Source: a virus. Taken from it: a stretch of DNA of 64,000 bases. The notes under the pieces were generated by a model that saw only the letters and a program-made list of their open reading frames with translations, did no database searches and was not told where the DNA came from. Location: positions 24,998-88,997 of IMG/VR virus record IMGVR_UViG_3300020185_000025; one strand, 5' to 3'. This document shows, piece by piece, positions 1-64,000 of the stretch (position 1 is its first letter; every line of letters starts with the position of its first letter). The position numbers and the translations under genes were made by a program.

Positions 1-1374
1 ATCATAGAGGACCGCTTTCTGCGAGTCCTCTGCTTTACGTAAACTTCTACCTATTGATTGTAATACTTTAATCTCAGATTTACTTGAGGAAGCAAAGATT
101 ACATTATCAAGTCTTTTAATATTAACACCAGTACTAAACACTCCATAGGATGCGAGTATATTGTGTTTCTTATCGGGGTCGTTTTCAACCAAATGTCGAA
201 TTCGTTCACGTTCTTCTCCTTTTGTAGCTCCGTAAATAAAATGTAACTCTCTACCTTTTTGATGTAACATAGGTTCGAGTATCTTACCGTGCTTCTCTAC
301 TAAATCAAATAGTATTAAATTATTCTGATCTTTAAGAGAATGAACAAGGTTCTTAATAAAGTTGTTTCTCTTTTCGTGGTTAACAATGAATTCGCGTTCA
401 GCCGGCCATTTCTTAACTGATTCTTTGACCTGACCCATTGCCTTTTTAAATGCAGCCTTTTGTTCGTTACTATGGTTCAGTATAATTGCTTTTACTTCAA
501 AGTCAGCAACCGTGCCATCGTCCATAAGTTTCTTTGTGGATACAATTCTTTTGACTTCTCCAAAACAACCTTCAAGTACTAACCTATGAGTCTTACTCTC
601 TGCTGATTTAAGTGTACCTGTAAACCCATGACGGAATTCGCAATCTTCGAGTTTATGCATAATGGTTGTTAATGACTTTGCTTGGAAGGTATGAGCTTCA
701 TCACCCATCACACAACCAAATTGACCAAACCAATTCTTATCTTGTTTAACTAAAGATTGCCATGTAGATATTACTATAGGTGCTTTGGTATTCTTATCAA
801 CTCCACCCTGTATTTTATAGATATCATTTTCATCACAACCGTAATCAACAAAGTCACCAGCCATCTGATGTACCAACGAAATAGTAGGAACAATAATTAA
901 TGTTCTTAATCCAAAGGTTTGATAGTAATGTTGTTGTATTAGGTAAATAATTAAAGACTTACCAGATGATGTCGGTGATAGAGATAAAGATCTGCGGTTA
1001 CGCAAAGCGTTAGTGATATATTCGATCTGATAGTCTCTTGGTTTAAATTTACAGTTAATCGTTTCAGCCAATTCTTCAACGTATCCATCCTCTATGATTT
1101 CTGGTTCTCCGATCTCGGCCGGTGCTTCTAATATATAATCTCTTTGTTCACAAAACTTCTTTAGGTGTGGATATAGACCAACATACAATACAGGACGCAT
1201 TGGTTGAAAGAGTCTAATTGTTCCATCCCATACTCTTGCTTTATATTTAGGACTGAACTGATAGCCTTCTGGTTTAAACGCAAAGAACTCTGATAGTTCA
1301 ACCTTTAAACCTGAGTCAGCCTTAATTCGCATATAGACCGAATTAATATATTCTACTTCTATTCTTTCGCTCAT
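1..1374 (-). CDS. uvsW: UvsW SF2 DNA helicase (3' end runs off window)
   Basis: Not in ORF track. My translation starts MSERIEVEYINSVYMRIKADSG..FAFKPEGYQFSPKYKARVWDG; Walker A SPTSSGKS, GDEAH, ASYGVFSTG, LQSIGRSLRK; adjacent to uvsY. Confidence 0.95.
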   Translation of the reverse strand, partial: MSERIEVEYINSVYMRIKADSGLKVELSEFFAFKPEGYQFSPKYKARVWDGTIRLFQPMRPVLYVGLYPHLKKFCEQRDYILEAPAEIGEPEIIEDGYVEELAETINCKFKPRDYQIEYITNALRNRRSLSLSPTSSGKSLIIYLIQQHYYQTFGLRTLIIVPTISLVHQMAGDFVDYGCDENDIYKIQGGVDKNTKAPIVISTWQSLVKQDKNWFGQFGCVMGDEAHTFQAKSLTTIMHKLEDCEFRHGFTGTLKSAESKTHRLVLEGCFGEVKRIVSTKKLMDDGTVADFEVKAIILNHSNEQKAAFKKAMGQVKESVKKWPAEREFIVNHEKRNNFIKNLVHSLKDQNNLILFDLVEKHGKILEPMLHQKGRELHFIYGATKGEERERIRHLVENDPDKKHNILASYGVFSTGVNIKRLDNVIFASSSKSEIKVLQSIGRSLRKAEDSQKAVLYD

Positions 1375-1838
1375 AATTGTTCCTGAAGCCAACTTGCTTC
1401 TTCTTTACCAACTTTAAAGGCAAACCCTACGGATTGAAACATACCTTTTGGTACCTTTCTCCACAAGTCTTCAGGCTCCTTTGAATAATTTTCTTTTGAT
1501 GTTGCTAATATACAACAATCTCGTTTTAAAAAGAAATCCCAAAATTCATTAAAGGTCCATTCTTTTGAAAACAAAATATCTGAAGTTTCTTTTCTTGAAT
1601 AGATATGTGAACGGTTGATTTTCTTTGGTCTTTTATATTCGTTCTCTTGAATACGTAGTGCAGCTGCTTCAGTAATACCAATGACCGCCCAACCATATTC
1701 TTTTAACATACTTGTTAACGCAAGCAACATACCCTGTCTTACTCGAGGAGTAATTCCTTCTATTTCCTGTATAGAACAAAAGCCATTATAAATGGTTTCT
1801 TTTAATTCAGTAGGTATATCGTTTACGTATGGATTCAT
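1371..1838 (-). CDS. hypothetical protein between uvsY and uvsW
   Basis: 155-aa ORF, ATGA-coupled to neighbours; no recognised motif. Confidence 0.7.
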   Translation of the reverse strand: MNPYVNDIPTELKETIYNGFCSIQEIEGITPRVRQGMLLALTSMLKEYGWAVIGITEAAALRIQENEYKRPKKINRSHIYSRKETSDILFSKEWTFNEFWDFFLKRDCCILATSKENYSKEPEDLWRKVPKGMFQSVGFAFKVGKEEASWLQEQL

Positions 1839-2050
1839 AATTTAATTGCTAATAGTAAAAGTATTGCTATTAACAATACATTTGTGAAAAAGATACCAAT
1901 TGCCAATATCGTATGATACCAAATCCATCTTGTTTTATATGCGTTTTCAATTGTTAATGCCTCAGGGTCAACATCGTCTTTCATCATGTCTATGACAAGA
2001 GTTTCCTGTTTGACTTCAGGCTTTCTCCAAAACTTTGTTAACCAATCCAT
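1835..2050 (-). CDS. small membrane protein
   Basis: C-terminal hydrophobic helix; coupled to uvsY. Confidence 0.7.
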   Translation of the reverse strand: MDWLTKFWRKPEVKQETLVIDMMKDDVDPEALTIENAYKTRWIWYHTILAIGIFFTNVLLIAILLLLAIKL

Positions 2051-2487
2051 TAATAATCCCCTGACTGAAACTTTAGAATATCAATCATATTCTTTACTAC
2101 AAAATTTCTACTGTGTATTGTTTTAATAATATCTTCAAGATAGTTTGCGTTAGCAGTATGAAAATCAATCGTCAAACTAAGTTTGATAATATCTTTATCT
2201 GCTTGAATATGTTTATCCAAATCGTTTCTTATTACCTTTCTTTGAAATGGTTTCCATCCATGTTCCTTTAGCGTTAGTTCATCCATTGAACCATCGTAAT
2301 AGTTACGCTTCTCCATTTCTAATTCTTTATATTCTGCTTTTAATTTTTTGACACGAAGGACTTCCCTATAATACAAGTTATAGTACTTGCTGTGTAGTTC
2401 GGGAATTCGTTTGCTTTCACCAACGAGGTTTGTTTCATCTATTGGAGAATCAGCTGCCCATATTGCTGCTATATCATTTGTGTCCAT
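2050..2487 (-). CDS. uvsY: UvsY recombination mediator
   Basis: W..DS.ID..NL..ES..IP.LHSKY and I..R.F..KN.ID..KF..G pattern; gp3-uvsY-uvsW order. Confidence 0.93.
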   Translation of the reverse strand: MDTNDIAAIWAADSPIDETNLVGESKRIPELHSKYYNLYYREVLRVKKLKAEYKELEMEKRNYYDGSMDELTLKEHGWKPFQRKVIRNDLDKHIQADKDIIKLSLTIDFHTANANYLEDIIKTIHSRNFVVKNMIDILKFQSGDY

Positions 2488-2518
2488 AATCTATCTCAAG
2501 TTTTTTAAATACATTACT

Positions 2519-2547
2519 ATTATATCAAACTTTAAGTTAGATGTCAA
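2519..2547 (-). promoter_or_regulatory. sigma70-type promoter for uvsY-uvsW
   Basis: TTGACA-N17-TATAAT on minus strand. Confidence 0.85.
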
Positions 2548-3142
2548 TAGTTAATATAGTATTTTGTTCTCCAACTCCACGTCTTGCTACTTTATAACCA
2601 AGGTCAATGTATAAGTCTATTGTCTCATCAACTATTTCTTTAGGTGTTAATATGTTTGTCTCAAACTCAATCCAAACAGGCCAACGATCTTTATCTCTTA
2701 ATAAAAGAAAAGGAATAAACGATTGAAGTATTTTACAATCACCGCCTTCAGTATCTATCTTTAATACAGTTACTTTATCAACATCATTCTCTTCAAAGAT
2801 TTCACTAAGTGGAATACAGTCAATATCTATTGTCTTAACAAGCTTTTCAAGATTGTGCTTTTTGTGTTGATAGTGATAATCACCTACTGCATTACAACCA
2901 CGAATCCAAAGTGGAAATTGATGTTCATAAATGGTATGAAGTGGTATATAGTATACTTTATCTTTACCGCGCTCACCATCAAAAGAAACCGCACAATTGA
3001 GTTTCTTAACGTTATTTTTATTTGGTAAACGGTCTAAGTAAAATTGTATAGGATCAATAGATAACCCAACGGTGTCGTGAGTTGCTGTTTGAATAAGAGT
3101 GTCAAAGTCCGAAGTGCCTATCTCAATAAAATCATAATTCAT
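2537..3142 (-). CDS. FkbM-family SAM methyltransferase
   Basis: DFIEIGTSDF, LKIDTEGGD, IEFE motifs. Confidence 0.75.
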   Translation of the reverse strand: MNYDFIEIGTSDFDTLIQTATHDTVGLSIDPIQFYLDRLPNKNNVKKLNCAVSFDGERGKDKVYYIPLHTIYEHQFPLWIRGCNAVGDYHYQHKKHNLEKLVKTIDIDCIPLSEIFEENDVDKVTVLKIDTEGGDCKILQSFIPFLLLRDKDRWPVWIEFETNILTPKEIVDETIDLYIDLGYKVARRGVGEQNTILTIDI

Positions 3143-3157
3143 AATAAAGGTTTCTTG

Positions 3158-3646
3158 TTATATTTGTTCCATAATAAAAGTATCGTATCTCCATGACACA
3201 TTTGTAGTTGCATATGCTACATCAGTATTGTTTACATCAAGACTAACACCACCCAAACCAATAGGAAAGCAATTCTTGAATGTAAATCTTACATGAGGAT
3301 TCTTGTGAGAGTTTGTGATAGTACAAATTAAGTCTGATTCAAAACCAATCTTTTCTCTTAACTTGTTTTGTGTGGTAGTTTCTGGAGCAGAATAACCTTG
3401 GATCCAATCTAAGATCTCTTTATAGTTATTCATGTCTTCGTCAACAATCATCGTAGTTTGCAGTTCACCATAATCCAATCTATCGCCATATTCATATATG
3501 TTGGACAGAGGATTGCTAATGGTTTGTGCAGTAGCGGTTATGTCTGGAATCGTAAGCTTTTGAGTAAAGAATTCTACATTTGGGAGTCTCTCTATACTAA
3601 TCGTAAAATTAGTAGGAGATAAGTAGTTATTAATAATTTCAGCCAT
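3158..3646 (-). CDS. T4 gp3-like tail completion / sheath stabiliser
   Basis: NYLSPTNF..RLPNVEFF, VDEDMNNY.EI.DWI, F.NCFPI.L; position beside uvsY. Confidence 0.85.
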   Translation of the reverse strand: MAEIINNYLSPTNFTISIERLPNVEFFTQKLTIPDITATAQTISNPLSNIYEYGDRLDYGELQTTMIVDEDMNNYKEILDWIQGYSAPETTTQNKLREKIGFESDLICTITNSHKNPHVRFTFKNCFPIGLGGVSLDVNNTDVAYATTNVSWRYDTFIMEQI

Positions 3647-3712
3647 TTGTTAATCCTAGTAAAATAATACCTTTCTTGTATAGTATTATTTATTAGAATT
3701 GAGTCGGTGTAA

Positions 3713-4444
3713 TTATTCTTCGTTGGTAAGATAGACCATGAATGCACAACACTTGGACCAATCACCAGCAGCTAACCATTTATCATCAGCAGCCAATGCC
3801 ATGTGTTTCTTGTCCATCCATCGTACTTTTTTGAACTGAGGTAATAGATTGTCTCTTACTTTTTGCCATTGCTTTGCAGCACCAGGATAACAGCTTAAGT
3901 GAAACTCAACTGCTATGTGTTTAACGTTTGTAGTTAAATAAGGCATATTCAATTCGGTAAAGACTCCATACTCTCCACCTTCACAATCTATTTTGAGGTA
4001 ATCAATCTTTGGTATATTATAATCTACAACAAGATCGAGGAATGACATCTTTTTAAATTCATCGTATTCAGAGAATACATTATTAAAATGATTTGCAGTA
4101 GAACCTATTCCTGCTTCGATTGGAATAACCGGAATCTTACCGTGATCAATAAAGTAATCCGAAACATTGCGGATAAGAGTTTTGAGATGAGGTCTTGAAG
4201 GCTCGATAGCATATATTTTAGAAGCTTTACGATCAAGAGCGTGAGCGACAAAGAACCCAACACAAGCACCAATATCAACAACAACATCACCTGGCTCAAC
4301 ATCACGCCACCATTTGTAATCCATCCTATGAAAGAATTCAATGAATTGTGCATTAACATCTGGTAAGGGTAATCCGTCTGTTGATAAATGTAGGTTTAAG
4401 TATTTGTTAGTATCTTGATTTTCGTAATCTTCTTTTCTGCTCAT
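3713..4444 (-). CDS. FkbM-family SAM methyltransferase
   Basis: VVVDIGACVG, AIEP, IDYLKIDCEGGEY, IAVEFH. Confidence 0.85.
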   Translation of the reverse strand: MSRKEDYENQDTNKYLNLHLSTDGLPLPDVNAQFIEFFHRMDYKWWRDVEPGDVVVDIGACVGFFVAHALDRKASKIYAIEPSRPHLKTLIRNVSDYFIDHGKIPVIPIEAGIGSTANHFNNVFSEYDEFKKMSFLDLVVDYNIPKIDYLKIDCEGGEYGVFTELNMPYLTTNVKHIAVEFHLSCYPGAAKQWQKVRDNLLPQFKKVRWMDKKHMALAADDKWLAAGDWSKCCAFMVYLTNEE

Positions 4445-4445
4445 G

Positions 4446-4607
4446 TCACCAATGCCTTATAGTATTTGCCATAATAAAGAAACACGTTAAAAAGTTTACT
4501 CCAACAATAATCGTTCTTAATAACATAACATAATCGTCATAAGGTTCTGTCTTATCGTCAGAGAAACCACCTAATGAGTATTTCCATATCAATTTAAGTT
4601 TATTCAT
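4446..4607 (-). CDS. small membrane protein (53 aa)
   Basis: Not in track; MNKLKLIWKYSLGGFSDDKTEPYDDYVMLLRTIIVGVNFLTCFFIMANTIRHW fills the intergenic gap. Confidence 0.7.
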   Translation of the reverse strand: MNKLKLIWKYSLGGFSDDKTEPYDDYVMLLRTIIVGVNFLTCFFIMANTIRHW

Positions 4608-4613
4608 TATTAT

Positions 4614-4898
4614 TTATTCTTCCTCGGCTAATGTATAATCCTCGAGCATATTACGAGCATACTTCGCCATTTGTTCTAATTTGTTAACTAATAGTTCTGC
4701 ATCAGGAATATCAATAGGTCTAATTTTGTCACCAATCAAATAACCTTCAAAATGATTCTCAATTAAAGCCTCAAAGTCAAATGTTATTTCTGCGACAGGA
4801 TCACAAGAACCTTCTCCCACATAAACGCAGACACCAAATCCTTCTTCGGATACAAATCCTGCGGTGTCTATTTCAATTTGAGTAATTACACTATCCAT
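4614..4898 (-). CDS. acidic hypothetical protein
   Basis: 94-aa ORF coupled to gp52 stop. Confidence 0.65.
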   Translation of the reverse strand: MDSVITQIEIDTAGFVSEEGFGVCVYVGEGSCDPVAEITFDFEALIENHFEGYLIGDKIRPIDIPDAELLVNKLEQMAKYARNMLEDYTLAEEE

Positions 4899-6241
4899 TA
4901 TACATTCTCCAAGTCAGTTGTAAATTGTTCGTTAGGGGTTGTCTTTTGCCAAAAGCTTAATGTTGTTTTAGATTCTTCAATCTGTTTCTTTAACTTTACA
5001 ATCTCTTCATTGGTTGCATTTAAGAAACTTAATGCGAGCAATCTGTTTGTGTCACCTCCTAGTGCAGACGTCTCTTGCATTATTTGATTGACGACCTGTT
5101 CTTTAGTATTATTTTTATATACTATACGATCATCAATATTTGCTTGAATGAATTCCATTTTAACATTAAGCCAACGGACCTCTTCATTAAACTCTTTTAT
5201 ACGAGCATCAATTCTCTGCTGCAATATACCTAAACGGTAATCACAAAAGTCCTTTATAAGGTCTCGAGCATCTGTGTATTCTCGAAGTTTGCCATCAAAA
5301 TCAATCACTGTGAGGTTTTGAGCGAATGGCTTACTGAGTTTAAACTTGCTAATAAGTTTGGTATCATTCCATTTAACAGAAGAAAGTTTAAGCTTTACTT
5401 CAAAACGGAAACCGTCCTTATTACATTTATCTTCGTAGGATACGATATCTCCTTCTTCTTCCAACTTATCGAGTACCTTAACATAACCTTCTCGGTCAAA
5501 GCCGTATGGTACCTCTGTGATGGAGACGCCTGTTTTACCAGTGCGTTTGAAGATACCATACGAAACATATTTTGTTGGGTCTTCTTTTGATTGTTCGACT
5601 GTTCCTTTAAACTCAGGAAACATAACTTTAGGCTTTGTGGTAATTTTACCTTTATCCAAATATTGAATACAAGCCTTCTTTAAATCTTTTGGATTGTGCG
5701 GTAGTATATTCGTTGCGAATCCAGTTGCGATTCCTTTTGTTCCATTTACAAGTACCAAAGGAATGATAGGCAAATAGAACTGAGGTGGTTCGTGTTCAGG
5801 ATCTTCGTGAATAGGAGCAAGATCAACATCTTTTATGTATTTGTTGAAATTGTCATGTACTCTTGAATAGACATAACGAGCAGCACCAGCTTCTTGAACC
5901 AATCGAGTACCAAATGATCCTCGACCTTCAATTAAGCAAATGTTGTTATTCCATTCTGCGGCCATGAGTTGTCCTGCACCAGCGGCAGATGATTCACCAT
6001 GATTATAACCGTAGTCAGAAATAATACCAGAGACTGCAGATACCTTTTTGAAATCCTTCTTGCTATTTAATAAAGAAGAATAAAGGTAGAACCTTTGAAC
6101 AGGTTTCAGTCCATCAATCATATTAGGTATTGCTCTGCTCTCAACAGTATACATCGCGAATGATTTCCATTCGTTGGAAGCAACCTTTGAGATAGGATAG
6201 TTTTTACCCAATAGCGTTTCAGTAAACATTTCTAAATTCAT
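4898..6241 (-). CDS. DNA topoisomerase II, gp52 (GyrA/ParC-like) subunit
   Basis: RAIPNMIDGLKPVQR, YNHGE, GSFG, AARY catalytic Tyr, NGTKGIATGF. Confidence 0.95.
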   Translation of the reverse strand: MNLEMFTETLLGKNYPISKVASNEWKSFAMYTVESRAIPNMIDGLKPVQRFYLYSSLLNSKKDFKKVSAVSGIISDYGYNHGESSAAGAGQLMAAEWNNNICLIEGRGSFGTRLVQEAGAARYVYSRVHDNFNKYIKDVDLAPIHEDPEHEPPQFYLPIIPLVLVNGTKGIATGFATNILPHNPKDLKKACIQYLDKGKITTKPKVMFPEFKGTVEQSKEDPTKYVSYGIFKRTGKTGVSITEVPYGFDREGYVKVLDKLEEEGDIVSYEDKCNKDGFRFEVKLKLSSVKWNDTKLISKFKLSKPFAQNLTVIDFDGKLREYTDARDLIKDFCDYRLGILQQRIDARIKEFNEEVRWLNVKMEFIQANIDDRIVYKNNTKEQVVNQIMQETSALGGDTNRLLALSFLNATNEEIVKLKKQIEESKTTLSFWQKTTPNEQFTTDLENV

Positions 6242-8079
6242 GCGAACATATACTCCTTTCTTAAACTTGAATCTTTTCCAAACATCATTTGAAATACCGA
6301 AGCATCATCAACAGTAACAGTGTCATACTGAGGTTTGTTAATAATGTCGTGGTATTCATCTTCAGTTAAGGAACCAAGACCTTTAATATATCTATGCTTA
6401 TAGCCGTCGTTCTTTTTGAACTCCTGAGCATCTTCATAAGTATAGAACCATTTAACCGTAGATCCTTTTGTTGAGATCATAATTGGTGTTCTTGTAATTT
6501 GAACACGATTCTCTAAAAGTAATCGAGGCCAAAATTTGTAAAAGAATGCAATTAACAGTGGACTGATATGTCCTATACCGTCATGGTCAGCATCAGTTAA
6601 TGTAGCAATATATTTGTATGTCATATTGTCCACACTGTCTGGATCGTTAATATCGAGACCCAGAACTGCTACCAATTCCGATAGTTCTTTATTCTTTAAT
6701 ACTTCAGCAGGTTTCATATCCCAGGTATTCATAATCACACCACGTAATGGAAAAGCTCCAATCGTATCAGGATCACGTACCTTTAATAAGAATCCCATTG
6801 CCGAATCACCTTCCACAATTTTCAGAGTAGCATCATCTTTGTTAGCAGAGATATGTTTCGCAACTTTTACCTTACGTAACTTTTTCTGAGCCAATGTTGC
6901 AGCTCTTCTATCCGCGGCTAGCTTCTTTGCCAGTTGAGCTTCAATAATAGGATCAATTATATCAGGAGTATTTAATATCTTCTGCGCAAGCCACTCAGCA
7001 TCACGTACCTGACAGATATCTAGGTGTTCCTTGATATTACCAATTGGATTAGTTAGACGTTCTTTTGTTTGAGAATCAAATTTAGGATTCACAAAGTTAC
7101 GAGCAAACATAACGAATGTAATACCACTCTTGATCGTTGTCTTTAATACTTCGACCTTATGACGTCTTTTAATTTTGACTGTTAACGAATCAATAATAGT
7201 ATTCATAAAGTGGTCAACATAAGTACCACCCTGTCTTGTATTCACACCATTGATAAAACTGTTAGTTCTGAATCCATCTTCCGAAGGAGCAATGAAGTAA
7301 GACAGATTGTTTGTCTTCTCCATGATAGTCGTATCAGAAAACATATCAGCATACTTCTTGAAATTATTAATAGCAACCTTCTTTTTATTAAAGGAAAACT
7401 GAATCTCAGGAAATGCCATCTGTAAACTTATCAGACGATCTTCAATTAATATGATCGTATCAAGTTGGTCCAATGATTCAACCTCAAACAAATCAAAGTC
7501 AGGAACAAAAGATACCTCAGTACCAGTTCCTGCTTTTGAACCTTTCTTGATCTTCATGGTATCAGCGCCGTCTTTACAGTCAAGTTGAATTGACTTTCCG
7601 TTAGACCATGTTTTACCAGTGAATGATTTAGATAGGAAGTTGGTTGCAGCTGAACCGACACCGTTAGTACCGATCGTTACTCGTTCGTCATCAAACGAAG
7701 TACCTGCATTAACTTTTGTCCAAGCCGCTACAGGTCGTAAGATGTTTGCTTGCATCGCCTCGTCAAAGATCTGGTCTTGAGGAATACCTCGACCGTTATC
7801 AGTGACGGTTACTTCGTTGTTATTAATAGATACATTAATCTTGTTAGCAAATTTGAAGTTGGTACGGATTGCTTCATCAATTGAGTTGTCAAGTATTTCG
7901 TCAACCATTTTTGATAGTGCAGGTACATACGTAGCTTTCTTCCATTCTCCAAGGATGAATCTTTCGATCTCCTCTTTTGAACTTGAACCCATGTACATAC
8001 CGATCCTCTCTCGAACGTGCTGTCGAGCTGTGAGGATTCTGAACTGTTCGTTTTGTTTAGTCAAATCATTATTCTCCAT
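6238..8079 (-). CDS. DNA topoisomerase II large subunit (fused gp39+gp60)
   Basis: EILDNSIDE, DNGRGIP, GTNGVG, VEGDSA, PLRG, DADHDG, YIKGLG; start moved to ATG 8079 because a promoter overlaps the longer start. Confidence 0.95.
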   Translation of the reverse strand: MENNDLTKQNEQFRILTARQHVRERIGMYMGSSSKEEIERFILGEWKKATYVPALSKMVDEILDNSIDEAIRTNFKFANKINVSINNNEVTVTDNGRGIPQDQIFDEAMQANILRPVAAWTKVNAGTSFDDERVTIGTNGVGSAATNFLSKSFTGKTWSNGKSIQLDCKDGADTMKIKKGSKAGTGTEVSFVPDFDLFEVESLDQLDTIILIEDRLISLQMAFPEIQFSFNKKKVAINNFKKYADMFSDTTIMEKTNNLSYFIAPSEDGFRTNSFINGVNTRQGGTYVDHFMNTIIDSLTVKIKRRHKVEVLKTTIKSGITFVMFARNFVNPKFDSQTKERLTNPIGNIKEHLDICQVRDAEWLAQKILNTPDIIDPIIEAQLAKKLAADRRAATLAQKKLRKVKVAKHISANKDDATLKIVEGDSAMGFLLKVRDPDTIGAFPLRGVIMNTWDMKPAEVLKNKELSELVAVLGLDINDPDSVDNMTYKYIATLTDADHDGIGHISPLLIAFFYKFWPRLLLENRVQITRTPIMISTKGSTVKWFYTYEDAQEFKKNDGYKHRYIKGLGSLTEDEYHDIINKPQYDTVTVDDASVFQMMFGKDSSLRKEYMFA

Positions 8080-8089
8080 ATCAACCATC

Positions 8090-8118
8090 ATTATAACACA
8101 GTTTGCTGTCGATGTCAA
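8090..8118 (-). promoter_or_regulatory. sigma70-type promoter (topoisomerase)
   Basis: TTGACA-N17-TATAAT. Confidence 0.85.
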
Positions 8119-8197
8119 TAGTTATTTAAATTAACTTCAAGGCTACATCCTTCCGAATCATGCTTTACAACCTTCTCAATCAATTCGTTATGATACC

Positions 8198-8226
8198 ATT
8201 ATACAATAGTTCTTTGTGAATGTCAA
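8198..8226 (-). promoter_or_regulatory. sigma70-type promoter
   Basis: TTGACA-N17-TATAAT on minus strand. Confidence 0.8.
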
Positions 8227-8302
8227 CCATTATTTTCGTGGTACCTCAACTATCTATATATTGTATAAGGAGTCGTTTCCTGAAAATAATTTCAGAAAAC
8301 CA

Positions 8303-8331
8303 TTGACATCTGCAGTTGAACCAGTTATAAT
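8303..8331 (+). promoter_or_regulatory. sigma70-type early promoter
   Basis: TTGACA-N17-TATAAT, A-rich upstream. Confidence 0.85.
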
Positions 8332-8374
8332 AGATTTATCAAATCGAAACCACAAATAGAAAAAGGAGAAAATT

Positions 8375-8566
8375 ATGGGATTAACAAATGAACAAATAAC
8401 ACTGCTTGCGCAGCAATCCACCGTAGGTGGCAAACAAAGGTATACTGAATCACAAATTAGGGATATGGTTGGAGCACCATCAATTGAAGAGGATCAACTC
8501 TGCGGTTGTGGAGACAATATCAATATCTGTCCTGATGCCTACGAACACATGACTCACGGAGTCTAA
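8375..8566 (+). CDS. small Cys/His hypothetical protein
   Basis: AGGAG RBS; CGCG..C...Y.HM possible metal site. Confidence 0.7.
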   Translation: MGLTNEQITLLAQQSTVGGKQRYTESQIRDMVGAPSIEEDQLCGCGDNINICPDAYEHMTHGV

Positions 8567-8613
8567 TATTCAGTTTGGTTATAACCATATAACTAAATGA
8601 TCTAAATAAACTA

Positions 8614-8642
8614 TTGACATTTGTTATGAAACCGTTTATAAT
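8614..8642 (+). promoter_or_regulatory. sigma70-type early promoter
   Basis: TTGACA-N17-TATAAT. Confidence 0.85.
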
Positions 8643-8675
8643 ATCTATATTAAATAATTGAAAAGGAATAGGAAC

Positions 8676-8774
8676 ATGGTTGAAGTATTGGTTAGAATTA
8701 CAGTCGCAATCGCATCCTTTATTATTATTGCTGCAATTGCAGTGACAGTTTCAACATTTATCATAACTTTGTGA
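8676..8774 (+). CDS. 32-aa single-TM peptide
   Basis: Not in track; own promoter and AGGA RBS; MVEVLVRITVAIASFIIIAAIAVTVSTFIITL. Confidence 0.55.
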   Translation: MVEVLVRITVAIASFIIIAAIAVTVSTFIITL

Positions 8775-8793
8775 AAATAAATGAAAATAACTA

Positions 8794-8822
8794 TTGACAT
8801 CGTAAGGAAACTGTGTTATAAT
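8794..8822 (+). promoter_or_regulatory. sigma70-type early promoter
   Basis: TTGACA-N17-TATAAT with TG extension. Confidence 0.85.
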
Positions 8823-8853
8823 TGTTGTATAAATTAAATCAATGGGAGTTGTT

Positions 8854-9204
8854 ATGAATTTAGAAAACTATAAAATCAAACCACGGTCGGAGTTCGTTTC
8901 GACTAGTCTTCAAGGCTATATCACATGTTCTTACGCAGAACTGGTTAAAGTCTTCGGCGAACCAACATGTACAGAAACCTCAGGTGACGGCAAAGTCGAC
9001 ATTGAGTGGGAAATGCAAGTTGAGGATTTCGATCACAATGCAATCCGTCCTTTTACCATTTATAATTGGAAAGACTATGACGGAGGATTTGATGCAAGAT
9101 CCAATCCTATTTACAGATGGCATATTGGTGGTACCTCTGGTATCGTCTCTGCTTATGTAACTGAATACTTTAATAATACATTAAATTACTCGGAGGCAGT
9201 GTAA
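8854..9204 (+). CDS. hypothetical early protein
   Basis: TSLQGYI..Y..LV..FGEP..DGKV..EW..TIYNWK..WHIGG; GGAG RBS. Confidence 0.75.
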   Translation: MNLENYKIKPRSEFVSTSLQGYITCSYAELVKVFGEPTCTETSGDGKVDIEWEMQVEDFDHNAIRPFTIYNWKDYDGGFDARSNPIYRWHIGGTSGIVSAYVTEYFNNTLNYSEAV

Positions 9205-9443
9205 TGAAAAAATTAAGTTCTTACGAAGTGATCATGCGTGAATTGACCAAAATGAAAAAGAAGTACGAAAAGGAAGAAGCTAACAAAGAACGTAAAGAAG
9301 CAGCAAAGAATGAACGTGCTGTCAACAAGTTAGCAAAGATGAAAGACTTTGCCTTGTATTCTGATGACAAGTTTGATGCTACTTCAGAATTGAATTTAAC
9401 TCCTTCTTATGATGAAGGTGGAATCAATCCTGAATGGAACTAG
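9204..9443 (+). CDS. hypothetical protein
   Basis: TAATG-coupled ORF. Confidence 0.65.
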   Translation: MKKLSSYEVIMRELTKMKKKYEKEEANKERKEAAKNERAVNKLAKMKDFALYSDDKFDATSELNLTPSYDEGGINPEWN

Positions 9444-9589
9444 TACTTGTTTTAGGGTCATACCTATTGATCTTGATTCTTGTGATTGCATTTATCAAGA
9501 TCATTCTAGGTGGATTGGAATTCATTTGGAATAATGTTTTTACAATCATTGCGATTATATTATTAATTAGTTTACTTATGGGTATTTAA
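9434..9589 (+). CDS. 51-aa hydrophobic membrane peptide
   Basis: Not in track; MELVLVLGSYLLILILVIAFIKIILGGLEFIWNNVFTIIAIILLISLLMGI fills gap. Confidence 0.55.
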   Translation: MELVLVLGSYLLILILVIAFIKIILGGLEFIWNNVFTIIAIILLISLLMGI

Positions 9590-9591
9590 GT

Positions 9592-10014
9592 ATGAAAGTT
9601 TTTTTCTCGGGTCCACGTGACGGACAGCTCGATACGTATCTACAGGCTTCGGCACTGATGTTTGTTAAGTTCATTTCTAAAGAACTCAACATTAATCGAC
9701 TCCGTACCAATATACATGTCAAGTTCCATCACAAGCTCTTTGTAGACAACTCCCACAGTGAGGGACTTTGCGAGTCCGTGGATTCGAGAAATTTTATTAT
9801 TGATGTTGCATTGTATGGGAATTGGATGTCAACATTGGCTCATGAATTAGTTCATGTGAAACAGTTTGCTCGAGGAGAGTTGACAGAGAATCTACAATAT
9901 TGGAAAGGTAAGGACCATTCCGAAACAGAGTATTGGGATCAACCTTGGGAGAAGGAAGCTCGACGTTTACAAATTCAGCTCATGACCAAGTATATGAAAT
10001 CTTTTGAGGTTTAA
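9592..10014 (+). CDS. zincin-like metallopeptidase
   Basis: LAHELVHVKQ (HExxH) and PWEKEA. Confidence 0.7.
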   Translation: MKVFFSGPRDGQLDTYLQASALMFVKFISKELNINRLRTNIHVKFHHKLFVDNSHSEGLCESVDSRNFIIDVALYGNWMSTLAHELVHVKQFARGELTENLQYWKGKDHSETEYWDQPWEKEARRLQIQLMTKYMKSFEV

Positions 10015-10022
10015 TTGGAAAT

Positions 10023-10099
10023 GCGCTCATAGCTCAACTGGATAGAGCAACAGCCTTCTAAGCTGTAGGTTCCAGGTTCAAGTCCTGGTGGGCGTGCCA
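10023..10099 (+). tRNA. tRNA-Arg(TCT)
   Basis: GCGCTCA/TGGGCGT acceptor stem, anticodon arm ACAGC-CT TCT AA-GCTGT, GTTCAAGTCC, encoded CCA. Confidence 0.95.
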
Positions 10100-10123
10100 A
10101 TTAAAATAGGAATAAATATTGCT

Positions 10124-10309
10124 ATGAAAAAGAAAGAAAGAATAAAATTAAAAGGTGGAGCAGAATGGGATGCTCTAACACCTGCACGCAAATGGTATAA
10201 GTATTTAACAAGTCCTGGTGTTACCGCAAGTATTAAGAAAGGCTATAATAAAAGGTTTAGGAAAAATGGAAAAATTGACACTGAGAAATCCAGTCGCGAA
10301 GAACTGTAA
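10124..10309 (+). CDS. small basic hypothetical protein
   Basis: ATG downstream of the tRNA; Lys/Arg-rich. Confidence 0.6.
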   Translation: MKKKERIKLKGGAEWDALTPARKWYKYLTSPGVTASIKKGYNKRFRKNGKIDTEKSSREEL

Positions 10310-10400
10310 TAAGTTCAATAAACCTGCGACACACAAAGATCGTAAGAAAGCGGCAAGCCGTGGTTACACTAAACACAAACTCCAAAAGATTAAGGAATGA
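10266..10400 (+). CDS. small basic protein (NPVAK..KDRKK..GY.KHK)
   Basis: AGGA RBS; coupled to next ORF. Confidence 0.6.
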   Translation: MEKLTLRNPVAKNCNKFNKPATHKDRKKAASRGYTKHKLQKIKE

Positions 10401-10636
10401 CAATGGATGCTACAGAATTTTTTAAGTTGTTAGAAAGCCATGATTGGTACTATCAATATTCCGACGACCATCGAGCATGGGAAAAAGGTAATAAAGAATC
10501 GAAGCGACTTCAGTCAATTATACAAGAAGATTCATTATATACTAATATGTATTTGGCAATGTCAGATTACATGTTTAAGCCGTTAGAAGAAAGAGAAGGT
10601 TTGGAAAGACCACAACTGAAGGATTTTATTAATTAA
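10397..10636 (+). CDS. hypothetical protein
   Basis: L..HDWYYQYSDDHRAW..G motif. Confidence 0.7.
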   Translation: MTMDATEFFKLLESHDWYYQYSDDHRAWEKGNKESKRLQSIIQEDSLYTNMYLAMSDYMFKPLEEREGLERPQLKDFIN

Positions 10637-10643
10637 GAATAAC

Positions 10644-11033
10644 ATGGTTTCAACAAAAGAAATAAAGCAAGACGTTAAAGAAAAGTTCGAAGATAGCACA
10701 ATGACTCGAACTGGTCGACTTGCTATGGAATTAGCTGCTGAACGTTCACGTCTTAGACAAGAGATGGAAGAACTTCAAGTACAAGTAGAAGATCTATCTC
10801 CTGTCACACCAGAAGGTACTGTTGATAGTTATGTTAAATGGGCAGCAACCATTCTTGCAGTTTTTGGAGTATTTACTCAGAGTGCAGGATTTATTATTGT
10901 AGGTAAGATTGCTTATGCTTGTAGTTCTATTGCTTGGACTTATGTTGGACATTGTTGGAATGATAAAGCAATTATGATCGGTAGTGCAATTACAGGTACT
11001 GCTGTTCTATTAAATTTAACGGAATATTTATGA
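10644..11033 (+). CDS. membrane protein, 3 TM (PnuC/SemiSWEET-like fold possible)
   Basis: DSYVKWAAT..W.YVG..WNDKAI; paralog of 11923-12216. Confidence 0.65.
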   Translation: MVSTKEIKQDVKEKFEDSTMTRTGRLAMELAAERSRLRQEMEELQVQVEDLSPVTPEGTVDSYVKWAATILAVFGVFTQSAGFIIVGKIAYACSSIAWTYVGHCWNDKAIMIGSAITGTAVLLNLTEYL

Positions 11034-11743
11034 GTGAAGTATTTGTATTTGATGTAGACGGAACATTGACCGAACCAAGATTGAGGATAGATGAACAGTT
11101 TTTCAACTATATGTTGAACTTCTGTAAAGATAACGATGTATACCTCATTACTGGATCCGATCGTCAAAAGACCTTTGAACAATTAGGCTTTGAGTTATAC
11201 GATGCTTGTAAAGGAGTATGGCAATGCAACGGTAACGAATTCTGGGAAGGATCTCGAAGAGGTGAAAAGAAAGACTTTACAATGGATTACGAATTCAAAA
11301 AGTTCCTAACAAATTACGTTAACTCTAGTAGGTACCCAATTAAAACTGGTAGCCATCTCGAAGAAAGAACTGGTATGATTAACTTTTCTACTGTAGGCCG
11401 CGGTGCTACATTACAACAAAGAAAAGATTATTATGCATGGGATAAAGTTAACCACGAACGTATATTACTTTGTGAAGAAATCAATAAAGAATATCCAAAG
11501 CTTATGGCTTCCGTTGGTGGAGAAATTAGTATTGATATTGCGATAAGAGGAAATAACAAATCGCAGGTCGCAGATATCCTAAATAAAAAATACGATCACA
11601 TTCACTTCTTTGGAGATAGAATGGATTATGGAGGCAACGATTATCCGTTAGCCACAACAATAGAACTAGGACAGATGGGAACAAATTATCCTGTTAGTTC
11701 ATGGAAAGAAACCTGGGAGAAACTAAATGAAATTAAGAATTAG
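11030..11743 (+). CDS. HAD-IIB phosphomannomutase (eukaryotic PMM-type)
   Basis: FDVDGTLT, ITGSD, EERTGMINFS..GR, GGEISIDI, FFGD...GGNDY. Confidence 0.85.
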   Translation: MSEVFVFDVDGTLTEPRLRIDEQFFNYMLNFCKDNDVYLITGSDRQKTFEQLGFELYDACKGVWQCNGNEFWEGSRRGEKKDFTMDYEFKKFLTNYVNSSRYPIKTGSHLEERTGMINFSTVGRGATLQQRKDYYAWDKVNHERILLCEEINKEYPKLMASVGGEISIDIAIRGNNKSQVADILNKKYDHIHFFGDRMDYGGNDYPLATTIELGQMGTNYPVSSWKETWEKLNEIKN

Positions 11744-11921
11744 ATATACGCATGAAACAGATGCATCAAGAGAATTAGAAGTTGTAGGTTGGCAATACGC
11801 AAGACCTAGTGGTGAACTTAGTGAAGAACACGACGAAACGCGAACTTACATTCGTAGGATAGACGATTATATTATCGACTTTCCAACAGCAAACATTATT
11901 GAGACAATTGAAATAGGATAG
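11727..11921 (+). CDS. hypothetical protein
   Basis: Overlapping-coupled ORF with GGAG RBS. Confidence 0.6.
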   Translation: MKLRIRYTHETDASRELEVVGWQYARPSGELSEEHDETRTYIRRIDDYIIDFPTANIIETIEIG

Positions 11922-11922
11922 T

Positions 11923-12216
11923 ATGATACGTAGTGATAGAGGTGAAAGGAAACTAGATTGGTATGTCAAATGGTTGGCATCAATGTTGGTTATGACAGCA
12001 ATATGCGCAAGAGCGGCAGGTCCTGAGTGGAGAGATATAGATTTAATCGCAGGAACTTGTGGTATTGCTTTATGGTTATGGGTATCATTACTTTGGGAAG
12101 ATAGAGCACTTATATTATTAAATGGTGTTTCTTTCTTTGTACTTTGTGTTGGAATATTAAAAGAATTTGGACCACTCATGCAAAAGTTTCAATTAATTGC
12201 ATGGTTGGTAGGATAA
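11923..12216 (+). CDS. membrane protein, 3 TM
   Basis: DWYVKWLAS..W.WVS..WEDRALI; paralog of 10644-11033. Confidence 0.65.
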   Translation: MIRSDRGERKLDWYVKWLASMLVMTAICARAAGPEWRDIDLIAGTCGIALWLWVSLLWEDRALILLNGVSFFVLCVGILKEFGPLMQKFQLIAWLVG

Positions 12217-12226
12217 GTTTACGCGC

Positions 12227-12303
12227 GCGTTTGTAGCTCAGATGGATAGAGCATTGGTCTACGAAACCAAGGGTCAGGAGTTCGAATCTCTTCAAGCGCG
12301 CCA
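12227..12303 (+). tRNA. tRNA-Arg(ACG)
   Basis: GCGTTTG/CAAGCGC acceptor stem, TTGGT-CT ACG AA-ACCAA, GTTCGAATC, CCA. Confidence 0.95.
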
Positions 12304-12305
12304 AT

Positions 12306-12381
12306 GCTCCCTTAGCTCAGCAGGCAGAGCAGCTGATTTGTAATCAGCAGGTCGTTGGTTCGATTCCGACAGGGAGCTCCA
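12306..12381 (+). tRNA. tRNA-Thr(TGT)
   Basis: GCTCCCT/AGGGAGC acceptor stem, GCTGA-TT TGT AA-TCAGC, GTTCGATTCC, CCA. Confidence 0.95.
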
Positions 12382-12384
12382 CTA

Positions 12385-12413
12385 TTGACAAGTGAATGAA
12401 AGTTTGTTATAAT
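12385..12413 (+). promoter_or_regulatory. sigma70-type promoter
   Basis: TTGACA-N17-TATAAT. Confidence 0.85.
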
Positions 12414-12446
12414 AGACAAAATTTATTTAAACAGGAATATATAACA

Positions 12447-12731
12447 ATGGAAACCCAAGAAAAGAGTAATTTGTTAAACGCACTAAAAGCTGGTGTAGTA
12501 ACAGTTGTATTTAAAAAAATTAATACCGATGAGATTCGTATTATGCCTTGTACTTTGAATCAAGAAGTCTTGACCGAAAACAAAGTGAAAATGAATGTTA
12601 AGGATATTGATTTAGAAACAGAACATTTTGCCGCTTGGGCAATTGATAAAGAAGCTTGGAGATCATTCCGTTTGGATACTGTTGTATCTTGGGAAGTAGG
12701 ATTTCCATCAGCGGAGGCAGTGAATGGCTAA
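12447..12731 (+). CDS. SH3-like (WYL_2/DUF2693-type) protein
   Basis: L..GVVTVVFKK..EIR.M.CTL..EAWRSFR; start at ATG downstream of promoter. Confidence 0.65.
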   Translation: METQEKSNLLNALKAGVVTVVFKKINTDEIRIMPCTLNQEVLTENKVKMNVKDIDLETEHFAAWAIDKEAWRSFRLDTVVSWEVGFPSAEAVNG

Positions 12732-13017
12732 ATGGCCGAAAAGACAACCATGGCATGATGGTGTTAGGATGCAATTCGATTATGAAGATTATATCATGTC
12801 GGTTGTAAAATTTACAGGTTCCTATGGATATAAAAAAGGTCTATGGGAAGTTGCTTTTATGGATGTAGATACTCGGGACTTTGTAGATCCACCTTTAGAC
12901 TTCTTATCAGAATACTATAACCCAGACCCAGGTATATATGGATCACTGAATGATCCTGATGTTGACCGCTGCCATAAATCGCTGTCACTGATATCTAATT
13001 ACATAGGAGAGCACTAA
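12724..13017 (+). CDS. hypothetical protein
   Basis: GGAGG RBS; SVV..GSYG..GLWEVA motif. Confidence 0.65.
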   Translation: MAKWPKRQPWHDGVRMQFDYEDYIMSVVKFTGSYGYKKGLWEVAFMDVDTRDFVDPPLDFLSEYYNPDPGIYGSLNDPDVDRCHKSLSLISNYIGEH

Positions 13018-13220
13018 TGCCAATCAAATTAAGACCGAGTTCGACACTTAGAGATAAAGCGTCGGGCAAAAAAGTAACACAACATTCGTATATGAAATCA
13101 ACTCCTTTAAAGGAACTGTTGGACGTATATACAAAATCAAATACACAACCAAAGATTCGTCAAAAGGTTCGTAACGAGCTTGTAAGACGTAAGGCAGAAA
13201 TACCTGCATTGGAGATCTAA
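13017..13220 (+). CDS. small basic hypothetical protein
   Basis: AGGAG RBS; PKIRQKVRNELVRR. Confidence 0.7.
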   Translation: MPIKLRPSSTLRDKASGKKVTQHSYMKSTPLKELLDVYTKSNTQPKIRQKVRNELVRRKAEIPALEI

Positions 13221-13423
13221 TGTTAAATTGGCTTGACGAATTTTTAGACAAAACATCATATTGGTCAATACAGGCGCTTATATGGATTGGTGTATCTTTT
13301 TGGATACTATTTTTTGTTATATTAATTGGGTCTCAATTTTTTGAAGACGATCCTATTGTTGGTGAAACATATCACGGAGTAATAATTCGCGAAAGCGATT
13401 TGGAGAAAGAAGAAAATGAGTAG
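13220..13423 (+). CDS. small single-TM protein
   Basis: Coupled ORF with hydrophobic helix. Confidence 0.6.
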   Translation: MLNWLDEFLDKTSYWSIQALIWIGVSFWILFFVILIGSQFFEDDPIVGETYHGVIIRESDLEKEENE

Positions 13424-13622
13424 AACAGCAAACATTCGTAGAGAACAAGTAGCAGGCACTAATGAATCAGGTTCAAGCGGACCAGATTTAATGTTTGTAG
13501 TTGATCTTATGGAAAATGGGCAAGTTATTGAAACAAGACGCCTTCCAGGTAAAAGCAGATCTTATGCAGTAGATGTAGTTGAGAATTGGGAGAATGGATT
13601 AATTCAGCTTCTGATTGATTAG
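13416..13622 (+). CDS. hypothetical protein
   Basis: Coupled ORF; R.LPGKS..YA.D..ENW..G. Confidence 0.65.
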   Translation: MSRTANIRREQVAGTNESGSSGPDLMFVVDLMENGQVIETRRLPGKSRSYAVDVVENWENGLIQLLID

Positions 13623-13630
13623 TATAAATA
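13623..13630 (+). promoter_or_regulatory. T4-type late promoter
   Basis: TATAAATA 28 nt upstream of 13658 ORF. Confidence 0.7.
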
Positions 13631-13657
13631 ATTAATCAAACTATAGGCATATATTAA

Positions 13658-14335
13658 ATGGCATTACAAACCAGCGGCTCGATTTCAATGGCTCAAATCT
13701 CTGGAGAGTTTGGTCTTGGCTATGCGATATCATCCTACTATAGAGATAGTTCAGATCCATACATTGGGACGATTCCTACGAGTGGTACTATTAGTTATTC
13801 TAATTTCTATGGCTCAAGTAAAAGAACCGCAAGACTAAGATCTGGCCGCGGATCAACTTCGTTCTCAGGAACATACACTTACAGAAGAATAGGTTGGAGT
13901 GTTGCGAATGGAGCAAGAGAATGGCATCCTGAGTCAGGGTCATCGACTGGTGCAATTGGTTCAGCAACTCGAAGAAACAATTTATCTACGACAGCTGTAC
14001 TTGGCGGTATTCATTACTTTGCATACGGCAGTCATAGACATATAACGATCTCTCACCAATCAAGTTCAAATAGTGGTTGGACATATGCCGATTTCAAAAT
14101 ACCAACTTACAATAGTTCATACACCGTTAGAACAATTCGTAGAGCATCCTCAAGCGGAAGTGGCGGAACATACAGAGGATTTAGAAGACAGTATGGTAAT
14201 TCAACTCAACGAACTTATTACCATTGGTCATGGTCTTATGAAGCATCTCAGTCAACCGGTGCGCTTGGCGTGATTGGCAATGGATTAGTATTTGCGTACC
14301 AACGCGGACAAGATTGGTTCGTGAATTTTAGATAA
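13658..14335 (+). CDS. probable tail fibre/adhesin-type virion protein
   Basis: N-terminus MALQTSGSISMAQI..EFG..P.SG.IS.SNFYG; Gly/Ser-rich; followed by chaperone. Confidence 0.6.
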   Translation: MALQTSGSISMAQISGEFGLGYAISSYYRDSSDPYIGTIPTSGTISYSNFYGSSKRTARLRSGRGSTSFSGTYTYRRIGWSVANGAREWHPESGSSTGAIGSATRRNNLSTTAVLGGIHYFAYGSHRHITISHQSSSNSGWTYADFKIPTYNSSYTVRTIRRASSSGSGGTYRGFRRQYGNSTQRTYYHWSWSYEASQSTGALGVIGNGLVFAYQRGQDWFVNFR

Positions 14336-14349
14336 TTAAAGGAAACAAT

Positions 14350-14886
14350 ATGATAACATATAAAATTTTACAATATAACTTAGTCGAAAAATGGGCTCAG
14401 ATTAGATACAGCAAACCAAACGAACCAGATTTCTTTCTTCAAACAATTCTTGAAGATGGAGATTTTAGTGAAGATGCTTTACATGCAGATTGTGCCGAAA
14501 GAGCAACTGAAGCTCAAGAATATTGGGCTGCTCGACGTGCAACCGCAGAAGTAACATTAGAATCCGATGAAGGCAACGTTGGTAATATTGTAGTAGAGGA
14601 TATGCCAGAATTTGATATTCTTACTCAGGACTGTCAACGAGTTAAAACGGTTGATGGAGATACAACAACATATTCATGGAATATAGTTGCTTTAACCGAT
14701 GAGGCAATTGGTATGAATATCAGAATGCAAAGAGACGATCTATTACATCATACTGATCACCACGCCTTACAAGATAGAGGTACTATGACTGCAGCAATGA
14801 TTGCTTATCGTCAAGCATTACGTGATATTACAGATCAAGAAGGTTATCCTTTATCAGTAACTTGGCCAACGGAACCTATAGACTAA
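14350..14886 (+). CDS. tail fibre assembly chaperone (Tfa-like C-terminus)
   Basis: R..RD.LL..TD...YRQALRDIT.Q.GYP..V.WP. Confidence 0.75.
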   Translation: MITYKILQYNLVEKWAQIRYSKPNEPDFFLQTILEDGDFSEDALHADCAERATEAQEYWAARRATAEVTLESDEGNVGNIVVEDMPEFDILTQDCQRVKTVDGDTTTYSWNIVALTDEAIGMNIRMQRDDLLHHTDHHALQDRGTMTAAMIAYRQALRDITDQEGYPLSVTWPTEPID

Positions 14887-14887
14887 T

Positions 14888-15964
14888 ATGTCAGGAACAG
14901 TTAAATTCTACGCTCTATGCTGTCGTAACACGTTAGCATTACAGAGACAAATCGAAACAATTCCAAAAGAAGATCTTATTGTTATTATTAATACATTAGA
15001 TTCTGATTTTGAAACTGCTGCAGCTGCATGGTGTTCTTCTGAAAGTATTGAACATTATATTACTGTAAGTGATGGTACTGCAGCAACAGGAAAGAATTCT
15101 GTCTTCGATAATTTTGCTGCTTCCGACCACGATTATATGGTTCTTATTGATGGTGATGATTATTTAACAAACCATGGAGTTTGGACATACAAACAAATAG
15201 CAGGAATGGATACTCCACCTGATGTTGTTGCTTTAGAATATCAAATAGGAATTAAGAATTCATACGGTAACGATCCAATCAGTTGTTCTTTAGGTCCTGA
15301 ACCTACTATCGGTGATAATCTTGACTCAAGAAGAATTTCAGGAATGGTTGTAAGACCGTTTCATTTCCCAAAGGAATGGTGGACAACTGCAAGAGCAGGT
15401 ACACAAGTAGAAGTTACTGAATGGGATGTTGACGATTTCGCAGAAAGATTATCAGGTGTACATCAACGGTGGTCAAACCATTGTTACGACTACATTAATA
15501 ATTGGGAAGTACATTGTCGTTTAGTGTTCTTTTCAAAAGCAGCAATTAATACAGGAATAAGATTTGATCCTACCTTTATTGTTGGAGAAGACACCGTACT
15601 TTATTTTGAATATAAACATTTACATAATCAAGGTAGTCTTGTAATGAAAAGTTTATTTGATAGATACCCAACTTACGTATATGATACAAGAATAGGCGGA
15701 GTGGTTGAAACAGAAAAAGATAAAGAAGGACATGATGTCGGTTGGTTAAATTGGTTGTCTATATTAACAGACAAGTATGACGAGCTCGAATCAGCAGGTA
15801 AAATGCATTCAGCAAAAATACCTGAGTTAAAAGTATTTACAGTTCCAGAATCGGAAGATTCGGTTTTCACAGCAAGTGATTGGGATATAGTATGGCCTGA
15901 TGGTTATATTCCAGATGTGGATAACTTAGTTAATTACCCAGGCAAATTGAAAATTAAATTTTAA
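14888..15964 (+). CDS. GT-A fold glycosyltransferase
   Basis: GKNSVFD, DYMVLIDGDD (DxD), GED. Confidence 0.65.
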   Translation: MSGTVKFYALCCRNTLALQRQIETIPKEDLIVIINTLDSDFETAAAAWCSSESIEHYITVSDGTAATGKNSVFDNFAASDHDYMVLIDGDDYLTNHGVWTYKQIAGMDTPPDVVALEYQIGIKNSYGNDPISCSLGPEPTIGDNLDSRRISGMVVRPFHFPKEWWTTARAGTQVEVTEWDVDDFAERLSGVHQRWSNHCYDYINNWEVHCRLVFFSKAAINTGIRFDPTFIVGEDTVLYFEYKHLHNQGSLVMKSLFDRYPTYVYDTRIGGVVETEKDKEGHDVGWLNWLSILTDKYDELESAGKMHSAKIPELKVFTVPESEDSVFTASDWDIVWPDGYIPDVDNLVNYPGKLKIKF

Positions 15965-15973
15965 GGATATATT

Positions 15974-16234
15974 ATGGATTATAAAGGAAACAACGTTGAG
16001 ACTATTACTCATTCAAAAAAGATAATGCTAGATAGAGCAGCAAGACCTTACGACGGATTATCTGAAGGACCTTTCAAAGAATCTTTATCAAAGATGAACG
16101 GTGTATTTCGTAAAGAAGTAGTTTCGTATAGAATCAAAGATGGATATCTATATAGAGAAACAGCAATTAGGAATTTTACCGACGGTGACTATCATGATAC
16201 CGTCAAAATTGAAACTCTACACTCCGTAGAGTAA
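15974..16234 (+). CDS. hypothetical protein
   Basis: AAGGA RBS, 86 aa. Confidence 0.65.
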   Translation: MDYKGNNVETITHSKKIMLDRAARPYDGLSEGPFKESLSKMNGVFRKEVVSYRIKDGYLYRETAIRNFTDGDYHDTVKIETLHSVE

Positions 16235-16286
16235 TAAAGAATTTGGTCGGAAACGACTAATATGAGATTGTCAGCAATGGCGATCT
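16214..16286 (+). promoter_or_regulatory. three tandem hairpins upstream of porin gene
   Basis: ACTCTAC/GTAGAGT; TTGGTCG-GAAA-CGACTAA; AGATTGTCA-GCAA-TGGCGATCT. Confidence 0.55.
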
Positions 16287-16320
16287 ATTTTACTATGTTA
16301 ATAATAAGGAGAATTATATT

Positions 16321-16944
16321 ATGAAAAACATATTCGCAGCATTTCTATTAATGCTATCAACAACTGCATTCGCAGACCTCAGTGGTTCAGCCACTATCAC
16401 AAACGATTACGTATGGAGAGGAATGACTCAAGGCGCAGAGAATGCCCTTCAAGTCGGAATCGACTACAACAACGACAAAGGATTTTATATTGGTGCATGG
16501 ACATCAGATGTAGATTTCGGTGGAGAAGTTGACCGTGAAGTGGATCTATATGCAGGGTGGAGTGGAGCTCTTGTAGACGGAGTACTTGATGTAACTGTTG
16601 GTTATATTAAATACGACTATCAAGGCGATGCTTTTGATTTCGAAGAGTATTTGGTTGGATTCAGTAGTAATGGTTTTACAGTAAACTATTATGATACTGT
16701 TGATTCAGATACATATACAGTCGAAGCAATCTATGCAGTACCATTTATTACAGTGGTAGATGTTGAACTAATTGGCTATGAGATTGGTGGAGAAGGTACG
16801 GAAGTATTCGGACAATTCCAAGACTCGGTTGGTCTTAGATTAACAAAAGAACTTAATGATAGGTTCTCTGTAGGTTTTAATGTTGGTCAAGATTTAGTGG
16901 CTGACAGTAATTACTATGCCTTTAGCGTAAGCGCAAGTCTGTAA
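16321..16944 (+). CDS. TorF/TIGR02001-type outer-membrane beta-barrel (putative porin)
   Basis: Signal peptide (AFA/D), DYVWRGMTQ, ALQ.GIDY..GFYIGAW, EVDLYAG; C-terminal alternating strand. Confidence 0.8.
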   Translation: MKNIFAAFLLMLSTTAFADLSGSATITNDYVWRGMTQGAENALQVGIDYNNDKGFYIGAWTSDVDFGGEVDREVDLYAGWSGALVDGVLDVTVGYIKYDYQGDAFDFEEYLVGFSSNGFTVNYYDTVDSDTYTVEAIYAVPFITVVDVELIGYEIGGEGTEVFGQFQDSVGLRLTKELNDRFSVGFNVGQDLVADSNYYAFSVSASL

Positions 16945-16962
16945 TTAGAACCAAATAAATTG

Positions 16963-16985
16963 GGGGACTATATGTCCCCTTTTTT
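16963..16985 (+). terminator. intrinsic terminator between convergent genes
   Basis: GGGGAC-TATAT-GTCCCC followed by T6. Confidence 0.8.
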
Positions 16986-17307
16986 ATTTCTTAGAGTAAG
17001 CTTGTGCACCAAAGAAGGCAGCAACAATACCAGCAACTGCTACAAAGTATGTAGGAGCCATTGAACCTAAAGTCTTTTGAGCTTCGTCAAGTCCTACTAA
17101 CGACGCAAGTACTACAGCAAATGGATATAGCAATAATCCACCTAATGCAAACCAAGTCATTTTACGTTGCGCATCTCGCATTGCATCTTGATCGTCGAGT
17201 TCTTTTCTTTTGAACTCTAAATACATTTTCTCTTCTTCCGAAGATACCTTACCGTCACCGTTAGTATCTGCTGGGTGATGTCCTGCTGCTTTTAATTCTT
17301 CTTCCAT
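16984..17307 (-). CDS. EF-hand-like loop plus 2-TM membrane protein
   Basis: DTNGDGKVSSEE loop then two hydrophobic helices. Confidence 0.7.
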   Translation of the reverse strand: MEEELKAAGHHPADTNGDGKVSSEEEKMYLEFKRKELDDQDAMRDAQRKMTWFALGGLLLYPFAVVLASLVGLDEAQKTLGSMAPTYFVAVAGIVAAFFGAQAYSKK

Positions 17308-17480
17308 TGTTCTTCCTTATAATTATTCCACGTATATTGTGGTTCGTGTGTTAGTCCTGCGTAAACCCCACCACCAATTAATACCAAAGATAATATCAAA
17401 CCGTACCAAGTCATAGGATCGCTCCAGTCTTGGCCGGCTTGAATAGGCTTACGAGAATTTCCTCGCAAATCCTTTGACAT
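17292..17480 (-). CDS. small single-TM protein
   Basis: Coupled ORF. Confidence 0.6.
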   Translation of the reverse strand: MSKDLRGNSRKPIQAGQDWSDPMTWYGLILSLVLIGGGVYAGLTHEPQYTWNNYKEEQWKKN

Positions 17481-17483
17481 ACA

Positions 17484-17639
17484 TTAGTCTTCCTTCTTCC
17501 ATATAGTCCATGCACCATACGCAATAAGACCCCAACCTATTAAGCTTGTTGGAATTAGTATCATTACAATACCGCCGCCGATAGCAACAGCTCCATCTAG
17601 TGAAGTTCTTTCTTTAAGTCTAGCTTTTAACCAATCCAT
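17484..17639 (-). CDS. small 2-TM protein (holin-like size)
   Basis: GAGGAG RBS before MDWLKARLKERTSLDG. Confidence 0.65.
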   Translation of the reverse strand: MDWLKARLKERTSLDGAVAIGGGIVMILIPTSLIGWGLIAYGAWTIWKKED

Positions 17640-17650
17640 ATCTTTCTCCT

Positions 17651-17971
17651 CTATGTTTTGAATTGAACAGAAACACCACACCCACAAGAAGATTCCTCCT
17701 GTGGATTAATAATCTTAAAACTTTCGTTCAGTCCTATTTTAGCCCAATCTAATATTGAGCCATTTAAAAACGGTAATGATTTTTCATCAATTACTATTTT
17801 AAACTTTCCGTAATCTGTTATAGTATCATCGCTATTAATTTCGTCAGCATAATCAATAACGTACTCCCAGCCAGCGCAGCCGCTAGGAATAATGCCAATC
17901 CTAATATCGCTAGACGACGATCCTGCCGTTCTTTCAATCGCTTTAGATAGTGCTGCATCTGTGAGCTCCAT
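17651..17971 (-). CDS. iscA: A-type Fe-S carrier (IscA/HesB family)
   Basis: GCAGWEY, LD....L..F...NP, CGCGVS; in-frame ORF ends near 17651. Confidence 0.9.
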   Translation of the reverse strand: MELTDAALSKAIERTAGSSSSDIRIGIIPSGCAGWEYVIDYADEINSDDTITDYGKFKIVIDEKSLPFLNGSILDWAKIGLNESFKIINPQEESSCGCGVSVQFKT

Positions 17972-18345
17972 TACTTTTTGCGCTTCTTCTCAATTTTATC
18001 CAATCTTATATTGATATCGTCAATTAAATTTTTCAACTCTGATGCTCCACCTGGTTCAATAGGTTTATGAGCAATTGATTCCATGAATTTAATTCTGGTT
18101 TCTAGCTCGTCAATCTTTCCTGTGATACGTGGATACTTTTTTCTCCATGCGTCAGGATCAGTTTGTAACCAAGTCCATCCCCATCTTACCGCTAAGTATT
18201 CCAAGAAAGAATCAAATTTACCAACAGCCCATAGAGCCATCCTTGTATCTTTAAACCAAAACAAGAATCCTGCACCGGCGATTGAACCTAAAATTGCTGT
18301 GTAGATCCATAGAGTATCGTCCGTTAGTCTCTCTAAAAGTTCCAT
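17971..18345 (-). CDS. membrane-anchored coiled-coil protein
   Basis: N-terminal TM then coiled coil. Confidence 0.7.
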   Translation of the reverse strand: MELLERLTDDTLWIYTAILGSIAGAGFLFWFKDTRMALWAVGKFDSFLEYLAVRWGWTWLQTDPDAWRKKYPRITGKIDELETRIKFMESIAHKPIEPGGASELKNLIDDINIRLDKIEKKRKK

Positions 18346-19091
18346 TAGTTATCCTTTGTATATTTTGTATAGTTATCCATTGAGTGGTCAGAAAGGCCGT
18401 CAAAAGGCTTTAATTGAATCCACGAAGTAGCAATTCCTCGTAGTTTATCTTTTAACTTTCTCCACCAAGCAAGGTTTTTGATAATCCCATTATAGTTAAA
18501 ATACATAACTTGGCCGTGATGTCGATAACCCATAAACCAAGGTGGTATAACAGTTACGAGGTCATTGTTATTTACAAAACGATAATGTTCAAGATCAGCA
18601 CACTCCTTTACGAATGCAGCATTACCAACTCTTGGTGATCCAAATGTATATAGAACGGGTTTGCGTTTAAGTAATCTCGAAGCAGCAATTGTTGCCATTG
18701 CTCCACCTAATGAATGACCGCATATAGAAATATGTTTTGTGGCATGCTTTGAAAGTACTTTCAGAACATCGTCCCAGATATCATCTATTTCGTTTTGGAA
18801 TCCATTATGTACCCAACCACCAACCTGAGCTTTATCAGGCCAAATGTTGAGATCTGCTTTAAGATCATTGAGTTCGGTAGGTTCTGTACCACGGCAGCAT
18901 AGAACAAACTCTTCTTTGTTCCATACACAATGAGCTTGTGCACCGTCATGGTCAATAAACTTATGACCGGTATAACCTAATTTTTTGAAGATAGGCTTTG
19001 CTGTTTTACCATCTTCGTAGGCAATCTTTGCCATTTCAGCGAATTTAATCGCCTCACTTTTTACATCACAAAATTGTACTTTCTGTTTCAT
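18345..19091 (-). CDS. class 3 lipase
   Basis: RGTE, VHNGF, GHSLGGA, YTFGSPRVG, NNNDLV, DHSM (Ser/Asp/His triad); AGGAG RBS before ATG 19091. Confidence 0.9.
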   Translation of the reverse strand: MKQKVQFCDVKSEAIKFAEMAKIAYEDGKTAKPIFKKLGYTGHKFIDHDGAQAHCVWNKEEFVLCCRGTEPTELNDLKADLNIWPDKAQVGGWVHNGFQNEIDDIWDDVLKVLSKHATKHISICGHSLGGAMATIAASRLLKRKPVLYTFGSPRVGNAAFVKECADLEHYRFVNNNDLVTVIPPWFMGYRHHGQVMYFNYNGIIKNLAWWRKLKDKLRGIATSWIQLKPFDGLSDHSMDNYTKYTKDN

Positions 19092-19131
19092 GTGGTCTCC
19101 TATTGAGATATATACAATTAAGTTCAACAAT

Positions 19132-19143
19132 TATTTATAAATA
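19132..19143. promoter_or_regulatory. palindromic back-to-back T4 late promoters
   Basis: TATTTATAAATA gives TATAAATA on both strands between divergent operons. Confidence 0.7.
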
Positions 19144-19181
19144 GTTTCATATACAATATGAATTAAACTGAGAGGTATACT

Positions 19182-19805
19182 ATGTCAAACAATCTAAAAG
19201 AATTAACTCGCCAACACCACGATAACGCAGAAAGAACAGAATTCGCAGAAATGCTACTATCGGGCAATATCAGCCCAAAACTATACCAAGAATATTTACA
19301 CGCGCAATTACAAAACTATATGGTTTTAGAATCAGCCGTTGAAGTGCCTATGGAATTAGAACCTATATTTAGGTCAACATCAATTGAAGAAGACTTACAA
19401 GAATTAGAAAACACGTTTGATCTTGAAGAAATTGAAGATAACTTCGAGTCAACATTAGAATATAATAAACATATACTAACTTTACTCGAGGAGGGTAATA
19501 ATGAAGGTCTTCTTGCTCATCTATATGTGCGTCATTTTGGAGATGCTCATGGCGGACAAATCATCAAAAGAAACGTACCTGGGTCGGGTCTTATGTATGA
19601 ATTCGAGAATAGAGCCGAACTTATTAAAAGCGTAAGAGAACTATTACACGACGGAATGGCTGACGAAGCAATGATTTGCTTTGAGTACGCAGAAAGATTA
19701 TTTCATGAACTCATGGAAAATTATAGAAACAACGCTGAGAACTACGAACCTGAAGATTATGCAAGAGCAAGAACAATGGATGCGTGGGACGAAGATGATA
19801 GTTGA
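19182..19805 (+). CDS. hemO: biliverdin-producing heme oxygenase
   Basis: LKELT..HHDNAE proximal His; LAHLYVRHFGD.HGGQII. Confidence 0.93.
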   Translation: MSNNLKELTRQHHDNAERTEFAEMLLSGNISPKLYQEYLHAQLQNYMVLESAVEVPMELEPIFRSTSIEEDLQELENTFDLEEIEDNFESTLEYNKHILTLLEEGNNEGLLAHLYVRHFGDAHGGQIIKRNVPGSGLMYEFENRAELIKSVRELLHDGMADEAMICFEYAERLFHELMENYRNNAENYEPEDYARARTMDAWDEDDS

Positions 19806-20496
19806 TTCGCCACTCTTTGACCAATTAAGAAAACTTGCTTCAACGTTAATTAACGATTTCGATTCAACGATGGAACGCGTTGAGAATAAGAAACACGTTG
19901 CTGATCTAAATGGATGGAAGGATTACTTCTGGCATAGTAAGGAAATTCGTAAAGCCCATCTTAAGACAATTGAACCTGTAGGTAAGAACAAGTTATGGTT
20001 AATGCATATCAATATCTTTCCGCGTGAAGGAGTTGATATACCTATCTTTGGTTTAGATATTGTTGCGAATCCAAAAAAGATTAGTGGTTGCTTTTGTGAC
20101 TACTCTCCAATTGATGAACTACAAAAACCCGACACTCATCCTTATATGATTAAGTTCAGAACAGCAACTGAAAATCTAGAATGGAAGAAAGAAAGAGTAA
20201 TGCCTGACTGGGCGTTAGAGATCTTTTCGGAAAACATTGTAGGTGCTGGTGCAATTCGCGATGGAGAAGAAACCGAACAGTTAATTAACATGGCTTTAGA
20301 ACTCTCAAGGTTCTACACAATGGAGATGGGCAATCCTCAATACAAAACTAGATGGATTAATACTCTCGAACGACAGAACAAGTATTGTGCAAAACAAAAG
20401 CTCAACCGAATGCTTCATAGTTCAATTTTGGCAATGGGAATTTCAGAGGAACGTAAGAATCAGTATGTAGAGAATGTCTTATTTGAAGAGATCTAG
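19795..20496 (+). CDS. pcyX: ferredoxin-dependent bilin reductase (PcyX/PcyA-like)
   Basis: RKAHL, MH.NIFP, PIFGLDIVA, DYSP, R.MPDWA..IFS, QNKYC..Q..N; overlaps hemO stop. Confidence 0.85.
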   Translation: MIVDSPLFDQLRKLASTLINDFDSTMERVENKKHVADLNGWKDYFWHSKEIRKAHLKTIEPVGKNKLWLMHINIFPREGVDIPIFGLDIVANPKKISGCFCDYSPIDELQKPDTHPYMIKFRTATENLEWKKERVMPDWALEIFSENIVGAGAIRDGEETEQLINMALELSRFYTMEMGNPQYKTRWINTLERQNKYCAKQKLNRMLHSSILAMGISEERKNQYVENVLFEEI

Positions 20497-20581
20497 CATA
20501 TAACGAAATGTAATATATTAGATAACTAAATATAATGGATATTTATTCTTATTTTCCCTTCAAGTTTGTATATATAATCGC

Positions 20582-20596
20582 GTTACCATTGGTAAC
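20582..20596. promoter_or_regulatory. perfect inverted repeat (possible operator)
   Basis: GTTACCA-T-TGGTAAC just downstream of a TATAAT. Confidence 0.4.
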
Positions 20597-20636
20597 ATGA
20601 CTATTAACCTTACGAATAATTCCTAGAAGGAGAGAA

Positions 20637-20783
20637 ATGACCACTTTGGCACTGAGAGCTGAAATCGAAAAATTGAAAAATAATGAGAAAGTCTGTAAGT
20701 TCTGCGAAATTACACAAGCCCTGTCTCTAATAACATTCCCTATCGTCCTACCGTTCTTTATCATCATGGCGTCATCTAATTAA
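20637..20783 (+). CDS. 48-aa CxxC plus TM peptide
   Basis: Not in track; AAGGAG RBS; MTTLALRAEIEKLKNNEKVCKFCEITQALSLITFPIVLPFFIIMASSN. Confidence 0.65.
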   Translation: MTTLALRAEIEKLKNNEKVCKFCEITQALSLITFPIVLPFFIIMASSN

Positions 20784-20796
20784 TTCAATAAATAGA

Positions 20797-20825
20797 TTGA
20801 CATCTGACTGAAAAATTGTTATAAT
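20797..20825 (+). promoter_or_regulatory. sigma70-type promoter followed directly by hairpin
   Basis: TTGACA-N17-TATAAT; hairpin 20828-20861. Confidence 0.8.
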
Positions 20826-20888
20826 AGATCTGTTCAATTCAATAATAAGAGTTGAACGGATTTATTTACACTAAACAAAAAATAACTA

Positions 20889-20917
20889 TTGACATATCAC
20901 GTTAACTAGTATATAAT
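20889..20917 (+). promoter_or_regulatory. sigma70-type promoter for gp33-gp59-gp32
   Basis: TTGACA-N17-TATAAT. Confidence 0.85.
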
Positions 20918-20928
20918 ACAAGGTATAC

Positions 20929-21204
20929 ATGACAAAAAAAGATTCTAAGGAAAACACTGATATGTCCGTTGTCGCTCTAACACCAGATAAAATACACCAC
21001 GAAATATCTCATCATATTTCAAAAGGAGTACCGTACATCGATGCTCTATGCCACTTCGCTGATAAGAATGGTATTGAAATTGAAACGATTGCACAAATCG
21101 TAAAGAAGAGTTCTGTACTGAAAGAAAAGATACGGACTGAAGCAGTTGACTTGAGAATGGTGAAAAAAGAAGATGAACAAGATATCACAGACTTTAGTAA
21201 GTGA
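20929..21204 (+). CDS. gp33 late-transcription coactivator
   Basis: YIDAL.HF..N.IEIE.....LKEKIR.EA..L; T4 33-59-32 order. Confidence 0.85.
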   Translation: MTKKDSKENTDMSVVALTPDKIHHEISHHISKGVPYIDALCHFADKNGIEIETIAQIVKKSSVLKEKIRTEAVDLRMVKKEDEQDITDFSK

Positions 21205-21778
21205 TGATTCGTTTAATACATACGTAAAATTTCTGGCATTAAAGAAACATTTTACAACGGACAATTACGATTACTTCAAATATAATGGAAAGGTACGAGC
21301 AAACTTTGATACCTTTATGTCGCGAAACGATGCATATTCGTTCGCAAAATTATCGAAAAAAGAGGACCCACAAGGTCTAATTTTGAGTAATCTTTTAATA
21401 AATAAAAACATCTGGGTTCGAGATTTACTCGACAGTGAAGGAGAAGCCAGATACACGAATTGGAGGAAGAGGGTAGAATCATTAGGTTATATCTTCAAAT
21501 CCGAGCTTGCTCATCTTAATGATGAATACAAGCGAAACTTTATATCAATAGATGGACAACATCCTTTGGTAATGACTCTGTTATTACAGAAGAAGATTAG
21601 TTTGGAAACATTTACTATTCTTTCTCATCAAGCGAATATATTTTCGTATTGGCAAGAAAAAGTAGTTGACAAACACGTATCTTTTGATATAATAAACAAA
21701 TCGCGAAAGTATAAACCCTTTCTCGATTTTGAGCCGAAGCGATTCCAAAAGTTAATTAAGGATCACTTTGGTATTTAA
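21173..21778 (+). CDS. gp59 helicase loader
   Basis: LALKKHF..NYDYFKYNGK, RNDAY.F.KL, ISLETF.IL. Confidence 0.92.
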   Translation: MNKISQTLVSDDSFNTYVKFLALKKHFTTDNYDYFKYNGKVRANFDTFMSRNDAYSFAKLSKKEDPQGLILSNLLINKNIWVRDLLDSEGEARYTNWRKRVESLGYIFKSELAHLNDEYKRNFISIDGQHPLVMTLLLQKKISLETFTILSHQANIFSYWQEKVVDKHVSFDIINKSRKYKPFLDFEPKRFQKLIKDHFGI

Positions 21779-21823
21779 TAAAATACTACGCAATATAACG
21801 CTATATATAAAGGAGAACTAATT

Positions 21824-22750
21824 ATGGCACTAACAGACTTTTCTTCACTCAAGAAGAACCGTTCGAAGACTCTCGACAAGTTGAATTCACAACTCGAAAA
21901 GATTTCTTCAAAATCATATCAAGACCCTAACGCAGGGAAATTCTGGAAACCTACAAGAGATAAGGCAGGAAATGGCTTCGCAGTCATTCGATTCCTACCA
22001 GCCTCTAAAGGTGAAGAGATGCCTTTCGTAAGGATTTGGGATCATGGATTCCAAGGTCCTACAGGTCTTTGGTATATCGAAAACTCTTTAACAACATTGA
22101 ACCAGGATGATCCTGTATCAGAGTTTAATTCTAAACTTTGGAACAGTGGTGTTGAGTCAGACAAGGAACAAGCACGTAAACAGAAGCGTAGGCTGAAGTA
22201 TACTGCTAATATTATTGTCGTTAAAGACCCAGCAAATCCTGAGAATGAAGGTAAAGTATTCATGTATCAGTTTGGTAAAAAGATCTTTGATAAGTTGAAT
22301 GATTTAATGAATCCAACTTTTGAAGATGAAGAACCAACCAATCCGTTTGATCTATGGGAAGGTGCAAACTTTCGTTTAAAGATCAGACAGTTTGAAGGTT
22401 ATCCAAACTACGATAAATCTGAATTTGATCCTGCGTCTCCATTGTCTGATGACGATGCTGAGTTGGAAAGAATTTGGGGAGAACAACATTCTCTACAGGA
22501 ATTGGTATCTGAAAGTAACTTCAAAACTTACACAGAACTGAAAACTAAATTGTATCGTGTACTTGATCTACAAAATGATGAACCGACTGCTTCTGCACCG
22601 GTAACTGAAACGGCTGACGAATTGGATTTATCCGATATGTCTAATGATACTTCTGAACCGGTTATGGCAACTGCCGAACCATCAGTAGGATCAACCGCAA
22701 GTGATGATGATGATGACCTTAGTATATTTAAGGAATTGGCACGTAGTTAA
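21824..22750 (+). CDS. gp32 ssDNA-binding protein
   Basis: FWKP..DKAGNGFAVIRFLP, WYIENSLTT, NPFD.WEGANF, acidic tail. Confidence 0.96.
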   Translation: MALTDFSSLKKNRSKTLDKLNSQLEKISSKSYQDPNAGKFWKPTRDKAGNGFAVIRFLPASKGEEMPFVRIWDHGFQGPTGLWYIENSLTTLNQDDPVSEFNSKLWNSGVESDKEQARKQKRRLKYTANIIVVKDPANPENEGKVFMYQFGKKIFDKLNDLMNPTFEDEEPTNPFDLWEGANFRLKIRQFEGYPNYDKSEFDPASPLSDDDAELERIWGEQHSLQELVSESNFKTYTELKTKLYRVLDLQNDEPTASAPVTETADELDLSDMSNDTSEPVMATAEPSVGSTASDDDDDLSIFKELARS

Positions 22751-22760
22751 ACAACTGTGG

Positions 22761-22785
22761 GGGACCTTCGGGTCCCTTATCTTTC
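22761..22785 (+). terminator. C(UUCG)G hairpin after gp32
   Basis: GGGACC-TTCG-GGTCCC then T-rich tail. Confidence 0.75.
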
Positions 22786-22797
22786 TAGGAGGACATT

Positions 22798-23082
22798 ATG
22801 TCTATTGAAAAAGAAACAACCATTCTCGATTTTGATTTTGGTTTTACAGCTGTGGACGCTGACGAACTAGAAGTAGTTCAACAAGCCAAAGAAGTTGCTA
22901 CAACTTCAAATGCTACCGCAGAATCTAATGCAGCCAAAGCGCAGTTATTATATGACGCAGTAGTTCCTTTAATAAACAACTTAAAAGCTAACCCTGAAAA
23001 GGATTACATCTATTGGCCAAACCGATATGAAAAACTCGATGCGTTCGCTGATAAGTTACATCAAATTCTAAGTGGAGAATAA
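22798..23082 (+). CDS. hypothetical protein
   Basis: AGGAGG RBS; DFDFGFTAVD..NLKANPEKDYIYWPNR. Confidence 0.8.
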   Translation: MSIEKETTILDFDFGFTAVDADELEVVQQAKEVATTSNATAESNAAKAQLLYDAVVPLINNLKANPEKDYIYWPNRYEKLDAFADKLHQILSGE

Positions 23083-23085
23083 AAT

Positions 23086-24150
23086 ATGAGTTTACTCGAT
23101 AAAATGTTGAAGGCAGGATCAGTAAAGCAGGCAGCTGCTCTAAATGATTCCGCTTTCTTTAAAGATAAGGATCCTATTCAAACAGAACTACCTATTGTAA
23201 ATATTGCATTTAGTGGTTCGTTGAAAGGTGGTCTTATCCCAGGTCTTACAGTTGTAGCAGGAGAATCAAAAAGTTTCAAAACTTTGCTCGGCTTATACTG
23301 TATGAAGGCTTATTTGAAAAAGTACCCGAAAGGTGTTGCTTTGTTATACGATTCTGAATATGGTATTACACCAGAGTATTTAGAATCTTTTGATATTGAT
23401 ACTAGTAGAGTACTTCATATTCCGATTGAAGATGTTGAACAATTAAAGTTTGATATTGTTGGTCGTTTAGACGAAGTATCTAAAGGTGACAACATAATGG
23501 TAATGATTGATTCAATTGGTAACCTTGCTTCAAAGAAAGAAGTTGAGGATGCATTGAATGAAAAATCAGTTGCTGATATGTCGAGAGCAAAAGCTCTTAA
23601 GTCATTGTTTAGAATTATTACGCCTAGACTAACTACAAAGGACATTCCTTGTATTGCGGTCAACCATACATATAAAGAAATTGGATTATTCCCAAAGAAT
23701 ATTATTTCAGGTGGTACAGGTATTTACTATTCTGCTAATCAGATCTTTATTATATCTAAGGCTCAAGAGAAAGATGGTACTGACCTCGCAGGTTGGAAGT
23801 TTACTATCAATATCGAAAAGTCAAGATATGTAAAAGAGAAAGCAAAATTACCGTTTAAGGTATTGTATGATTCAGGTATTCAAAAGAACAGTTCCTTAAT
23901 GGATCTTGCGATTGAATCCGGTCATATCCAAAAAGCTACACAAGGTTGGTATAATCTAACTGATCTTAGTACTGGTGAAATTATTGAACCGAAACGTAGA
24001 GGCAAGGATATTGAAGATGATAATGATTTCTTCAAAGAATTATGTCAAAACGATTCATTCAATACATTCGTAGAACGTAAATATAAACTTCAAAATGTGG
24101 AGGGAAACAATGCTCGAGAAGACAATCTTATCGAATCTGATTCTGAATGA
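23086..24150 (+). CDS. uvsX: UvsX RecA-like recombinase
   Basis: AGESKSFKT, YDSEYG, IDSIGNLASKKE, VNHTY, SGGTG. Confidence 0.95.
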   Translation: MSLLDKMLKAGSVKQAAALNDSAFFKDKDPIQTELPIVNIAFSGSLKGGLIPGLTVVAGESKSFKTLLGLYCMKAYLKKYPKGVALLYDSEYGITPEYLESFDIDTSRVLHIPIEDVEQLKFDIVGRLDEVSKGDNIMVMIDSIGNLASKKEVEDALNEKSVADMSRAKALKSLFRIITPRLTTKDIPCIAVNHTYKEIGLFPKNIISGGTGIYYSANQIFIISKAQEKDGTDLAGWKFTINIEKSRYVKEKAKLPFKVLYDSGIQKNSSLMDLAIESGHIQKATQGWYNLTDLSTGEIIEPKRRGKDIEDDNDFFKELCQNDSFNTFVERKYKLQNVEGNNAREDNLIESDSE

Positions 24151-25561
24151 GGACTTTTGCCGTAAGGTATTTCCATATTTAAAAGAAGATTACTTCGATG
24201 ATACTGTTCTTCGTAAAGTATTTGAAACGGCTTCTGAGTACCTTGAAAAGTACAAGGAGCCGCCTTCTCTTGAAGCTTTAAAGATTGCTGTTGATAAACG
24301 AAAGGATCTGAACGAAGATACGTATCAAGGTGTACATCAGTTAGTCGACAGTATGTCGGTTGATAAAGATACACAAATAGAATTTTTGATTGATGAAACT
24401 GAAAAGTTCTGTCAAGACAAAGATCTATATAATAGTATACGTAAATCAATTCTTATCCTTGATGGCCAGGAGTCAGAAACTGGTAAAGGAGAAATTCCAA
24501 AGCTGTTATCCGATTCGTTGGGTATCAGTTTTGATTCTTCTGTTGGTCATGACTTTCTTGAAGACGTTGATGATCGTTATGAACATTATCATCGCAAAGA
24601 AGAACGTATCCCTTTTGACATTGACATCTTAAACAAAATTACAAAAGGTGGCATACCTCGTAAATCTATGACTGTTCTGTTGGCAACGACAGGTGGTGGT
24701 AAGTCTTTACTTAAATGTCACATGGCAGCAAATCATTTGATGTATGGAAAGAATGTTCTGTATATTACAATGGAAATGGCTGCTGAAGAAATCGGTCGTC
24801 GTATTGACGCAAACATTATGGATATTACTCTCGACGAAGTTGCCGAAGTTCCTCGTGATGTATTTGAGAAACGCATAGCCCGATATAAAACAAAGACAAC
24901 TGGTAAACTTATTGTGAAGGAGTTCCCAACTGGTTCTGCTCATAGTGGTCACTTCCGACATTTATTGAATGAGTTGAAACTTAAAAAGAATTTTACTCCT
25001 GATGTTATCTTTCTCGATTACTTGAACATATGTTCATCAGCTCGAGTAAAAGGTGCGGCAGCTGCAAACAGTTATACCTTAGTCAAATCAATTGCAGAAG
25101 AAGTTCGTGGATTGGCAATGGAATATAATTGCGCAGTCGTTACGTCTTCTCAATACAACAGAGATGCGTATGGTAACTCTGACGTTGATCTAACAAATAC
25201 ATCTGAGTCAATGGGTATTACTCATACGGCTGACTGTATATTAGGTTTGGTCAGTTCTGAATATCTTGACGAAATGAATCAGTTGATGATTAAACAGTTG
25301 AAGAATCGTTGGGGAGACATCAGTTACTATCGTCGATTCCTTGTAGGTATTGAAAGAGCAAAGATGAAGATCTATGAACTCGAAGAATCTGCTCAAGATA
25401 ATATCAATCTCGAAGGTCCATCCGGAGGTGGTGGCCAACCAGGAAAAAAGAACTCATATGATGATGGCGGTCCTGTCTTTGATAAGACCGATATTGGTAT
25501 GAGACTAAATAAAAGAAAGCCTGGTGGTAAAAACATATTTGGAGATGTTGCTTTAACTTGA
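24110..25561 (+). CDS. gp41 replicative helicase
   Basis: ATTGGGKS, ITMEM, LDYLNIC, SES.G...TAD, KQLKNR. Confidence 0.95.
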   Translation: MLEKTILSNLILNEDFCRKVFPYLKEDYFDDTVLRKVFETASEYLEKYKEPPSLEALKIAVDKRKDLNEDTYQGVHQLVDSMSVDKDTQIEFLIDETEKFCQDKDLYNSIRKSILILDGQESETGKGEIPKLLSDSLGISFDSSVGHDFLEDVDDRYEHYHRKEERIPFDIDILNKITKGGIPRKSMTVLLATTGGGKSLLKCHMAANHLMYGKNVLYITMEMAAEEIGRRIDANIMDITLDEVAEVPRDVFEKRIARYKTKTTGKLIVKEFPTGSAHSGHFRHLLNELKLKKNFTPDVIFLDYLNICSSARVKGAAAANSYTLVKSIAEEVRGLAMEYNCAVVTSSQYNRDAYGNSDVDLTNTSESMGITHTADCILGLVSSEYLDEMNQLMIKQLKNRWGDISYYRRFLVGIERAKMKIYELEESAQDNINLEGPSGGGGQPGKKNSYDDGGPVFDKTDIGMRLNKRKPGGKNIFGDVALT

Positions 25562-25568
25562 GGTTCTG

Positions 25569-25576
25569 TATAAATA
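25569..25576 (+). promoter_or_regulatory. T4-type late promoter
   Basis: TATAAATA at head of the capsid-targeted protein cluster. Confidence 0.7.
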
Positions 25577-25611
25577 AACTCTAGATATATACTAATTTTT
25601 ATAGGGTTAAT

Positions 25612-27039
25612 ATGAAAGGCTTTAATACATTCATTACAGAAGCTAGTTTCTTAAAACCTGACTACGTTATAGGACATAAGATTGCTTATAACGGAAAAGG
25701 TTTTAAAGAACTCTCTGCGTTAGGCTACAATGCCGGCGATCATTTTGAAATCATATCTCCGACAAAGGCTGACTATACGTACGGAGATGGATCTGAAGAA
25801 AAATATTTAAAAGCTCCTAATGGTAAGGTTATTCATATCAAAGGATCTACTTCTTTTAAATCAAGTTCCTTCACTCATGTGAAAGCTTCAGGATCTCCAC
25901 CAACTGGTGCTGAATGGGAAGATGTAATTGTTTATGCCTACAATAAACTCAATAATAAAACAACAGATCCAGAAACAATTGCCGTAGCAGAAAAGTTTAG
26001 TAACTATATGGATGTTGCTGATAAAATCGCAAGTAACTTCAATAGTCAATTAAAAGCAAAACAATTAGTACAAACTGGTCGTGGTATGGGATCTATTAGT
26101 TTAGGACCTATATGGAAAGAAGTTGGTGCTAAGAATAAAACACCGAAGACCGATATTGCTTCCTCCGATTTCAAAGAAAAGATATCTTTAAAGAAAGCAG
26201 GCGGATCTCAACTTGCCTCACCAACCAAAGCAGAAGCTATCGCAATCGTTAAAGCCGCAATGGCAGAAATGGGCGAAGATAGAGGAATGGCAACTAAACT
26301 GGTTGAAACAATGGAAACAAATATGTCTTCTTTAGTTTCAAGGGTTGCTGCTGGTGAATTGCGAAAACAATCAAAGGCTGGTGTAAAAACTGATGCAGTG
26401 ATTGACTTCCAAGCAAAGGATAAAGGGAATAGAGAATTAACTAAAATGCTCGAAGGCCTTATTAATCAAGATACAGCAGTTAACGCTTTATTTAGTAAAC
26501 ATATTGTACTTGAAGCAGCAACTGGTAATCATAAATTTGGAAGCGCAGGTTCTCCTGCAGCGGCAAACCTTTTAGGTAAGTTTGATTTAAACGGCGGTAT
26601 TGAAGTTCAATCCATTAGTAATATTAAAGATCCAATTATTATTAAATATGCACAAACTGTTAAGCCTGTCGTTTCGTTTAAATCAGGTGGCGGTGGTGCT
26701 CCTGCGTATTCAGCATTACGTTTAGGTATTAAAGAATCAGAAACATTAAGAGGTATTGTATTATCTGAAATGGAACAACTTGATGGCTTAATGTTAACAG
26801 AAGACTTCCTATCAGAAGGTCCACTTGATATGCTAAAGAAAGCTGGTGATTGGGCAAGAGATAAAGGTACTGCTTTTGTAAATAAAGTTAAATCTGCCGT
26901 TTCTAAAGTTATTGCTAAAATAGGTGCAGTATTTAAAAAGATCGCAAAGATGGGTAAGAAAATGTTTGCTTCTTTAATGCAGTTTATGGGAGTCGAGATT
27001 AGATCAGCATCAGGTATACCAGGAAGTATTTCTTTATGA
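25612..27039 (+). CDS. putative PD-(D/E)xK-like nuclease with capsid-targeting N-terminus
   Basis: Starts MKGFNTFITE; E..(EWE)..PKTDI..ISLKK motif. Confidence 0.55.
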   Translation: MKGFNTFITEASFLKPDYVIGHKIAYNGKGFKELSALGYNAGDHFEIISPTKADYTYGDGSEEKYLKAPNGKVIHIKGSTSFKSSSFTHVKASGSPPTGAEWEDVIVYAYNKLNNKTTDPETIAVAEKFSNYMDVADKIASNFNSQLKAKQLVQTGRGMGSISLGPIWKEVGAKNKTPKTDIASSDFKEKISLKKAGGSQLASPTKAEAIAIVKAAMAEMGEDRGMATKLVETMETNMSSLVSRVAAGELRKQSKAGVKTDAVIDFQAKDKGNRELTKMLEGLINQDTAVNALFSKHIVLEAATGNHKFGSAGSPAAANLLGKFDLNGGIEVQSISNIKDPIIIKYAQTVKPVVSFKSGGGGAPAYSALRLGIKESETLRGIVLSEMEQLDGLMLTEDFLSEGPLDMLKKAGDWARDKGTAFVNKVKSAVSKVIAKIGAVFKKIAKMGKKMFASLMQFMGVEIRSASGIPGSISL

Positions 27040-27893
27040 AAAGTTTTAATGAGTTTAATGAAGGACCAAATGATCCTGCGATATTTAAAGCAATCTTTTT
27101 AGCAGGCGGTCCTGGTTCAGGTAAATCTTTTATTGTTGGTAAGACAGCATTACCTGCTCACGGATTTAAAGTTGTTAACTCAGATGATGCATTTGAAGTA
27201 GCAATGAATAAAGCTGGTTTAACAATGGATGCTGATACTATCTTTTCAACTCAAGGACAAGAGATTCGCGATAAAGCAAAGAAAATAACAAGCGCAAGAA
27301 TGACTGGTTATTTACGTGGTCGTCTCGGTTTAGTTATTGATGGAACAGGTAAGAATGTAGCAAAGATACAAGGTCAAATAAAACAATTAAGATCTCTTGG
27401 TTATGATGTTGGAATGATATACGTTAATACAGATTTAGATACTGCGATTAAGCGTAATGATATGAGACCAAGATCACTACCAGTTCAACAAGTTACTGCA
27501 TTATGGAAAGAAGTACAAAAGAACATCGGATCATTTAATAGTATGTTTGGTTCTAACTTTGTAGTAATTGATAATTCTGAAGGTGAAAACATTGATAAAG
27601 GAATTATGGATGGATATAAGTGGGCAGGTAAATTTGCCAAATCTAATATCAACAATCCTAAAGCAAAGAAATGGATTAAACAATATTCAGAAGAACATTT
27701 AAATATTAATGAAGCTGATTTATCAATGGATCGTGGTTCTATTATTGATATAATTCTTAAAGATGTAAAAGACAAGTTAATGAAGGATGTTATGAAGAAC
27801 GATCTTAGACTTCTTAAAGACATTGCATCAGAAGTAAAAAGAAAAGTAGAAATAGATTTTAAACATAAAGGTAGATTAAGGATTAAAACATAA
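27036..27893 (+). CDS. P-loop kinase (zeta/PNK-like) with capsid-targeting N-terminus
   Basis: Starts MKSFNEFNE; AGGPGSGKS, VNSDD, LVIDGTG, RN..R.R. Confidence 0.75.
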   Translation: MKSFNEFNEGPNDPAIFKAIFLAGGPGSGKSFIVGKTALPAHGFKVVNSDDAFEVAMNKAGLTMDADTIFSTQGQEIRDKAKKITSARMTGYLRGRLGLVIDGTGKNVAKIQGQIKQLRSLGYDVGMIYVNTDLDTAIKRNDMRPRSLPVQQVTALWKEVQKNIGSFNSMFGSNFVVIDNSEGENIDKGIMDGYKWAGKFAKSNINNPKAKKWIKQYSEEHLNINEADLSMDRGSIIDIILKDVKDKLMKDVMKNDLRLLKDIASEVKRKVEIDFKHKGRLRIKT

Positions 27894-29125
27894 TGAAGAG
27901 TTATAATCAATATCTTGCTGAGGCAGATGCCAATCTACATATGACGCATTTAGAAGATGCTGTTATTGACGGCGGTGTAAAAGGTACAAGAAACGTAATT
28001 AACTATATTCGTAATATCCGAGATATGTTATCGGGTAATACACAAGCTCCTGTTAGTTTAACAACAAAATGGGATGGCGCGCCTGCGATCTTTGCTGGAG
28101 TTGATCCTGCTGACGGCAAGTTCTTTGTGGCAAAGAAAGGAGTATTTAATAAGACTCCAAAATTATATAAAACAAATGCAGAAATAGATAATGATCTAAG
28201 CGGTGATCTTAATAGCAAATTTAAAGTTGCTTTAAAAGAATTTGCCAAGCTTGGAATTGAAGGAGTGGTACAAGGTGATTTCTTATATACGAACGACGAT
28301 CTTAAAACGGAAAATATTGATGGAGAACCGTGTGTTACTTTCCATCCTAATACCATTGTTTACGCGGTACCTAAATCATCAGACCTCGGTAAGACAATTT
28401 CAGGATCCAAGATCGGTGTGGTCTGGCACACAACATACGGAGGATCAACTCTTCAAACAATGTCTGCAAGCTTTGGTCAGGCGATCTCAACAAAACTTAA
28501 TAAAGTTAAAACGGTCTGGCACGTAGACGCAACATTCGAAGATAAGTCAGGTACAGCAACAATGACAAAGGCAGAGACTGATAATCTTACAGCCATGTTA
28601 TCAAAGGCAGGATCATTGTTTAGAACAATAGATGCTAAGGTTCTAGGCGAACTCGGAACAAACGAAGATTTAAATGTAAAGGTAAATACTTTTATCAATA
28701 CAAAGGTTCGTGCAGGAGAGCGTATTGGATCAGTCAAGCCATTCGTTGCGGATCTCCAACGATACATACAACAATATTACCAAAAGGAAGCAGATAAGCG
28801 TAAGACTCCTGCTGGTAAGAAAACGCAAATGGATAAAGCAGCTGCAGTATTACAAATTTTTGATAAAAGAAATACTAAAAAGCTTGAGGCCATATTTACG
28901 TTATATGATTTGTTCGTTGATATGAAATATGTTATCATTGCGAAACTAAATACTGTTGACGGTATACGAACATTATTAAAAACAAAGAAAGGATTTGAAG
29001 TTACAGGGCAAGAAGGATTTGTTGCTATTGATCATTATAGTTCGAACGCATTAAAAATTGTTGACCGCATGGGATTCAGTCTTGCTAACTTCTCAGACAA
29101 ATACATTAAAGGGTGGCAAAAATAA
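27893..29125 (+). CDS. nucleotidyltransferase/RNA-ligase-like protein with capsid-targeting N-terminus
   Basis: Starts MKSYNQYLAE; TKWDG, QGD, EGFV, LKIVDR in ligase motif order. Confidence 0.6.
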   Translation: MKSYNQYLAEADANLHMTHLEDAVIDGGVKGTRNVINYIRNIRDMLSGNTQAPVSLTTKWDGAPAIFAGVDPADGKFFVAKKGVFNKTPKLYKTNAEIDNDLSGDLNSKFKVALKEFAKLGIEGVVQGDFLYTNDDLKTENIDGEPCVTFHPNTIVYAVPKSSDLGKTISGSKIGVVWHTTYGGSTLQTMSASFGQAISTKLNKVKTVWHVDATFEDKSGTATMTKAETDNLTAMLSKAGSLFRTIDAKVLGELGTNEDLNVKVNTFINTKVRAGERIGSVKPFVADLQRYIQQYYQKEADKRKTPAGKKTQMDKAAAVLQIFDKRNTKKLEAIFTLYDLFVDMKYVIIAKLNTVDGIRTLLKTKKGFEVTGQEGFVAIDHYSSNALKIVDRMGFSLANFSDKYIKGWQK

Positions 29126-29370
29126 TGGCATTCGTAACAGTACCAGGAAGTAATGGAACATGGGAATATGAAAATACAGCAACCGCTACTGATACCTATG
29201 TTGACTCTCCAGGAACGGTCTCCGCGGGTGTTAGAACATTTACAGTACCTAATTCAGGCGGTTACACAACTCAAACTTATATTAAATGCAGGAAGCCAGG
29301 AAAAACTCTGGTAAATGGTGAAATTAATAAGGACTTTTACGACTATAGATTTAGTCAAGGAACACCGTAG
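29125..29370 (+). CDS. hypothetical protein
   Basis: TAATG-coupled. Confidence 0.65.
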   Translation: MAFVTVPGSNGTWEYENTATATDTYVDSPGTVSAGVRTFTVPNSGGYTTQTYIKCRKPGKTLVNGEINKDFYDYRFSQGTP

Positions 29371-29392
29371 ATTTAGTTAAGGAATACGAAGA

Positions 29393-30199
29393 ATGGCAAT
29401 TTGGAACAAAAATAATCAAGCATACTTACAAGATAATAAAACTTTATTTGAAGCATTTATGTTATCAGATAAAGATGGTAATATTATCAATACGTTTGGC
29501 GAGGCATCTAATATTCCTTTAGCAGCCGGAGAACTAGACGGTTACTCTGCGGTACATAAGTTTGGCATCATTGATGGAACTATTGGAACAGGCTGGTCAA
29601 CTATTTGGGCGCAAGGCGAAAATATTGGAGATCAATTAGCACCTTGGAGAGAAATTGGTGATGCCGGCGTTGTTACTGTTACTTCATCCCTTGCTGGTGA
29701 TACAACTGATGTTACGCTTGAAGGATTAGATGCCGATTATAACTTTCAATCAGAAACATTGACTTTGGCTGGTACTGCTGATGTTGTAGGAACTAAAACT
29801 TGGCATCGTATTAATCGTATGTTTATGGTAACAGAGACAAACGTTGGTAATGTTACTGCAACGATCGGTGCTGATATTGTAAGTTCTATTAAAGCAGGTC
29901 GTGGCCAAACGTTACAAGCTTTTTATACAGTCCCTGCTGGTAAAACTGCTTACCTAACTCATATGCAAGTATCTTCTAGTAAGAACCAAGCTGTTGAAGC
30001 ATCACTCTTTGTAAGACCGTTTGGCGGAGCATTTAGAGTTACTGGTGGTACTATGCTATACCAAATGGAACACACAATCCATTACTCTTCTCCTATTCGA
30101 ATTACTGAAAAGAGTGATATGGACTTTAGAGCTATTGGTGCAGCAAACGGTGTTTTATCAGCATCGTTTGATTTAATATTAGTTGACAACCCTGCCTAA
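29393..30199 (+). CDS. beta-rich hypothetical (possible virion) protein
   Basis: 268 aa, Thr/Gly-rich, YTVPAGKTAY. Confidence 0.65.
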   Translation: MAIWNKNNQAYLQDNKTLFEAFMLSDKDGNIINTFGEASNIPLAAGELDGYSAVHKFGIIDGTIGTGWSTIWAQGENIGDQLAPWREIGDAGVVTVTSSLAGDTTDVTLEGLDADYNFQSETLTLAGTADVVGTKTWHRINRMFMVTETNVGNVTATIGADIVSSIKAGRGQTLQAFYTVPAGKTAYLTHMQVSSSKNQAVEASLFVRPFGGAFRVTGGTMLYQMEHTIHYSSPIRITEKSDMDFRAIGAANGVLSASFDLILVDNPA

Positions 30200-30211
30200 A
30201 TATGATATAAT
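30183..30211 (+). promoter_or_regulatory. sigma70-type promoter for transferase cassette
   Basis: TTGACA-N17-TATAAT. Confidence 0.8.
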
Positions 30212-30244
30212 ATAAATTCTATAATATGAATAAGGTGATCCTCA

Positions 30245-30778
30245 ATGAAAGATGTAACAGTCATAAACTTCTACGGCGGGCCGGGGTCAGGTAAATCTAC
30301 CGCTGCTGCCGGTTTGTTCTATCAAATGAAAATCGCAGGCTATAACGTCGAACTGACGGATGAGTTTGCTAAAGAGTGCGTATGGGAAGGTAACATACCA
30401 ATGTTGGCAGATCAACTTTGGGTACTCGGTCATCAACACAGAAAGATATTACGATTGTCCGATAAGGTAGATTATATTATTACCGATAGTCCTGTACTCT
30501 TAAGTCCAATATATCGTGAGAGATATGGTGAAGCAATCTATTCAGATCTAATTGACAAAATGGCTTTTGAGTGTTACTGTTTATATAATCATAATATTAA
30601 CTTTATGCTAACAAGACCTGATGATTTTGAACAAAACGGTAGAGCACAAGATCTAAAAGAATGTAAAGAAATTGATGATGCAATTATAGAACAGTTTGAC
30701 CGACTTAACATCGGATATATAAATTTAGACTCTAATGATAACGCAGCTGCAGCAATGAGATATATTAAAAGATTATGA
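30245..30778 (+). CDS. NadR/AAA_28-type P-loop kinase
   Basis: GGPGSGKST, EFAKE, ITDSP, GR.Q. Confidence 0.75.
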   Translation: MKDVTVINFYGGPGSGKSTAAAGLFYQMKIAGYNVELTDEFAKECVWEGNIPMLADQLWVLGHQHRKILRLSDKVDYIITDSPVLLSPIYRERYGEAIYSDLIDKMAFECYCLYNHNINFMLTRPDDFEQNGRAQDLKECKEIDDAIIEQFDRLNIGYINLDSNDNAAAAMRYIKRL

Positions 30779-31449
30779 ATATTGAAAAGAAGATGACACA
30801 TATATGGATAGGACCAAATCCTGCTCCATTGAAGTGGATGAATACTTGGCAAGAAAAGATGCCTGACTGGGAATACAGCGTGTTCACAGATGACATGTTA
30901 CATAAGCGTAAATGGTACAATCAACATTTAATTGAAGAGTACTACAGAAGAGGTACATGGGCAGGAGTTGCTGATTTAATTCGTTATGAGTTAATATATG
31001 AAAAAGGTGGCTTTTGGCCTGAAGCAGATTCAGAATGTTATCATAGAGTAGACGAACTATTTGTTGAAGATCCAAATCTTGCATATACTGTATTTGAAAA
31101 AGAAGATGTAATACCAAGATCTATATCTCCAATCATGGCAGCAAACCCAGGCAATAAATTTCTCGATGTTATATTAAGAAAGCTCCATACACTCAGACCA
31201 AATCAATTAGATCTAAAGCCTCATGAATCAACAGGAAACTTTTTCCTAGCAAGATTGTTAGATGATACACGACATATGTTACATATCTTTCCATCTTATA
31301 TGTTTATACCACAATGGTTTCGCCCAGGTTATCCAAGGTATAATGGACCAGGTAAAATATACGCAGAACAACATTGGGGTTCAACTGCTCTCGACCAAGC
31401 TCCTTCAATGTCAGGAACAACAAAACAATATTCACAAGGTATAGAATGA
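30775..31449 (+). CDS. GT32 (Och1-like) glycosyltransferase
   Basis: HIWIG, W....PDWEY, ADLIRYE.IY..GG...AD. Confidence 0.75.
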   Translation: MNIEKKMTHIWIGPNPAPLKWMNTWQEKMPDWEYSVFTDDMLHKRKWYNQHLIEEYYRRGTWAGVADLIRYELIYEKGGFWPEADSECYHRVDELFVEDPNLAYTVFEKEDVIPRSISPIMAANPGNKFLDVILRKLHTLRPNQLDLKPHESTGNFFLARLLDDTRHMLHIFPSYMFIPQWFRPGYPRYNGPGKIYAEQHWGSTALDQAPSMSGTTKQYSQGIE

Positions 31450-32120
31450 GACACGTAGAAATATTAGGTCTAGGACATCCAAGAACAGGCACAGGATATA
31501 CAAGTAAAGTATTATCTGATTGGGGTTTAGATGTTGGCCACGAAACATCAGGCAAGATGGGAATTGTATCTTGGTTATTAGTTAAACCTAAAGGTCCATA
31601 TATGTGGCAGAGTGGATTTGATAGAAGACCAACATACAATCATTTAGTTTATAACGTAAGAGATCCAAAAACTGCTCTTGCTTCTATTACTTATACTGAA
31701 TCACCACCATGTGATAGAGATGGTTATAGTTGGGATGGGACTCAATTTTATACTGAATACGAAAGAGTAGTAAAAAACTTTAATTACGATTCTACTTATT
31801 TTAGAAAACAATTCATCGGATTAAATAATAATAACCCAGTAGAAAACGCAATTGATAGTATATGCCAGTTTCATGATATGATAATGAATTGTAGACCAAA
31901 TATTAAATATAGAATTGAGGATGAAGAAGAAAAGTTATTTGAGTATATGAAAATACAGTATCCTCATATTGAATTTACACCACATCCAAAGGCAGAGAAT
32001 ACTCGAGTTCATAAATCGTTTGAAGATATGTGCAGAGAGTTTCCAACACCTTCGTTAAAACATCAACAAAGAATTAACGAATACGCAGAAATAAACAAGT
32101 ACGAAAAGGTAGTATTTTGA
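31446..32120 (+). CDS. sulfotransferase-like protein
   Basis: GHPRTGT (PAPS-loop-like), GHE, VRDP...LAS, YRIED. Confidence 0.6.
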   Translation: MRHVEILGLGHPRTGTGYTSKVLSDWGLDVGHETSGKMGIVSWLLVKPKGPYMWQSGFDRRPTYNHLVYNVRDPKTALASITYTESPPCDRDGYSWDGTQFYTEYERVVKNFNYDSTYFRKQFIGLNNNNPVENAIDSICQFHDMIMNCRPNIKYRIEDEEEKLFEYMKIQYPHIEFTPHPKAENTRVHKSFEDMCREFPTPSLKHQQRINEYAEINKYEKVVF

Positions 32121-32806
32121 AAGCTTATATATTAACACACGATCATCCAATATCACGCAAGTATGCAAAGATGTGTTCTCAAACTTGTGATGCAATAGAT
32201 TTGGATTGGGAATACTTTGAAGGTTGGTCTAATTGTACTGGTCGTATGGCTTGGTGCCAAACTGGTATTAAGATGAAGTTTTACGAACCAATGCTACACG
32301 TTGATTTTCCAACACCTGAACATAAAGCAAATACTTGTTCCGCAGGTCATGCCGCTATTTGGAAAAAGATTGCTGAAGGAGACGATGAAGTTGGTATTGT
32401 ATTAGAACATGATGCATTAATGTATTATAAACCAGATATAAAAGTACCTGATAATTATTTAATTACATTAGGATATAAAGTTACTGACCCAGAAAACTAT
32501 CGAGCGTTTGATGCAAGAGATAATGAACCAAGACAATTAATTAATATAAATGGACATGAAGGTGCCCATGCTTATATGATGACAAAAAGAACAGCCCAGA
32601 ATCTTATTTACGAAATAGAACAAAGAGGTGTAATGGGATGTGTTGATAATGCATACTTTATTTTAAATCAAAGATGTACACAAATTCCATTAGCAATTAT
32701 GTCGCCTACACCAGCAATAGGATATTTAAGAGATTCTACGATTTGGGATAAGTCTGCACATGTTAACTATGAATTTATTGAGACCTTTGCTAAATATTAT
32801 AAATAA
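32117..32806 (+). CDS. GT25-like glycosyltransferase
   Basis: C..GH..IWKK, VLEHDA, GAHAY. Confidence 0.7.
   Translation: MKAYILTHDHPISRKYAKMCSQTCDAIDLDWEYFEGWSNCTGRMAWCQTGIKMKFYEPMLHVDFPTPEHKANTCSAGHAAIWKKIAEGDDEVGIVLEHDALMYYKPDIKVPDNYLITLGYKVTDPENYRAFDARDNEPRQLININGHEGAHAYMMTKRTAQNLIYEIEQRGVMGCVDNAYFILNQRCTQIPLAIMSPTPAIGYLRDSTIWDKSAHVNYEFIETFAKYYK
32798..32805 (+). promoter_or_regulatory. T4-type late promoter
   Basis: TATAAATA. Confidence 0.65.
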
Positions 32807-32839
32807 AAACATTAGCAAATTAAAAATAGGAATATTTAG

Positions 32840-34621
32840 ATGGATCGCTTAAACGAAAAAGATAAAGAGACTTCCGTAGCGCAAGATTCTGTCGATGATA
32901 ACGCAAATCACGACAAAATAAATGACGCGGACAATAAAGATATTAAGAAGCGTAAAGATAAAAAGAAGGACCAGGATACTGGTAAAGGCATTATTAAAAA
33001 GAATAGCAAGACAAGCTTTGACGCTAATAAATTTATTGATACGGAACCTACAATAGCGGAAGCTGTTCAGAACAAAGCGGTTATTACTTTTGGTAGAATG
33101 AATCCTCCAACAGTCGGTCATGAAAAATTAGTTAATAAAATAATCTCAACAGCAATCTCTGAAAAAGGTACTCCTTTAGTATACCTATCAAAAACTCAAG
33201 ATGCAAAAAAGAATCCTTTAACATACGAACAAAAACTCAAATATGCTCAAACATTCTTTGGAAAAAGATTAGTTGTTAAATCAAATGCTAAAACAATTAT
33301 TCAAGTTGCTCAAGAATTACAAAAGGCAGGATTTAAGGATCTTGTTCTCGTTGTTGGTTCAGATAGAATAAGAGAATTTGAAACACTATTGAACAGATAC
33401 AACGGAAAGGATTATACGTTTAATTCTATTAAGGTTGTTTCCGCAGGAGAACGTGATCCTGACTCTGATGATGTTTCAGGAATGTCAGCAAGTAAAATAA
33501 GAGCTGCTGCTGCAGAAGGTAATCTTGATTTATTTAAAAAAGGTATACCAACAAGAAACGACAGATTAATATTAGACTTATTTAATGACGTTCGTAAAGG
33601 TTTAGGTATTTCTGAATCATTAAATTTTGCGGTACTACAATTCCTCGGCGAAAGAGTTAAGGATGGTAAAGTAGATCCTTTATCACCAATGGGGAAGCAA
33701 AAACTAACTGGCGCTGAAGTTGCTCAATATTATAAGAACAATCCTAAAGCAAAGTCTGCGGCAAATCGAGATAAGAATGTTAAGCTTGGTATTGAACTTG
33801 CTTTAGATTTAGCAGGTAATATGAATTACGCAGTTAAAGAAATTGATAAACTCAAAAGAAACCTTTCCAAACATCCTGAAATTCAAAAAGCTTTAAAAAC
33901 CGCAAACGAATCACATAACGTTGATTTATATCGCGCTGCTTCTATTCAAGAAAGACTACAACAAGAAGCTGATAAAGAATCAAAACAACAAAAGCAACAG
34001 CCCGGTTATTATAAAGATCTAGGTAATTCAACAAAAGATAAAAGACAAGCTCACTTTAATAAAAAGACAAAGATGGATGATGACAATCCAAAAGCCTATG
34101 AGCCTGCGCCTGGTGATGCTGAAGCTAAAACAAAACCATCTAAACATTCAAACAAGTTTAAGAAAATGTTTGGTGAAGCCGTTAACCGTAATATGGAACG
34201 TGCAGGTTTAAAAAGACCACATCAATTATTAAGACAAGATAATACTGTTAATTTTGATTATAGATTTAAAATGTATGGCAAAGCAAAAGAACTTGAAGCT
34301 GTAGCAAAACAAAGAGCAGATGTTGAATCTGAAATAACAGAACAAAGAATTGAAGAATTATACGATCTGATAGAACAAGTAGAATTCGTAAGCGAGAAAT
34401 CAAACCCTGAAAAATCATTAAAGGATAAAGCAGAAAAATCTGGAATGCCTTATGGAATATTGAAGAAAGTGTTTGATCGTGGAGTTGCTGCTTGGAGAAC
34501 AGGGCATAGACCTGGTACAACTCCAGTACAATGGGGATTAGCAAGAGTAAACAGTTTTGCTACAAAATCACCAGGTACTTGGGGTAAGGCTGATAAAGAT
34601 TTGGCTGATAAAGTTAAATAA
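32840..34621 (+). CDS. cytidylyltransferase-like (HxGH) multidomain protein
   Basis: TFGRMNPPTVGH, KNPL, VVGSDR, SAGERD, MSASK; C-terminal RG.AAW..GHRPG..QWG.ARVNSF domain. Confidence 0.85.
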   Translation: MDRLNEKDKETSVAQDSVDDNANHDKINDADNKDIKKRKDKKKDQDTGKGIIKKNSKTSFDANKFIDTEPTIAEAVQNKAVITFGRMNPPTVGHEKLVNKIISTAISEKGTPLVYLSKTQDAKKNPLTYEQKLKYAQTFFGKRLVVKSNAKTIIQVAQELQKAGFKDLVLVVGSDRIREFETLLNRYNGKDYTFNSIKVVSAGERDPDSDDVSGMSASKIRAAAAEGNLDLFKKGIPTRNDRLILDLFNDVRKGLGISESLNFAVLQFLGERVKDGKVDPLSPMGKQKLTGAEVAQYYKNNPKAKSAANRDKNVKLGIELALDLAGNMNYAVKEIDKLKRNLSKHPEIQKALKTANESHNVDLYRAASIQERLQQEADKESKQQKQQPGYYKDLGNSTKDKRQAHFNKKTKMDDDNPKAYEPAPGDAEAKTKPSKHSNKFKKMFGEAVNRNMERAGLKRPHQLLRQDNTVNFDYRFKMYGKAKELEAVAKQRADVESEITEQRIEELYDLIEQVEFVSEKSNPEKSLKDKAEKSGMPYGILKKVFDRGVAAWRTGHRPGTTPVQWGLARVNSFATKSPGTWGKADKDLADKVK

Positions 34622-34791
34622 TGGATCGTATAAATAATATAAAGGAAGAAGGCGGTGCTGGAGATTGGGGAACCGATAAAGCAAGAGCCAAACTTCAAAC
34701 AGACACCCCTTACCAAAAAGTTAAGAGGGAAAACAAATTAAAGACTTTCAAACAATTTAATAAGGACCAGGTAACCAATGAAAAAGTTTAG
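34621..34791 (+). CDS. 56-aa hypothetical protein
   Basis: Not in track; TAATG-coupled; MDRINNIKEEGGAGDWGTDKARAKLQTDTPYQKVKRENKLKTFKQFNKDQVTNEKV. Confidence 0.6.
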   Translation: MDRINNIKEEGGAGDWGTDKARAKLQTDTPYQKVKRENKLKTFKQFNKDQVTNEKV

Positions 34792-35791
34792 ACAGGTATT
34801 AGAAAGCGTTGATCCAATCAGCGAGAATATTAATAAATCAAGCAAAGAGCTTGGGAAAGAAATCAATGATGCTGCAAGAAAAGAAACTGGCGGTGATAAA
34901 AGGGATTTCATGAATGTGTCTAAACTCATTTCACAAGGCAAGCATAAAGATGCTGCTAAGTATATGTCTAAATTAGATACAGCAGTTCTTGAAGATCTTG
35001 TTACTTTTATCATGGGTCATGAAGATGTATTTAAAGTAATGTATCCTAAAGCTCGTCCTGGTCAGCCGGTTGCTTTATTTGCTCGAGAAGAAACTGAAAT
35101 TGTTGAGGCAATGTCAGAAAAAGATAAAGCAAAACGTTTAGCATTAATTAAGAAAGCAGTTGAGAGAATCAATAAAGGTAATGCAGAGAAGGCAAAGAAA
35201 GATGCACTTGCTATGATGAAGGCCTCAGGTATGTTTGATGAAGATCTTGACGAATCAACAATTAATGAAGTATCAACGCCAAACAGTTTAGAACAAGCAA
35301 TTGAGATTGAAGTTGATTTAGGTGTAACATTTGATAAAGGTACTTTAACCAGATCTGACGCTGAAGAGTTAAAAAGAGACTGGGCTGTTTACAGACAAGA
35401 AATAGCAAAGGTTGTTAAGCCATTAGGTGGTTTAGTAACAGATACAATTGCTCCTAATCCAAGAATGACCAACACAAAAGGACAAAGACTTGGTACTGTT
35501 TCTATAGGTACTCGTGGTGATGCAAGTAAACTTGACGCGAAAAAAATCAAAGCAGTATTAAGTAGAAGTGTTGATGTTGCAGATATGAAGATTACCAATC
35601 TAAACGAAGAATCAGATCTTCAAGAAAAGATTACTTTCTACGGTTCTGTAATTGGTGGATTGAGAGATAAACAGTATACCTATCAAGCGGTAGCAGTTGA
35701 CTACAAAGGTAAGTTAGGATATAAGATAACAAATCAACATGGAGATTTTGAAACACTCACTCTCCAGCAATTCGCAAAGAGGTTCGGATAA
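34778..35791 (+). CDS. putative internal head (poly)protein
   Basis: Starts MKKFRQVLE; internal ISE, IVE, LDE, INE, LNE, LQE linkers; TATAAATA at 34629. Confidence 0.7.
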   Translation: MKKFRQVLESVDPISENINKSSKELGKEINDAARKETGGDKRDFMNVSKLISQGKHKDAAKYMSKLDTAVLEDLVTFIMGHEDVFKVMYPKARPGQPVALFAREETEIVEAMSEKDKAKRLALIKKAVERINKGNAEKAKKDALAMMKASGMFDEDLDESTINEVSTPNSLEQAIEIEVDLGVTFDKGTLTRSDAEELKRDWAVYRQEIAKVVKPLGGLVTDTIAPNPRMTNTKGQRLGTVSIGTRGDASKLDAKKIKAVLSRSVDVADMKITNLNEESDLQEKITFYGSVIGGLRDKQYTYQAVAVDYKGKLGYKITNQHGDFETLTLQQFAKRFG

Positions 35792-36396
35792 TGACATATA
35801 TTTTTGAAGAATTGCATAAAATAAGATTGAAAGAAAACTATGCTCAGGACTTAGACCTTGCACAGAAGAATATGGCCAGGTTATCTCAGAAAGAAACAGG
35901 TCAAGATAAGAAAGATTATCAATCAGTAGCTCGAGCTCTTAATCAAGGCAATCTCGGTGCAGTTAAGAAAGTAATCAAAGGTATTAGTACCGATGAGATT
36001 AGAGCAGATATTCTAAATGTACTTGTAGGTTATAATGACCTTATTGCTAAAATGTATCCTAAAGCAGTAGATTCTAAGGGTAGACTTAAAACTCCTATGA
36101 ACGTAAGTAAGATGATTAAAGAAGATGAAGAAATCATTGAAGAAGAAACAGATTTTGATGAACTTGCAGAGTTGGTTGAAAACATTCAAAAGGTAATTAA
36201 GTTATTCCCAGGTGATAACGATTGGAAGAAACTAATAACTAAACACCGTAGAGATATTGATGCTTTAAGAAGAGGCAAAGATTTACCTCAAAAGGTACAA
36301 GACGAGTTAATGAGTTGGGCAATGGATAACGGTGAAATTAAGACTGATGATGTCGATGAGCTCGACGATTTCATAATGACAATTATTGACGCGTAG
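35791..36396 (+). CDS. putative internal head protein sharing a domain with 34778 ORF
   Basis: KETG.DK.D...MYPKA shared; LKE, IKE, IEE, LVE sites. Confidence 0.7.
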   Translation: MTYIFEELHKIRLKENYAQDLDLAQKNMARLSQKETGQDKKDYQSVARALNQGNLGAVKKVIKGISTDEIRADILNVLVGYNDLIAKMYPKAVDSKGRLKTPMNVSKMIKEDEEIIEEETDFDELAELVENIQKVIKLFPGDNDWKKLITKHRRDIDALRRGKDLPQKVQDELMSWAMDNGEIKTDDVDELDDFIMTIIDA

Positions 36397-36406
36397 GTAA
36401 GGTATA

Positions 36407-36943
36407 ATGAAATCCTTCAAACAATTTTTAGAAGCAGACGGTTGTTGGACTGGCTACAAAAAAGTAGGCATGAAAAAGAAAGGCGACAAGATGGTTCCTA
36501 ATTGCGTACCTGAAGAAAACGAGATTGAAGAACTTACAACCTCGCAGGCTATTAAAAAGATTGCCGCAGATACTATATTCAAAAAGAAATATGGTCGAGG
36601 TGTTGAACTCGTAAAACAAATTATGTATAAACACGGTCCAAAGCCAAGACACGGAAAAGAATATTATGCAGGTAAGATTGCGAATCAGTTAGGATTAGAT
36701 TCACATGTACTTGCACTTATGGTTGATGAACAATTATCAGAAGGTTCCGAATCGTGGGAAGACGGGTTTGAGCGCAGAGTTGTTAAAACAACAAAACCAG
36801 AACACAAGAAAGATGGCTATGAATGGCGCATTAAAGGCAAAGACAAAGCTAATCTATCAATTAAATTATATAAAACAAAACCAGACTTTGCAGAATTTAA
36901 AAAACAAATGAAGCGAGTCGCGGGACACGAATTCGGAGGATAA
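36407..36943 (+). CDS. putative internal head (poly)protein
   Basis: Starts MKSFKQFLE; CWTGYKKVGMKKKGDKMVPNCVP module; IEE and LSE linkers. Confidence 0.75.
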   Translation: MKSFKQFLEADGCWTGYKKVGMKKKGDKMVPNCVPEENEIEELTTSQAIKKIAADTIFKKKYGRGVELVKQIMYKHGPKPRHGKEYYAGKIANQLGLDSHVLALMVDEQLSEGSESWEDGFERRVVKTTKPEHKKDGYEWRIKGKDKANLSIKLYKTKPDFAEFKKQMKRVAGHEFGG

Positions 36944-36944
36944 A

Positions 36945-37367
36945 GTGGATACAATAACCAAAAAAGCTATCGATGCAAGAACTCGAGAGTTTAAAGAAAA
37001 ATTAGCGAAACTAACATATGAAAAAATTAAGCAAGTCTTGGTACCTTCTCCTACTCCTCTTAAAGGCTATCCTGCCAACGAAGAAGTGACAATTAGTGTG
37101 GACGAATCTGTATTGTCTGAAGCGTTGAGACTTAAAAGTCCAAGCAAAACAACTACAGTTGATATTGACTATATTGGAAGTTCATCTGATATTAACCAAT
37201 CGCAAAGAGAATACAATATTAAAATCAAAAAGACAGGTCGTCAAATGGCTGACATTACTGGTAAGAAAGGCGACATTGTTAAGTTCTTACAAGGCGATGC
37301 ATATGCAATGGACGACGAAGATATCAAAGATATCTTTCCAGAACTACTCGAATTACACTCGAAGTAG
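36945..37367 (+). CDS. hypothetical protein in internal-protein cluster
   Basis: GGAGG RBS, GTG start; VDE/LSE linker. Confidence 0.65.
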   Translation: MDTITKKAIDARTREFKEKLAKLTYEKIKQVLVPSPTPLKGYPANEEVTISVDESVLSEALRLKSPSKTTTVDIDYIGSSSDINQSQREYNIKIKKTGRQMADITGKKGDIVKFLQGDAYAMDDEDIKDIFPELLELHSK

Positions 37368-37396
37368 TTGACATTCAGCCACAAAGTTGATATAAT
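37368..37396 (+). promoter_or_regulatory. sigma70-type promoter, leaderless start of rimK-like gene
   Basis: TTGACA-N17-TATAAT; ATG 5 nt after -10. Confidence 0.8.
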
Positions 37397-37401
37397 AAAT
37401 T

Positions 37402-38853
37402 ATGAAATCCATATCTGAATACAGAAATCACCAGTTACTAGAGGAAGAGACGGAAGTTCTTTCTTATGATGAACTGCACATTGTTGTATTAGGTACAGGA
37501 GATGGTGACGGCACCTTTGCTGATATTGTTGAAGAAGTGTCAACTAAAAGAAATATCAAGTACGATTTTGTTGATGTATCTAAGGCATGGATTGCTGGTT
37601 CTGATATTGAGATTGGAAGTGTAAAGCTTCGTAATGTTGATGGTAAGGATAAAGATATTGAAATTGAGACTTATAACTCAATTGTATTTGTAAGAGCAGG
37701 AGCAATTGGTACGCTTACTTCACAGGCGTTTGTTTCTTCCTTACAGGATATTGGTTTCTTACTTGTAAACGATTTAGAGTCAATGTTAGTTTGCGATAAC
37801 AAAATGTCCAACGCATTATTGTTAGGTCGTAATAATATACCGATTCCAAGAACCTCATCTATTCCAAACGAACATTCTATTGAAGACGCTCATAAACGAG
37901 TTGGTGGAAAGTTCCCAGTTATTGCTAAAACATTGAAAGGTACACAAGGTGTTGGTGTAATGAAGGTTGACAGTATGTCATCTCTAACAGGTGTATGTCA
38001 ATCATTATGGAAATATGAAGCTGATTTGCTAATTCAAGAATTCTTTGAAATGCAATCAGACATTCGTACTTTAGTTGTAGGTGGTAAAATACTTGCTGCA
38101 GCTGAAAGAATACAGGCACCAGATAATAAAGACTTTAGAAACAATGTACACCAAGGCGCAACAACCGAACCTTATAAATTAAATAAGAAAGAGATAGCAG
38201 TAATTAAAGCTGCAGCGCGAGCAACAGGAGCTGTATATTGTGGAGTAGATCATTTTGTTGATAAGAAAGGCAATCCTTATATTATCGAAGTAAATGGTTC
38301 TCCAGGTATTCGTTCTCATTTTGAAGGATATGATCCTTGGACTGAAGAACCTAAAGGTAAAGTTTCTGATAAAAATGTAGTAGAGAGTATTATATCATTC
38401 TTTACTAAGGATGTCAATAGAAGACCAATCTTTAGACAAGAAGCTGGATATATTGAAACAATTATATTTAAAGGTATGGAAAAGAATCCTGTCCGTGCAA
38501 AGTTTGATTCAGGTAATAGTGCAAAAGCAAGTATGTTACATGTTGATAAAATGGAAGTAAAAGGCAAGAAGGTATTTTGGGAAAAGAACGGATATAAGTT
38601 TGAAGATGAGTTATTGTATGTCTCAAAACCAATGCGTGGCCAAAAGCCATTTGATGAAAGACCTGTAATCGAACATGAAATAACTTTTAATAATAAAAAA
38701 CATATTGCTGAGATTGCTTTATCATTAAAAGATACAGCATCAGAGATGTTAGTGAATCGTAAACTAATGACAAAGTTTAAGATTGCTGTAAATCCTAATA
38801 GACGGTTTATATTATCAAATAAAACGGCAAAGAACGACGAATCGGATCACTAA
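37402..38853 (+). CDS. rimK: RimK-like ATP-grasp ligase fused to RimK-associated aspartic-protease-like domain
   Basis: CDNK, FPVIAK..GTQGVGV, LIQEF..DIR, DFRNN.HQG, GVD, IEVNGSPG; C-terminal AKFDSG..RP..MLVNR. Confidence 0.85.
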   Translation: MKSISEYRNHQLLEEETEVLSYDELHIVVLGTGDGDGTFADIVEEVSTKRNIKYDFVDVSKAWIAGSDIEIGSVKLRNVDGKDKDIEIETYNSIVFVRAGAIGTLTSQAFVSSLQDIGFLLVNDLESMLVCDNKMSNALLLGRNNIPIPRTSSIPNEHSIEDAHKRVGGKFPVIAKTLKGTQGVGVMKVDSMSSLTGVCQSLWKYEADLLIQEFFEMQSDIRTLVVGGKILAAAERIQAPDNKDFRNNVHQGATTEPYKLNKKEIAVIKAAARATGAVYCGVDHFVDKKGNPYIIEVNGSPGIRSHFEGYDPWTEEPKGKVSDKNVVESIISFFTKDVNRRPIFRQEAGYIETIIFKGMEKNPVRAKFDSGNSAKASMLHVDKMEVKGKKVFWEKNGYKFEDELLYVSKPMRGQKPFDERPVIEHEITFNNKKHIAEIALSLKDTASEMLVNRKLMTKFKIAVNPNRRFILSNKTAKNDESDH

Positions 38854-39230
38854 TGAAAAAATTTACAGATTGGAAATACGAAGGTTTTGGATTATATGAA
38901 GGAGTCACAGTTCCTTTAGAAACACCAATGATTGAATTGGATGTATCAGAAGAACCAGAACTAAATTCACCAAAACGCTCAGGCGGAGATAAAAAGTATG
39001 TTGTCTATGTTAGAAACCCTGACACAGGTAATATCAAAAAGATTGAGTTCGGCGATGAAAAAGGCGGTCTCACTGCTAAAATCAATGATAGAGACGCGGC
39101 TCGAAACTTCGCAAGTCGACACAATTGCGATACTAAAACAGATAAACTCTCGGCAGGATACTGGGCTTGCAGATTACCTAAATATGCAAAAGAACTTGGC
39201 CTCAAGGGAGGTGGTAGTTATTTCTGGTAA
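38853..39230 (+). CDS. hypothetical protein with capsid-targeting-like N-terminus
   Basis: MKKFTDWKYE; KK..VYV.NP..FG..F.SRH.C..AGYWAC. Confidence 0.75.
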   Translation: MKKFTDWKYEGFGLYEGVTVPLETPMIELDVSEEPELNSPKRSGGDKKYVVYVRNPDTGNIKKIEFGDEKGGLTAKINDRDAARNFASRHNCDTKTDKLSAGYWACRLPKYAKELGLKGGGSYFW

Positions 39231-39480
39231 ACCATATACGGACCTAAATGATATTCGTATATTTGATGTTAATGAAGATGAATCGAAGTTTGTCTGGCAT
39301 AGAGATAAAGAAGATAGAAAGATTGAGGTATTAAGAGGCGATGGTTGGCAATTTCAACCTGAAGGATGTTTACCTTTTCTATTAAAGCCAGGTGATCACT
39401 TTTACGTTGAAGAGAACGAATACCATAGATTGATTAAAGGTATTAACAATTTGGAAATCAGAGTAACTAAATTGTTATAA
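39211..39480 (+). CDS. cupin-like small protein
   Basis: VWHRD..DR, YHRLIKG; start uncertain (GTG near 39211). Confidence 0.65.
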   Translation: MVVISGKPYTDLNDIRIFDVNEDESKFVWHRDKEDRKIEVLRGDGWQFQPEGCLPFLLKPGDHFYVEENEYHRLIKGINNLEIRVTKLL

Positions 39481-39483
39481 ATA
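39476..39483 (+). promoter_or_regulatory. T4-type late promoter
   Basis: TATAAATA. Confidence 0.65.
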
Positions 39484-39516
39484 AACATAGAACAAACAAA
39501 CTCCCAGGAGAAAGAA

Positions 39517-39798
39517 ATGAGTTGGAAAGAAATTATCGAGAGCAAAATCGAAGAAAAGATTATGGCTCGTTTACAAAAAGAAGAGGATTCTGATTATCAA
39601 GAATTCTTTCAAAAGGCATTAAAAAAGTTTGGAGTCGAAAGTCCAGCAGACTTTGAAAGCGATGAGAAGAAAAAAGAATTCTTTGATTACGTTGATAAGA
39701 ACTGGAAAGGAGACAACGAAAAGGCAGAGGATACAGAAGCATCTGATACTCTCGAGCCAAAGAAAAAGAAGTTAGCTGCCAGCAATTGCGGTAGTTAA
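39517..39798 (+). CDS. charged hypothetical protein
   Basis: AGGAG RBS; YQEFF..ALKKFGV.SPA..KKKEFFDYVD. Confidence 0.75.
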   Translation: MSWKEIIESKIEEKIMARLQKEEDSDYQEFFQKALKKFGVESPADFESDEKKKEFFDYVDKNWKGDNEKAEDTEASDTLEPKKKKLAASNCGS

Positions 39799-39825
39799 TT
39801 TTAAATTATATAATAGGAGTAGATT

Positions 39826-40065
39826 ATGTTTTTGATTGATTGGATTAAAAGCTTGTTCTCTTCGAATGATGTACCTGCTAAGGTAGACCCAGTAAAAGAG
39901 CCAAAGAAGGCTGCTGTTGCTGCAGGTCCTAAAGTCACTAAAGCTGCGTTAGGTAAACTAACAAAAGCTGGACTTGAGGCCGAAGGTCGTAAAGCTGGTA
40001 TTGAACTCGATAAGAGAAAGAAAAAAGCTGAATTAGTTAATGAACTTTATAAAGTTTTAAAATAA
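39826..40065 (+). CDS. basic protein with HEH/Rho-N-like C-terminus
   Basis: L.KLTK..LE..GR..GIELDKRKKK..LV. Confidence 0.7.
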   Translation: MFLIDWIKSLFSSNDVPAKVDPVKEPKKAAVAAGPKVTKAALGKLTKAGLEAEGRKAGIELDKRKKKAELVNELYKVLK

Positions 40066-40086
40066 AAATAAATTAGGAGAATAACA

Positions 40087-40383
40087 ATGGCACTATGGGG
40101 AAAAACAGACGCGGCAGCTAGCGTACCAAAGTGGCTCGAAGACGACGCAAACAATACCAATAAGTCCAATGATAAAGACAACGCAGTATTCGTTGACTTG
40201 ACAGAGGCAGGTGTTGCTGCTAACAGAGCAAAAGGTCTCACAGGTCCTGGTTGGTGGTTATACCATACAGCAAACGGCCGTCATTTCGCAGAATGCTTGG
40301 TACCTATGAAGGTATCTGCAGTTGATGCTGGTGACTTAGGTGTGACAGGCGGTGGTGACGATGCAGTCGTGGCGGATGCTTAA
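40087..40383 (+). CDS. hypothetical (possible virion) protein
   Basis: AGGAG RBS; MALWGKTD..FVD.TEA..GL..PGWW.Y. Confidence 0.75.
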   Translation: MALWGKTDAAASVPKWLEDDANNTNKSNDKDNAVFVDLTEAGVAANRAKGLTGPGWWLYHTANGRHFAECLVPMKVSAVDAGDLGVTGGGDDAVVADA

Positions 40384-40409
40384 ACTTAAATAGTTAGCCT
40401 TTAATTGTT

Positions 40410-40784
40410 ATGAATTTGACAGAATCAACCTTTCTGCTATATGCGATGAAACACTATGACAATCCTCAGTGTACTGAATTGTCAGAGTTCGAAGAAGACA
40501 TTAAGAGGTTTCAATACCTCAGGAAACTTCTATCTCGTTATAGACAAGATAATGATTTAAAAGAAAGGTTGATACTGAACCATCTCATTGTAATATTCAA
40601 TGTGTTTGGACAAGCGGCAACAAATATGTTATTCATGAGACTTCATGAGTATCACGAATATTTAAAACCATTCGTACAGTATTTGAATTATATGCCAGAA
40701 GTATTAGTATATGATGAAATTGGAATAAACTCGGAATCAATTAATGGTGATGAGTTTATTGAGGCAAGACTTAGGGAAATTTAA
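40410..40784 (+). CDS. T4-like phage hypothetical protein
   Basis: YAMKHYDNPQC..EF.ED..RF.YL..L..RLILNH. Confidence 0.8.
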   Translation: MNLTESTFLLYAMKHYDNPQCTELSEFEEDIKRFQYLRKLLSRYRQDNDLKERLILNHLIVIFNVFGQAATNMLFMRLHEYHEYLKPFVQYLNYMPEVLVYDEIGINSESINGDEFIEARLREI

Positions 40785-41546
40785 ATGGTAGTAGATTTAT
40801 TCTTAGTGTACTCATTTATCAAAAGGTTGGTGACACCCTTTAATAAGTGGGAAGCATATAAAGAAGGAATTATTGATGATAAGGGTAATATCCTAATCAA
40901 ACGTAAGGACTTTACAAAGAATGCTCAAAAATCAGCGTTTGGTAATTTTGACCAAATGATTTTGAACTTAAAGAAACTACTCGGTAAACTTCCTGGTGGT
41001 CAAACTAAACTTGCGTCTTATGCATCGGCCTTATGGTTGATACGTGAACAGCAAAGAGTTGAAGCTACTAATTATTTAACAGAAGAATCTGTTGAAGAAG
41101 ATATTGATAACGCACTTGCTCGATTCATGGATGAAAACGGTTCTTTAATATCCGAAGCAGCAAAACGCGAAATTGATGAAGAACCTGCGAATAACGTTGG
41201 TGGTGGAAACATTGCCGGTTTAGGAGTAGGTCCTGATGGAGAACCTGGTGTTTCTAAAAAGAATCAAAAGAAACACAAGAAACGTATTCGAGATATTATG
41301 GGTACGGTTAATGTTAAAGAGGATGCTGTTGCTCAGGCCAATCTTAAAGCAAGACAAGCATCTGAACTTGATCTATTGAAAGATAGACAAGAAAAAGATA
41401 AAGAAAGAATTAAATTAAAACACGCTGCTGAAGTTGAGAGACAAAAAGTTCAAGACGAAGTAGAAAAAGAGCGTGAAAAGCGTAAACAGGAACGCGATAA
41501 AGAACGCGCTGCAGCTAAACAAAAAATGCAATCAGCCGCAGGTTAA
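40785..41546 (+). CDS. T4-like phage hypothetical protein with Glu-linked C-terminal modules
   Basis: F.KRLVTPF..W.AY..GIID..G; LTE, ISE, IDE, VKE linkers. Confidence 0.8.
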   Translation: MVVDLFLVYSFIKRLVTPFNKWEAYKEGIIDDKGNILIKRKDFTKNAQKSAFGNFDQMILNLKKLLGKLPGGQTKLASYASALWLIREQQRVEATNYLTEESVEEDIDNALARFMDENGSLISEAAKREIDEEPANNVGGGNIAGLGVGPDGEPGVSKKNQKKHKKRIRDIMGTVNVKEDAVAQANLKARQASELDLLKDRQEKDKERIKLKHAAEVERQKVQDEVEKEREKRKQERDKERAAAKQKMQSAAG

Positions 41547-41561
41547 CAAAGGAAAATAGAA

Positions 41562-42056
41562 ATGAAATCATTTAATAAATGGGAACAAGAACAATTAGAC
41601 GAAGGCAAAGTTACCATTGCTAAACTAAGAGTCGGAACAACTGTAACACCTATGTGGAAAGGCCGTAGTGCAAAGAACTATGGTATTTCAGGAATGCCCG
41701 TTTATGATGGCAAAGTAAAAGTTCTCGGTATGGGAATTGTTCCTTTCGGTAAGAAAGCAGAAAAGAGACATATAATCGGTAAGGATTATAAAGACGTTCA
41801 GTCCAAGTACAAAGAAATTTGGAATACAGAAGAAATCCGTTATGGACGTTTTTGGAATGCTCAACACCGCATGAAAACTTTTTTCAATACAATCGCAGCG
41901 GAAGACAAGAAACTCAAACCAGGATTCGTATGTTGGATTTGGGAAGTAGTAGATGGACCTGATAAAGGTAAAATCCATTATTGCTTTATTGATTCTGATG
42001 ATAGGTGGGCAATTGCTTTCTTAAACAAATCCGCAGAATTTGAAATGATTAGTTAA
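41562..42056 (+). CDS. putative internal head protein
   Basis: Starts MKSFNKWEQEQLDE. Confidence 0.7.
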   Translation: MKSFNKWEQEQLDEGKVTIAKLRVGTTVTPMWKGRSAKNYGISGMPVYDGKVKVLGMGIVPFGKKAEKRHIIGKDYKDVQSKYKEIWNTEEIRYGRFWNAQHRMKTFFNTIAAEDKKLKPGFVCWIWEVVDGPDKGKIHYCFIDSDDRWAIAFLNKSAEFEMIS

Positions 42057-42061
42057 TAACT

Positions 42062-42409
42062 ATGCCTGATTATGATAAAGTATTAGAGTTAATTGAAGTA
42101 TTAAAACTTGATAGTGATAATACAATTAAAAAAGTAACTCTCAATGTTAAAACTTTTGATACAACTACACCAAGTGTATTTGCACAACAGCCTATGGTTG
42201 CGGTGTTAACTTCAGAAGACTATGCAAACTCTGAAATAGTAAAAGTTTCTACAACAAATACAGCAGTTGACATTGCGTTATGGGGATATGAATATGCAGG
42301 CGGTGATACTTACTATGAGAGCACTATTAAAGATAATGCAGAAAGAACAGTAGTAGACCTTTTACAATTTCAAGGTACATCTACAGTTGATATAACAGCA
42401 TTACCATAA
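42062..42409 (+). CDS. hypothetical protein
   Basis: 115-aa ORF. Confidence 0.65.
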   Translation: MPDYDKVLELIEVLKLDSDNTIKKVTLNVKTFDTTTPSVFAQQPMVAVLTSEDYANSEIVKVSTTNTAVDIALWGYEYAGGDTYYESTIKDNAERTVVDLLQFQGTSTVDITALP

Positions 42410-42421
42410 AGAGGAATAAAA

Positions 42422-42895
42422 ATGGGATTATTTGGAAAAGATACAACATTAGATCGTGAAGCGGTCTTTGAACAATTAACAATAGATGAAGGAGTGGTTA
42501 ATGAAGTTTATCATGACCATCTTGGTTATCCTACTTTTGGGATCGGCCATCTTATCCTTGATTCTGATGAAGAGAGTGGACAACCTGTCGGAACGCCTGT
42601 ATCGGAAGAAAGAGTAAGAGAATGTTTTGAGAAGGACCTTGATACAGCAATATCAGAATGTGAATTAATGTATGAAGAAGGTGTCTTTGGATCATTCCCT
42701 GACGAAGTACAACAGATCTTAGTTAACATGATGTTTAACATGGGTCGAACAAGATTAAGCAAATTTAAGAAGATGCACGCAGCAATTCTTAAAGAAGATT
42801 GGAAAGAAGCAGCAATTGAGGGTAGAGATTCTCAATGGCACAAACAAGTTACTAACCGAGCCGAGAGATTAATGGTTCGTTTAGAAAATGTATAA
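42422..42895 (+). CDS. GH24 T4-type lysozyme
   Basis: L.IDEG..Y.DHLGYPTFGIGH, NM.FNMG, DS.W..Q...RA.RL. Confidence 0.9.
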   Translation: MGLFGKDTTLDREAVFEQLTIDEGVVNEVYHDHLGYPTFGIGHLILDSDEESGQPVGTPVSEERVRECFEKDLDTAISECELMYEEGVFGSFPDEVQQILVNMMFNMGRTRLSKFKKMHAAILKEDWKEAAIEGRDSQWHKQVTNRAERLMVRLENV

Positions 42896-42898
42896 ATA
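42891..42898 (+). promoter_or_regulatory. T4-type late promoter
   Basis: TATAAATA. Confidence 0.65.
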
Positions 42899-42929
42899 AA
42901 TTTACTAACTATAATATGGAGAAAACATC

Positions 42930-43184
42930 ATGCCAGTAAATGACATTATTCAACAAGCGTTGGACAATAACCCACTTAACCTGAAGAAGGCTTTTGATGA
43001 CGAAATGACATCAAGAGTAAGAACTGCGTTAAATCAAAAATACCAAGACATGACAGATGAAAACCCAGCAGTTGCTGAGGTAGAAACAATGGCAGGTCTA
43101 GGAGCCGAACCTGAAGCCGCAGGTATCGAAGGTGTTGAAGCACCAGAGATTGACGTTCATTCAGGACAAGAAGTAGAAGACTAA
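42930..43184 (+). CDS. acidic protein, possibly gp67-like prohead core
   Basis: II..AL..N....K.AF...M..RV..AL helix plus acidic tail; weak resemblance only. Confidence 0.5.
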   Translation: MPVNDIIQQALDNNPLNLKKAFDDEMTSRVRTALNQKYQDMTDENPAVAEVETMAGLGAEPEAAGIEGVEAPEIDVHSGQEVED

Positions 43185-43568
43185 ATGTTTAACCAATTAT
43201 TCATAGGAATTATATTGGTTCTTGGTTTAGGCGGATACTGGTTATATAACGAAAACGTTACTCTCAAACAAAACAATGCACTTTTAGAAGGAGCGGTAGC
43301 AGAACAAAAAGCTGCTATCGCTTCTATCACAGAGTCGTTTGAGAAACAAACAAAATCCTTAAGTAACCTACAACGTAACTACAATCAAATAGAGCAAGAG
43401 AAAGATCAGTACCTTGCTATATTTGCTCGGCATAATTTAGACAAGCTTGCCATCGCAAAACCTGGTTTAATAGAAAACAGATTTAATAACGCGACCGCAG
43501 ACGTATTTGGAGATATAGAGAATGACAGCAAAGCTATTAGCGAGCTTGATGCTCCTGACGTTCCTTAG
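43185..43568 (+). CDS. putative i-spanin (Rz-like)
   Basis: N-terminal TM plus long coiled coil; overlaps lipoprotein gene. Confidence 0.65.
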   Translation: MFNQLFIGIILVLGLGGYWLYNENVTLKQNNALLEGAVAEQKAAIASITESFEKQTKSLSNLQRNYNQIEQEKDQYLAIFARHNLDKLAIAKPGLIENRFNNATADVFGDIENDSKAISELDAPDVP

Positions 43569-44088
43569 CGGTTGTAGTACCTTACAGAATGTCTTTGGTA
43601 CTAAACAAGTTGAGATCGTTACTAAACCAGTAAAAATAGAAATCATACAACCTACACTTCCTCGTCCTATCGACTTAGTGAATCCTAAATGGTATGTTGT
43701 ATCAGAAGCAGTCATAACTAATCCATGTCAGAAAACATTATCGTTCGAGCCTAAGAAGTTTAATGAAGAAGGTGTAGAACAACTCAAACGACCAAAGACT
43801 TGTGATCTTACAGGTCGCGACAACCCTGACTGGCCTGTTGGTTATACTTATCTTGATAAATTTATAGACGACATGAAAAAGTTAAACAACGGTGAAATCG
43901 TGTTCGTTGCGATGACCGTTGGTGACTATAAGAACATGTCAGCAAACACGCAAGAACTCAGAAGGTACATCAGAGAACTTGGAGAAGTAATCGTTTATTA
44001 TCGCAATGTGACAATTGACGACGAGCCCGCCGCTGGTATTGCTGTATCCAAAAAAGATACAACTGTATCCAAAAAAGATACAAATTAA
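43522..44088 (+). CDS. putative o-spanin lipoprotein (Rz1-like)
   Basis: Lipobox LSGC; Pro-rich PTLPRP. Confidence 0.65.
   Translation: MTAKLLASLMLLTFLSGCSTLQNVFGTKQVEIVTKPVKIEIIQPTLPRPIDLVNPKWYVVSEAVITNPCQKTLSFEPKKFNEEGVEQLKRPKTCDLTGRDNPDWPVGYTYLDKFIDDMKKLNNGEIVFVAMTVGDYKNMSANTQELRRYIRELGEVIVYYRNVTIDDEPAAGIAVSKKDTTVSKKDTN
44042..44083 (+). repeat. 21-bp tandem direct repeat x2
   Basis: CTGTATCCAAAAAAGATACAA twice, in frame at the lipoprotein C-terminus. Confidence 0.9.
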
Positions 44089-44121
44089 TCTTAATACATT
44101 CCCATTTAAAGAAGTCAGGAT

Positions 44122-44162
44122 TATAAATATCCATTGACAGATAATGTATTCTGTGATATAAT
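44122..44162 (+). promoter_or_regulatory. tandem late (TATAAATA) and sigma70 promoters
   Basis: TATAAATA 44122-29; TTGACA 44134 -N17- TATAAT. Confidence 0.75.
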
Positions 44163-44184
44163 AACAAAATAACGGAAACCAAAT

Positions 44185-44688
44185 ATGAGCGATATAGATC
44201 AACATATTTCTGGTGTAAAAACTGATGTTGCCCTCATTAAGAAAGACATCAAGCAAATCGAGAAGTTTTTCTCTAAGTACGAATACATTATTGAAAAGTC
44301 AGCTGAAAGAGACAAGCGCATAGCGGTTCAACACGAGATCTTAAACGGCGTTGCCGATAAAATAGAAAACCTCGATATAAAAATCGAGTCGGTGAAGTTT
44401 GAGACTGCGAAAGACTTAGCAGTAGTACATGATAGATTAGAAGTATACAGAGCTTCCTCAAGAGAGGATCATCAACGGCTGTCAGACAACAGTGCTGCAG
44501 ATCGAAAAGGTCGGAATCAAGAGATTATGGAAGCTTTAGCAAAACTGAATGGTAACCTTGATAAACGCATTTCAGAAATTGAATTGAAAACGAATAGTCT
44601 TTTACAGTGGAAGTGGTACGTAATGGGAATGGGAGCCTTCCTTATCTTTATCGTATCCCAGGTTGATATTCCTTCATTAATTGGTTGA
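44185..44688 (+). CDS. coiled-coil protein with C-terminal TM
   Basis: Heptad pattern; WKWYVMGMGAFLIFIV. Confidence 0.75.
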   Translation: MSDIDQHISGVKTDVALIKKDIKQIEKFFSKYEYIIEKSAERDKRIAVQHEILNGVADKIENLDIKIESVKFETAKDLAVVHDRLEVYRASSREDHQRLSDNSAADRKGRNQEIMEALAKLNGNLDKRISEIELKTNSLLQWKWYVMGMGAFLIFIVSQVDIPSLIG

Positions 44689-44713
44689 CAAGCTGCTAAT
44701 AATTTGTTATAAT
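44685..44713 (+). promoter_or_regulatory. sigma70-type promoter for primase-thyX-nrd-hemA
   Basis: TTGACA-N17-TATAAT. Confidence 0.85.
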
Positions 44714-44748
44714 ATACACCAATAACAAATTTTTGAGATTTTTACATT

Positions 44749-45774
44749 ATGCTAGACTTTGTTGATATTCAGTATGCCCAGCATTTATCTGGTCGTCTTG
44801 ACCGATATCGTATCAAACATACAAACCCATATAAGATCAACTTTCGTTGTCCGATATGCGGCGATTCAAAAAAGAACAGATCTAAAGCTCGTGGATGGCT
44901 TCTTGAAAAAGAAAACAAGTTATTTTACTTCTGTCATAATTGCGGTGCAAGTCATAATTTTGGTAACTTCCTTAAGGTTGTTGACCCATTAGCATATAAC
45001 GATTATGTGGCAGAAAAGTACATAGGTAGAGCGAATAATACGATCTCTACAGAAACATCAACTCTAGAGTCAACTAAATTTGACCAACCAAAATTCTCTC
45101 ATACGGATCCATTAAAAAAGTTAAAAAAAATCAGTCAACTCGATTATAACCACCCAGTAAAGAAATATATAGATAAAAGGTCTATTCCTTCTAAGCACCA
45201 TTATCGACTTTACTTTGCTCCTAAGTTTAAAGAATGGATAAATGGAATAGTACCAAACAAGTTTGATAATGTTACTAAAGACGAATCAAGACTTGTAATA
45301 CCGTTCTTAGATAAAGACGGCAAATGTTTCGGAGTGTCGGCAAGGTCAATGGATCCTGATGCATTCCTTCGTTATATTACTATTATGTTTGAAGAAGTAC
45401 CGAAGTTATACGGACTTGACAAAGTAAACTTTAACGAAAAGTATTATGTTGTTGAAGGCGCTATTGATAGTATGTTTCTATCAAACGCAATCGCAATGAA
45501 TGGAGCTGATGGGAATACCAATTCGCTTGAAAAGGTGGATAATGCAGTCTTCGTCTTTGATGCTGAACCTCGTAATTTAGAGATTCACAAAAGGATGGAA
45601 CGTGTAATTGATGCAGGTCACAGTATTGTGATATGGCCACATAATGTACCTGGCAAAGATATCAATGAAATGGTTCTTGATGGAAGTATATCTTGCGTTG
45701 AGAGTTTAATGAGAACAATAACATATAAAGGTTTGGAAGCAAAATTGAAATTTCAACAATGGAAAAGGACATAG
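44749..45774 (+). CDS. gp61 DNA primase
   Basis: NFRCPICGDS, CHNCG, RLVIPF, VVEG.IDS, FD.EPR, KDINEM. Confidence 0.95.
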   Translation: MLDFVDIQYAQHLSGRLDRYRIKHTNPYKINFRCPICGDSKKNRSKARGWLLEKENKLFYFCHNCGASHNFGNFLKVVDPLAYNDYVAEKYIGRANNTISTETSTLESTKFDQPKFSHTDPLKKLKKISQLDYNHPVKKYIDKRSIPSKHHYRLYFAPKFKEWINGIVPNKFDNVTKDESRLVIPFLDKDGKCFGVSARSMDPDAFLRYITIMFEEVPKLYGLDKVNFNEKYYVVEGAIDSMFLSNAIAMNGADGNTNSLEKVDNAVFVFDAEPRNLEIHKRMERVIDAGHSIVIWPHNVPGKDINEMVLDGSISCVESLMRTITYKGLEAKLKFQQWKRT

Positions 45775-45780
45775 TATATA

Positions 45781-46479
45781 ATGAAAGTAAAACTGATTAG
45801 TCATAGTCAAGCACCTGCGATAGTAGGGTCTCCTTCAGAAGAATTAGATGGAGATAATTCTTTATTAGGTTTAGTTGCATATTGTGCACGAGTAAGTAAT
45901 CCTAGTAACCAAAACAATACAAAAACAAACAGTAAGCTTGTTAATTATTTAGTCAAGCATAAACATTGGTCACCTTTGGAAATGGTCAGTGTATGTTTAG
46001 AAGTAGAAACAACGAGAGATATTGCTCGACAATTATTAAGACATCGTAGTTTCTCCTTTCAGGAATTTAGTCAAAGATATGCAAACCCATTAGAAGATTT
46101 AGAAATGGAAGCACGTGAGGCAAGGTTTCAGGATCCAAAGAATAGACAAAACAGTATCGCAATTGATACAACAGATGAGTCACAAAGACGAATCAACGAA
46201 GAGTTTCGTATGAAGCAATTAGCACACATACGTCATTCAAAAGAATTATATAATTGGGCAATTGAGAAAGGCATCGCAAAGGAACAAGCGAGAGCCGTAT
46301 TACCAGAAGGAAATACAATTTCAAGGGTATACGTAAATGGTACACTACGATCTTGGATTCATTATATTGAATTAAGATCAGGCAACGGTACTCAACTAGA
46401 ACATATGGAAGTTGCACGAGCTTGCGCTGAAGTGATTACGAATATCTTTCCCTTAACCAAAGAATATGTACAAGAATAA
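45781..46479 (+). CDS. thyX: flavin-dependent thymidylate synthase
   Basis: HWSPLE, QLLRHRSFSFQEFSQRY, EQAR.VLP. Confidence 0.96.
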   Translation: MKVKLISHSQAPAIVGSPSEELDGDNSLLGLVAYCARVSNPSNQNNTKTNSKLVNYLVKHKHWSPLEMVSVCLEVETTRDIARQLLRHRSFSFQEFSQRYANPLEDLEMEAREARFQDPKNRQNSIAIDTTDESQRRINEEFRMKQLAHIRHSKELYNWAIEKGIAKEQARAVLPEGNTISRVYVNGTLRSWIHYIELRSGNGTQLEHMEVARACAEVITNIFPLTKEYVQE

Positions 46480-46493
46480 CAACGGAGCGAAGA

Positions 46494-48281
46494 ATGCAAC
46501 ATTTAGGAATTGAAATCCAAACAGGTAGAGATAAAAAATTAGGGGAACAGTCGTTTAAATTATTAAAGGATTATTATTGTAGAGATGATGAAAGATCTCC
46601 CCAAATGGCTTATGCTCGAGCAGCGGTTGCGTTCTGCGGTGGTAATTTAAAACTTGCACAGAGAATATATGATTATGTTTCACAAGGGTGGTTTATGTAT
46701 TCTTCTCCTGTGCTTTCTAATGCAGTGATTAAAGGAGAGAAAGCAAAAGCATTACCTATTAGTTGTTTCTTAACTTATGTACCTGATACTCTTGATGGAT
46801 TAATTGACCATACAGCAGAGTTAAGATGGTTATCTGTTAAAGGTGGTGGAGTAGGTGGTCATTGGTCAGACATTCGTGCTGTATCTAAAAAGGCTCCAGG
46901 TCCTATGCCATTCCTACATACAGTTGATGCTGATATGGTTGCATATAGACAAGGACGAACAAGAAAAGGTTCTTATGCAGCTTATATGGATATTGACCAT
47001 CCGGATATTGTAGAATTTATTAATATGCGTATTCCAACAGGAGACGTAAACAGAAAGAATTTAAACCTTCATCATGCCGTTAATTTGACTGATAAGTTTA
47101 TGGAAGCAGTACGTGACGGCAAGCAATGGGGTTTATTAGATCCTAATGATAAAACAGTTCGTGAAATGACTGATGCTCGTAAACTATGGGAACTTATATT
47201 AGAAACAAGGTACCGAACAGGTGAACCTTATGTTAACTTTATTGATACTGCTAATGCAGCATTGCCTCAAGCTCAAAAGGATTTAGGTTTATCAATTAAA
47301 GGATCTAATCTATGTAATGAAATACACCTCGTGACCAATGAAGAAAGAACCGCCGTATGTTGTTTATCTTCAGTCAATTTAGAAATGTATGACGAATGGA
47401 AAGATACAAATATGGTTAAAGACCTTATCGTATTCTTAGACAATGTATTACAGTTCTTTATTGATAATGCAGGTGATGAAATTAGTAAAGCAAGATACTC
47501 TGCTCAACAAGAAAGATCTTTAGGTCTTGGAGCAATGGGATTACATTCTTATTTTCAAAGACATTCAATTGCATTTGAGAGTAGTGAAGCCATTGAAGCA
47601 AATGAAGAGATCTTTACATCTATTAAACAAAAGGCAGTTGAAGCAACTGAAGAAATGGGTAAACGTCGTGGTGAAGCACCAGATATGAAAGGCACAGGAC
47701 GTCGTAATGCTCATATGTTAGCAATTGCTCCAAATGCAAACAGTTCAATGATTGTAGATACCTCACCAAGTATTGAACCTTGGAAGGCTAACGCATTTAC
47801 ATCAAGAACAAGGGTGGGAAGCCACCTAAATAAAAATCCATATCTTAAAAAGGTATTGGAATCCAAAGGCAAAGATACAGACGAAGTATGGTCAACTATT
47901 ATTACAAATGGTGGCTCAGTTCAGCATTTAGAGTTTCTAGATGATCATGTAAAGAATGTTTTCAAGACAGCAATAGAATTGAATCAACTCGCATTGATTA
48001 AGCTAGCAGGAGACCGACAAAAGTTTTTATGCCAAGGACAATCCCTTAACATCTTTTTCCCCGCAGGAGCTGATAAGAGGTACTTACATACTGTACACTA
48101 TCAAGCATGGGCTCAAGGATGTAAAGGTTTATATTATTTAAGAACAGAATCTTCTAACAAAGCCGAAAACGTTTCGCAGAAAGTCGAACGTGAAAAGTTA
48201 GATGACATTATTAACCCCAACGCAGTACAATTTGGTAAATCAGAAGAGGAACAAGATGAATGCGTAGCATGCCAAGGATAA
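46494..48281 (+). CDS. nrdA: class I ribonucleotide reductase large subunit (short, no ATP cone)
   Basis: PISCF, GSNLCNE, VCCLSS, IAPNANSS, LYY, C-terminal CVAC. Confidence 0.95.
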   Translation: MQHLGIEIQTGRDKKLGEQSFKLLKDYYCRDDERSPQMAYARAAVAFCGGNLKLAQRIYDYVSQGWFMYSSPVLSNAVIKGEKAKALPISCFLTYVPDTLDGLIDHTAELRWLSVKGGGVGGHWSDIRAVSKKAPGPMPFLHTVDADMVAYRQGRTRKGSYAAYMDIDHPDIVEFINMRIPTGDVNRKNLNLHHAVNLTDKFMEAVRDGKQWGLLDPNDKTVREMTDARKLWELILETRYRTGEPYVNFIDTANAALPQAQKDLGLSIKGSNLCNEIHLVTNEERTAVCCLSSVNLEMYDEWKDTNMVKDLIVFLDNVLQFFIDNAGDEISKARYSAQQERSLGLGAMGLHSYFQRHSIAFESSEAIEANEEIFTSIKQKAVEATEEMGKRRGEAPDMKGTGRRNAHMLAIAPNANSSMIVDTSPSIEPWKANAFTSRTRVGSHLNKNPYLKKVLESKGKDTDEVWSTIITNGGSVQHLEFLDDHVKNVFKTAIELNQLALIKLAGDRQKFLCQGQSLNIFFPAGADKRYLHTVHYQAWAQGCKGLYYLRTESSNKAENVSQKVEREKLDDIINPNAVQFGKSEEEQDECVACQG

Positions 48282-48286
48282 ACGAA

Positions 48287-49495
48287 ATGGAAGTTTTAAT
48301 TTATACGAAATCCAATTGCCCTTTTTGCGAAAAGGCAAAGGCCTGGTTCAATCAACACGGGATTGGATTCACTCAGGTAGTATTAGACGATGAGGAGCAA
48401 AGACTTGCTTTTTATCAACGAGTGTCTAACGGTAAGGAAGTAAGATCCGTACCGCAGATCTATATTAACGACGAACACATAGGTACGTATAACGACCTAA
48501 TGAAAATAACAGACAAGCTAGTGAAAAAGCAAGGTGGACTTTTAGAATTTTCTGAAACCTACAAACCTTTTCATTATCCTTGGGCTGTTGAAATTACAAC
48601 AAGACATGAGAAAGCTCATTGGATCGAAGATGAACTTGATTTGTCTGAAGATGTTGCTGATTGGAAAGGTGGTAAAGTTACTCAAGTAGAGAAAGACTAT
48701 ATTACAAATATCTTACGACTGTTTACTCAATCAGATGTTGCTGTCGGTCAGAACTATTACGATCAGTTTATTCCTAAGTTTAAGAATAACGAAATCCGTA
48801 ATATGTTAGGATCATTTGCAGCAAGAGAAGGTATTCATCAACGTGCTTATGCGTTATTGAATGAAACATTAGGTTTATCAGATGCTGAATACCATGCCTT
48901 CTTGGAATATTCTGAAATGGCAGATAAGATTGAATATATGCGTAAGGCAGATACAAATACTTTACGTGGTTTAGGATTGTCATTAGCCAAATCTGTATTC
49001 AACGAAGGTGTTGCTTTATTTGCTTCTTTCGTTATGTTACTTAACTTTCAACGTTTCGGTAAAATGAAAGGTATGGGTAAAGTAGTAGAGTGGTCAATTC
49101 GTGATGAAAGTATTCACGTTGAAGGCAACTCAAAATTATTTAAAGCGTTTGTGAAAGAACATAGTCGTGTTGTAGACGATGAGTTTAAAAAGGAAATCTA
49201 TGAAATGTCAAAAGACATTGTAGATCTCGAAGAAAAATTCATTGATCTTGCATATCAAATGGGAAGTATCGAAGGCCTGGAGAAATCTGAAGTAAAAGAA
49301 TATATAAAATATATAACAGACAGAAGATTATTACAGTTAGGCATGAAACCAAATTTCAAGGTAAAGGAAAATCCACTACCTTGGTTGGAATGGGTACTCA
49401 ACGGTGCTGACCATACAAACTTCTTCGAAAATCGCGTAACCGAATATGAGGTTGCTGGTTTAGAAGGATCCTGGGATGATGCCTACGCAGCTTAA
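48287..49495 (+). CDS. nrdB: glutaredoxin-fused ribonucleotide reductase small subunit
   Basis: CPFC..SVPQI Grx domain; FTQSD, E.IH..AY, RDESIH, NFFE.RV.EY. Confidence 0.95.
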   Translation: MEVLIYTKSNCPFCEKAKAWFNQHGIGFTQVVLDDEEQRLAFYQRVSNGKEVRSVPQIYINDEHIGTYNDLMKITDKLVKKQGGLLEFSETYKPFHYPWAVEITTRHEKAHWIEDELDLSEDVADWKGGKVTQVEKDYITNILRLFTQSDVAVGQNYYDQFIPKFKNNEIRNMLGSFAAREGIHQRAYALLNETLGLSDAEYHAFLEYSEMADKIEYMRKADTNTLRGLGLSLAKSVFNEGVALFASFVMLLNFQRFGKMKGMGKVVEWSIRDESIHVEGNSKLFKAFVKEHSRVVDDEFKKEIYEMSKDIVDLEEKFIDLAYQMGSIEGLEKSEVKEYIKYITDRRLLQLGMKPNFKVKENPLPWLEWVLNGADHTNFFENRVTEYEVAGLEGSWDDAYAA

Positions 49496-49504
49496 GGCGT
49501 AGAT

Positions 49505-50707
49505 ATGATAAACAAACAACCTTTCCATAAGGTAATTGATACATTAAAGGAAGAAGGGAAATACAGGACCTTTAACGATATAGTTCGTGATAAAGGAAAC
49601 TTTCCAAAGGCAACTTGGTATTCTCCTTACTCTCCAAAGACAATTGTCAATTGGTGCTCAAATGATTATTTGGGAATGGGACAAAATAAGTATGTAATTG
49701 ACGCAATGCAAACTGCGTTATTGAAAACAGGAAGTGGTAGTGGGGGTACTCGCAATATTGGCGGTACCTCTCATTATCATGTTACTCTTGAAAGTGTTAT
49801 AGCAAAATTACATCAAAAAGAAAGCGGTCTATTATTTACTTCAGCATATGTTGCTAATGAATGGACACTTATTGCTTTATCTCGTATCATACCAGATATC
49901 TGTTTTATTTCCGATAATAAAAATCATGCTTCAATGATTATGGGTGTTAAACATAGTCGTGCTGATAAAATAATTTGGAAGCATAATGATATGGCAGACC
50001 TTGAGCTTGCTTTACAAACGGCACAAGCAAATGGTAAAGTTCCATGTATTGTGTTTGAATCAGTATATAGTATGGATGGAGATGTTGCACCAATCGAACA
50101 AATATGTGATCTTGCCGATGCTTATGGAGCAATGACATATATTGATGAAGTACATGCCGTTGGATTATACGGTGAAACTGGCGCAGGATATTGCGAAAAG
50201 CTTGGATTAGAAAATAGGGTAGATATTTTAAATGGAACTTTGGGAAAAGCGTTTGGTTGCCATGGAGGTTATATTGCTGGTGATAGTATTGTTCTTGATG
50301 CTATACGATCAGTCGCAAGTGGATTTATTTTTACAACAAGTATGTCACCTGTTATGGCTGCAGGCGCAATTGCCTCCATACGGTATCTATCCGATCATAA
50401 CGATTTAAGAGAAACACATCAAGAACGTGCTCTTACTTTAAGAATGATGTTAATGGAAGAAGGTATAGAATTACACGAAAACAGTTGCACTCATATATTG
50501 CCTGTCATGGTAAGAGATGCAAAGAAATGTAAACTAATGTCAGATAGGTTACTGAACGAACATGGATTATATGTGCAACCAATTAATTATCCAACAGTCG
50601 ATGTTGGTAAAGAACGACTTAGAATTACACCTACTCCCTTACATACTAATGGTATGATGGAAGAACTTTTAGTTGGTCTTAAAGATTCGTTTGCACACTA
50701 TAAATAA
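49505..50707 (+). CDS. hemA: 5-aminolevulinate synthase (C4/Shemin pathway)
   Basis: [46 protein letters not shown] (PLP Lys), INYPTV. Confidence 0.93.
50699..50706 (+). promoter_or_regulatory. T4-type late promoter
   Basis: TATAAATA 10 nt before ATG 50716. Confidence 0.6.
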
Positions 50708-50715
50708 ATAATATT

Positions 50716-51591
50716 ATGAAATGGTTAACTTTATTCACATCCCTTACTTTAGCATCTACGGCTGCCTATTTTAGTATTGTCGGTTTAATGACAATCTTTA
50801 GTGGTGCTGCTATAGGAATTGCTATTATGGCAACAGTGCTAGAGTTTGGTAAGCTTGTTTCAGCAGCATGGTTGCATTACGAATGGGATCGTATTAATAA
50901 TTTAGTACGAGGTTATTTTACAGCAGCAGTACTTGTCTTAATGTTGATTACTTCAATGGGTATCTTTGGATTCCTTTCTAAAGCTCATATTGATTCAGCA
51001 TTAGTCGGAGATAGTTATTCTCTCGAAGCAAGTATTATAGATACAAGAATCCAAGCAGAACAATCTAAACTCAAAGCAGCACAAGATCGAATCGAAGGAT
51101 TGGATTATGTACTTGAGACATCTCGACCACAAGATCGTAATTATGTTAATGGTCGTCAAACAGAAGAAAGAAATAATTTAGCAATAACTATTGACAATGC
51201 AGTAGTAAATATTGTAAAATATAACGAACAGAAGTTACCAATACAAAGAATGCAATTGGACCAGGAAGCAGAACTCGGTCCTATTAAATATATCGCTGAT
51301 ATGATCTACGGATCTCAGGCAACAGAATATTATGACAATGCTGTTAGATGGGTAATACTTATAATCATATTTGTATTTGATCCTTTGGCAATAATGTTAT
51401 TAATTGTAAGTACGGCAGCATTTAAACGCGAGCGCGAAATTCCTACTAAACCATTAGTTGATAATAGTCAAATTATGAACATGGAAATAAAAGAAAAAGA
51501 CAGCGGATTAGAAACTGTAGAAATTCAACCAACAAAAAGTGGACTGGTTAAGAAAGGTTTAACCACCACATTAAAACGTAGGAAAATATAA
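50716..51591 (+). CDS. multi-TM membrane protein with coiled coil
   Basis: 3 N-terminal TMs, LE.GKLV, GIFGFLSKAH, IFVFDPLA. Confidence 0.8.
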   Translation: MKWLTLFTSLTLASTAAYFSIVGLMTIFSGAAIGIAIMATVLEFGKLVSAAWLHYEWDRINNLVRGYFTAAVLVLMLITSMGIFGFLSKAHIDSALVGDSYSLEASIIDTRIQAEQSKLKAAQDRIEGLDYVLETSRPQDRNYVNGRQTEERNNLAITIDNAVVNIVKYNEQKLPIQRMQLDQEAELGPIKYIADMIYGSQATEYYDNAVRWVILIIIFVFDPLAIMLLIVSTAAFKREREIPTKPLVDNSQIMNMEIKEKDSGLETVEIQPTKSGLVKKGLTTTLKRRKI

Positions 51592-51854
51592 TGAGTATTA
51601 AAATGATAGGTGAGCAGGTGTTAGTAGCAGCTGCACCAAAAGAACAAACAACCGCAGGTGGAATTATATTAGCATCTGAAGTAAAACAAACAGCATCAGA
51701 GCCTGGTGTTATATTAGCAGTAGGTGGGGATGTAACACATTTAGCCAAAGGTGATACAGTATATCTATCTTGGGATAAATCAATGCCTGTAAGAATACAG
51801 GGACAAGACGCTGTCATTGTGGCAGCAGAACATATTAAGGCAGTAATATCGTGA
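51591..51854 (+). CDS. groES: co-chaperonin GroES-like
   Basis: EQTTAGGIIL mobile loop, G.ILAVG, GD.V. Confidence 0.85.
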   Translation: MSIKMIGEQVLVAAAPKEQTTAGGIILASEVKQTASEPGVILAVGGDVTHLAKGDTVYLSWDKSMPVRIQGQDAVIVAAEHIKAVIS

Positions 51855-52267
51855 ATATGAAAAAAGTAATGTGGGGTGGATTAGGTTTCCTTTCATTAGG
51901 GGTTGCTTATATTGGAGTTATCTTACCAGGTATTCCTTTTAGTATTCCTGCTGTATTCGCAGCTTATTGTTTCGCAAAGAGTTCAGATAGAATGCACAAT
52001 TGGTTATACAGTCATAAACTGTTTGGACCATTCTTAACGAACTGGGAAACAAAGAAAGTATTTCCACAAAAGGCAAAGTATATGATGTTAGCATTTATGG
52101 CATTTGCTTTATTGTGTATGATTATATTTACAGGAAATTGGAAAGCAGTTGCATACTCAGGAACCTTTATGGCTCTAGGTGCAGCATGGGGTTGGAGATA
52201 TCCTTCAACACCAGAAGAATATGACCGTCGTAAAGCGGCGGGAGAAAAGATAGGTTTATTTAAATAA
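51851..52267 (+). CDS. YbaN/DUF454 inner-membrane protein
   Basis: IG.ILPGIP...AAYCFAKSS.R.H.WL..H.LFGP...NW. Confidence 0.85.
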   Translation: MNMKKVMWGGLGFLSLGVAYIGVILPGIPFSIPAVFAAYCFAKSSDRMHNWLYSHKLFGPFLTNWETKKVFPQKAKYMMLAFMAFALLCMIIFTGNWKAVAYSGTFMALGAAWGWRYPSTPEEYDRRKAAGEKIGLFK

Positions 52268-52275
52268 ATAAAGTT

Positions 52276-52563
52276 ATGGATGTTAATGATAAAGACGAGC
52301 TGCCATTTGATAAAGATGGCAACATCGATTACCATAAGTGGATGCAGTTTAATATGTTCATAAGAAAGTTGAACGTTATGCATCACGTAGCTCAGCAAGA
52401 ACAGTTTGCTAAAGAACAACAAGCATGGCTTGAAAGAAGAAATGAAATGTTGTGTGATTTAGATATTATTGATAAAGTAGTTGATATGATGGATGATTAT
52501 CCTGAAGCTGAATTCATATTACATAAAATTCAAAGAAGGTTAGATAATGACAAAAAGTACTGA
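52276..52563 (+). CDS. hypothetical protein
   Basis: 95-aa ORF. Confidence 0.6.
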   Translation: MDVNDKDELPFDKDGNIDYHKWMQFNMFIRKLNVMHHVAQQEQFAKEQQAWLERRNEMLCDLDIIDKVVDMMDDYPEAEFILHKIQRRLDNDKKY

Positions 52564-52726
52564 AGAAAAGATTTTACAAGTGGTAAATTTATCTCCAAGC
52601 GAAAGCTGGGTTGAAAGGATTGTAGAAATACATCCAATGAAACAAGTCTTCTATGCTTCTATATTACAAGCATTAGTATTTGGTTCAATGTTATTATCGT
52701 TTTTTGCTATTAATCAATTTGTATAG
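52547..52726 (+). CDS. 59-aa single-TM protein
   Basis: Not in track; MTKSTEEKILQVVNLSPSESWVERIVEIHPMKQVFYASILQALVFGSMLLSFFAINQFV. Confidence 0.6.
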   Translation: MTKSTEEKILQVVNLSPSESWVERIVEIHPMKQVFYASILQALVFGSMLLSFFAINQFV

Positions 52727-52738
52727 GAGTATTATATT

Positions 52739-52921
52739 ATGCCAAAGATATATGAAAGTCCTGATAGAGGACAAACAGTTTATGAAAGGGAAATGGGCGC
52801 CCCAATTGAGACACGTCGTCAAATTAAACCGAGCGCCGTAGAGGATGCAGCCGATGCAATGGCAAGGTCAGCCTACAACGATAGAGTACGTAGAGAAGGG
52901 AAAGGACTTCACCTACGGTAA
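52739..52921 (+). CDS. hypothetical protein
   Basis: AGGAG RBS; IYESPD.G.TVY.R. Confidence 0.7.
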   Translation: MPKIYESPDRGQTVYEREMGAPIETRRQIKPSAVEDAADAMARSAYNDRVRREGKGLHLR

Positions 52922-52997
52922 AGAAATGTTATTAGCATGCTCATTAGGTCTCAATGTTGGGTTCCTAATAGCATTATTATTTTTATAGGAAAAGAAA

Positions 52998-53324
52998 ATG
53001 AAAAATGATTATGTAGTGGTAGATACCGTATCAATATTCAAACAAAGATACATCATACCTCGTGAAGAATTAAAAAAGATGAATGAGGATGTAACTTTCT
53101 CTGATACACACGCAAAGCAATGGGCTCATGAATCCGTTGAATGTGAAGAAGTAAAAGAATTCTCTCAGCGGTGGTTGGGTGAACAGGTTACTAATATAGA
53201 TTTTGCTGATACTGAAAAAGTACTTAGATTATTCAAAGATGATAATGAAGAATTATCTAAAGAATGGTCGCAGGCAAAACAACTTGACTTCATTAACGAT
53301 TGGAAAGATAAAACTCCAAAGTAA
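52998..53324 (+). CDS. hypothetical protein
   Basis: V.TVS.F..RY, EFSQ..LGE. Confidence 0.7.
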   Translation: MKNDYVVVDTVSIFKQRYIIPREELKKMNEDVTFSDTHAKQWAHESVECEEVKEFSQRWLGEQVTNIDFADTEKVLRLFKDDNEELSKEWSQAKQLDFINDWKDKTPK

Positions 53325-53567
53325 ATGATATACATCTATGGTACCAAGTCTTGTCAATTCTGTGACAAGGCAAAAGAGAAAGCAATTGATTTCTACGGTG
53401 AGTATAAATTCCTTGACATTGGACTCACTTTGTATTATAATAGATTGAAAGAATTAAATGTAAGTACGAACGTATTACCGCAAATCTTTGAAGATGATCG
53501 GTACATCGGTACTTTTTACCACTTCGTAAAGGAGTGTCAATATAAAATGAGTGAGGACTTAGAGTAA
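53325..53567 (+). CDS. glutaredoxin-like protein
   Basis: IYG..CQFC..AK, VLPQIF..YIG. Confidence 0.75.
   Translation: MIYIYGTKSCQFCDKAKEKAIDFYGEYKFLDIGLTLYYNRLKELNVSTNVLPQIFEDDRYIGTFYHFVKECQYKMSEDLE
53413..53441 (+). promoter_or_regulatory. sigma70-type promoter for glyA (inside grx)
   Basis: TTGACA-N17-TATAAT. Confidence 0.7.
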
Positions 53568-53570
53568 ACA

Positions 53571-54731
53571 ATGTTAGATGAAAGAATCAATAAAATATAT
53601 CAAAAAGAATTATCACGCCAAAAACTAACCACAGAATTAATTGCGTCAGAAAACTTTGCTTCAAAAGCAGTGATGAAATTATGTGGTTCAGAATTTACAA
53701 ACAAATATGCAGAAGGCTATCCAGGAGCACGTTATTATAACGGCTGCGAATTTATGGATGAAGTTGAATCATTAGCAATTGACCAACTAAAAGAATTATA
53801 TGGTTGTGAATTTGCGAATGTTCAACCACATAGTGGAGCCAATGCAAACCTTGCTGTATATAAAGCGTTCTTAACACCAGGAGATACAATCCTCGGAATG
53901 GATTTAGCAAGCGGTGGACATTTAACTCATGGAGCTCCAGTTACGATTTCAGGTAAATGGTTTAATGCTCATACTTATGGTGTTGATGAAAACGGTTTAA
54001 TTGATTATGAAGAAGTAGCCAGGTTAGCTCAAGAACATAAACCTGATATGATCGTTGCTGGTGCAAGTGCATATCCAAGACAAATTGATTGGGTAAAGTT
54101 TAGAGCAATTGCTGATTCGGTAGGTGCATTACTTATGGTTGATATGGCTCACTATTCTGGTTTGATTGCCGGTGGTGTATATGACAATCCTGTACCTTAT
54201 GCAGATGTCGTTACTTCTACAACTCATAAAACATTACGTGGTCCTCGTGGTGGAATTATATTATGGAACAATCCTGACTATACAAGAAAGCTCAATGGAG
54301 CAATCTTTCCAGGTACTCAAGGTGGTCCATTAATGAATATCATTGCTGCTAAAGCTCAAGCATTTGTTGAAGCAAGCGAACCATCATTTAAAGACTATTC
54401 AAGAAAAGTAATTGAAAATGCAAAAGCATTGGCAAAAGTACTTAACGATAGTAAAACATTATCAGTATTAACAGGTGGTACTGATTCTCATATTATATTA
54501 GTTAGTTTAGTTGATTCCGAATTAAGTGGAAGAGAAGCTGCTGATATCTTAGAGAAACATAGAATCACTGTAAACAAAAATGGTATTCCTAACGATCCTC
54601 GAAACTTCAAAGAGACAAGTGGAATTCGTATTGGTACAGCCGCAGAAACAACTCGTGGCAAAACTAAAACTGAATGGGAAGAGTTAGGACATCAAATCGT
54701 TTCTATCTTAGAGGATCCAACTCAATGGTAG
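53571..54731 (+). CDS. glyA: serine hydroxymethyltransferase
   Basis: [49 protein letters not shown]. Confidence 0.97.
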
Positions 54732-54913
54732 AGAATCTTGGATTAATTATTGGAATAGGTTGTGTAATGATATGTCCAATGGTATTTGGTGGAATTACTT
54801 TTTATTATAGTTTAAAAAATTCAGGATGAAATACAACAGATTAGCCTCAGCAGCATACGGTGAAGGTCGTAGATATTTTAAATGGTGGCTAACAGTTTGG
54901 TGTCGTAGAAATG

Positions 54914-54921
54914 TATAAATA
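54914..54921 (+). promoter_or_regulatory. T4-type late promoter for iscU
   Basis: TATAAATA 6 nt before the iscU ATG. Confidence 0.7.
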
Positions 54922-54927
54922 TACTCT

Positions 54928-55371
54928 ATGGCCTATTCTAAAAAAGTACTCGACAGATTCGAAGCAGTAACTAATAATCCTCAAGCTCATGGCGTTGGTA
55001 GGTTTGATCCTAACGACCCCAATGTGGCAACAGGAATGACAGGTGCACCTGCTTGTGGAGATGTTATGAAACTCGATCTCAAATTAAATCCTGAGACCGA
55101 AGAAATCATTGATGTCAAATTTAAAACTTATGGTTGCGGTTCAGCAATCGCAAGTTCATCAATGTTTGTTGAAATGTTAGTGGGTAAAACAATAGAAGAA
55201 GCAAAATTAATTAAAGATAGTGAAATTGCTCAAGCTTTAGAATTACCCTCAATTAAAATACATTGTAGTGTATTGGCCGAAGATAGTATTAAAAAGGCTA
55301 TCGAAGATTGGGAAGAAAAGAAAGCAGGCCGAAATGAGTCGTGGATCGAACGACATACTAAGAGGACATAA
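54928..55371 (+). CDS. iscU: Fe-S cluster scaffold IscU
   Basis: MAYS.KV, GAPACGDVM, KFKTYGCGSAIASSS, LP..KIHCSVLAED. Confidence 0.95.
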   Translation: MAYSKKVLDRFEAVTNNPQAHGVGRFDPNDPNVATGMTGAPACGDVMKLDLKLNPETEEIIDVKFKTYGCGSAIASSSMFVEMLVGKTIEEAKLIKDSEIAQALELPSIKIHCSVLAEDSIKKAIEDWEEKKAGRNESWIERHTKRT

Positions 55372-55373
55372 CA

Positions 55374-55856
55374 ATGTATGAATATAGAACAAATTTATTA
55401 AAAGTCGTTGATGGTGATACAGTAGATGTAGACATCGATTTAGGCTTTGGAATCTGGTTAAGAAACGAAAGAGTTCGTATCATGGGTATTGATACACCAG
55501 AAAGTAGAACAAGAAACAAAGTAGAAAAGTTATTTGGTAAAGCTGCAGGCAAACGTTTAAAAGAACTGTTAGGTAAATCACCAGTCTTGAAAACTCAAGT
55601 TGCTAGAGATGGTGAAGATATGAAAGGCAAGTTCGGTCGTATCCTTGGAGACTTTGATGTATATTGCCCAACAACAGATTCATGGAGACCAGTAACAGAA
55701 GTCATGTCTTCAGAAGGTCATTGTGTACCTTACACAGGTGGATCTAAAGAAGATACTCTTTCTGCTCATTTAGTCAATAGACAAAAGTTATTAGAGTCAG
55801 GATATGTTGATAGAAAGGCATATGACAAATTAATGGCAACAGGCAAGTATAGTTGA
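55374..55856 (+). CDS. SNase/thermonuclease-like protein
   Basis: KVVDGDT, R..GIDTPE, KFGRIL. Confidence 0.85.
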   Translation: MYEYRTNLLKVVDGDTVDVDIDLGFGIWLRNERVRIMGIDTPESRTRNKVEKLFGKAAGKRLKELLGKSPVLKTQVARDGEDMKGKFGRILGDFDVYCPTTDSWRPVTEVMSSEGHCVPYTGGSKEDTLSAHLVNRQKLLESGYVDRKAYDKLMATGKYS

Positions 55857-55881
55857 CATACATTCAGTTCTCAATTATAAT
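55853..55881 (+). promoter_or_regulatory. sigma70-type promoter
   Basis: TTGACA-N17-TATAAT. Confidence 0.7.
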
Positions 55882-55967
55882 GCTATTTCTTATACCTGTA
55901 GCAACCTGGTATGCTGCCGTATGGTTGACCGACTATTTTGACGGTAAAAAATAAATGAAAATAACTA

Positions 55968-55996
55968 TTGACATTTAGTACAAACTAAGTTATAAT
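55968..55996 (+). promoter_or_regulatory. sigma70-type promoter, leaderless start of rpsU
   Basis: TTGACA-N17-TATAAT; ATG 6 nt after -10. Confidence 0.85.
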
Positions 55997-56002
55997 ATAC
56001 AA

Positions 56003-56296
56003 ATGAATAATAAATTAAGTAATAACGGGGGATTGTCAGTTGACCTTACTCCGAGGAAAAGACATCCTAAAGATAAAAGACCACCATCAGCGATGCCGTT
56101 TGATATTGGTTTGAGAAAGTTTAAGAAGAATGTTGAAAAGGCAGGAATCTTAAAAGAATTGAGAGCTAGAGAATATTACGAAAAGCCTACGGCAAAACGT
56201 AAAAGAAAAAAGGCTGAAGCAATTAAAAGACATCAAAAGAAGATTCAATCTGAAATGAGAGCTTTTAATGGTAGAGGTCAAAGGCACTATAAATAA
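56003..56296 (+). CDS. rpsU: 30S ribosomal protein bS21 with N-terminal extension
   Basis: [39 protein letters not shown]. Confidence 0.92.
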
Positions 56297-56338
56297 ATTC
56301 ATAAAACTATTGACATTAGGTAAATAGTTTGTTATAAT
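56288..56338 (+). promoter_or_regulatory. late plus sigma70 promoters for ncRNA
   Basis: TATAAATA 56288-95; TTGACA 56310 -N17- TATAAT 56333-38. Confidence 0.85.
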
Positions 56339-56344
56339 TGTTTT

Positions 56345-56528
56345 GTTCAGTGGATAAACCATGACGGCGAGATGGAATCGCGGAGTTAATAGCTCTACCA
56401 TTTAAGACCCACGACGGCTACTGAGTCCGGGAGCAACTTTTGAACTACCAACGGACTTACCGAGTGACTATGGTTGCGAGGTAGGACAACTGAGTAGGAA
56501 TCTGACGCCAAAGGACCGACCACTGAAC
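56345..56528 (+). ncRNA. 184-nt structured non-coding RNA (family unassigned)
   Basis: GC-richer ORF-free island; GTTCAGTGG (predicted +1) pairs with CCACTGAAC, then TC-T7; inner stems TGAGTCCG/CGGACTTA, CTACC/GGTAG, GGCG/CGCC. Confidence 0.8.
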
Positions 56529-56553
56529 TCTTTTTTTGAATGAGATTTATATT

Positions 56554-56967
56554 ATGGCATTGGCAAGAGGTCTAACAACGATTTCCACTCGGAAACGTAA
56601 AGTCAAAATAACTAAAGCTAAGATGGCTCAATACGAGCTTGATTGGCGTATGCATAATAAAAACATGAAGCGCAAAGGTTTACATGATTTGCGTTATGAT
56701 ACATTAGATGAATATATAAACTATTGTCTAGGCAAGGTTAAACCGAAGTCTGAGTTTAAACCATATACACCAACAGAATCATTTCGTAGAGAAGTACCAG
56801 AATATCCTTCTTATCATTCTACAAAAGGTTCAGGTCATGGAACTAAGAAAGAAGTACCGGTCTATACAGGAACATTAGTTAAAGGTATTGCTACGATGCA
56901 TAAATCAAATGCAGTACCTATTATTAATCAGGAACAAGCAACAGAAATATCGAGGATGGCAAGATGA
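56554..56967 (+). CDS. hypothetical basic protein
   Basis: YTGTLVKGIATMHKSNAVP motif. Confidence 0.75.
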   Translation: MALARGLTTISTRKRKVKITKAKMAQYELDWRMHNKNMKRKGLHDLRYDTLDEYINYCLGKVKPKSEFKPYTPTESFRREVPEYPSYHSTKGSGHGTKKEVPVYTGTLVKGIATMHKSNAVPIINQEQATEISRMAR

Positions 56968-57167
56968 CACTATATTGTGATTACACGTTTGAAATTAACG
57001 AAAGCGGACTAAAGTTAACTAACAAAGCAGAACCTGATGAGTTTCATCAAGTTCAAATAAAGAACACTCCACTTAATGTTGGAGATACATTCACTTTAGA
57101 GTTGGACGAAGACAACTGCATGTTCTTTAAAAAGAGCGGACCGGTCCAACTAAATCTGGAAATCTAA
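56964..57167 (+). CDS. hypothetical protein
   Basis: ATGA-coupled. Confidence 0.65.
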   Translation: MTLYCDYTFEINESGLKLTNKAEPDEFHQVQIKNTPLNVGDTFTLELDEDNCMFFKKSGPVQLNLEI

Positions 57168-57433
57168 TGGCAACCAAGAACGACATAACAGGCGATTCAC
57201 TAACAAGTAAAGCGTCAACTAAACAATACGATGATGGTTGGGATCGTATCTTTGGAAAGAAAAAAGCAAAGAAAGCTCATGAGGAAGAATTTAACTCAGA
57301 GTTTGCTCATCCAGTGTATACGAGATATCCTCATCTTAAAGACGATTTCAAAGCAAAGCAACAAGATCTGACTGAGTTGAATGGTGACGGTAATCGAGAA
57401 CGTGGTCGATACGGCGAAGATTTATCTGAATAA
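57167..57433 (+). CDS. hypothetical protein
   Basis: MATKNDITGD..Y.DGWDRIFGK. Confidence 0.7.
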   Translation: MATKNDITGDSLTSKASTKQYDDGWDRIFGKKKAKKAHEEEFNSEFAHPVYTRYPHLKDDFKAKQQDLTELNGDGNRERGRYGEDLSE

Positions 57434-57436
57434 CTA

Positions 57437-57465
57437 TTGACATTCATTATGAATTAGTTTATAAT
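57437..57465 (+). promoter_or_regulatory. sigma70-type promoter for ligase
   Basis: TTGACA-N17-TATAAT. Confidence 0.85.
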
Positions 57466-57495
57466 GGTACCATAAATTTGAAAAGTAATTATAAT

Positions 57496-58770
57496 ATGAA
57501 AACAGAACCATGGAAATTAATACAGTTACTTGAGAGAGATAACAGTCGACTATATAAAGAAGATTTGTTGTCTCAATATATTGATGATGAAGGTCTAGTC
57601 AAAGGTTTATTATATTGTCTTGATAATATGATTACCTTTGGTGTGGCTGATGTACCAACAAGTCAAAACGACGGTCCTGGTCTATTACCTGAGGATTTCT
57701 ATATTCTCGCAGATCAATTAAAGAATCGTGAATTAACAGGACATGCTGCTCGAGACGCAATCGTAGTCGCAAGAGAAGCAGCAACAAACGAACAATGGAA
57801 TGATTGGTATCGTAGAATCTTAATTAAAGACCTTAGATGCGGCGTATCTCTCAAGACAGTCAACAATGTCAGAAAAAATACAATCCCTGTATTCACTTGT
57901 ATGCTTGCCCACAGCGGCGACAACAATCCCAAAAAGATAACTGGTGATTGTGTAGTTGAATATAAGTATGATGGTGTAAGAGCAATTGTAATTGTTCAAA
58001 ATGGTAATGCAGTCATCTATTCTCGAAATGGTAAACTACTTACCAACTTCCCACATATCGAAAAAGCATTTAGTAAAAAGATCTTTGATGACTTAGTCTT
58101 CGATGGTGAAGTTATGTCAAAAGATTTCCAATCATTAATGAAACAAGTTCATCGTAAGGAAGGAGCAGAAACTGCAGATGCATATTTTGCATTGTTTGAC
58201 TTTCTACCTCTTGATGAATTCCAAACAGGCAGTGGTACATTACCACTAACTAAAAGAAAAGAATTATTGAAAGGCTTTGAACAGTCTGAGTATTTCAATG
58301 ATTGTATTGTCGTTACGAAATATGATGTACTTAATATTGAAGATGACTCTGATAAATTCAAGGCAATTAATAATACAGCAATAGAAGAAGGCTATGAAGG
58401 TATCATGGTCAAACCTGTGAACGGTATGTATGAATGCAAACGTTCTTATGGTTGGCTAAAAATGAAACCTTATATTGAAGTTACATTAAAAGTTATTGAC
58501 ATTGAAGAAGGAACCGGCAAAAATGAAGGAAGCACTGGAGCGTTGGTCTGTGAAGGAACCGACGAAGGTAAACATATCAAGGTTAATGTTGGCACAGGTC
58601 TTAGCGATGCTAACAGGGATGATATTTGGAATAATTTTGACGCTGTCATTGGTCAGCTTGTAGAGATACGAGCTGATGCAATTACAATCGCTCAAGATCA
58701 GGAAGCCTACAGTTTAAGGTTTCCGCGTTTTAAAACATTCAGAGGTTTTGAACCAGGAGAGAAACTATGA
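57496..58770 (+). CDS. ATP-dependent DNA ligase (gp30-like)
   Basis: EYKYDGVR, SRNGK, FDGE, FD, EGIMVK, WLKMK, SLRFPRF. Confidence 0.95.
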   Translation: MKTEPWKLIQLLERDNSRLYKEDLLSQYIDDEGLVKGLLYCLDNMITFGVADVPTSQNDGPGLLPEDFYILADQLKNRELTGHAARDAIVVAREAATNEQWNDWYRRILIKDLRCGVSLKTVNNVRKNTIPVFTCMLAHSGDNNPKKITGDCVVEYKYDGVRAIVIVQNGNAVIYSRNGKLLTNFPHIEKAFSKKIFDDLVFDGEVMSKDFQSLMKQVHRKEGAETADAYFALFDFLPLDEFQTGSGTLPLTKRKELLKGFEQSEYFNDCIVVTKYDVLNIEDDSDKFKAINNTAIEEGYEGIMVKPVNGMYECKRSYGWLKMKPYIEVTLKVIDIEEGTGKNEGSTGALVCEGTDEGKHIKVNVGTGLSDANRDDIWNNFDAVIGQLVEIRADAITIAQDQEAYSLRFPRFKTFRGFEPGEKL

Positions 58771-59039
58771 CACAATATGATTTTGAAGTAGCAAAGGTGA
58801 AGATTATGAGAAAAGCAGAAGAATGGGCGAAGCAAACAAAGACTATACATTCTCATTCAATGAGTTCTATGTATTATGATACTCATCCTGAAGATACCGC
58901 TGATAATAAATCTGTTACCGATGTTGAATATAACGATGGTACAATTGTGAGATCTCAAGGTGGAAAGTTTCTTCGTCAGTTTGGTGAAAGACTTGAAGGC
59001 GATGCTTTATACGATTCATTCTGCAAGAACGGAATATGA
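58767..59039 (+). CDS. hypothetical protein
   Basis: AGGAG RBS, ATGA-coupled. Confidence 0.65.
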   Translation: MTQYDFEVAKVKIMRKAEEWAKQTKTIHSHSMSSMYYDTHPEDTADNKSVTDVEYNDGTIVRSQGGKFLRQFGERLEGDALYDSFCKNGI

Positions 59040-59560
59040 AACTGTTCTTAGCAGCTATTGCCACTGTCTTGGCATTACCATCATCAGGAAGTACCTTTGA
59101 TGAAAAGGTTGGTCCTTTAGTTGAATATGAATCATACGAAGTAAAATGTTTAGCAATGAACATTTATCATGAAGCAAGGTCAGAGAACCTCGCAGGTAAA
59201 TATGCAGTTGCTGATGTAGTTTTAAATCGTGTACGTGACGATAGATATCCTAACTCTGTTTGCGGTGTTGTATATCAAGGAGAACATAAACCTTCTTGGA
59301 AGGATCCTCAGGTATTAGTACCGAAGCGTAATCGTTGCCAATTCAGTTGGTATTGCGATGGTAGATCAGACGAAGCAACTGAAGAAGATGCTTGGGAAGA
59401 GTCTATGGCAATATCATATAAGATTATACAGAACTCAAGGTTTCGTGGAATCACTGAAGGTGCAACACATTATCATACAACGTTTGTAAGTCCATATTGG
59501 GCTCCAACTTTACAGCAAGTAGGAACAATAGGTTCACATATCTTTTACCGTGCAGACTGA
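59036..59560 (+). CDS. SleB-like (Hydrolase_2) cell wall hydrolase
   Basis: CLAMNIYHEARSE, VVLNRV, CQFSW, GATHYH, IGSHIFY; signal peptide. Confidence 0.9.
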   Translation: MKLFLAAIATVLALPSSGSTFDEKVGPLVEYESYEVKCLAMNIYHEARSENLAGKYAVADVVLNRVRDDRYPNSVCGVVYQGEHKPSWKDPQVLVPKRNRCQFSWYCDGRSDEATEEDAWEESMAISYKIIQNSRFRGITEGATHYHTTFVSPYWAPTLQQVGTIGSHIFYRAD

Positions 59561-59586
59561 ATAAATAATACCATAATATATTAATT

Positions 59587-60168
59587 ATGGAGTTAACTAT
59601 GAGAGTCGCAGGTGTGGATTACAGTTTAAGTAGTCCAGCAATATGCGTACATGAAGGTGATGAGTGGAGTTATGATAATTGTACTTTTTACTATTACGTA
59701 AAGCAAAAGAAATTATTGATTGGTGAGAAAGGACAATATCAAGCAACAATGTATCCGGATAACTGGTTTAACGATCAAGAAAGATATAGTATCATTGGAT
59801 CGTGGTCGCAAGAGAAATGTTTTGAATGTGACTTTGTTGGAATTGAAGGATATGCGTTTGGAGCAGTCGGAAGAGTATTTCAAATAGCAGAGAACTGTGG
59901 TTTATTTAAACATAAGCTCTGGGAAAAGAATATACCTTACGATGTCTATCCACCTACAATGATTAAAAAGTTTGGTTGTGGAAAAGGAAACGCAAATAAA
60001 GAATTAATGATAGAAGCATTTGAAAAAGAAACTTCTATTGACATTCGCGAAAAATGTGGTATAATAACAAAATCGTGGAATCCTATTACTGATATCGTAG
60101 ATGCCTACTATATCTGTAAATATGGTTTTACTCAACTTACAGAGAAGAAAGATGATAGTAATATTTAA
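59587..60168 (+). CDS. RuvC-like RNase H-fold nuclease
   Basis: AGVDYSLSSP, IEGYAFG, P..IKKF..GKGNA.K, DIVDAY. Confidence 0.7.
   Translation: MELTMRVAGVDYSLSSPAICVHEGDEWSYDNCTFYYYVKQKKLLIGEKGQYQATMYPDNWFNDQERYSIIGSWSQEKCFECDFVGIEGYAFGAVGRVFQIAENCGLFKHKLWEKNIPYDVYPPTMIKKFGCGKGNANKELMIEAFEKETSIDIREKCGIITKSWNPITDIVDAYYICKYGFTQLTEKKDDSNI
60038..60065 (+). promoter_or_regulatory. sigma70-type promoter inside the nuclease gene
   Basis: TTGACA-N16-TATAAT. Confidence 0.6.
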
Positions 60169-60775
60169 CGGACCTCCAGCTTCAGGAAAAGATGAAGCAG
60201 CTAGTTTATATAAAGAAAAGTATGGATTTGGTAATCTGTCTTTTAAGTATCAATTATTTAAAGAAACAATCAAACACTTTGACGTTGATGAAAGATGGTT
60301 CATGGAAGGTTATAACGATAGAGAACAAAAAGAAAAGAAAGAGTTTGCTTTACAAGGTATGTCAAGACGTGAAGCAATGATCCATGTTTCTGAAGATATT
60401 ATTAAACCAAAGAAAGGTTTAGATTATTTTGGCAAGTCAGTTGCTAAAGAAATCGAAGAAGACAAAAATTATGCATTGGCAGACGGTGGTTTTGTCGAAG
60501 AGTTAGAACCTATTATAGAAAAGGTTGGAGCAGAAAATATTGTCATCGTTCAATTAACAAGAGAAGGCCATGATTATTCTTCTGATAGCAGAAAGTATTT
60601 CAATGGTAATGTAATTAGTGAAACAACAATCGGACATGCAACTCCGGTTGATAAAGCATATGTTCTTAAAGAAGAAATGGACATTAGAACATATCGTATA
60701 CATAATAATGGAGCCTTGCATAGTTTACACGATGCATTGGACCGTATACACAATGAAATTTATTGGAGAGACTAA
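60152..60775 (+). CDS. dNMP kinase-like P-loop protein
   Basis: MIVIFNGPPASGKD, SRREAMI..SE, DGGF..E, DSR.Y. Confidence 0.7.
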   Translation: MIVIFNGPPASGKDEAASLYKEKYGFGNLSFKYQLFKETIKHFDVDERWFMEGYNDREQKEKKEFALQGMSRREAMIHVSEDIIKPKKGLDYFGKSVAKEIEEDKNYALADGGFVEELEPIIEKVGAENIVIVQLTREGHDYSSDSRKYFNGNVISETTIGHATPVDKAYVLKEEMDIRTYRIHNNGALHSLHDALDRIHNEIYWRD

Positions 60776-60776
60776 A

Positions 60777-61745
60777 ATGAGTGTTATATATAAAGGTGAA
60801 GTAATCGAATCAGAACTATCCGCTAACAGCAAAGGCGGAACTGAAATGATGAGACAACGTTTAATAGATAATGTTGGTAAAGATGTATTGGAAAAAGTTG
60901 CAGTGCATTTATCAAGACCAAGAGATCTATATGATGATGTACCAAATATCTTATGGTGTCATGATTTATCAGAAGATCCTGAGAATCAGATATTAAAAGA
61001 TGGTGGATGGCAAAAATTTAATCACTTTGTTTTTGTGACAGCATGGCAAAGAGATCAATACATTATGAGATTTGGTATTCCTTATGGTATGTGTTCTGTT
61101 ATTCATAACGCAGTTGAAGTCAAGTATGATCCTAAAGAAAAGGATATGGAAACAATTCGTTTCGTATATCATACAACACCACATCGTGGTTTAGAATTAC
61201 TTGTTCCTATTTTTGTTTCATTGGCAAAAGAGTTTGATAATATTCATCTTGATGTTTATTCAGGATTTGAAATTTATGGTTGGGAAGAACGTAACGAAGC
61301 TTACAAGCCACTCTTTGCACAAATTGAAGAACATCCTAATATGACTTATCATGGAGTTAAATCTAATGAAGAAGTATTAGAAGCTTTAGACAAGTCTCAT
61401 ATTTTCCTATATCCTAATATATGGAAAGAGACATCCTGTATTGCATTACTTGAGGCAATCAAATCGCAAATGATTTGTATTCATCCGAACTACGGTGCTT
61501 TACCAGAGACCGCTGCCAATGCAACAATTATGTATGATTGGAATGAAGATATGAATCATCATGCAAATTACGCATTTTCGGTAACGAAACAAATTCTAAC
61601 TCAGATGAAGCAAGATCCTAATTATTTCCACGGATTTACTTTTTCTGATAGATTTAACCTGGCAAGGAATTCAGTTGCCAGTTTTGCCACAATGTGGAAT
61701 ACTTTACTAAGGAACATCGGAGATGTCTACCAAGAACAGGGATAA
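60777..61745 (+). CDS. GT-B (GT4-like) glycosyltransferase
   Basis: GGTE, WCHD, TTPHRGL, YP..W.ETSCI.LLEA, GALPET. Confidence 0.85.
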   Translation: MSVIYKGEVIESELSANSKGGTEMMRQRLIDNVGKDVLEKVAVHLSRPRDLYDDVPNILWCHDLSEDPENQILKDGGWQKFNHFVFVTAWQRDQYIMRFGIPYGMCSVIHNAVEVKYDPKEKDMETIRFVYHTTPHRGLELLVPIFVSLAKEFDNIHLDVYSGFEIYGWEERNEAYKPLFAQIEEHPNMTYHGVKSNEEVLEALDKSHIFLYPNIWKETSCIALLEAIKSQMICIHPNYGALPETAANATIMYDWNEDMNHHANYAFSVTKQILTQMKQDPNYFHGFTFSDRFNLARNSVASFATMWNTLLRNIGDVYQEQG

Positions 61746-62109
61746 CTTAATATACTTTCCTTCAATACATTCTAATCCACCAATTGACGAAGTGAGTGTA
61801 GCCGAAAAGATACGAGAATATAAAGAATCATATTCAACAGAACTTGCTGAAATTATTTGGGAAAATGTATTAGGCGAAATGGCAAGAGCAGGTTGTGAAT
61901 TTGATGAAGACTTTGAAACATATTTTCCGAGTATGATTTTAATCTTTGAAGCCATTCGTTCGTTACATCTACAAACAATGGGAGAAGAACATCAACTTCA
62001 ACCATTTGCCAAACAAAACGTTGCGATTCTCGATAGTGATGAGTCTCAAGTGGCTGGTGGTCTCAAAAAGAATTTAGAAGAAACCATTGACATTGACGAA
62101 GATCTTTGA
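61723..62109 (+). CDS. hypothetical protein
   Basis: DNLIYFP; EAIRS...G..H.LQ. Confidence 0.7.
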   Translation: MSTKNRDNLIYFPSIHSNPPIDEVSVAEKIREYKESYSTELAEIIWENVLGEMARAGCEFDEDFETYFPSMILIFEAIRSLHLQTMGEEHQLQPFAKQNVAILDSDESQVAGGLKKNLEETIDIDEDL

Positions 62110-62115
62110 TATAAT
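62087..62115 (+). promoter_or_regulatory. sigma70-type promoter for rnh
   Basis: TTGACA-N17-TATAAT. Confidence 0.8.
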
Positions 62116-62146
62116 AGTATCTGTAAATTTAAATAATGGATAAATT

Positions 62147-63004
62147 ATGATATTAGTTGACTATAACCAAGTTATGCTTGCGAGTCTTTTCGCAGGTATT
62201 GGCAATCACACTAACATGGAAGTAGATGAAAATCTCCTTAGACACATGTTTCTCAATTCAATTCGATTTAATCGTAAAAAGTTTTCCAAGGAATACGGCG
62301 AAATTGTAATATGTGCTGATAACACAAATGTATGGAGAAAAGATTACTTTCCATATTATAAAGCAAATCGTAAAAAGAATCGTGACCAATCAGACTTAGA
62401 TTGGAATGCTCTGTTTGATGTCATTCATCAAATACGTAGAGAGATTGAAGAGTTCTTTCCTTACAAGGTAGTATATGTTGATCGTTGTGAAGCTGATGAC
62501 ATTATCGCAACTTTGTGTATGGAACATGGTACTGAATTGAATAATGGATCCGAAAAGATTCTTGTTCTCTCTGGTGACAAAGACTTCATTCAATTACAAA
62601 GATTCGCAAACGTTGACCAATACAATCCTGTTCTAAAGAAATGGGTAAGACATGCAAATCCTCAACAGTATATTACAGAACACGTTCTTCGTGGTGATAC
62701 TGGTGATGGTGTTCCAAATATTCTATCAGCTGACAATTGTCTTGCTGTAGGCGATAGACAAAAGCCGATGACTAAGAAAAGAATTGAACTGTTTAGTAAA
62801 ACACCAGAAGAAATGGATGAAGAAACTAAACTAAGGTTTAATCGTAATAAACAAATGATTGACCTTACAATGATTCCTCAGGAATATAAAGATAATATCC
62901 TTGAGGCTTATAATAACCAAGAAGAGGTTGGCAGAGGACATCTGTTCAACTACTTCGTAAAGAAAAAGCTGAAAAATCTAATCGGCGACCTACAGGATTT
63001 TTAA
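62147..63004 (+). CDS. rnh: T4-type RNase H (5'-3' exonuclease)
   Basis: MILVDYNQ, WRK..FPYYK..R, EADDII, SGDKDF.QLQ, GD.GDGVPN. Confidence 0.95.
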   Translation: MILVDYNQVMLASLFAGIGNHTNMEVDENLLRHMFLNSIRFNRKKFSKEYGEIVICADNTNVWRKDYFPYYKANRKKNRDQSDLDWNALFDVIHQIRREIEEFFPYKVVYVDRCEADDIIATLCMEHGTELNNGSEKILVLSGDKDFIQLQRFANVDQYNPVLKKWVRHANPQQYITEHVLRGDTGDGVPNILSADNCLAVGDRQKPMTKKRIELFSKTPEEMDEETKLRFNRNKQMIDLTMIPQEYKDNILEAYNNQEEVGRGHLFNYFVKKKLKNLIGDLQDF

Positions 63005-63005
63005 T

Positions 63006-63452
63006 ATGTTAAAAGAATCAATTGCTGACATTCTAAATGCAGCTGGTAAAATCAAAGGTGTTAAGGGTAAAGTCGAGCATCTACAACAATTCGACGTTAT
63101 ACCACTAAGAGCAGTACTTCGTTTAATATATGATGAAAGTATTGAATTTTTGGTTCCTGATAGTAGACCACCATTTAAGGAAAACGATCTGATTGATCTT
63201 CATACTATGTTGTATAGAGAATCAAGACGTTTGAGAATTTTCTTCAAAGGTGGTGGATACGACAACCTCAACCAAATAAGAAGGGAAGCTTTGTTCATTC
63301 AATTGTTAGAAGATCTATATATTGCTGATGCTGCAATGTTAGCTGATAATGTGATCTCTCATACGCCAATTAAAGGTTTAACAAGAAAGACAGTTGAAGC
63401 AGCATTTCCTGGATTATTTGAAACACCACTCCCAACCCTCGGCTTTAAATAG
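63006..63452 (+). CDS. hypothetical protein downstream of rnh
   Basis: L.RE.RRL..F..RE.LFIQLLE. Confidence 0.75.
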   Translation: MLKESIADILNAAGKIKGVKGKVEHLQQFDVIPLRAVLRLIYDESIEFLVPDSRPPFKENDLIDLHTMLYRESRRLRIFFKGGGYDNLNQIRREALFIQLLEDLYIADAAMLADNVISHTPIKGLTRKTVEAAFPGLFETPLPTLGFK

Positions 63453-63470
63453 ATTATAAGGTAGGACACC

Positions 63471-63617
63471 ATGGCTAAGCGGACCAGACAAACCGCCTCT
63501 TCCGACGAATGGAAAAGTATCAAGCAAGAAGATCGTAAACGCGAAAGACAAAAGAAAGCATCTCGATCCGAAATACGCAAGCAAAAGTTATCTGAAAAAA
63601 GAACATTTTTATCATAA
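63471..63617 (+). CDS. 48-aa basic peptide
   Basis: Not in track; AGGA RBS; MAKRTRQTASSDEWKSIKQEDRKRERQKK... Confidence 0.6.
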   Translation: MAKRTRQTASSDEWKSIKQEDRKRERQKKASRSEIRKQKLSEKRTFLS

Positions 63618-63623
63618 AAACTA

Positions 63624-63652
63624 TTGACATTGAGCCTTTTCTTTGTTATAAT
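63624..63652 (+). promoter_or_regulatory. sigma70-type promoter
   Basis: TTGACA-N17-TATAAT. Confidence 0.85.
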
Positions 63653-63681
63653 ATCTATATAAATTAATAATGGAGAAAGAA

Positions 63682-64000
63682 ATGGATCATAGAGCAGATA
63701 AATTGATCCTTGTAGATTGTGACGGTGTATTACTTGATTGGAAATACGCATTCTATAAGTTTATGAACGAAAACGGCTATACGGTAATTACCGAAGGCGT
63801 TTACGATGTTGCCGAAACATTCGGTATTACGAAAGACGAGTCAAGAAGGCTTGTAAGACAATTCAACGAATCGGCAAGGATTGGATTCCTTCCTGGTCTA
63901 AGGGATGCTATTAAATATGTCAAGAAACTCCATAGTGAAGGTTATGTTTTTCATTGTATTACTAGTCTCAGTACTGATTACTATGCCGGCAAACTAAGAG
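63682..64000 (+). CDS. HAD-family 5'(3')-deoxyribonucleotidase-like protein (partial)
   Basis: GGAG RBS; LILVDCDGVLLDW, FHCITS; runs off window. Confidence 0.8.
   Translation, partial: MDHRADKLILVDCDGVLLDWKYAFYKFMNENGYTVITEGVYDVAETFGITKDESRRLVRQFNESARIGFLPGLRDAIKYVKKLHSEGYVFHCITSLSTDYYAGKLR

What the first reader, a model, noticed from the sequence alone, without database searches (positions are those of the whole stretch)
56345..56528. Unannotated 184-nt structured RNA beside bS21, a candidate 6S-like sigma70 decoy
Seen: a consensus TTGACA-N17-TATAAT places +1 on G56345, the first base of a 9-bp closing helix (GTTCAGTGG/CCACTGAAC) followed by a U-tract. A late TATAAATA lies just upstream at 56288. 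The interior is GC-richer than its flanks and can be hand-folded into a rod with large internal loops: GGCG/CGCC, AGAT/ATCT, AGTT/AACT, CTACC/GGTAG, ACC/GGT, CAC/GTG, CGG/CCG, TGAGTCCG/CGGACTTA. Alternative pairings (AACCATG/TATGGTT, AGATGG/CCATTT) allow a branched or pseudoknotted fold. Established: E. coli 6S RNA is a rod of about 184 nt that binds sigma70-RNAP. Inference: a phage with about 21 consensus sigma70 promoters and a gp33/TATAAATA late programme could use such an RNA to titrate sigma70 holoenzyme at the early-to-late switch. I see no primary-sequence match to 6S, tmRNA, RNase P or a self-cleaving ribozyme core, so it may be a new family.
Basis: partly seen in the sequence, partly recalled or inferred. 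Interest (0 to 1): 0.8.

Follow-up and report, generated by a model that had tools for sequence, protein, structure and literature searches.

The report
New folded RNA in ocean phages

Summary
The 184-nt element at 56345-56528 (+) is a real structured RNA. It starts about 7 nt after a perfect TTGACA-N17-TGnTATAAT promoter. It ends in a 9-bp closing helix followed by T7.

I found 36-40 distinct relatives of 123-190 nt, only in IMG/VR viral contigs. A covariation-derived fold of 36 pairs is 96.2% paired, and 22 pairs change on both sides. Slid controls give 24-46%.

The fold is a three-way junction, not a rod. Closing helix P1 carries two irregular arms with invariant internal loops and two optional hairpins.

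Rfam 15 gives nothing: no 6S, tmRNA, riboswitch or ribozyme. A pattern scan of 185,579 species genomes found no cellular copy.

The order S21-RNA-orf137 holds in 27 of 32 representative loci. The RNA also occurs elsewhere and is missing from many S21 phages.

Best reading: a stand-alone, early, trans-acting RNA that binds a specific partner. The 6S idea is not supported, and function is untested.

This scan met the same family before on other DNA (e1-5800231, e1-5725311).

The parts
56310..56338 (+). Sigma70-type promoter: TTGACA, 17-nt spacer ending in TG, TATAAT. The predicted +1 is at or next to G56345.
   Evidence: 12 of 12 matches, TG present. (one of 21 perfect sites, 0.05 expected); 26 of 36 family members have TTGAC-N16-19-TAnAAT upstream. 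In 24 of these the -10 ends 6-9 nt before the modelled P1.
56345..56528 (+). The structured RNA, 184 nt (long form with both optional hairpins).
   Evidence: It is single copy in its own record and in 5 of 5 other records searched.
56345..56353 (+). P1 5' strand. Pairs with 56520-56528.
   Evidence: helix 1: 9 pairs, 7 with changes on both sides, 99.7% of cells paired. P1 of 8-14 bp in 33 of 36 extended sequences and an interrupted one in one more; none found in the two rows of the split-domain clade.
56359..56360 (+). P2 5' strand (CC). Pairs with GG at 56416-56417 and closes arm A.
   Evidence: helix 2: CG 33, GC 2, UA 2 at the outer pair. The L004/L005 variant replaces CC/GG by UCU/AGA.
56361..56369 (+). 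Arm A internal loop, 5' side (invariant). With 56404-56415 it forms a loop with near two-fold symmetry: the same 9-nt word CCAYGACGG stands on both strands (56359-67 and 56409-17).
   Evidence: invariant columns. G366-C410 and G367-C409 are invariant G-C. The Y positions 56362 and 56412 swap in the L010 type. The symmetric pairing is my inference.
56370..56403 (+). P3 hairpin. In this window it is the long form, with an invariant insertion. In short forms it is a 3-5-bp stem, GNRA-capped in most (a 3-bp stem with an AAUU or AAAU loop in the L164 group).
   Evidence: helices 4 and 5 (3 of 5 and 2 of 4 pairs change on both sides); long form in 17 of 34 rows. Short forms carry GCAA, GUAA or GAAA loops, except the L164 group.
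56404..56417 (+). Arm A internal loop, 3' side (ARGACCCACGAC), and P2 3' strand (GG).
56422..56428 (+). P4 5' strand (UG, bulged A, GUCC). Pairs with 56513-56518 and closes arm B.
   Evidence: helix 6: 4 of 6 pairs change on both sides. The four core pairs show GC/UA/CG/AU exchanges. At 56422-56518 the counts are UG 20, CG 7, UA 1 and C-A 8.
56429..56444 (+). Arm B internal loop, 5' side (GGGAGCAAC, four variable bases, GAA). It includes a short GC/GC helix with 56507-56508.
   Evidence: at 56434-56507 the counts are CG 28, GC 1, UA 2 and G-A 5. helix 7.
56445..56450 (+). P5 5' strand. Pairs with 56491-56497, with A56493 bulged.
   Evidence: helices 8 and 9 (4 of 4 core pairs change on both sides). 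RNAalifold finds this helix on its own.
56451..56490 (+). P6, an optional hairpin. It is absent from short forms, which have a short loop instead. Most long forms are capped by GAAA or GUAA; here the loop is UAUG.
   Evidence: a 35-nt version in 12 of 34 rows, a different shorter one in 2, and none in 20.
56491..56519 (+). 3' strands of P5 and P4, the arm B internal loop 3' side (GAA, variable bases, ACGCC, AAA) and the one-base joint to P1.
56520..56528 (+). P1 3' strand.
   Evidence: helix 1.
56531..56537 (+). Run of seven T, two bases after P1. [quoted passage not shown]
   Evidence: 25 of 36 members have 6 or more T among the 12 bases after the modelled P1. The simple terminator scan does not call it, because its rule needs a 3-8-nt loop.
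56003..56296 (+). Phage ribosomal protein bS21 gene, the usual upstream neighbour.
   Evidence: Pfam Ribosomal_S21, E 2.5e-17. PHROG 21469. Synteny in 27 of 32 loci.
56554..56967 (+). orf137, a basic protein of unknown function and the usual downstream neighbour. In this window it has no promoter of its own.
   Evidence: No Pfam match. PHROG 27048, unknown function. Alignment A3. AF2 mean pLDDT 66.9. No PDB relative. The next promoter-like site is at 57437.

Best explanation
This is a self-contained small RNA gene of a clade of uncultured marine T4-like myophages, of the pelagiphage / Kyanoviridae kind. Host sigma70 RNA polymerase starts transcription at the first base of closing helix P1. The transcript ends at the U-run just after P1's last base, giving a closed-ended RNA of about 185-190 nt (123-136 nt in short forms).

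It folds into a three-way junction. P1 carries two irregular arms, and each arm is built around an internal loop that hardly varies across the family. Optional hairpins (GNRA-capped in many members, not in this window) extend the arms.

Inferred: the two conserved loops form a specific binding surface, and the RNA acts in trans early in infection by binding a conserved partner. That partner is most likely a protein of the translation apparatus, because the RNA so often travels with the phage bS21 gene. As a side effect, the P1/U-run leaks transcription into orf137 and the two small genes behind it.

Shown: the gene signals, the fold and the conservation. Not shown: the transcript itself, any partner, and any effect.
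For: Gene signals:
- A perfect promoter ends 6 nt before P1.
- 26 of 36 members have such a promoter, and in 24 the -10 ends 6-9 nt before the modelled P1.
- 25 of 36 have a T-rich tail right after P1.

Fold:
- On the MAFFT alignment, 28 pairs are 96.1% paired, 16 pairs change on both sides, and 0 of 500 shuffles reach this. Slid controls give 29-47%.
- On the model alignment, 36 pairs are 96.2% paired and 22 change on both sides.
- G-U pairs (for example 29 at one P3 pair) would be A-C on the other strand, so the + strand is the RNA.

Not coding:
- There is no + strand ORF.
- Length variants differ by about 20 and 35 nt.

Selection:
- RNA nucleotide identity (0.82-0.97) exceeds that of both flanking genes in 9 of 10 comparisons.

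Autonomy:
- The RNA is single copy.
- It is found with its own promoter in two other gene contexts.
- It follows S21 without a promoter in 10 of 36 members. In 8 of those, a separate promoter stands between the RNA and orf137. This does not fit a leader that controls orf137.
- In one clade each arm has its own closing helix, so the arms are modules.

Link to bS21:
- 27 of 32 loci have S21 directly upstream.
- There is a precedent for bS21 binding a structured ncRNA. I read the abstract and section 6 of PMC12054373, and passages of 10.1101/2024.12.08.627333.
Against: - No transcript is shown. Only assembled contigs of RNA libraries were available, at depths of 2-5.
- No partner is known.
- The bS21 link is not strict. 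47 more distant S21 loci lack the RNA. L020 and L022 join S21 directly to orf137. Four loci in two contexts have the RNA without S21 nearby. A 107.8-kb record with the RNA shows no S21, though it is only 50% complete.
- Very high conservation of internal loops is also what riboswitch aptamers and ribozymes show.
- In this window the orf137 operon has no other promoter, so a leader role cannot be dismissed here.
- I found no sequence mimicry of E. coli 16S, 23S or 5S rRNA beyond shuffled controls.
Confidence: 0.5

Rival explanations
1. It is a cis-acting leader: a riboswitch-like or protein-dependent attenuator. The folded core decides whether P1 forms. P1 plus the U-run then stops transcription before orf137 and the two genes behind it.
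For: The order is promoter, then RNA from +1, then P1 and T7, then the orf137 start 17 nt on, with no other promoter before 57437. Invariant loops with variable, optional outer hairpins look like an aptamer. A 201-nt contig of an RNA library spans 56406-56605, across the U-run into orf137, at depth 2.8. This is compatible with read-through, but DNA carry-over is not excluded.
Against: In 8 of 36 members a consensus promoter lies between the RNA and orf137, and the RNA has none of its own. The downstream gene differs in other contexts: a 69-aa membrane protein and a 447-aa protein. I saw no conserved alternative pairing for either P1 strand. L020 and L022 express orf137 behind S21 without the RNA. 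No known riboswitch class matches.
Confidence: 0.2
2. It is a processing or stability element of the S21 message. That could be a self-cleaving ribozyme built from two docking internal loops, or a compact fold that protects or defines an mRNA end.
For: 10 of 36 members have no promoter and begin within about 20 nt of the S21 stop, so those RNAs must be cut out or act as a 3' UTR. The two arms with invariant loops, held side by side, recall ribozymes that dock two loops (my own knowledge, not a test).
Against: No ribozyme family matches. 26 of 36 members have their own promoter exactly at P1, which a processing element does not need. The RNA also occurs away from S21.
Confidence: 0.1
3. It is a 6S-like decoy that binds sigma70 holoenzyme and helps the early-to-late switch.
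For: The length in this window, 184 nt, equals that recalled for E. coli 6S. It is an early, strong sigma70 promoter in a phage with 21 perfect sigma70 promoters. Binding was not tested, so it is not excluded.
Against: The fold is a three-way junction with two arms and no long rod with a central bubble. Other members are 123-136 nt. One clade splits the arms into two separate hairpin domains. No 6S model scores at E up to 10 on four members.
Confidence: 0.04
4. It is not an RNA at all, but a small protein gene or a DNA-level site.
For: The minus strand has a 42-aa ORF at 56395-56523 and folds almost as well.
Against: Compensatory changes occur in 22 of 36 pairs. Insertions and deletions of about 20 and 35 nt are not multiples of three and cut through that ORF. 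G-U pairs fit the + strand only. Promoter and T-run are oriented for the + strand.
Confidence: 0.02

Closest known systems
6S RNA (Rfam RF00013 and related 6S families)
   Same: A small, abundant-type RNA with paired 5' and 3' ends. The length in this window is similar. Expression is sigma70-driven.
   Different: There is no rod and no central bubble. It is a three-way junction with two arms. There is no model match. Most members are much shorter.
Phage T4 small stable RNAs rnaC and rnaD (species 1 and 2 RNAs, annotated in AF158101)
   Same: Small stable RNA genes of a T4-type phage with no known function, lying among translation-related genes.
   Different: They are not homologous: the best score of my model on that T4 region is 4.3 bits, E 0.25, with filters off. 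The T4 RNAs sit in the tRNA cluster and, as I recall, are processed with the tRNAs. This RNA usually has its own promoter and T-run.
OLE RNA with bS21 (PMC12054373, abstract and section 6 read; 10.1101/2024.12.08.627333, passages read)
   Same: A structured non-coding RNA functionally tied to ribosomal protein bS21. This gives a precedent for bS21 binding, or being sequestered by, an RNA other than 16S rRNA.
   Different: OLE is about 600 nt, cellular (Bacillota) and has its own partner proteins. There is no sequence or model match here. The helix here whose 3' strand reads AGUAGG (as the SD-like strand of OLE's bS21 site is written in section 6 of that paper) covaries freely, so it is not a fixed SD/anti-SD mimic. 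Binding was not tested.
Orphan structured RNA motifs of marine T4-like phages
   Same: Conserved, covarying intergenic RNAs of uncultured marine myophages with unknown function.
   Different: They are different families. Neither reaches gathering score in the window, nor E 10 on the element.
Riboswitch aptamers with an intrinsic terminator
   Same: Invariant junction and loop bases, variable outer hairpins, a promoter-proximal position, and a U-run before the next gene.
   Different: No known class matches. There is no alternative (anti-terminator) pairing. The downstream genes are unrelated, and in 8 of 36 members a promoter stands between the RNA and the gene.

Membership tests
6S RNA | Match to a 6S covariance model | tested here: not met
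   No 6S family is listed at gathering score in the window. None is listed at E up to 10 on this member or on three others.
6S RNA | A long, mostly double-stranded rod: closing stem, large central bubble, terminal stem | tested here: not met
   The covariation-backed fold is a three-way junction with two arms. The arms are closed separately in the L151/L196 clade.
6S RNA | Binds sigma70 holoenzyme and templates product RNA | not testable with these tools
   This needs a gel shift and a transcription assay.
tmRNA (one- or two-piece) | tRNA-like domain and tag reading frame, as detected by ARAGORN or the Rfam tmRNA models | tested here: not met
   ARAGORN finds only three tRNAs, at 10023-12381. 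There are no tmRNA hits.
Any Rfam 15 riboswitch or self-cleaving ribozyme class | Covariance-model match | tested here: not met
   The best matches are unrelated single hits at E 0.2-8.8, and no family recurs among the four members.
T4 rnaC / rnaD stable RNAs | Homology to the annotated T4 RNAs | tested here: not met
   Model R1 on AF158101 70.7-71.4 kb with filters off gives a best score of 4.3 bits.
rRNA mimic (16S, 23S GTPase centre, 5S) | Sequence likeness to rRNA beyond chance | tested here: not met
   Local alignment to the E. coli rrnH RNAs: 16S scores 18 against 19.9 +/- 2.1 in shuffles, 23S scores 20 against 20.9 +/- 2.1, and 5S scores 19 against 14.8 +/- 1.8 (shuffle maximum 20). The 5S match lies in the optional hairpin. 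Structural mimicry was not tested.
bS21-binding ncRNA (as OLE) | Direct binding of bS21 | not testable with these tools
   Only gene adjacency is shown, in 27 of 32 loci.
New family (this report) | P1, the two arms with their invariant loop words, and a match to model R1 | tested here: met
   162 bits, E 5e-48 for this member. It was part of the seed alignment, so the match is by construction. Independent members L004, L005, L214, L211, L210, L212 and L208 score 88-176 bits.

The most novel reading that the evidence does not exclude
The RNA is a phage-made decoy for the host's own bS21 or another loosely bound translation factor. Made at once from a consensus early promoter, it would soak up the host protein so that the phage-encoded bS21 next door takes its place on ribosomes and biases them toward phage messages. 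It would be an RNA partner to a viral ribosomal protein, parallel to the proposed sequestering of bS21 by OLE RNA. A second reading is also not excluded: a free-standing aptamer that sponges a small signalling molecule.
Probability: 0.1. Interest if true: 0.85.

Novelty: new member of a known kind. Interest (0 to 1): 0.6.

Why it matters
Phages of the most abundant ocean bacteria carry their own ribosomal protein bS21, and nobody knows how it is used. A strongly conserved, intricately folded RNA travels with that gene in one clade. It is more conserved than the genes on either side, and it gives a concrete handle on that question.

It also adds a well-supported family to the short list of structured phage RNAs without a function. 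Its features point to specific recognition, and perhaps to a dimeric partner:
- two modular arms;
- a nearly two-fold symmetric invariant loop;
- optional hairpins, GNRA-capped in many members.

The RNA is small enough (about 125 nt in short forms) for probing, pull-downs and structure work.

Tried and rejected
**Known families**
- Rfam at gathering score on the whole window gave only three tRNAs.
- Rfam at E up to 10 on this member and three others gave no recurring family.
- Rfam on 12 loci from the first pattern scan was wasted. Those loci turned out to be chance pattern matches in high-GC DNA.

**Thermodynamic folding**
- Single-sequence MFE folds of six members disagree with each other.
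- RNAalifold on a flank-containing alignment failed.
- On A2, RNAalifold recovers only P1 and P5.
- The model therefore rests on covariation.

**Pseudoknots**
- GGCG/CGCC (56366-69 with 56506-09) breaks without compensation in 8 of 36 sequences.
- CCC/GGG (56408-10 with 56429-31) and UUU/AAA are nearly invariant or break, so they are untestable or unsupported.
- I could not confirm the pseudoknots named in earlier notes of this scan.

**Cellular homologues**
- The pattern scan of genome contigs gave 56 stretches. All lie in coding or high-GC DNA, and the best nhmmer E-value is 0.0098.
- Only exact pattern matches can be found this way, so diverged cellular copies could be missed.
- The metagenome-contig scan was not used.

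**Cultured phages**
- blastn (distant mode) of the element against 50,697 phage records hit 6 records. Five match only its promoter stretch; the sixth (H6, Aeromonas phage AerS_266) matches 27 nt inside the element at 56378-56404, E 0.2. No record holds the RNA.
- orf137 has only remote relatives there, such as Melnitz at 39.5% identity, without an RNA slot.

**Expression**
- The runs found are kept only as assembled contigs. Laid on 55400-57400, depths are 0-5 around the element.
- In run X2 no contig covers 56271-56404.
- This says nothing about a start, an end, the strand or the level, so expression is neither shown nor refuted.

**Mimicry and antisense targets**
- There is no rRNA likeness beyond shuffles.
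- There is no excess of 10-mers in the window shared with, or complementary to, the RNA: 17, against 20.9 +/- 7.1 for shuffles.

**orf137**
- No Pfam match.
- PHROG of unknown function.
- No Atlas lead.
- No PDB relative; the best is E 0.014 to an unrelated helical protein.
- AF2 mean pLDDT 66.9, too low to search folds. No fold search was run.

**Other ideas**
- T4 rnaC/rnaD homology is rejected.
- The late TATAAATA box codes Tyr-Lys-stop of S21 and is kept only in close relatives. I give it no role.
- A recalled word-level likeness to glycine-riboswitch and SRP RNA motifs was considered and dropped, because no model supports it.

**Literature**
- Two searches ran: 124 papers with 3 or more of 4 terms, 15 listed; 96 papers, 12 listed.
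- No listed title or abstract describes this RNA.
- I read passages of PMC7029224 and 10.1101/2021.08.24.457595 (find mode), the abstract and section 6 of PMC12054373, and passages of 10.1101/2024.12.08.627333.
- Supplements are closed and may hold motif lists that I could not see.
Full report
**Setting**

The window is part of an 88,997-base IMG/VR virus record, estimated 42% complete. Around the finding, all on the + strand, lie:
- a serine hydroxymethyltransferase-like ORF;
- NifU/IscU and a staphylococcal-nuclease homologue;
- a 97-aa ribosomal protein bS21 at 56003-56296 (Pfam E 2.5e-17);
- a gap from 56297 to 56553;
- a 137-aa basic ORF at 56554-56967 with no Pfam family;
- two small ORFs and an ATP-dependent DNA ligase.

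The element 56345-56528 fills most of the gap. No + strand ORF of 25 aa or more lies in it.

**The observation**

The promoter is as described. TTGACA-N17-TATAAT lies at 56310-56338 with TG before the -10. It is one of 21 perfect sites in the window, where shuffles give 0.05.

G56345 lies 7 nt past the -10 and opens GTTCAGTGG. This pairs with CCACTGAAC at 56520-56528 and is followed by TC and seven T.

The interior is GC-richer: 0.45-0.46 in 180-nt windows against 0.31-0.39 beside it.

Folding energy is only mildly unusual, at z -2.72 with 1 of 200 shuffles as good. The opposite strand gives z -2.27. Energy is therefore not the argument.

TATAAATA at 56288 is there, but it is the Tyr-Lys-stop end of the S21 gene.

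**Relatives**

- An exact 31-mer finds one more viral contig, 99% identical across the gap.
- I fetched loci through the two neighbouring proteins: 46 loci for orf137 and 80 of 136 for S21. nhmmer with the element then hit 58 of 128 loci, giving 26 distinct sequences.
- A pattern scan of viral contigs and a second nhmmer round raised this to 40 distinct sequences. The rest of the 87 pattern stretches were chance matches in high-GC DNA.
- The same kind of pattern in one genome each of 185,579 bacterial and archaeal species gave 56 stretches, all chance. I found the family only in viral contigs.
- It is single copy in its own record and in 5 of 5 other records.
- No GenBank phage in the collection holds it.

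**Structure**

Members range from 123 to about 190 nt, because two hairpins are optional.

P1 is found as an uninterrupted 8-14-bp helix in 33 of 36 extended sequences and as an interrupted one in one more. It takes at least ten different sequences, such as GAGACGGTGG/CCACTGTCTC and AATTGGTGG/CCACCAATT.

An all-against-all scan for covarying columns and reading the alignment gave these further helices:
- P2: CC/GG, 56359-60 with 56416-17.
- P3: 56370-75 with 56398-403.
- P4: GUCC/GGAC, 56425-28 with 56513-16.
- P5: CUAC/GUAG, 56445-48 with 56494-97.

On the structure-blind MAFFT alignment A2 (34 sequences), 28 pairs are 96.1% paired and 16 change on both sides. None of 500 shuffles reaches this. 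Sliding the partners by 1-3 columns gives 29-47% paired and 2-4 such pairs.

With a covariance model (R1) and its alignment of 37 distinct rows, a refined set of 36 pairs is 96.2% paired, with 22 changing on both sides. That alignment leans toward the model, so the A2 figures are the conservative ones.

RNAalifold alone recovers P1 and P5 with two extra pairs.

*Overall shape.* The fold is a three-way junction. P1 carries arm A (P2, internal loop, P3) and arm B (P4, long internal loop, P5, optional P6).

*Arm A.* Both strands read the same 9-nt word, CCAYGACGG (56359-67 and 56409-17). The loop therefore has near two-fold symmetry. The two Y positions swap U and C in the L010 type. In the L004/L005 variant both sides are replaced together and CC/GG becomes UCU/AGA. 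This argues that the two sides touch.

*Arm B.* P4 and P5 each continue by two pairs past a bulged A. At 56422-56518 the counts are U-G 20, C-G 7, U-A 1 and C-A 8. C56434-G56507 shows C-G 28, G-C 1, U-A 2 and G-A 5.

*Outer hairpins.* Short P3 forms are capped by GCAA, GUAA or GAAA, except in the L164 group. Most P6 forms are capped by GAAA or GUAA.

*Modularity.* In the L151/L196 clade there is no common P1. Each arm has its own closing helix, so the arms are modules.

Only P1 and the 'alternative' AGATGG/CCATTT survive.
- TGAGTCCG/CGGACTTA and CTACC/GGTAG need the optional hairpin. They also compete with covarying partners.
- GGCG/CGCC breaks uncompensated in 8 of 36 sequences.
- The molecule is not a rod.

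**Is it an RNA gene?**

- Compensatory changes, G-U pairs that fit only the + strand, and indels of about 20 and 35 nt all speak for RNA and against the 42-aa minus-strand ORF.
- Nucleotide identity to this member is 0.82-0.97 for the RNA. It is 0.76-0.84 for S21 and 0.73-0.78 for orf137. The RNA is the best kept of the three in 9 of 10 comparisons.
- 26 of 36 members have a TTGAC-N16-19-TAnAAT promoter. In 24 of them the -10 ends 6-9 nt before the modelled P1.
- 25 of 36 have 6 or more T in the 12 bases after P1.
- A start at the first base of the closing helix and an end just after its last base is the layout of a stable small RNA.

**Context**

S21 directly upstream and orf137 directly downstream occur together in 27 of 32 representative loci. 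One more locus is cut by a contig end, and four (two contexts) have neither gene.

In those two contexts the RNA has its own promoter:
- In one it sits between an epimerase gene and a 69-aa membrane protein. That protein has a weak NMN-transporter hit, E 0.049, below cut-off.
- In the other it sits between a MazG-like gene and a 447-aa ORF.

Ten of 36 members lack a promoter and start within about 20 nt of the S21 stop. In eight of these a consensus promoter stands between the RNA and orf137.

The RNA is absent in several places:
- 47 more distant S21 loci lack it.
- L020 and L022 lack it, and there S21 runs straight into orf137.
- In L028 the slot holds a remnant and a tRNA-Thr gene.

So the RNA is an autonomous module. 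It favours the S21 neighbourhood but depends on neither neighbour.

**What it is not**

- Rfam 15 lists nothing at gathering score but three tRNAs. At E up to 10 it gives only unrelated single hits on four members.
- ARAGORN finds no tmRNA.
- The T4 stable RNAs rnaC and rnaD do not match R1; the best score is 4.3 bits.
- There is no likeness to E. coli rRNAs beyond shuffles.
- There is no excess complementarity to the window.

**Expression**

RNA libraries that hold parts of 55400-57400 exist in several studies, but only as assembled contigs. At depths of 2-5 they show nothing about ends or level. One 201-nt contig spans 56406-56605 across the T-run. Expression remains untested.

**Mechanism**

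The best-supported reading is a trans-acting, early, closed-ended small RNA. Its two invariant loops make a specific binding surface.
- *Shown:* gene signals, fold, selection, autonomy and modularity.
- *Inferred:* that it binds a partner, and that the partner belongs to translation. This second point rests only on the neighbourhood and on the published case of bS21 binding OLE RNA (PMC12054373, abstract and section 6; 10.1101/2024.12.08.627333, passages).

The symmetric loop of arm A would suit a dimeric protein. That is my inference.

The leader or riboswitch reading keeps some weight, because in this window the orf137 operon has no other promoter. The members with a promoter behind the RNA, the varied downstream genes and the lack of any alternative pairing speak against it.

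A ribozyme or mRNA-end element is possible for the promoter-less members.

The 6S idea fails both membership tests I could run. It is left with only its untested biochemical claim.

**Novelty**

Two literature searches listed nothing that describes this RNA. The pelagimyophage paper PMC7029224 (passages read) reports S21 as a core gene and found no riboswitches with a scanner. Supplements were closed.

Earlier notes of this scan describe look-alikes on other DNA. One is a 128-nt RNA after phage rpsU (e1-5800231). Another is a promoter-driven RNA of about 136 nt judged not 6S-like (e1-5725311). Their sizes match my short forms, and both share words with this sequence. I take them to be the same family and reach the same main verdict from my own tests.

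It is a new family within a known kind: an orphan structured phage RNA.

Noticed in passing
window 55968-56005: The S21 gene's ATG (56003) lies 7 nt after the -10 of a perfect promoter (55968-55996). The S21 message would therefore be leaderless or nearly so, as another first-reader note says (e1-6132143).
   Followed up: partly
L028:1-192: In one relative, the slot before orf137 holds a remnant of the variant P3 arm, a T-run and then a complete tRNA gene (anticodon TGT by eye). The slot appears to be a swap site for small RNA genes.
   Followed up: partly
L020:2600-3010 and L022: In some relatives the RNA is missing altogether. The S21 stop is followed within about 20 nt by the orf137 start.
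   Followed up: partly
L151:8900-9130 and L196: In this divergent clade each arm of the RNA has its own closing helix and there is no common P1. It has its own consensus promoter. It sits between a MazG-like gene and a 447-aa ORF without a Pfam match, in a 107.8-kb record where no S21 was found.
   Followed up: partly
L159:204-413 (-) and L182: Here the RNA precedes a 69-aa membrane protein with a weak, sub-threshold likeness to the N-terminus of nicotinamide-mononucleotide transporters (E 0.049).
   Followed up: partly
window 56554-56967 and alignment A3: orf137 has an invariant C-terminal block (GIATMHKSNAVP) and a basic N-terminus. Its C-terminal half recurs in cultured phages of Delftia, Acidovorax, Methylophilales and Synechococcus. 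Function is unknown.
   Followed up: partly
window 56538-56556 and relatives: The stretch just before the orf137 start (TTTATATTATGG) is kept in nearly all relatives and has no Shine-Dalgarno-like purine run. In members with a promoter behind the RNA, a near-copy of it appears twice.
   Followed up: no
window, whole: There are 21 perfect TTGACA-N17-TATAAT sites, many with T after TTGACA and TG or TGT before the -10. This is an unusually uniform early-promoter set.
   Followed up: partly
window 56382-56396: The inner hairpin of long-form P3 is identical in all 17 long-form members. It shares a 9-mer with the E. coli 23S rRNA 1094-1102 region. By my own rough estimate (not computed in any call) a few 9-mer matches of this kind are expected by chance, and the overall alignment is not above shuffles.
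   Followed up: partly
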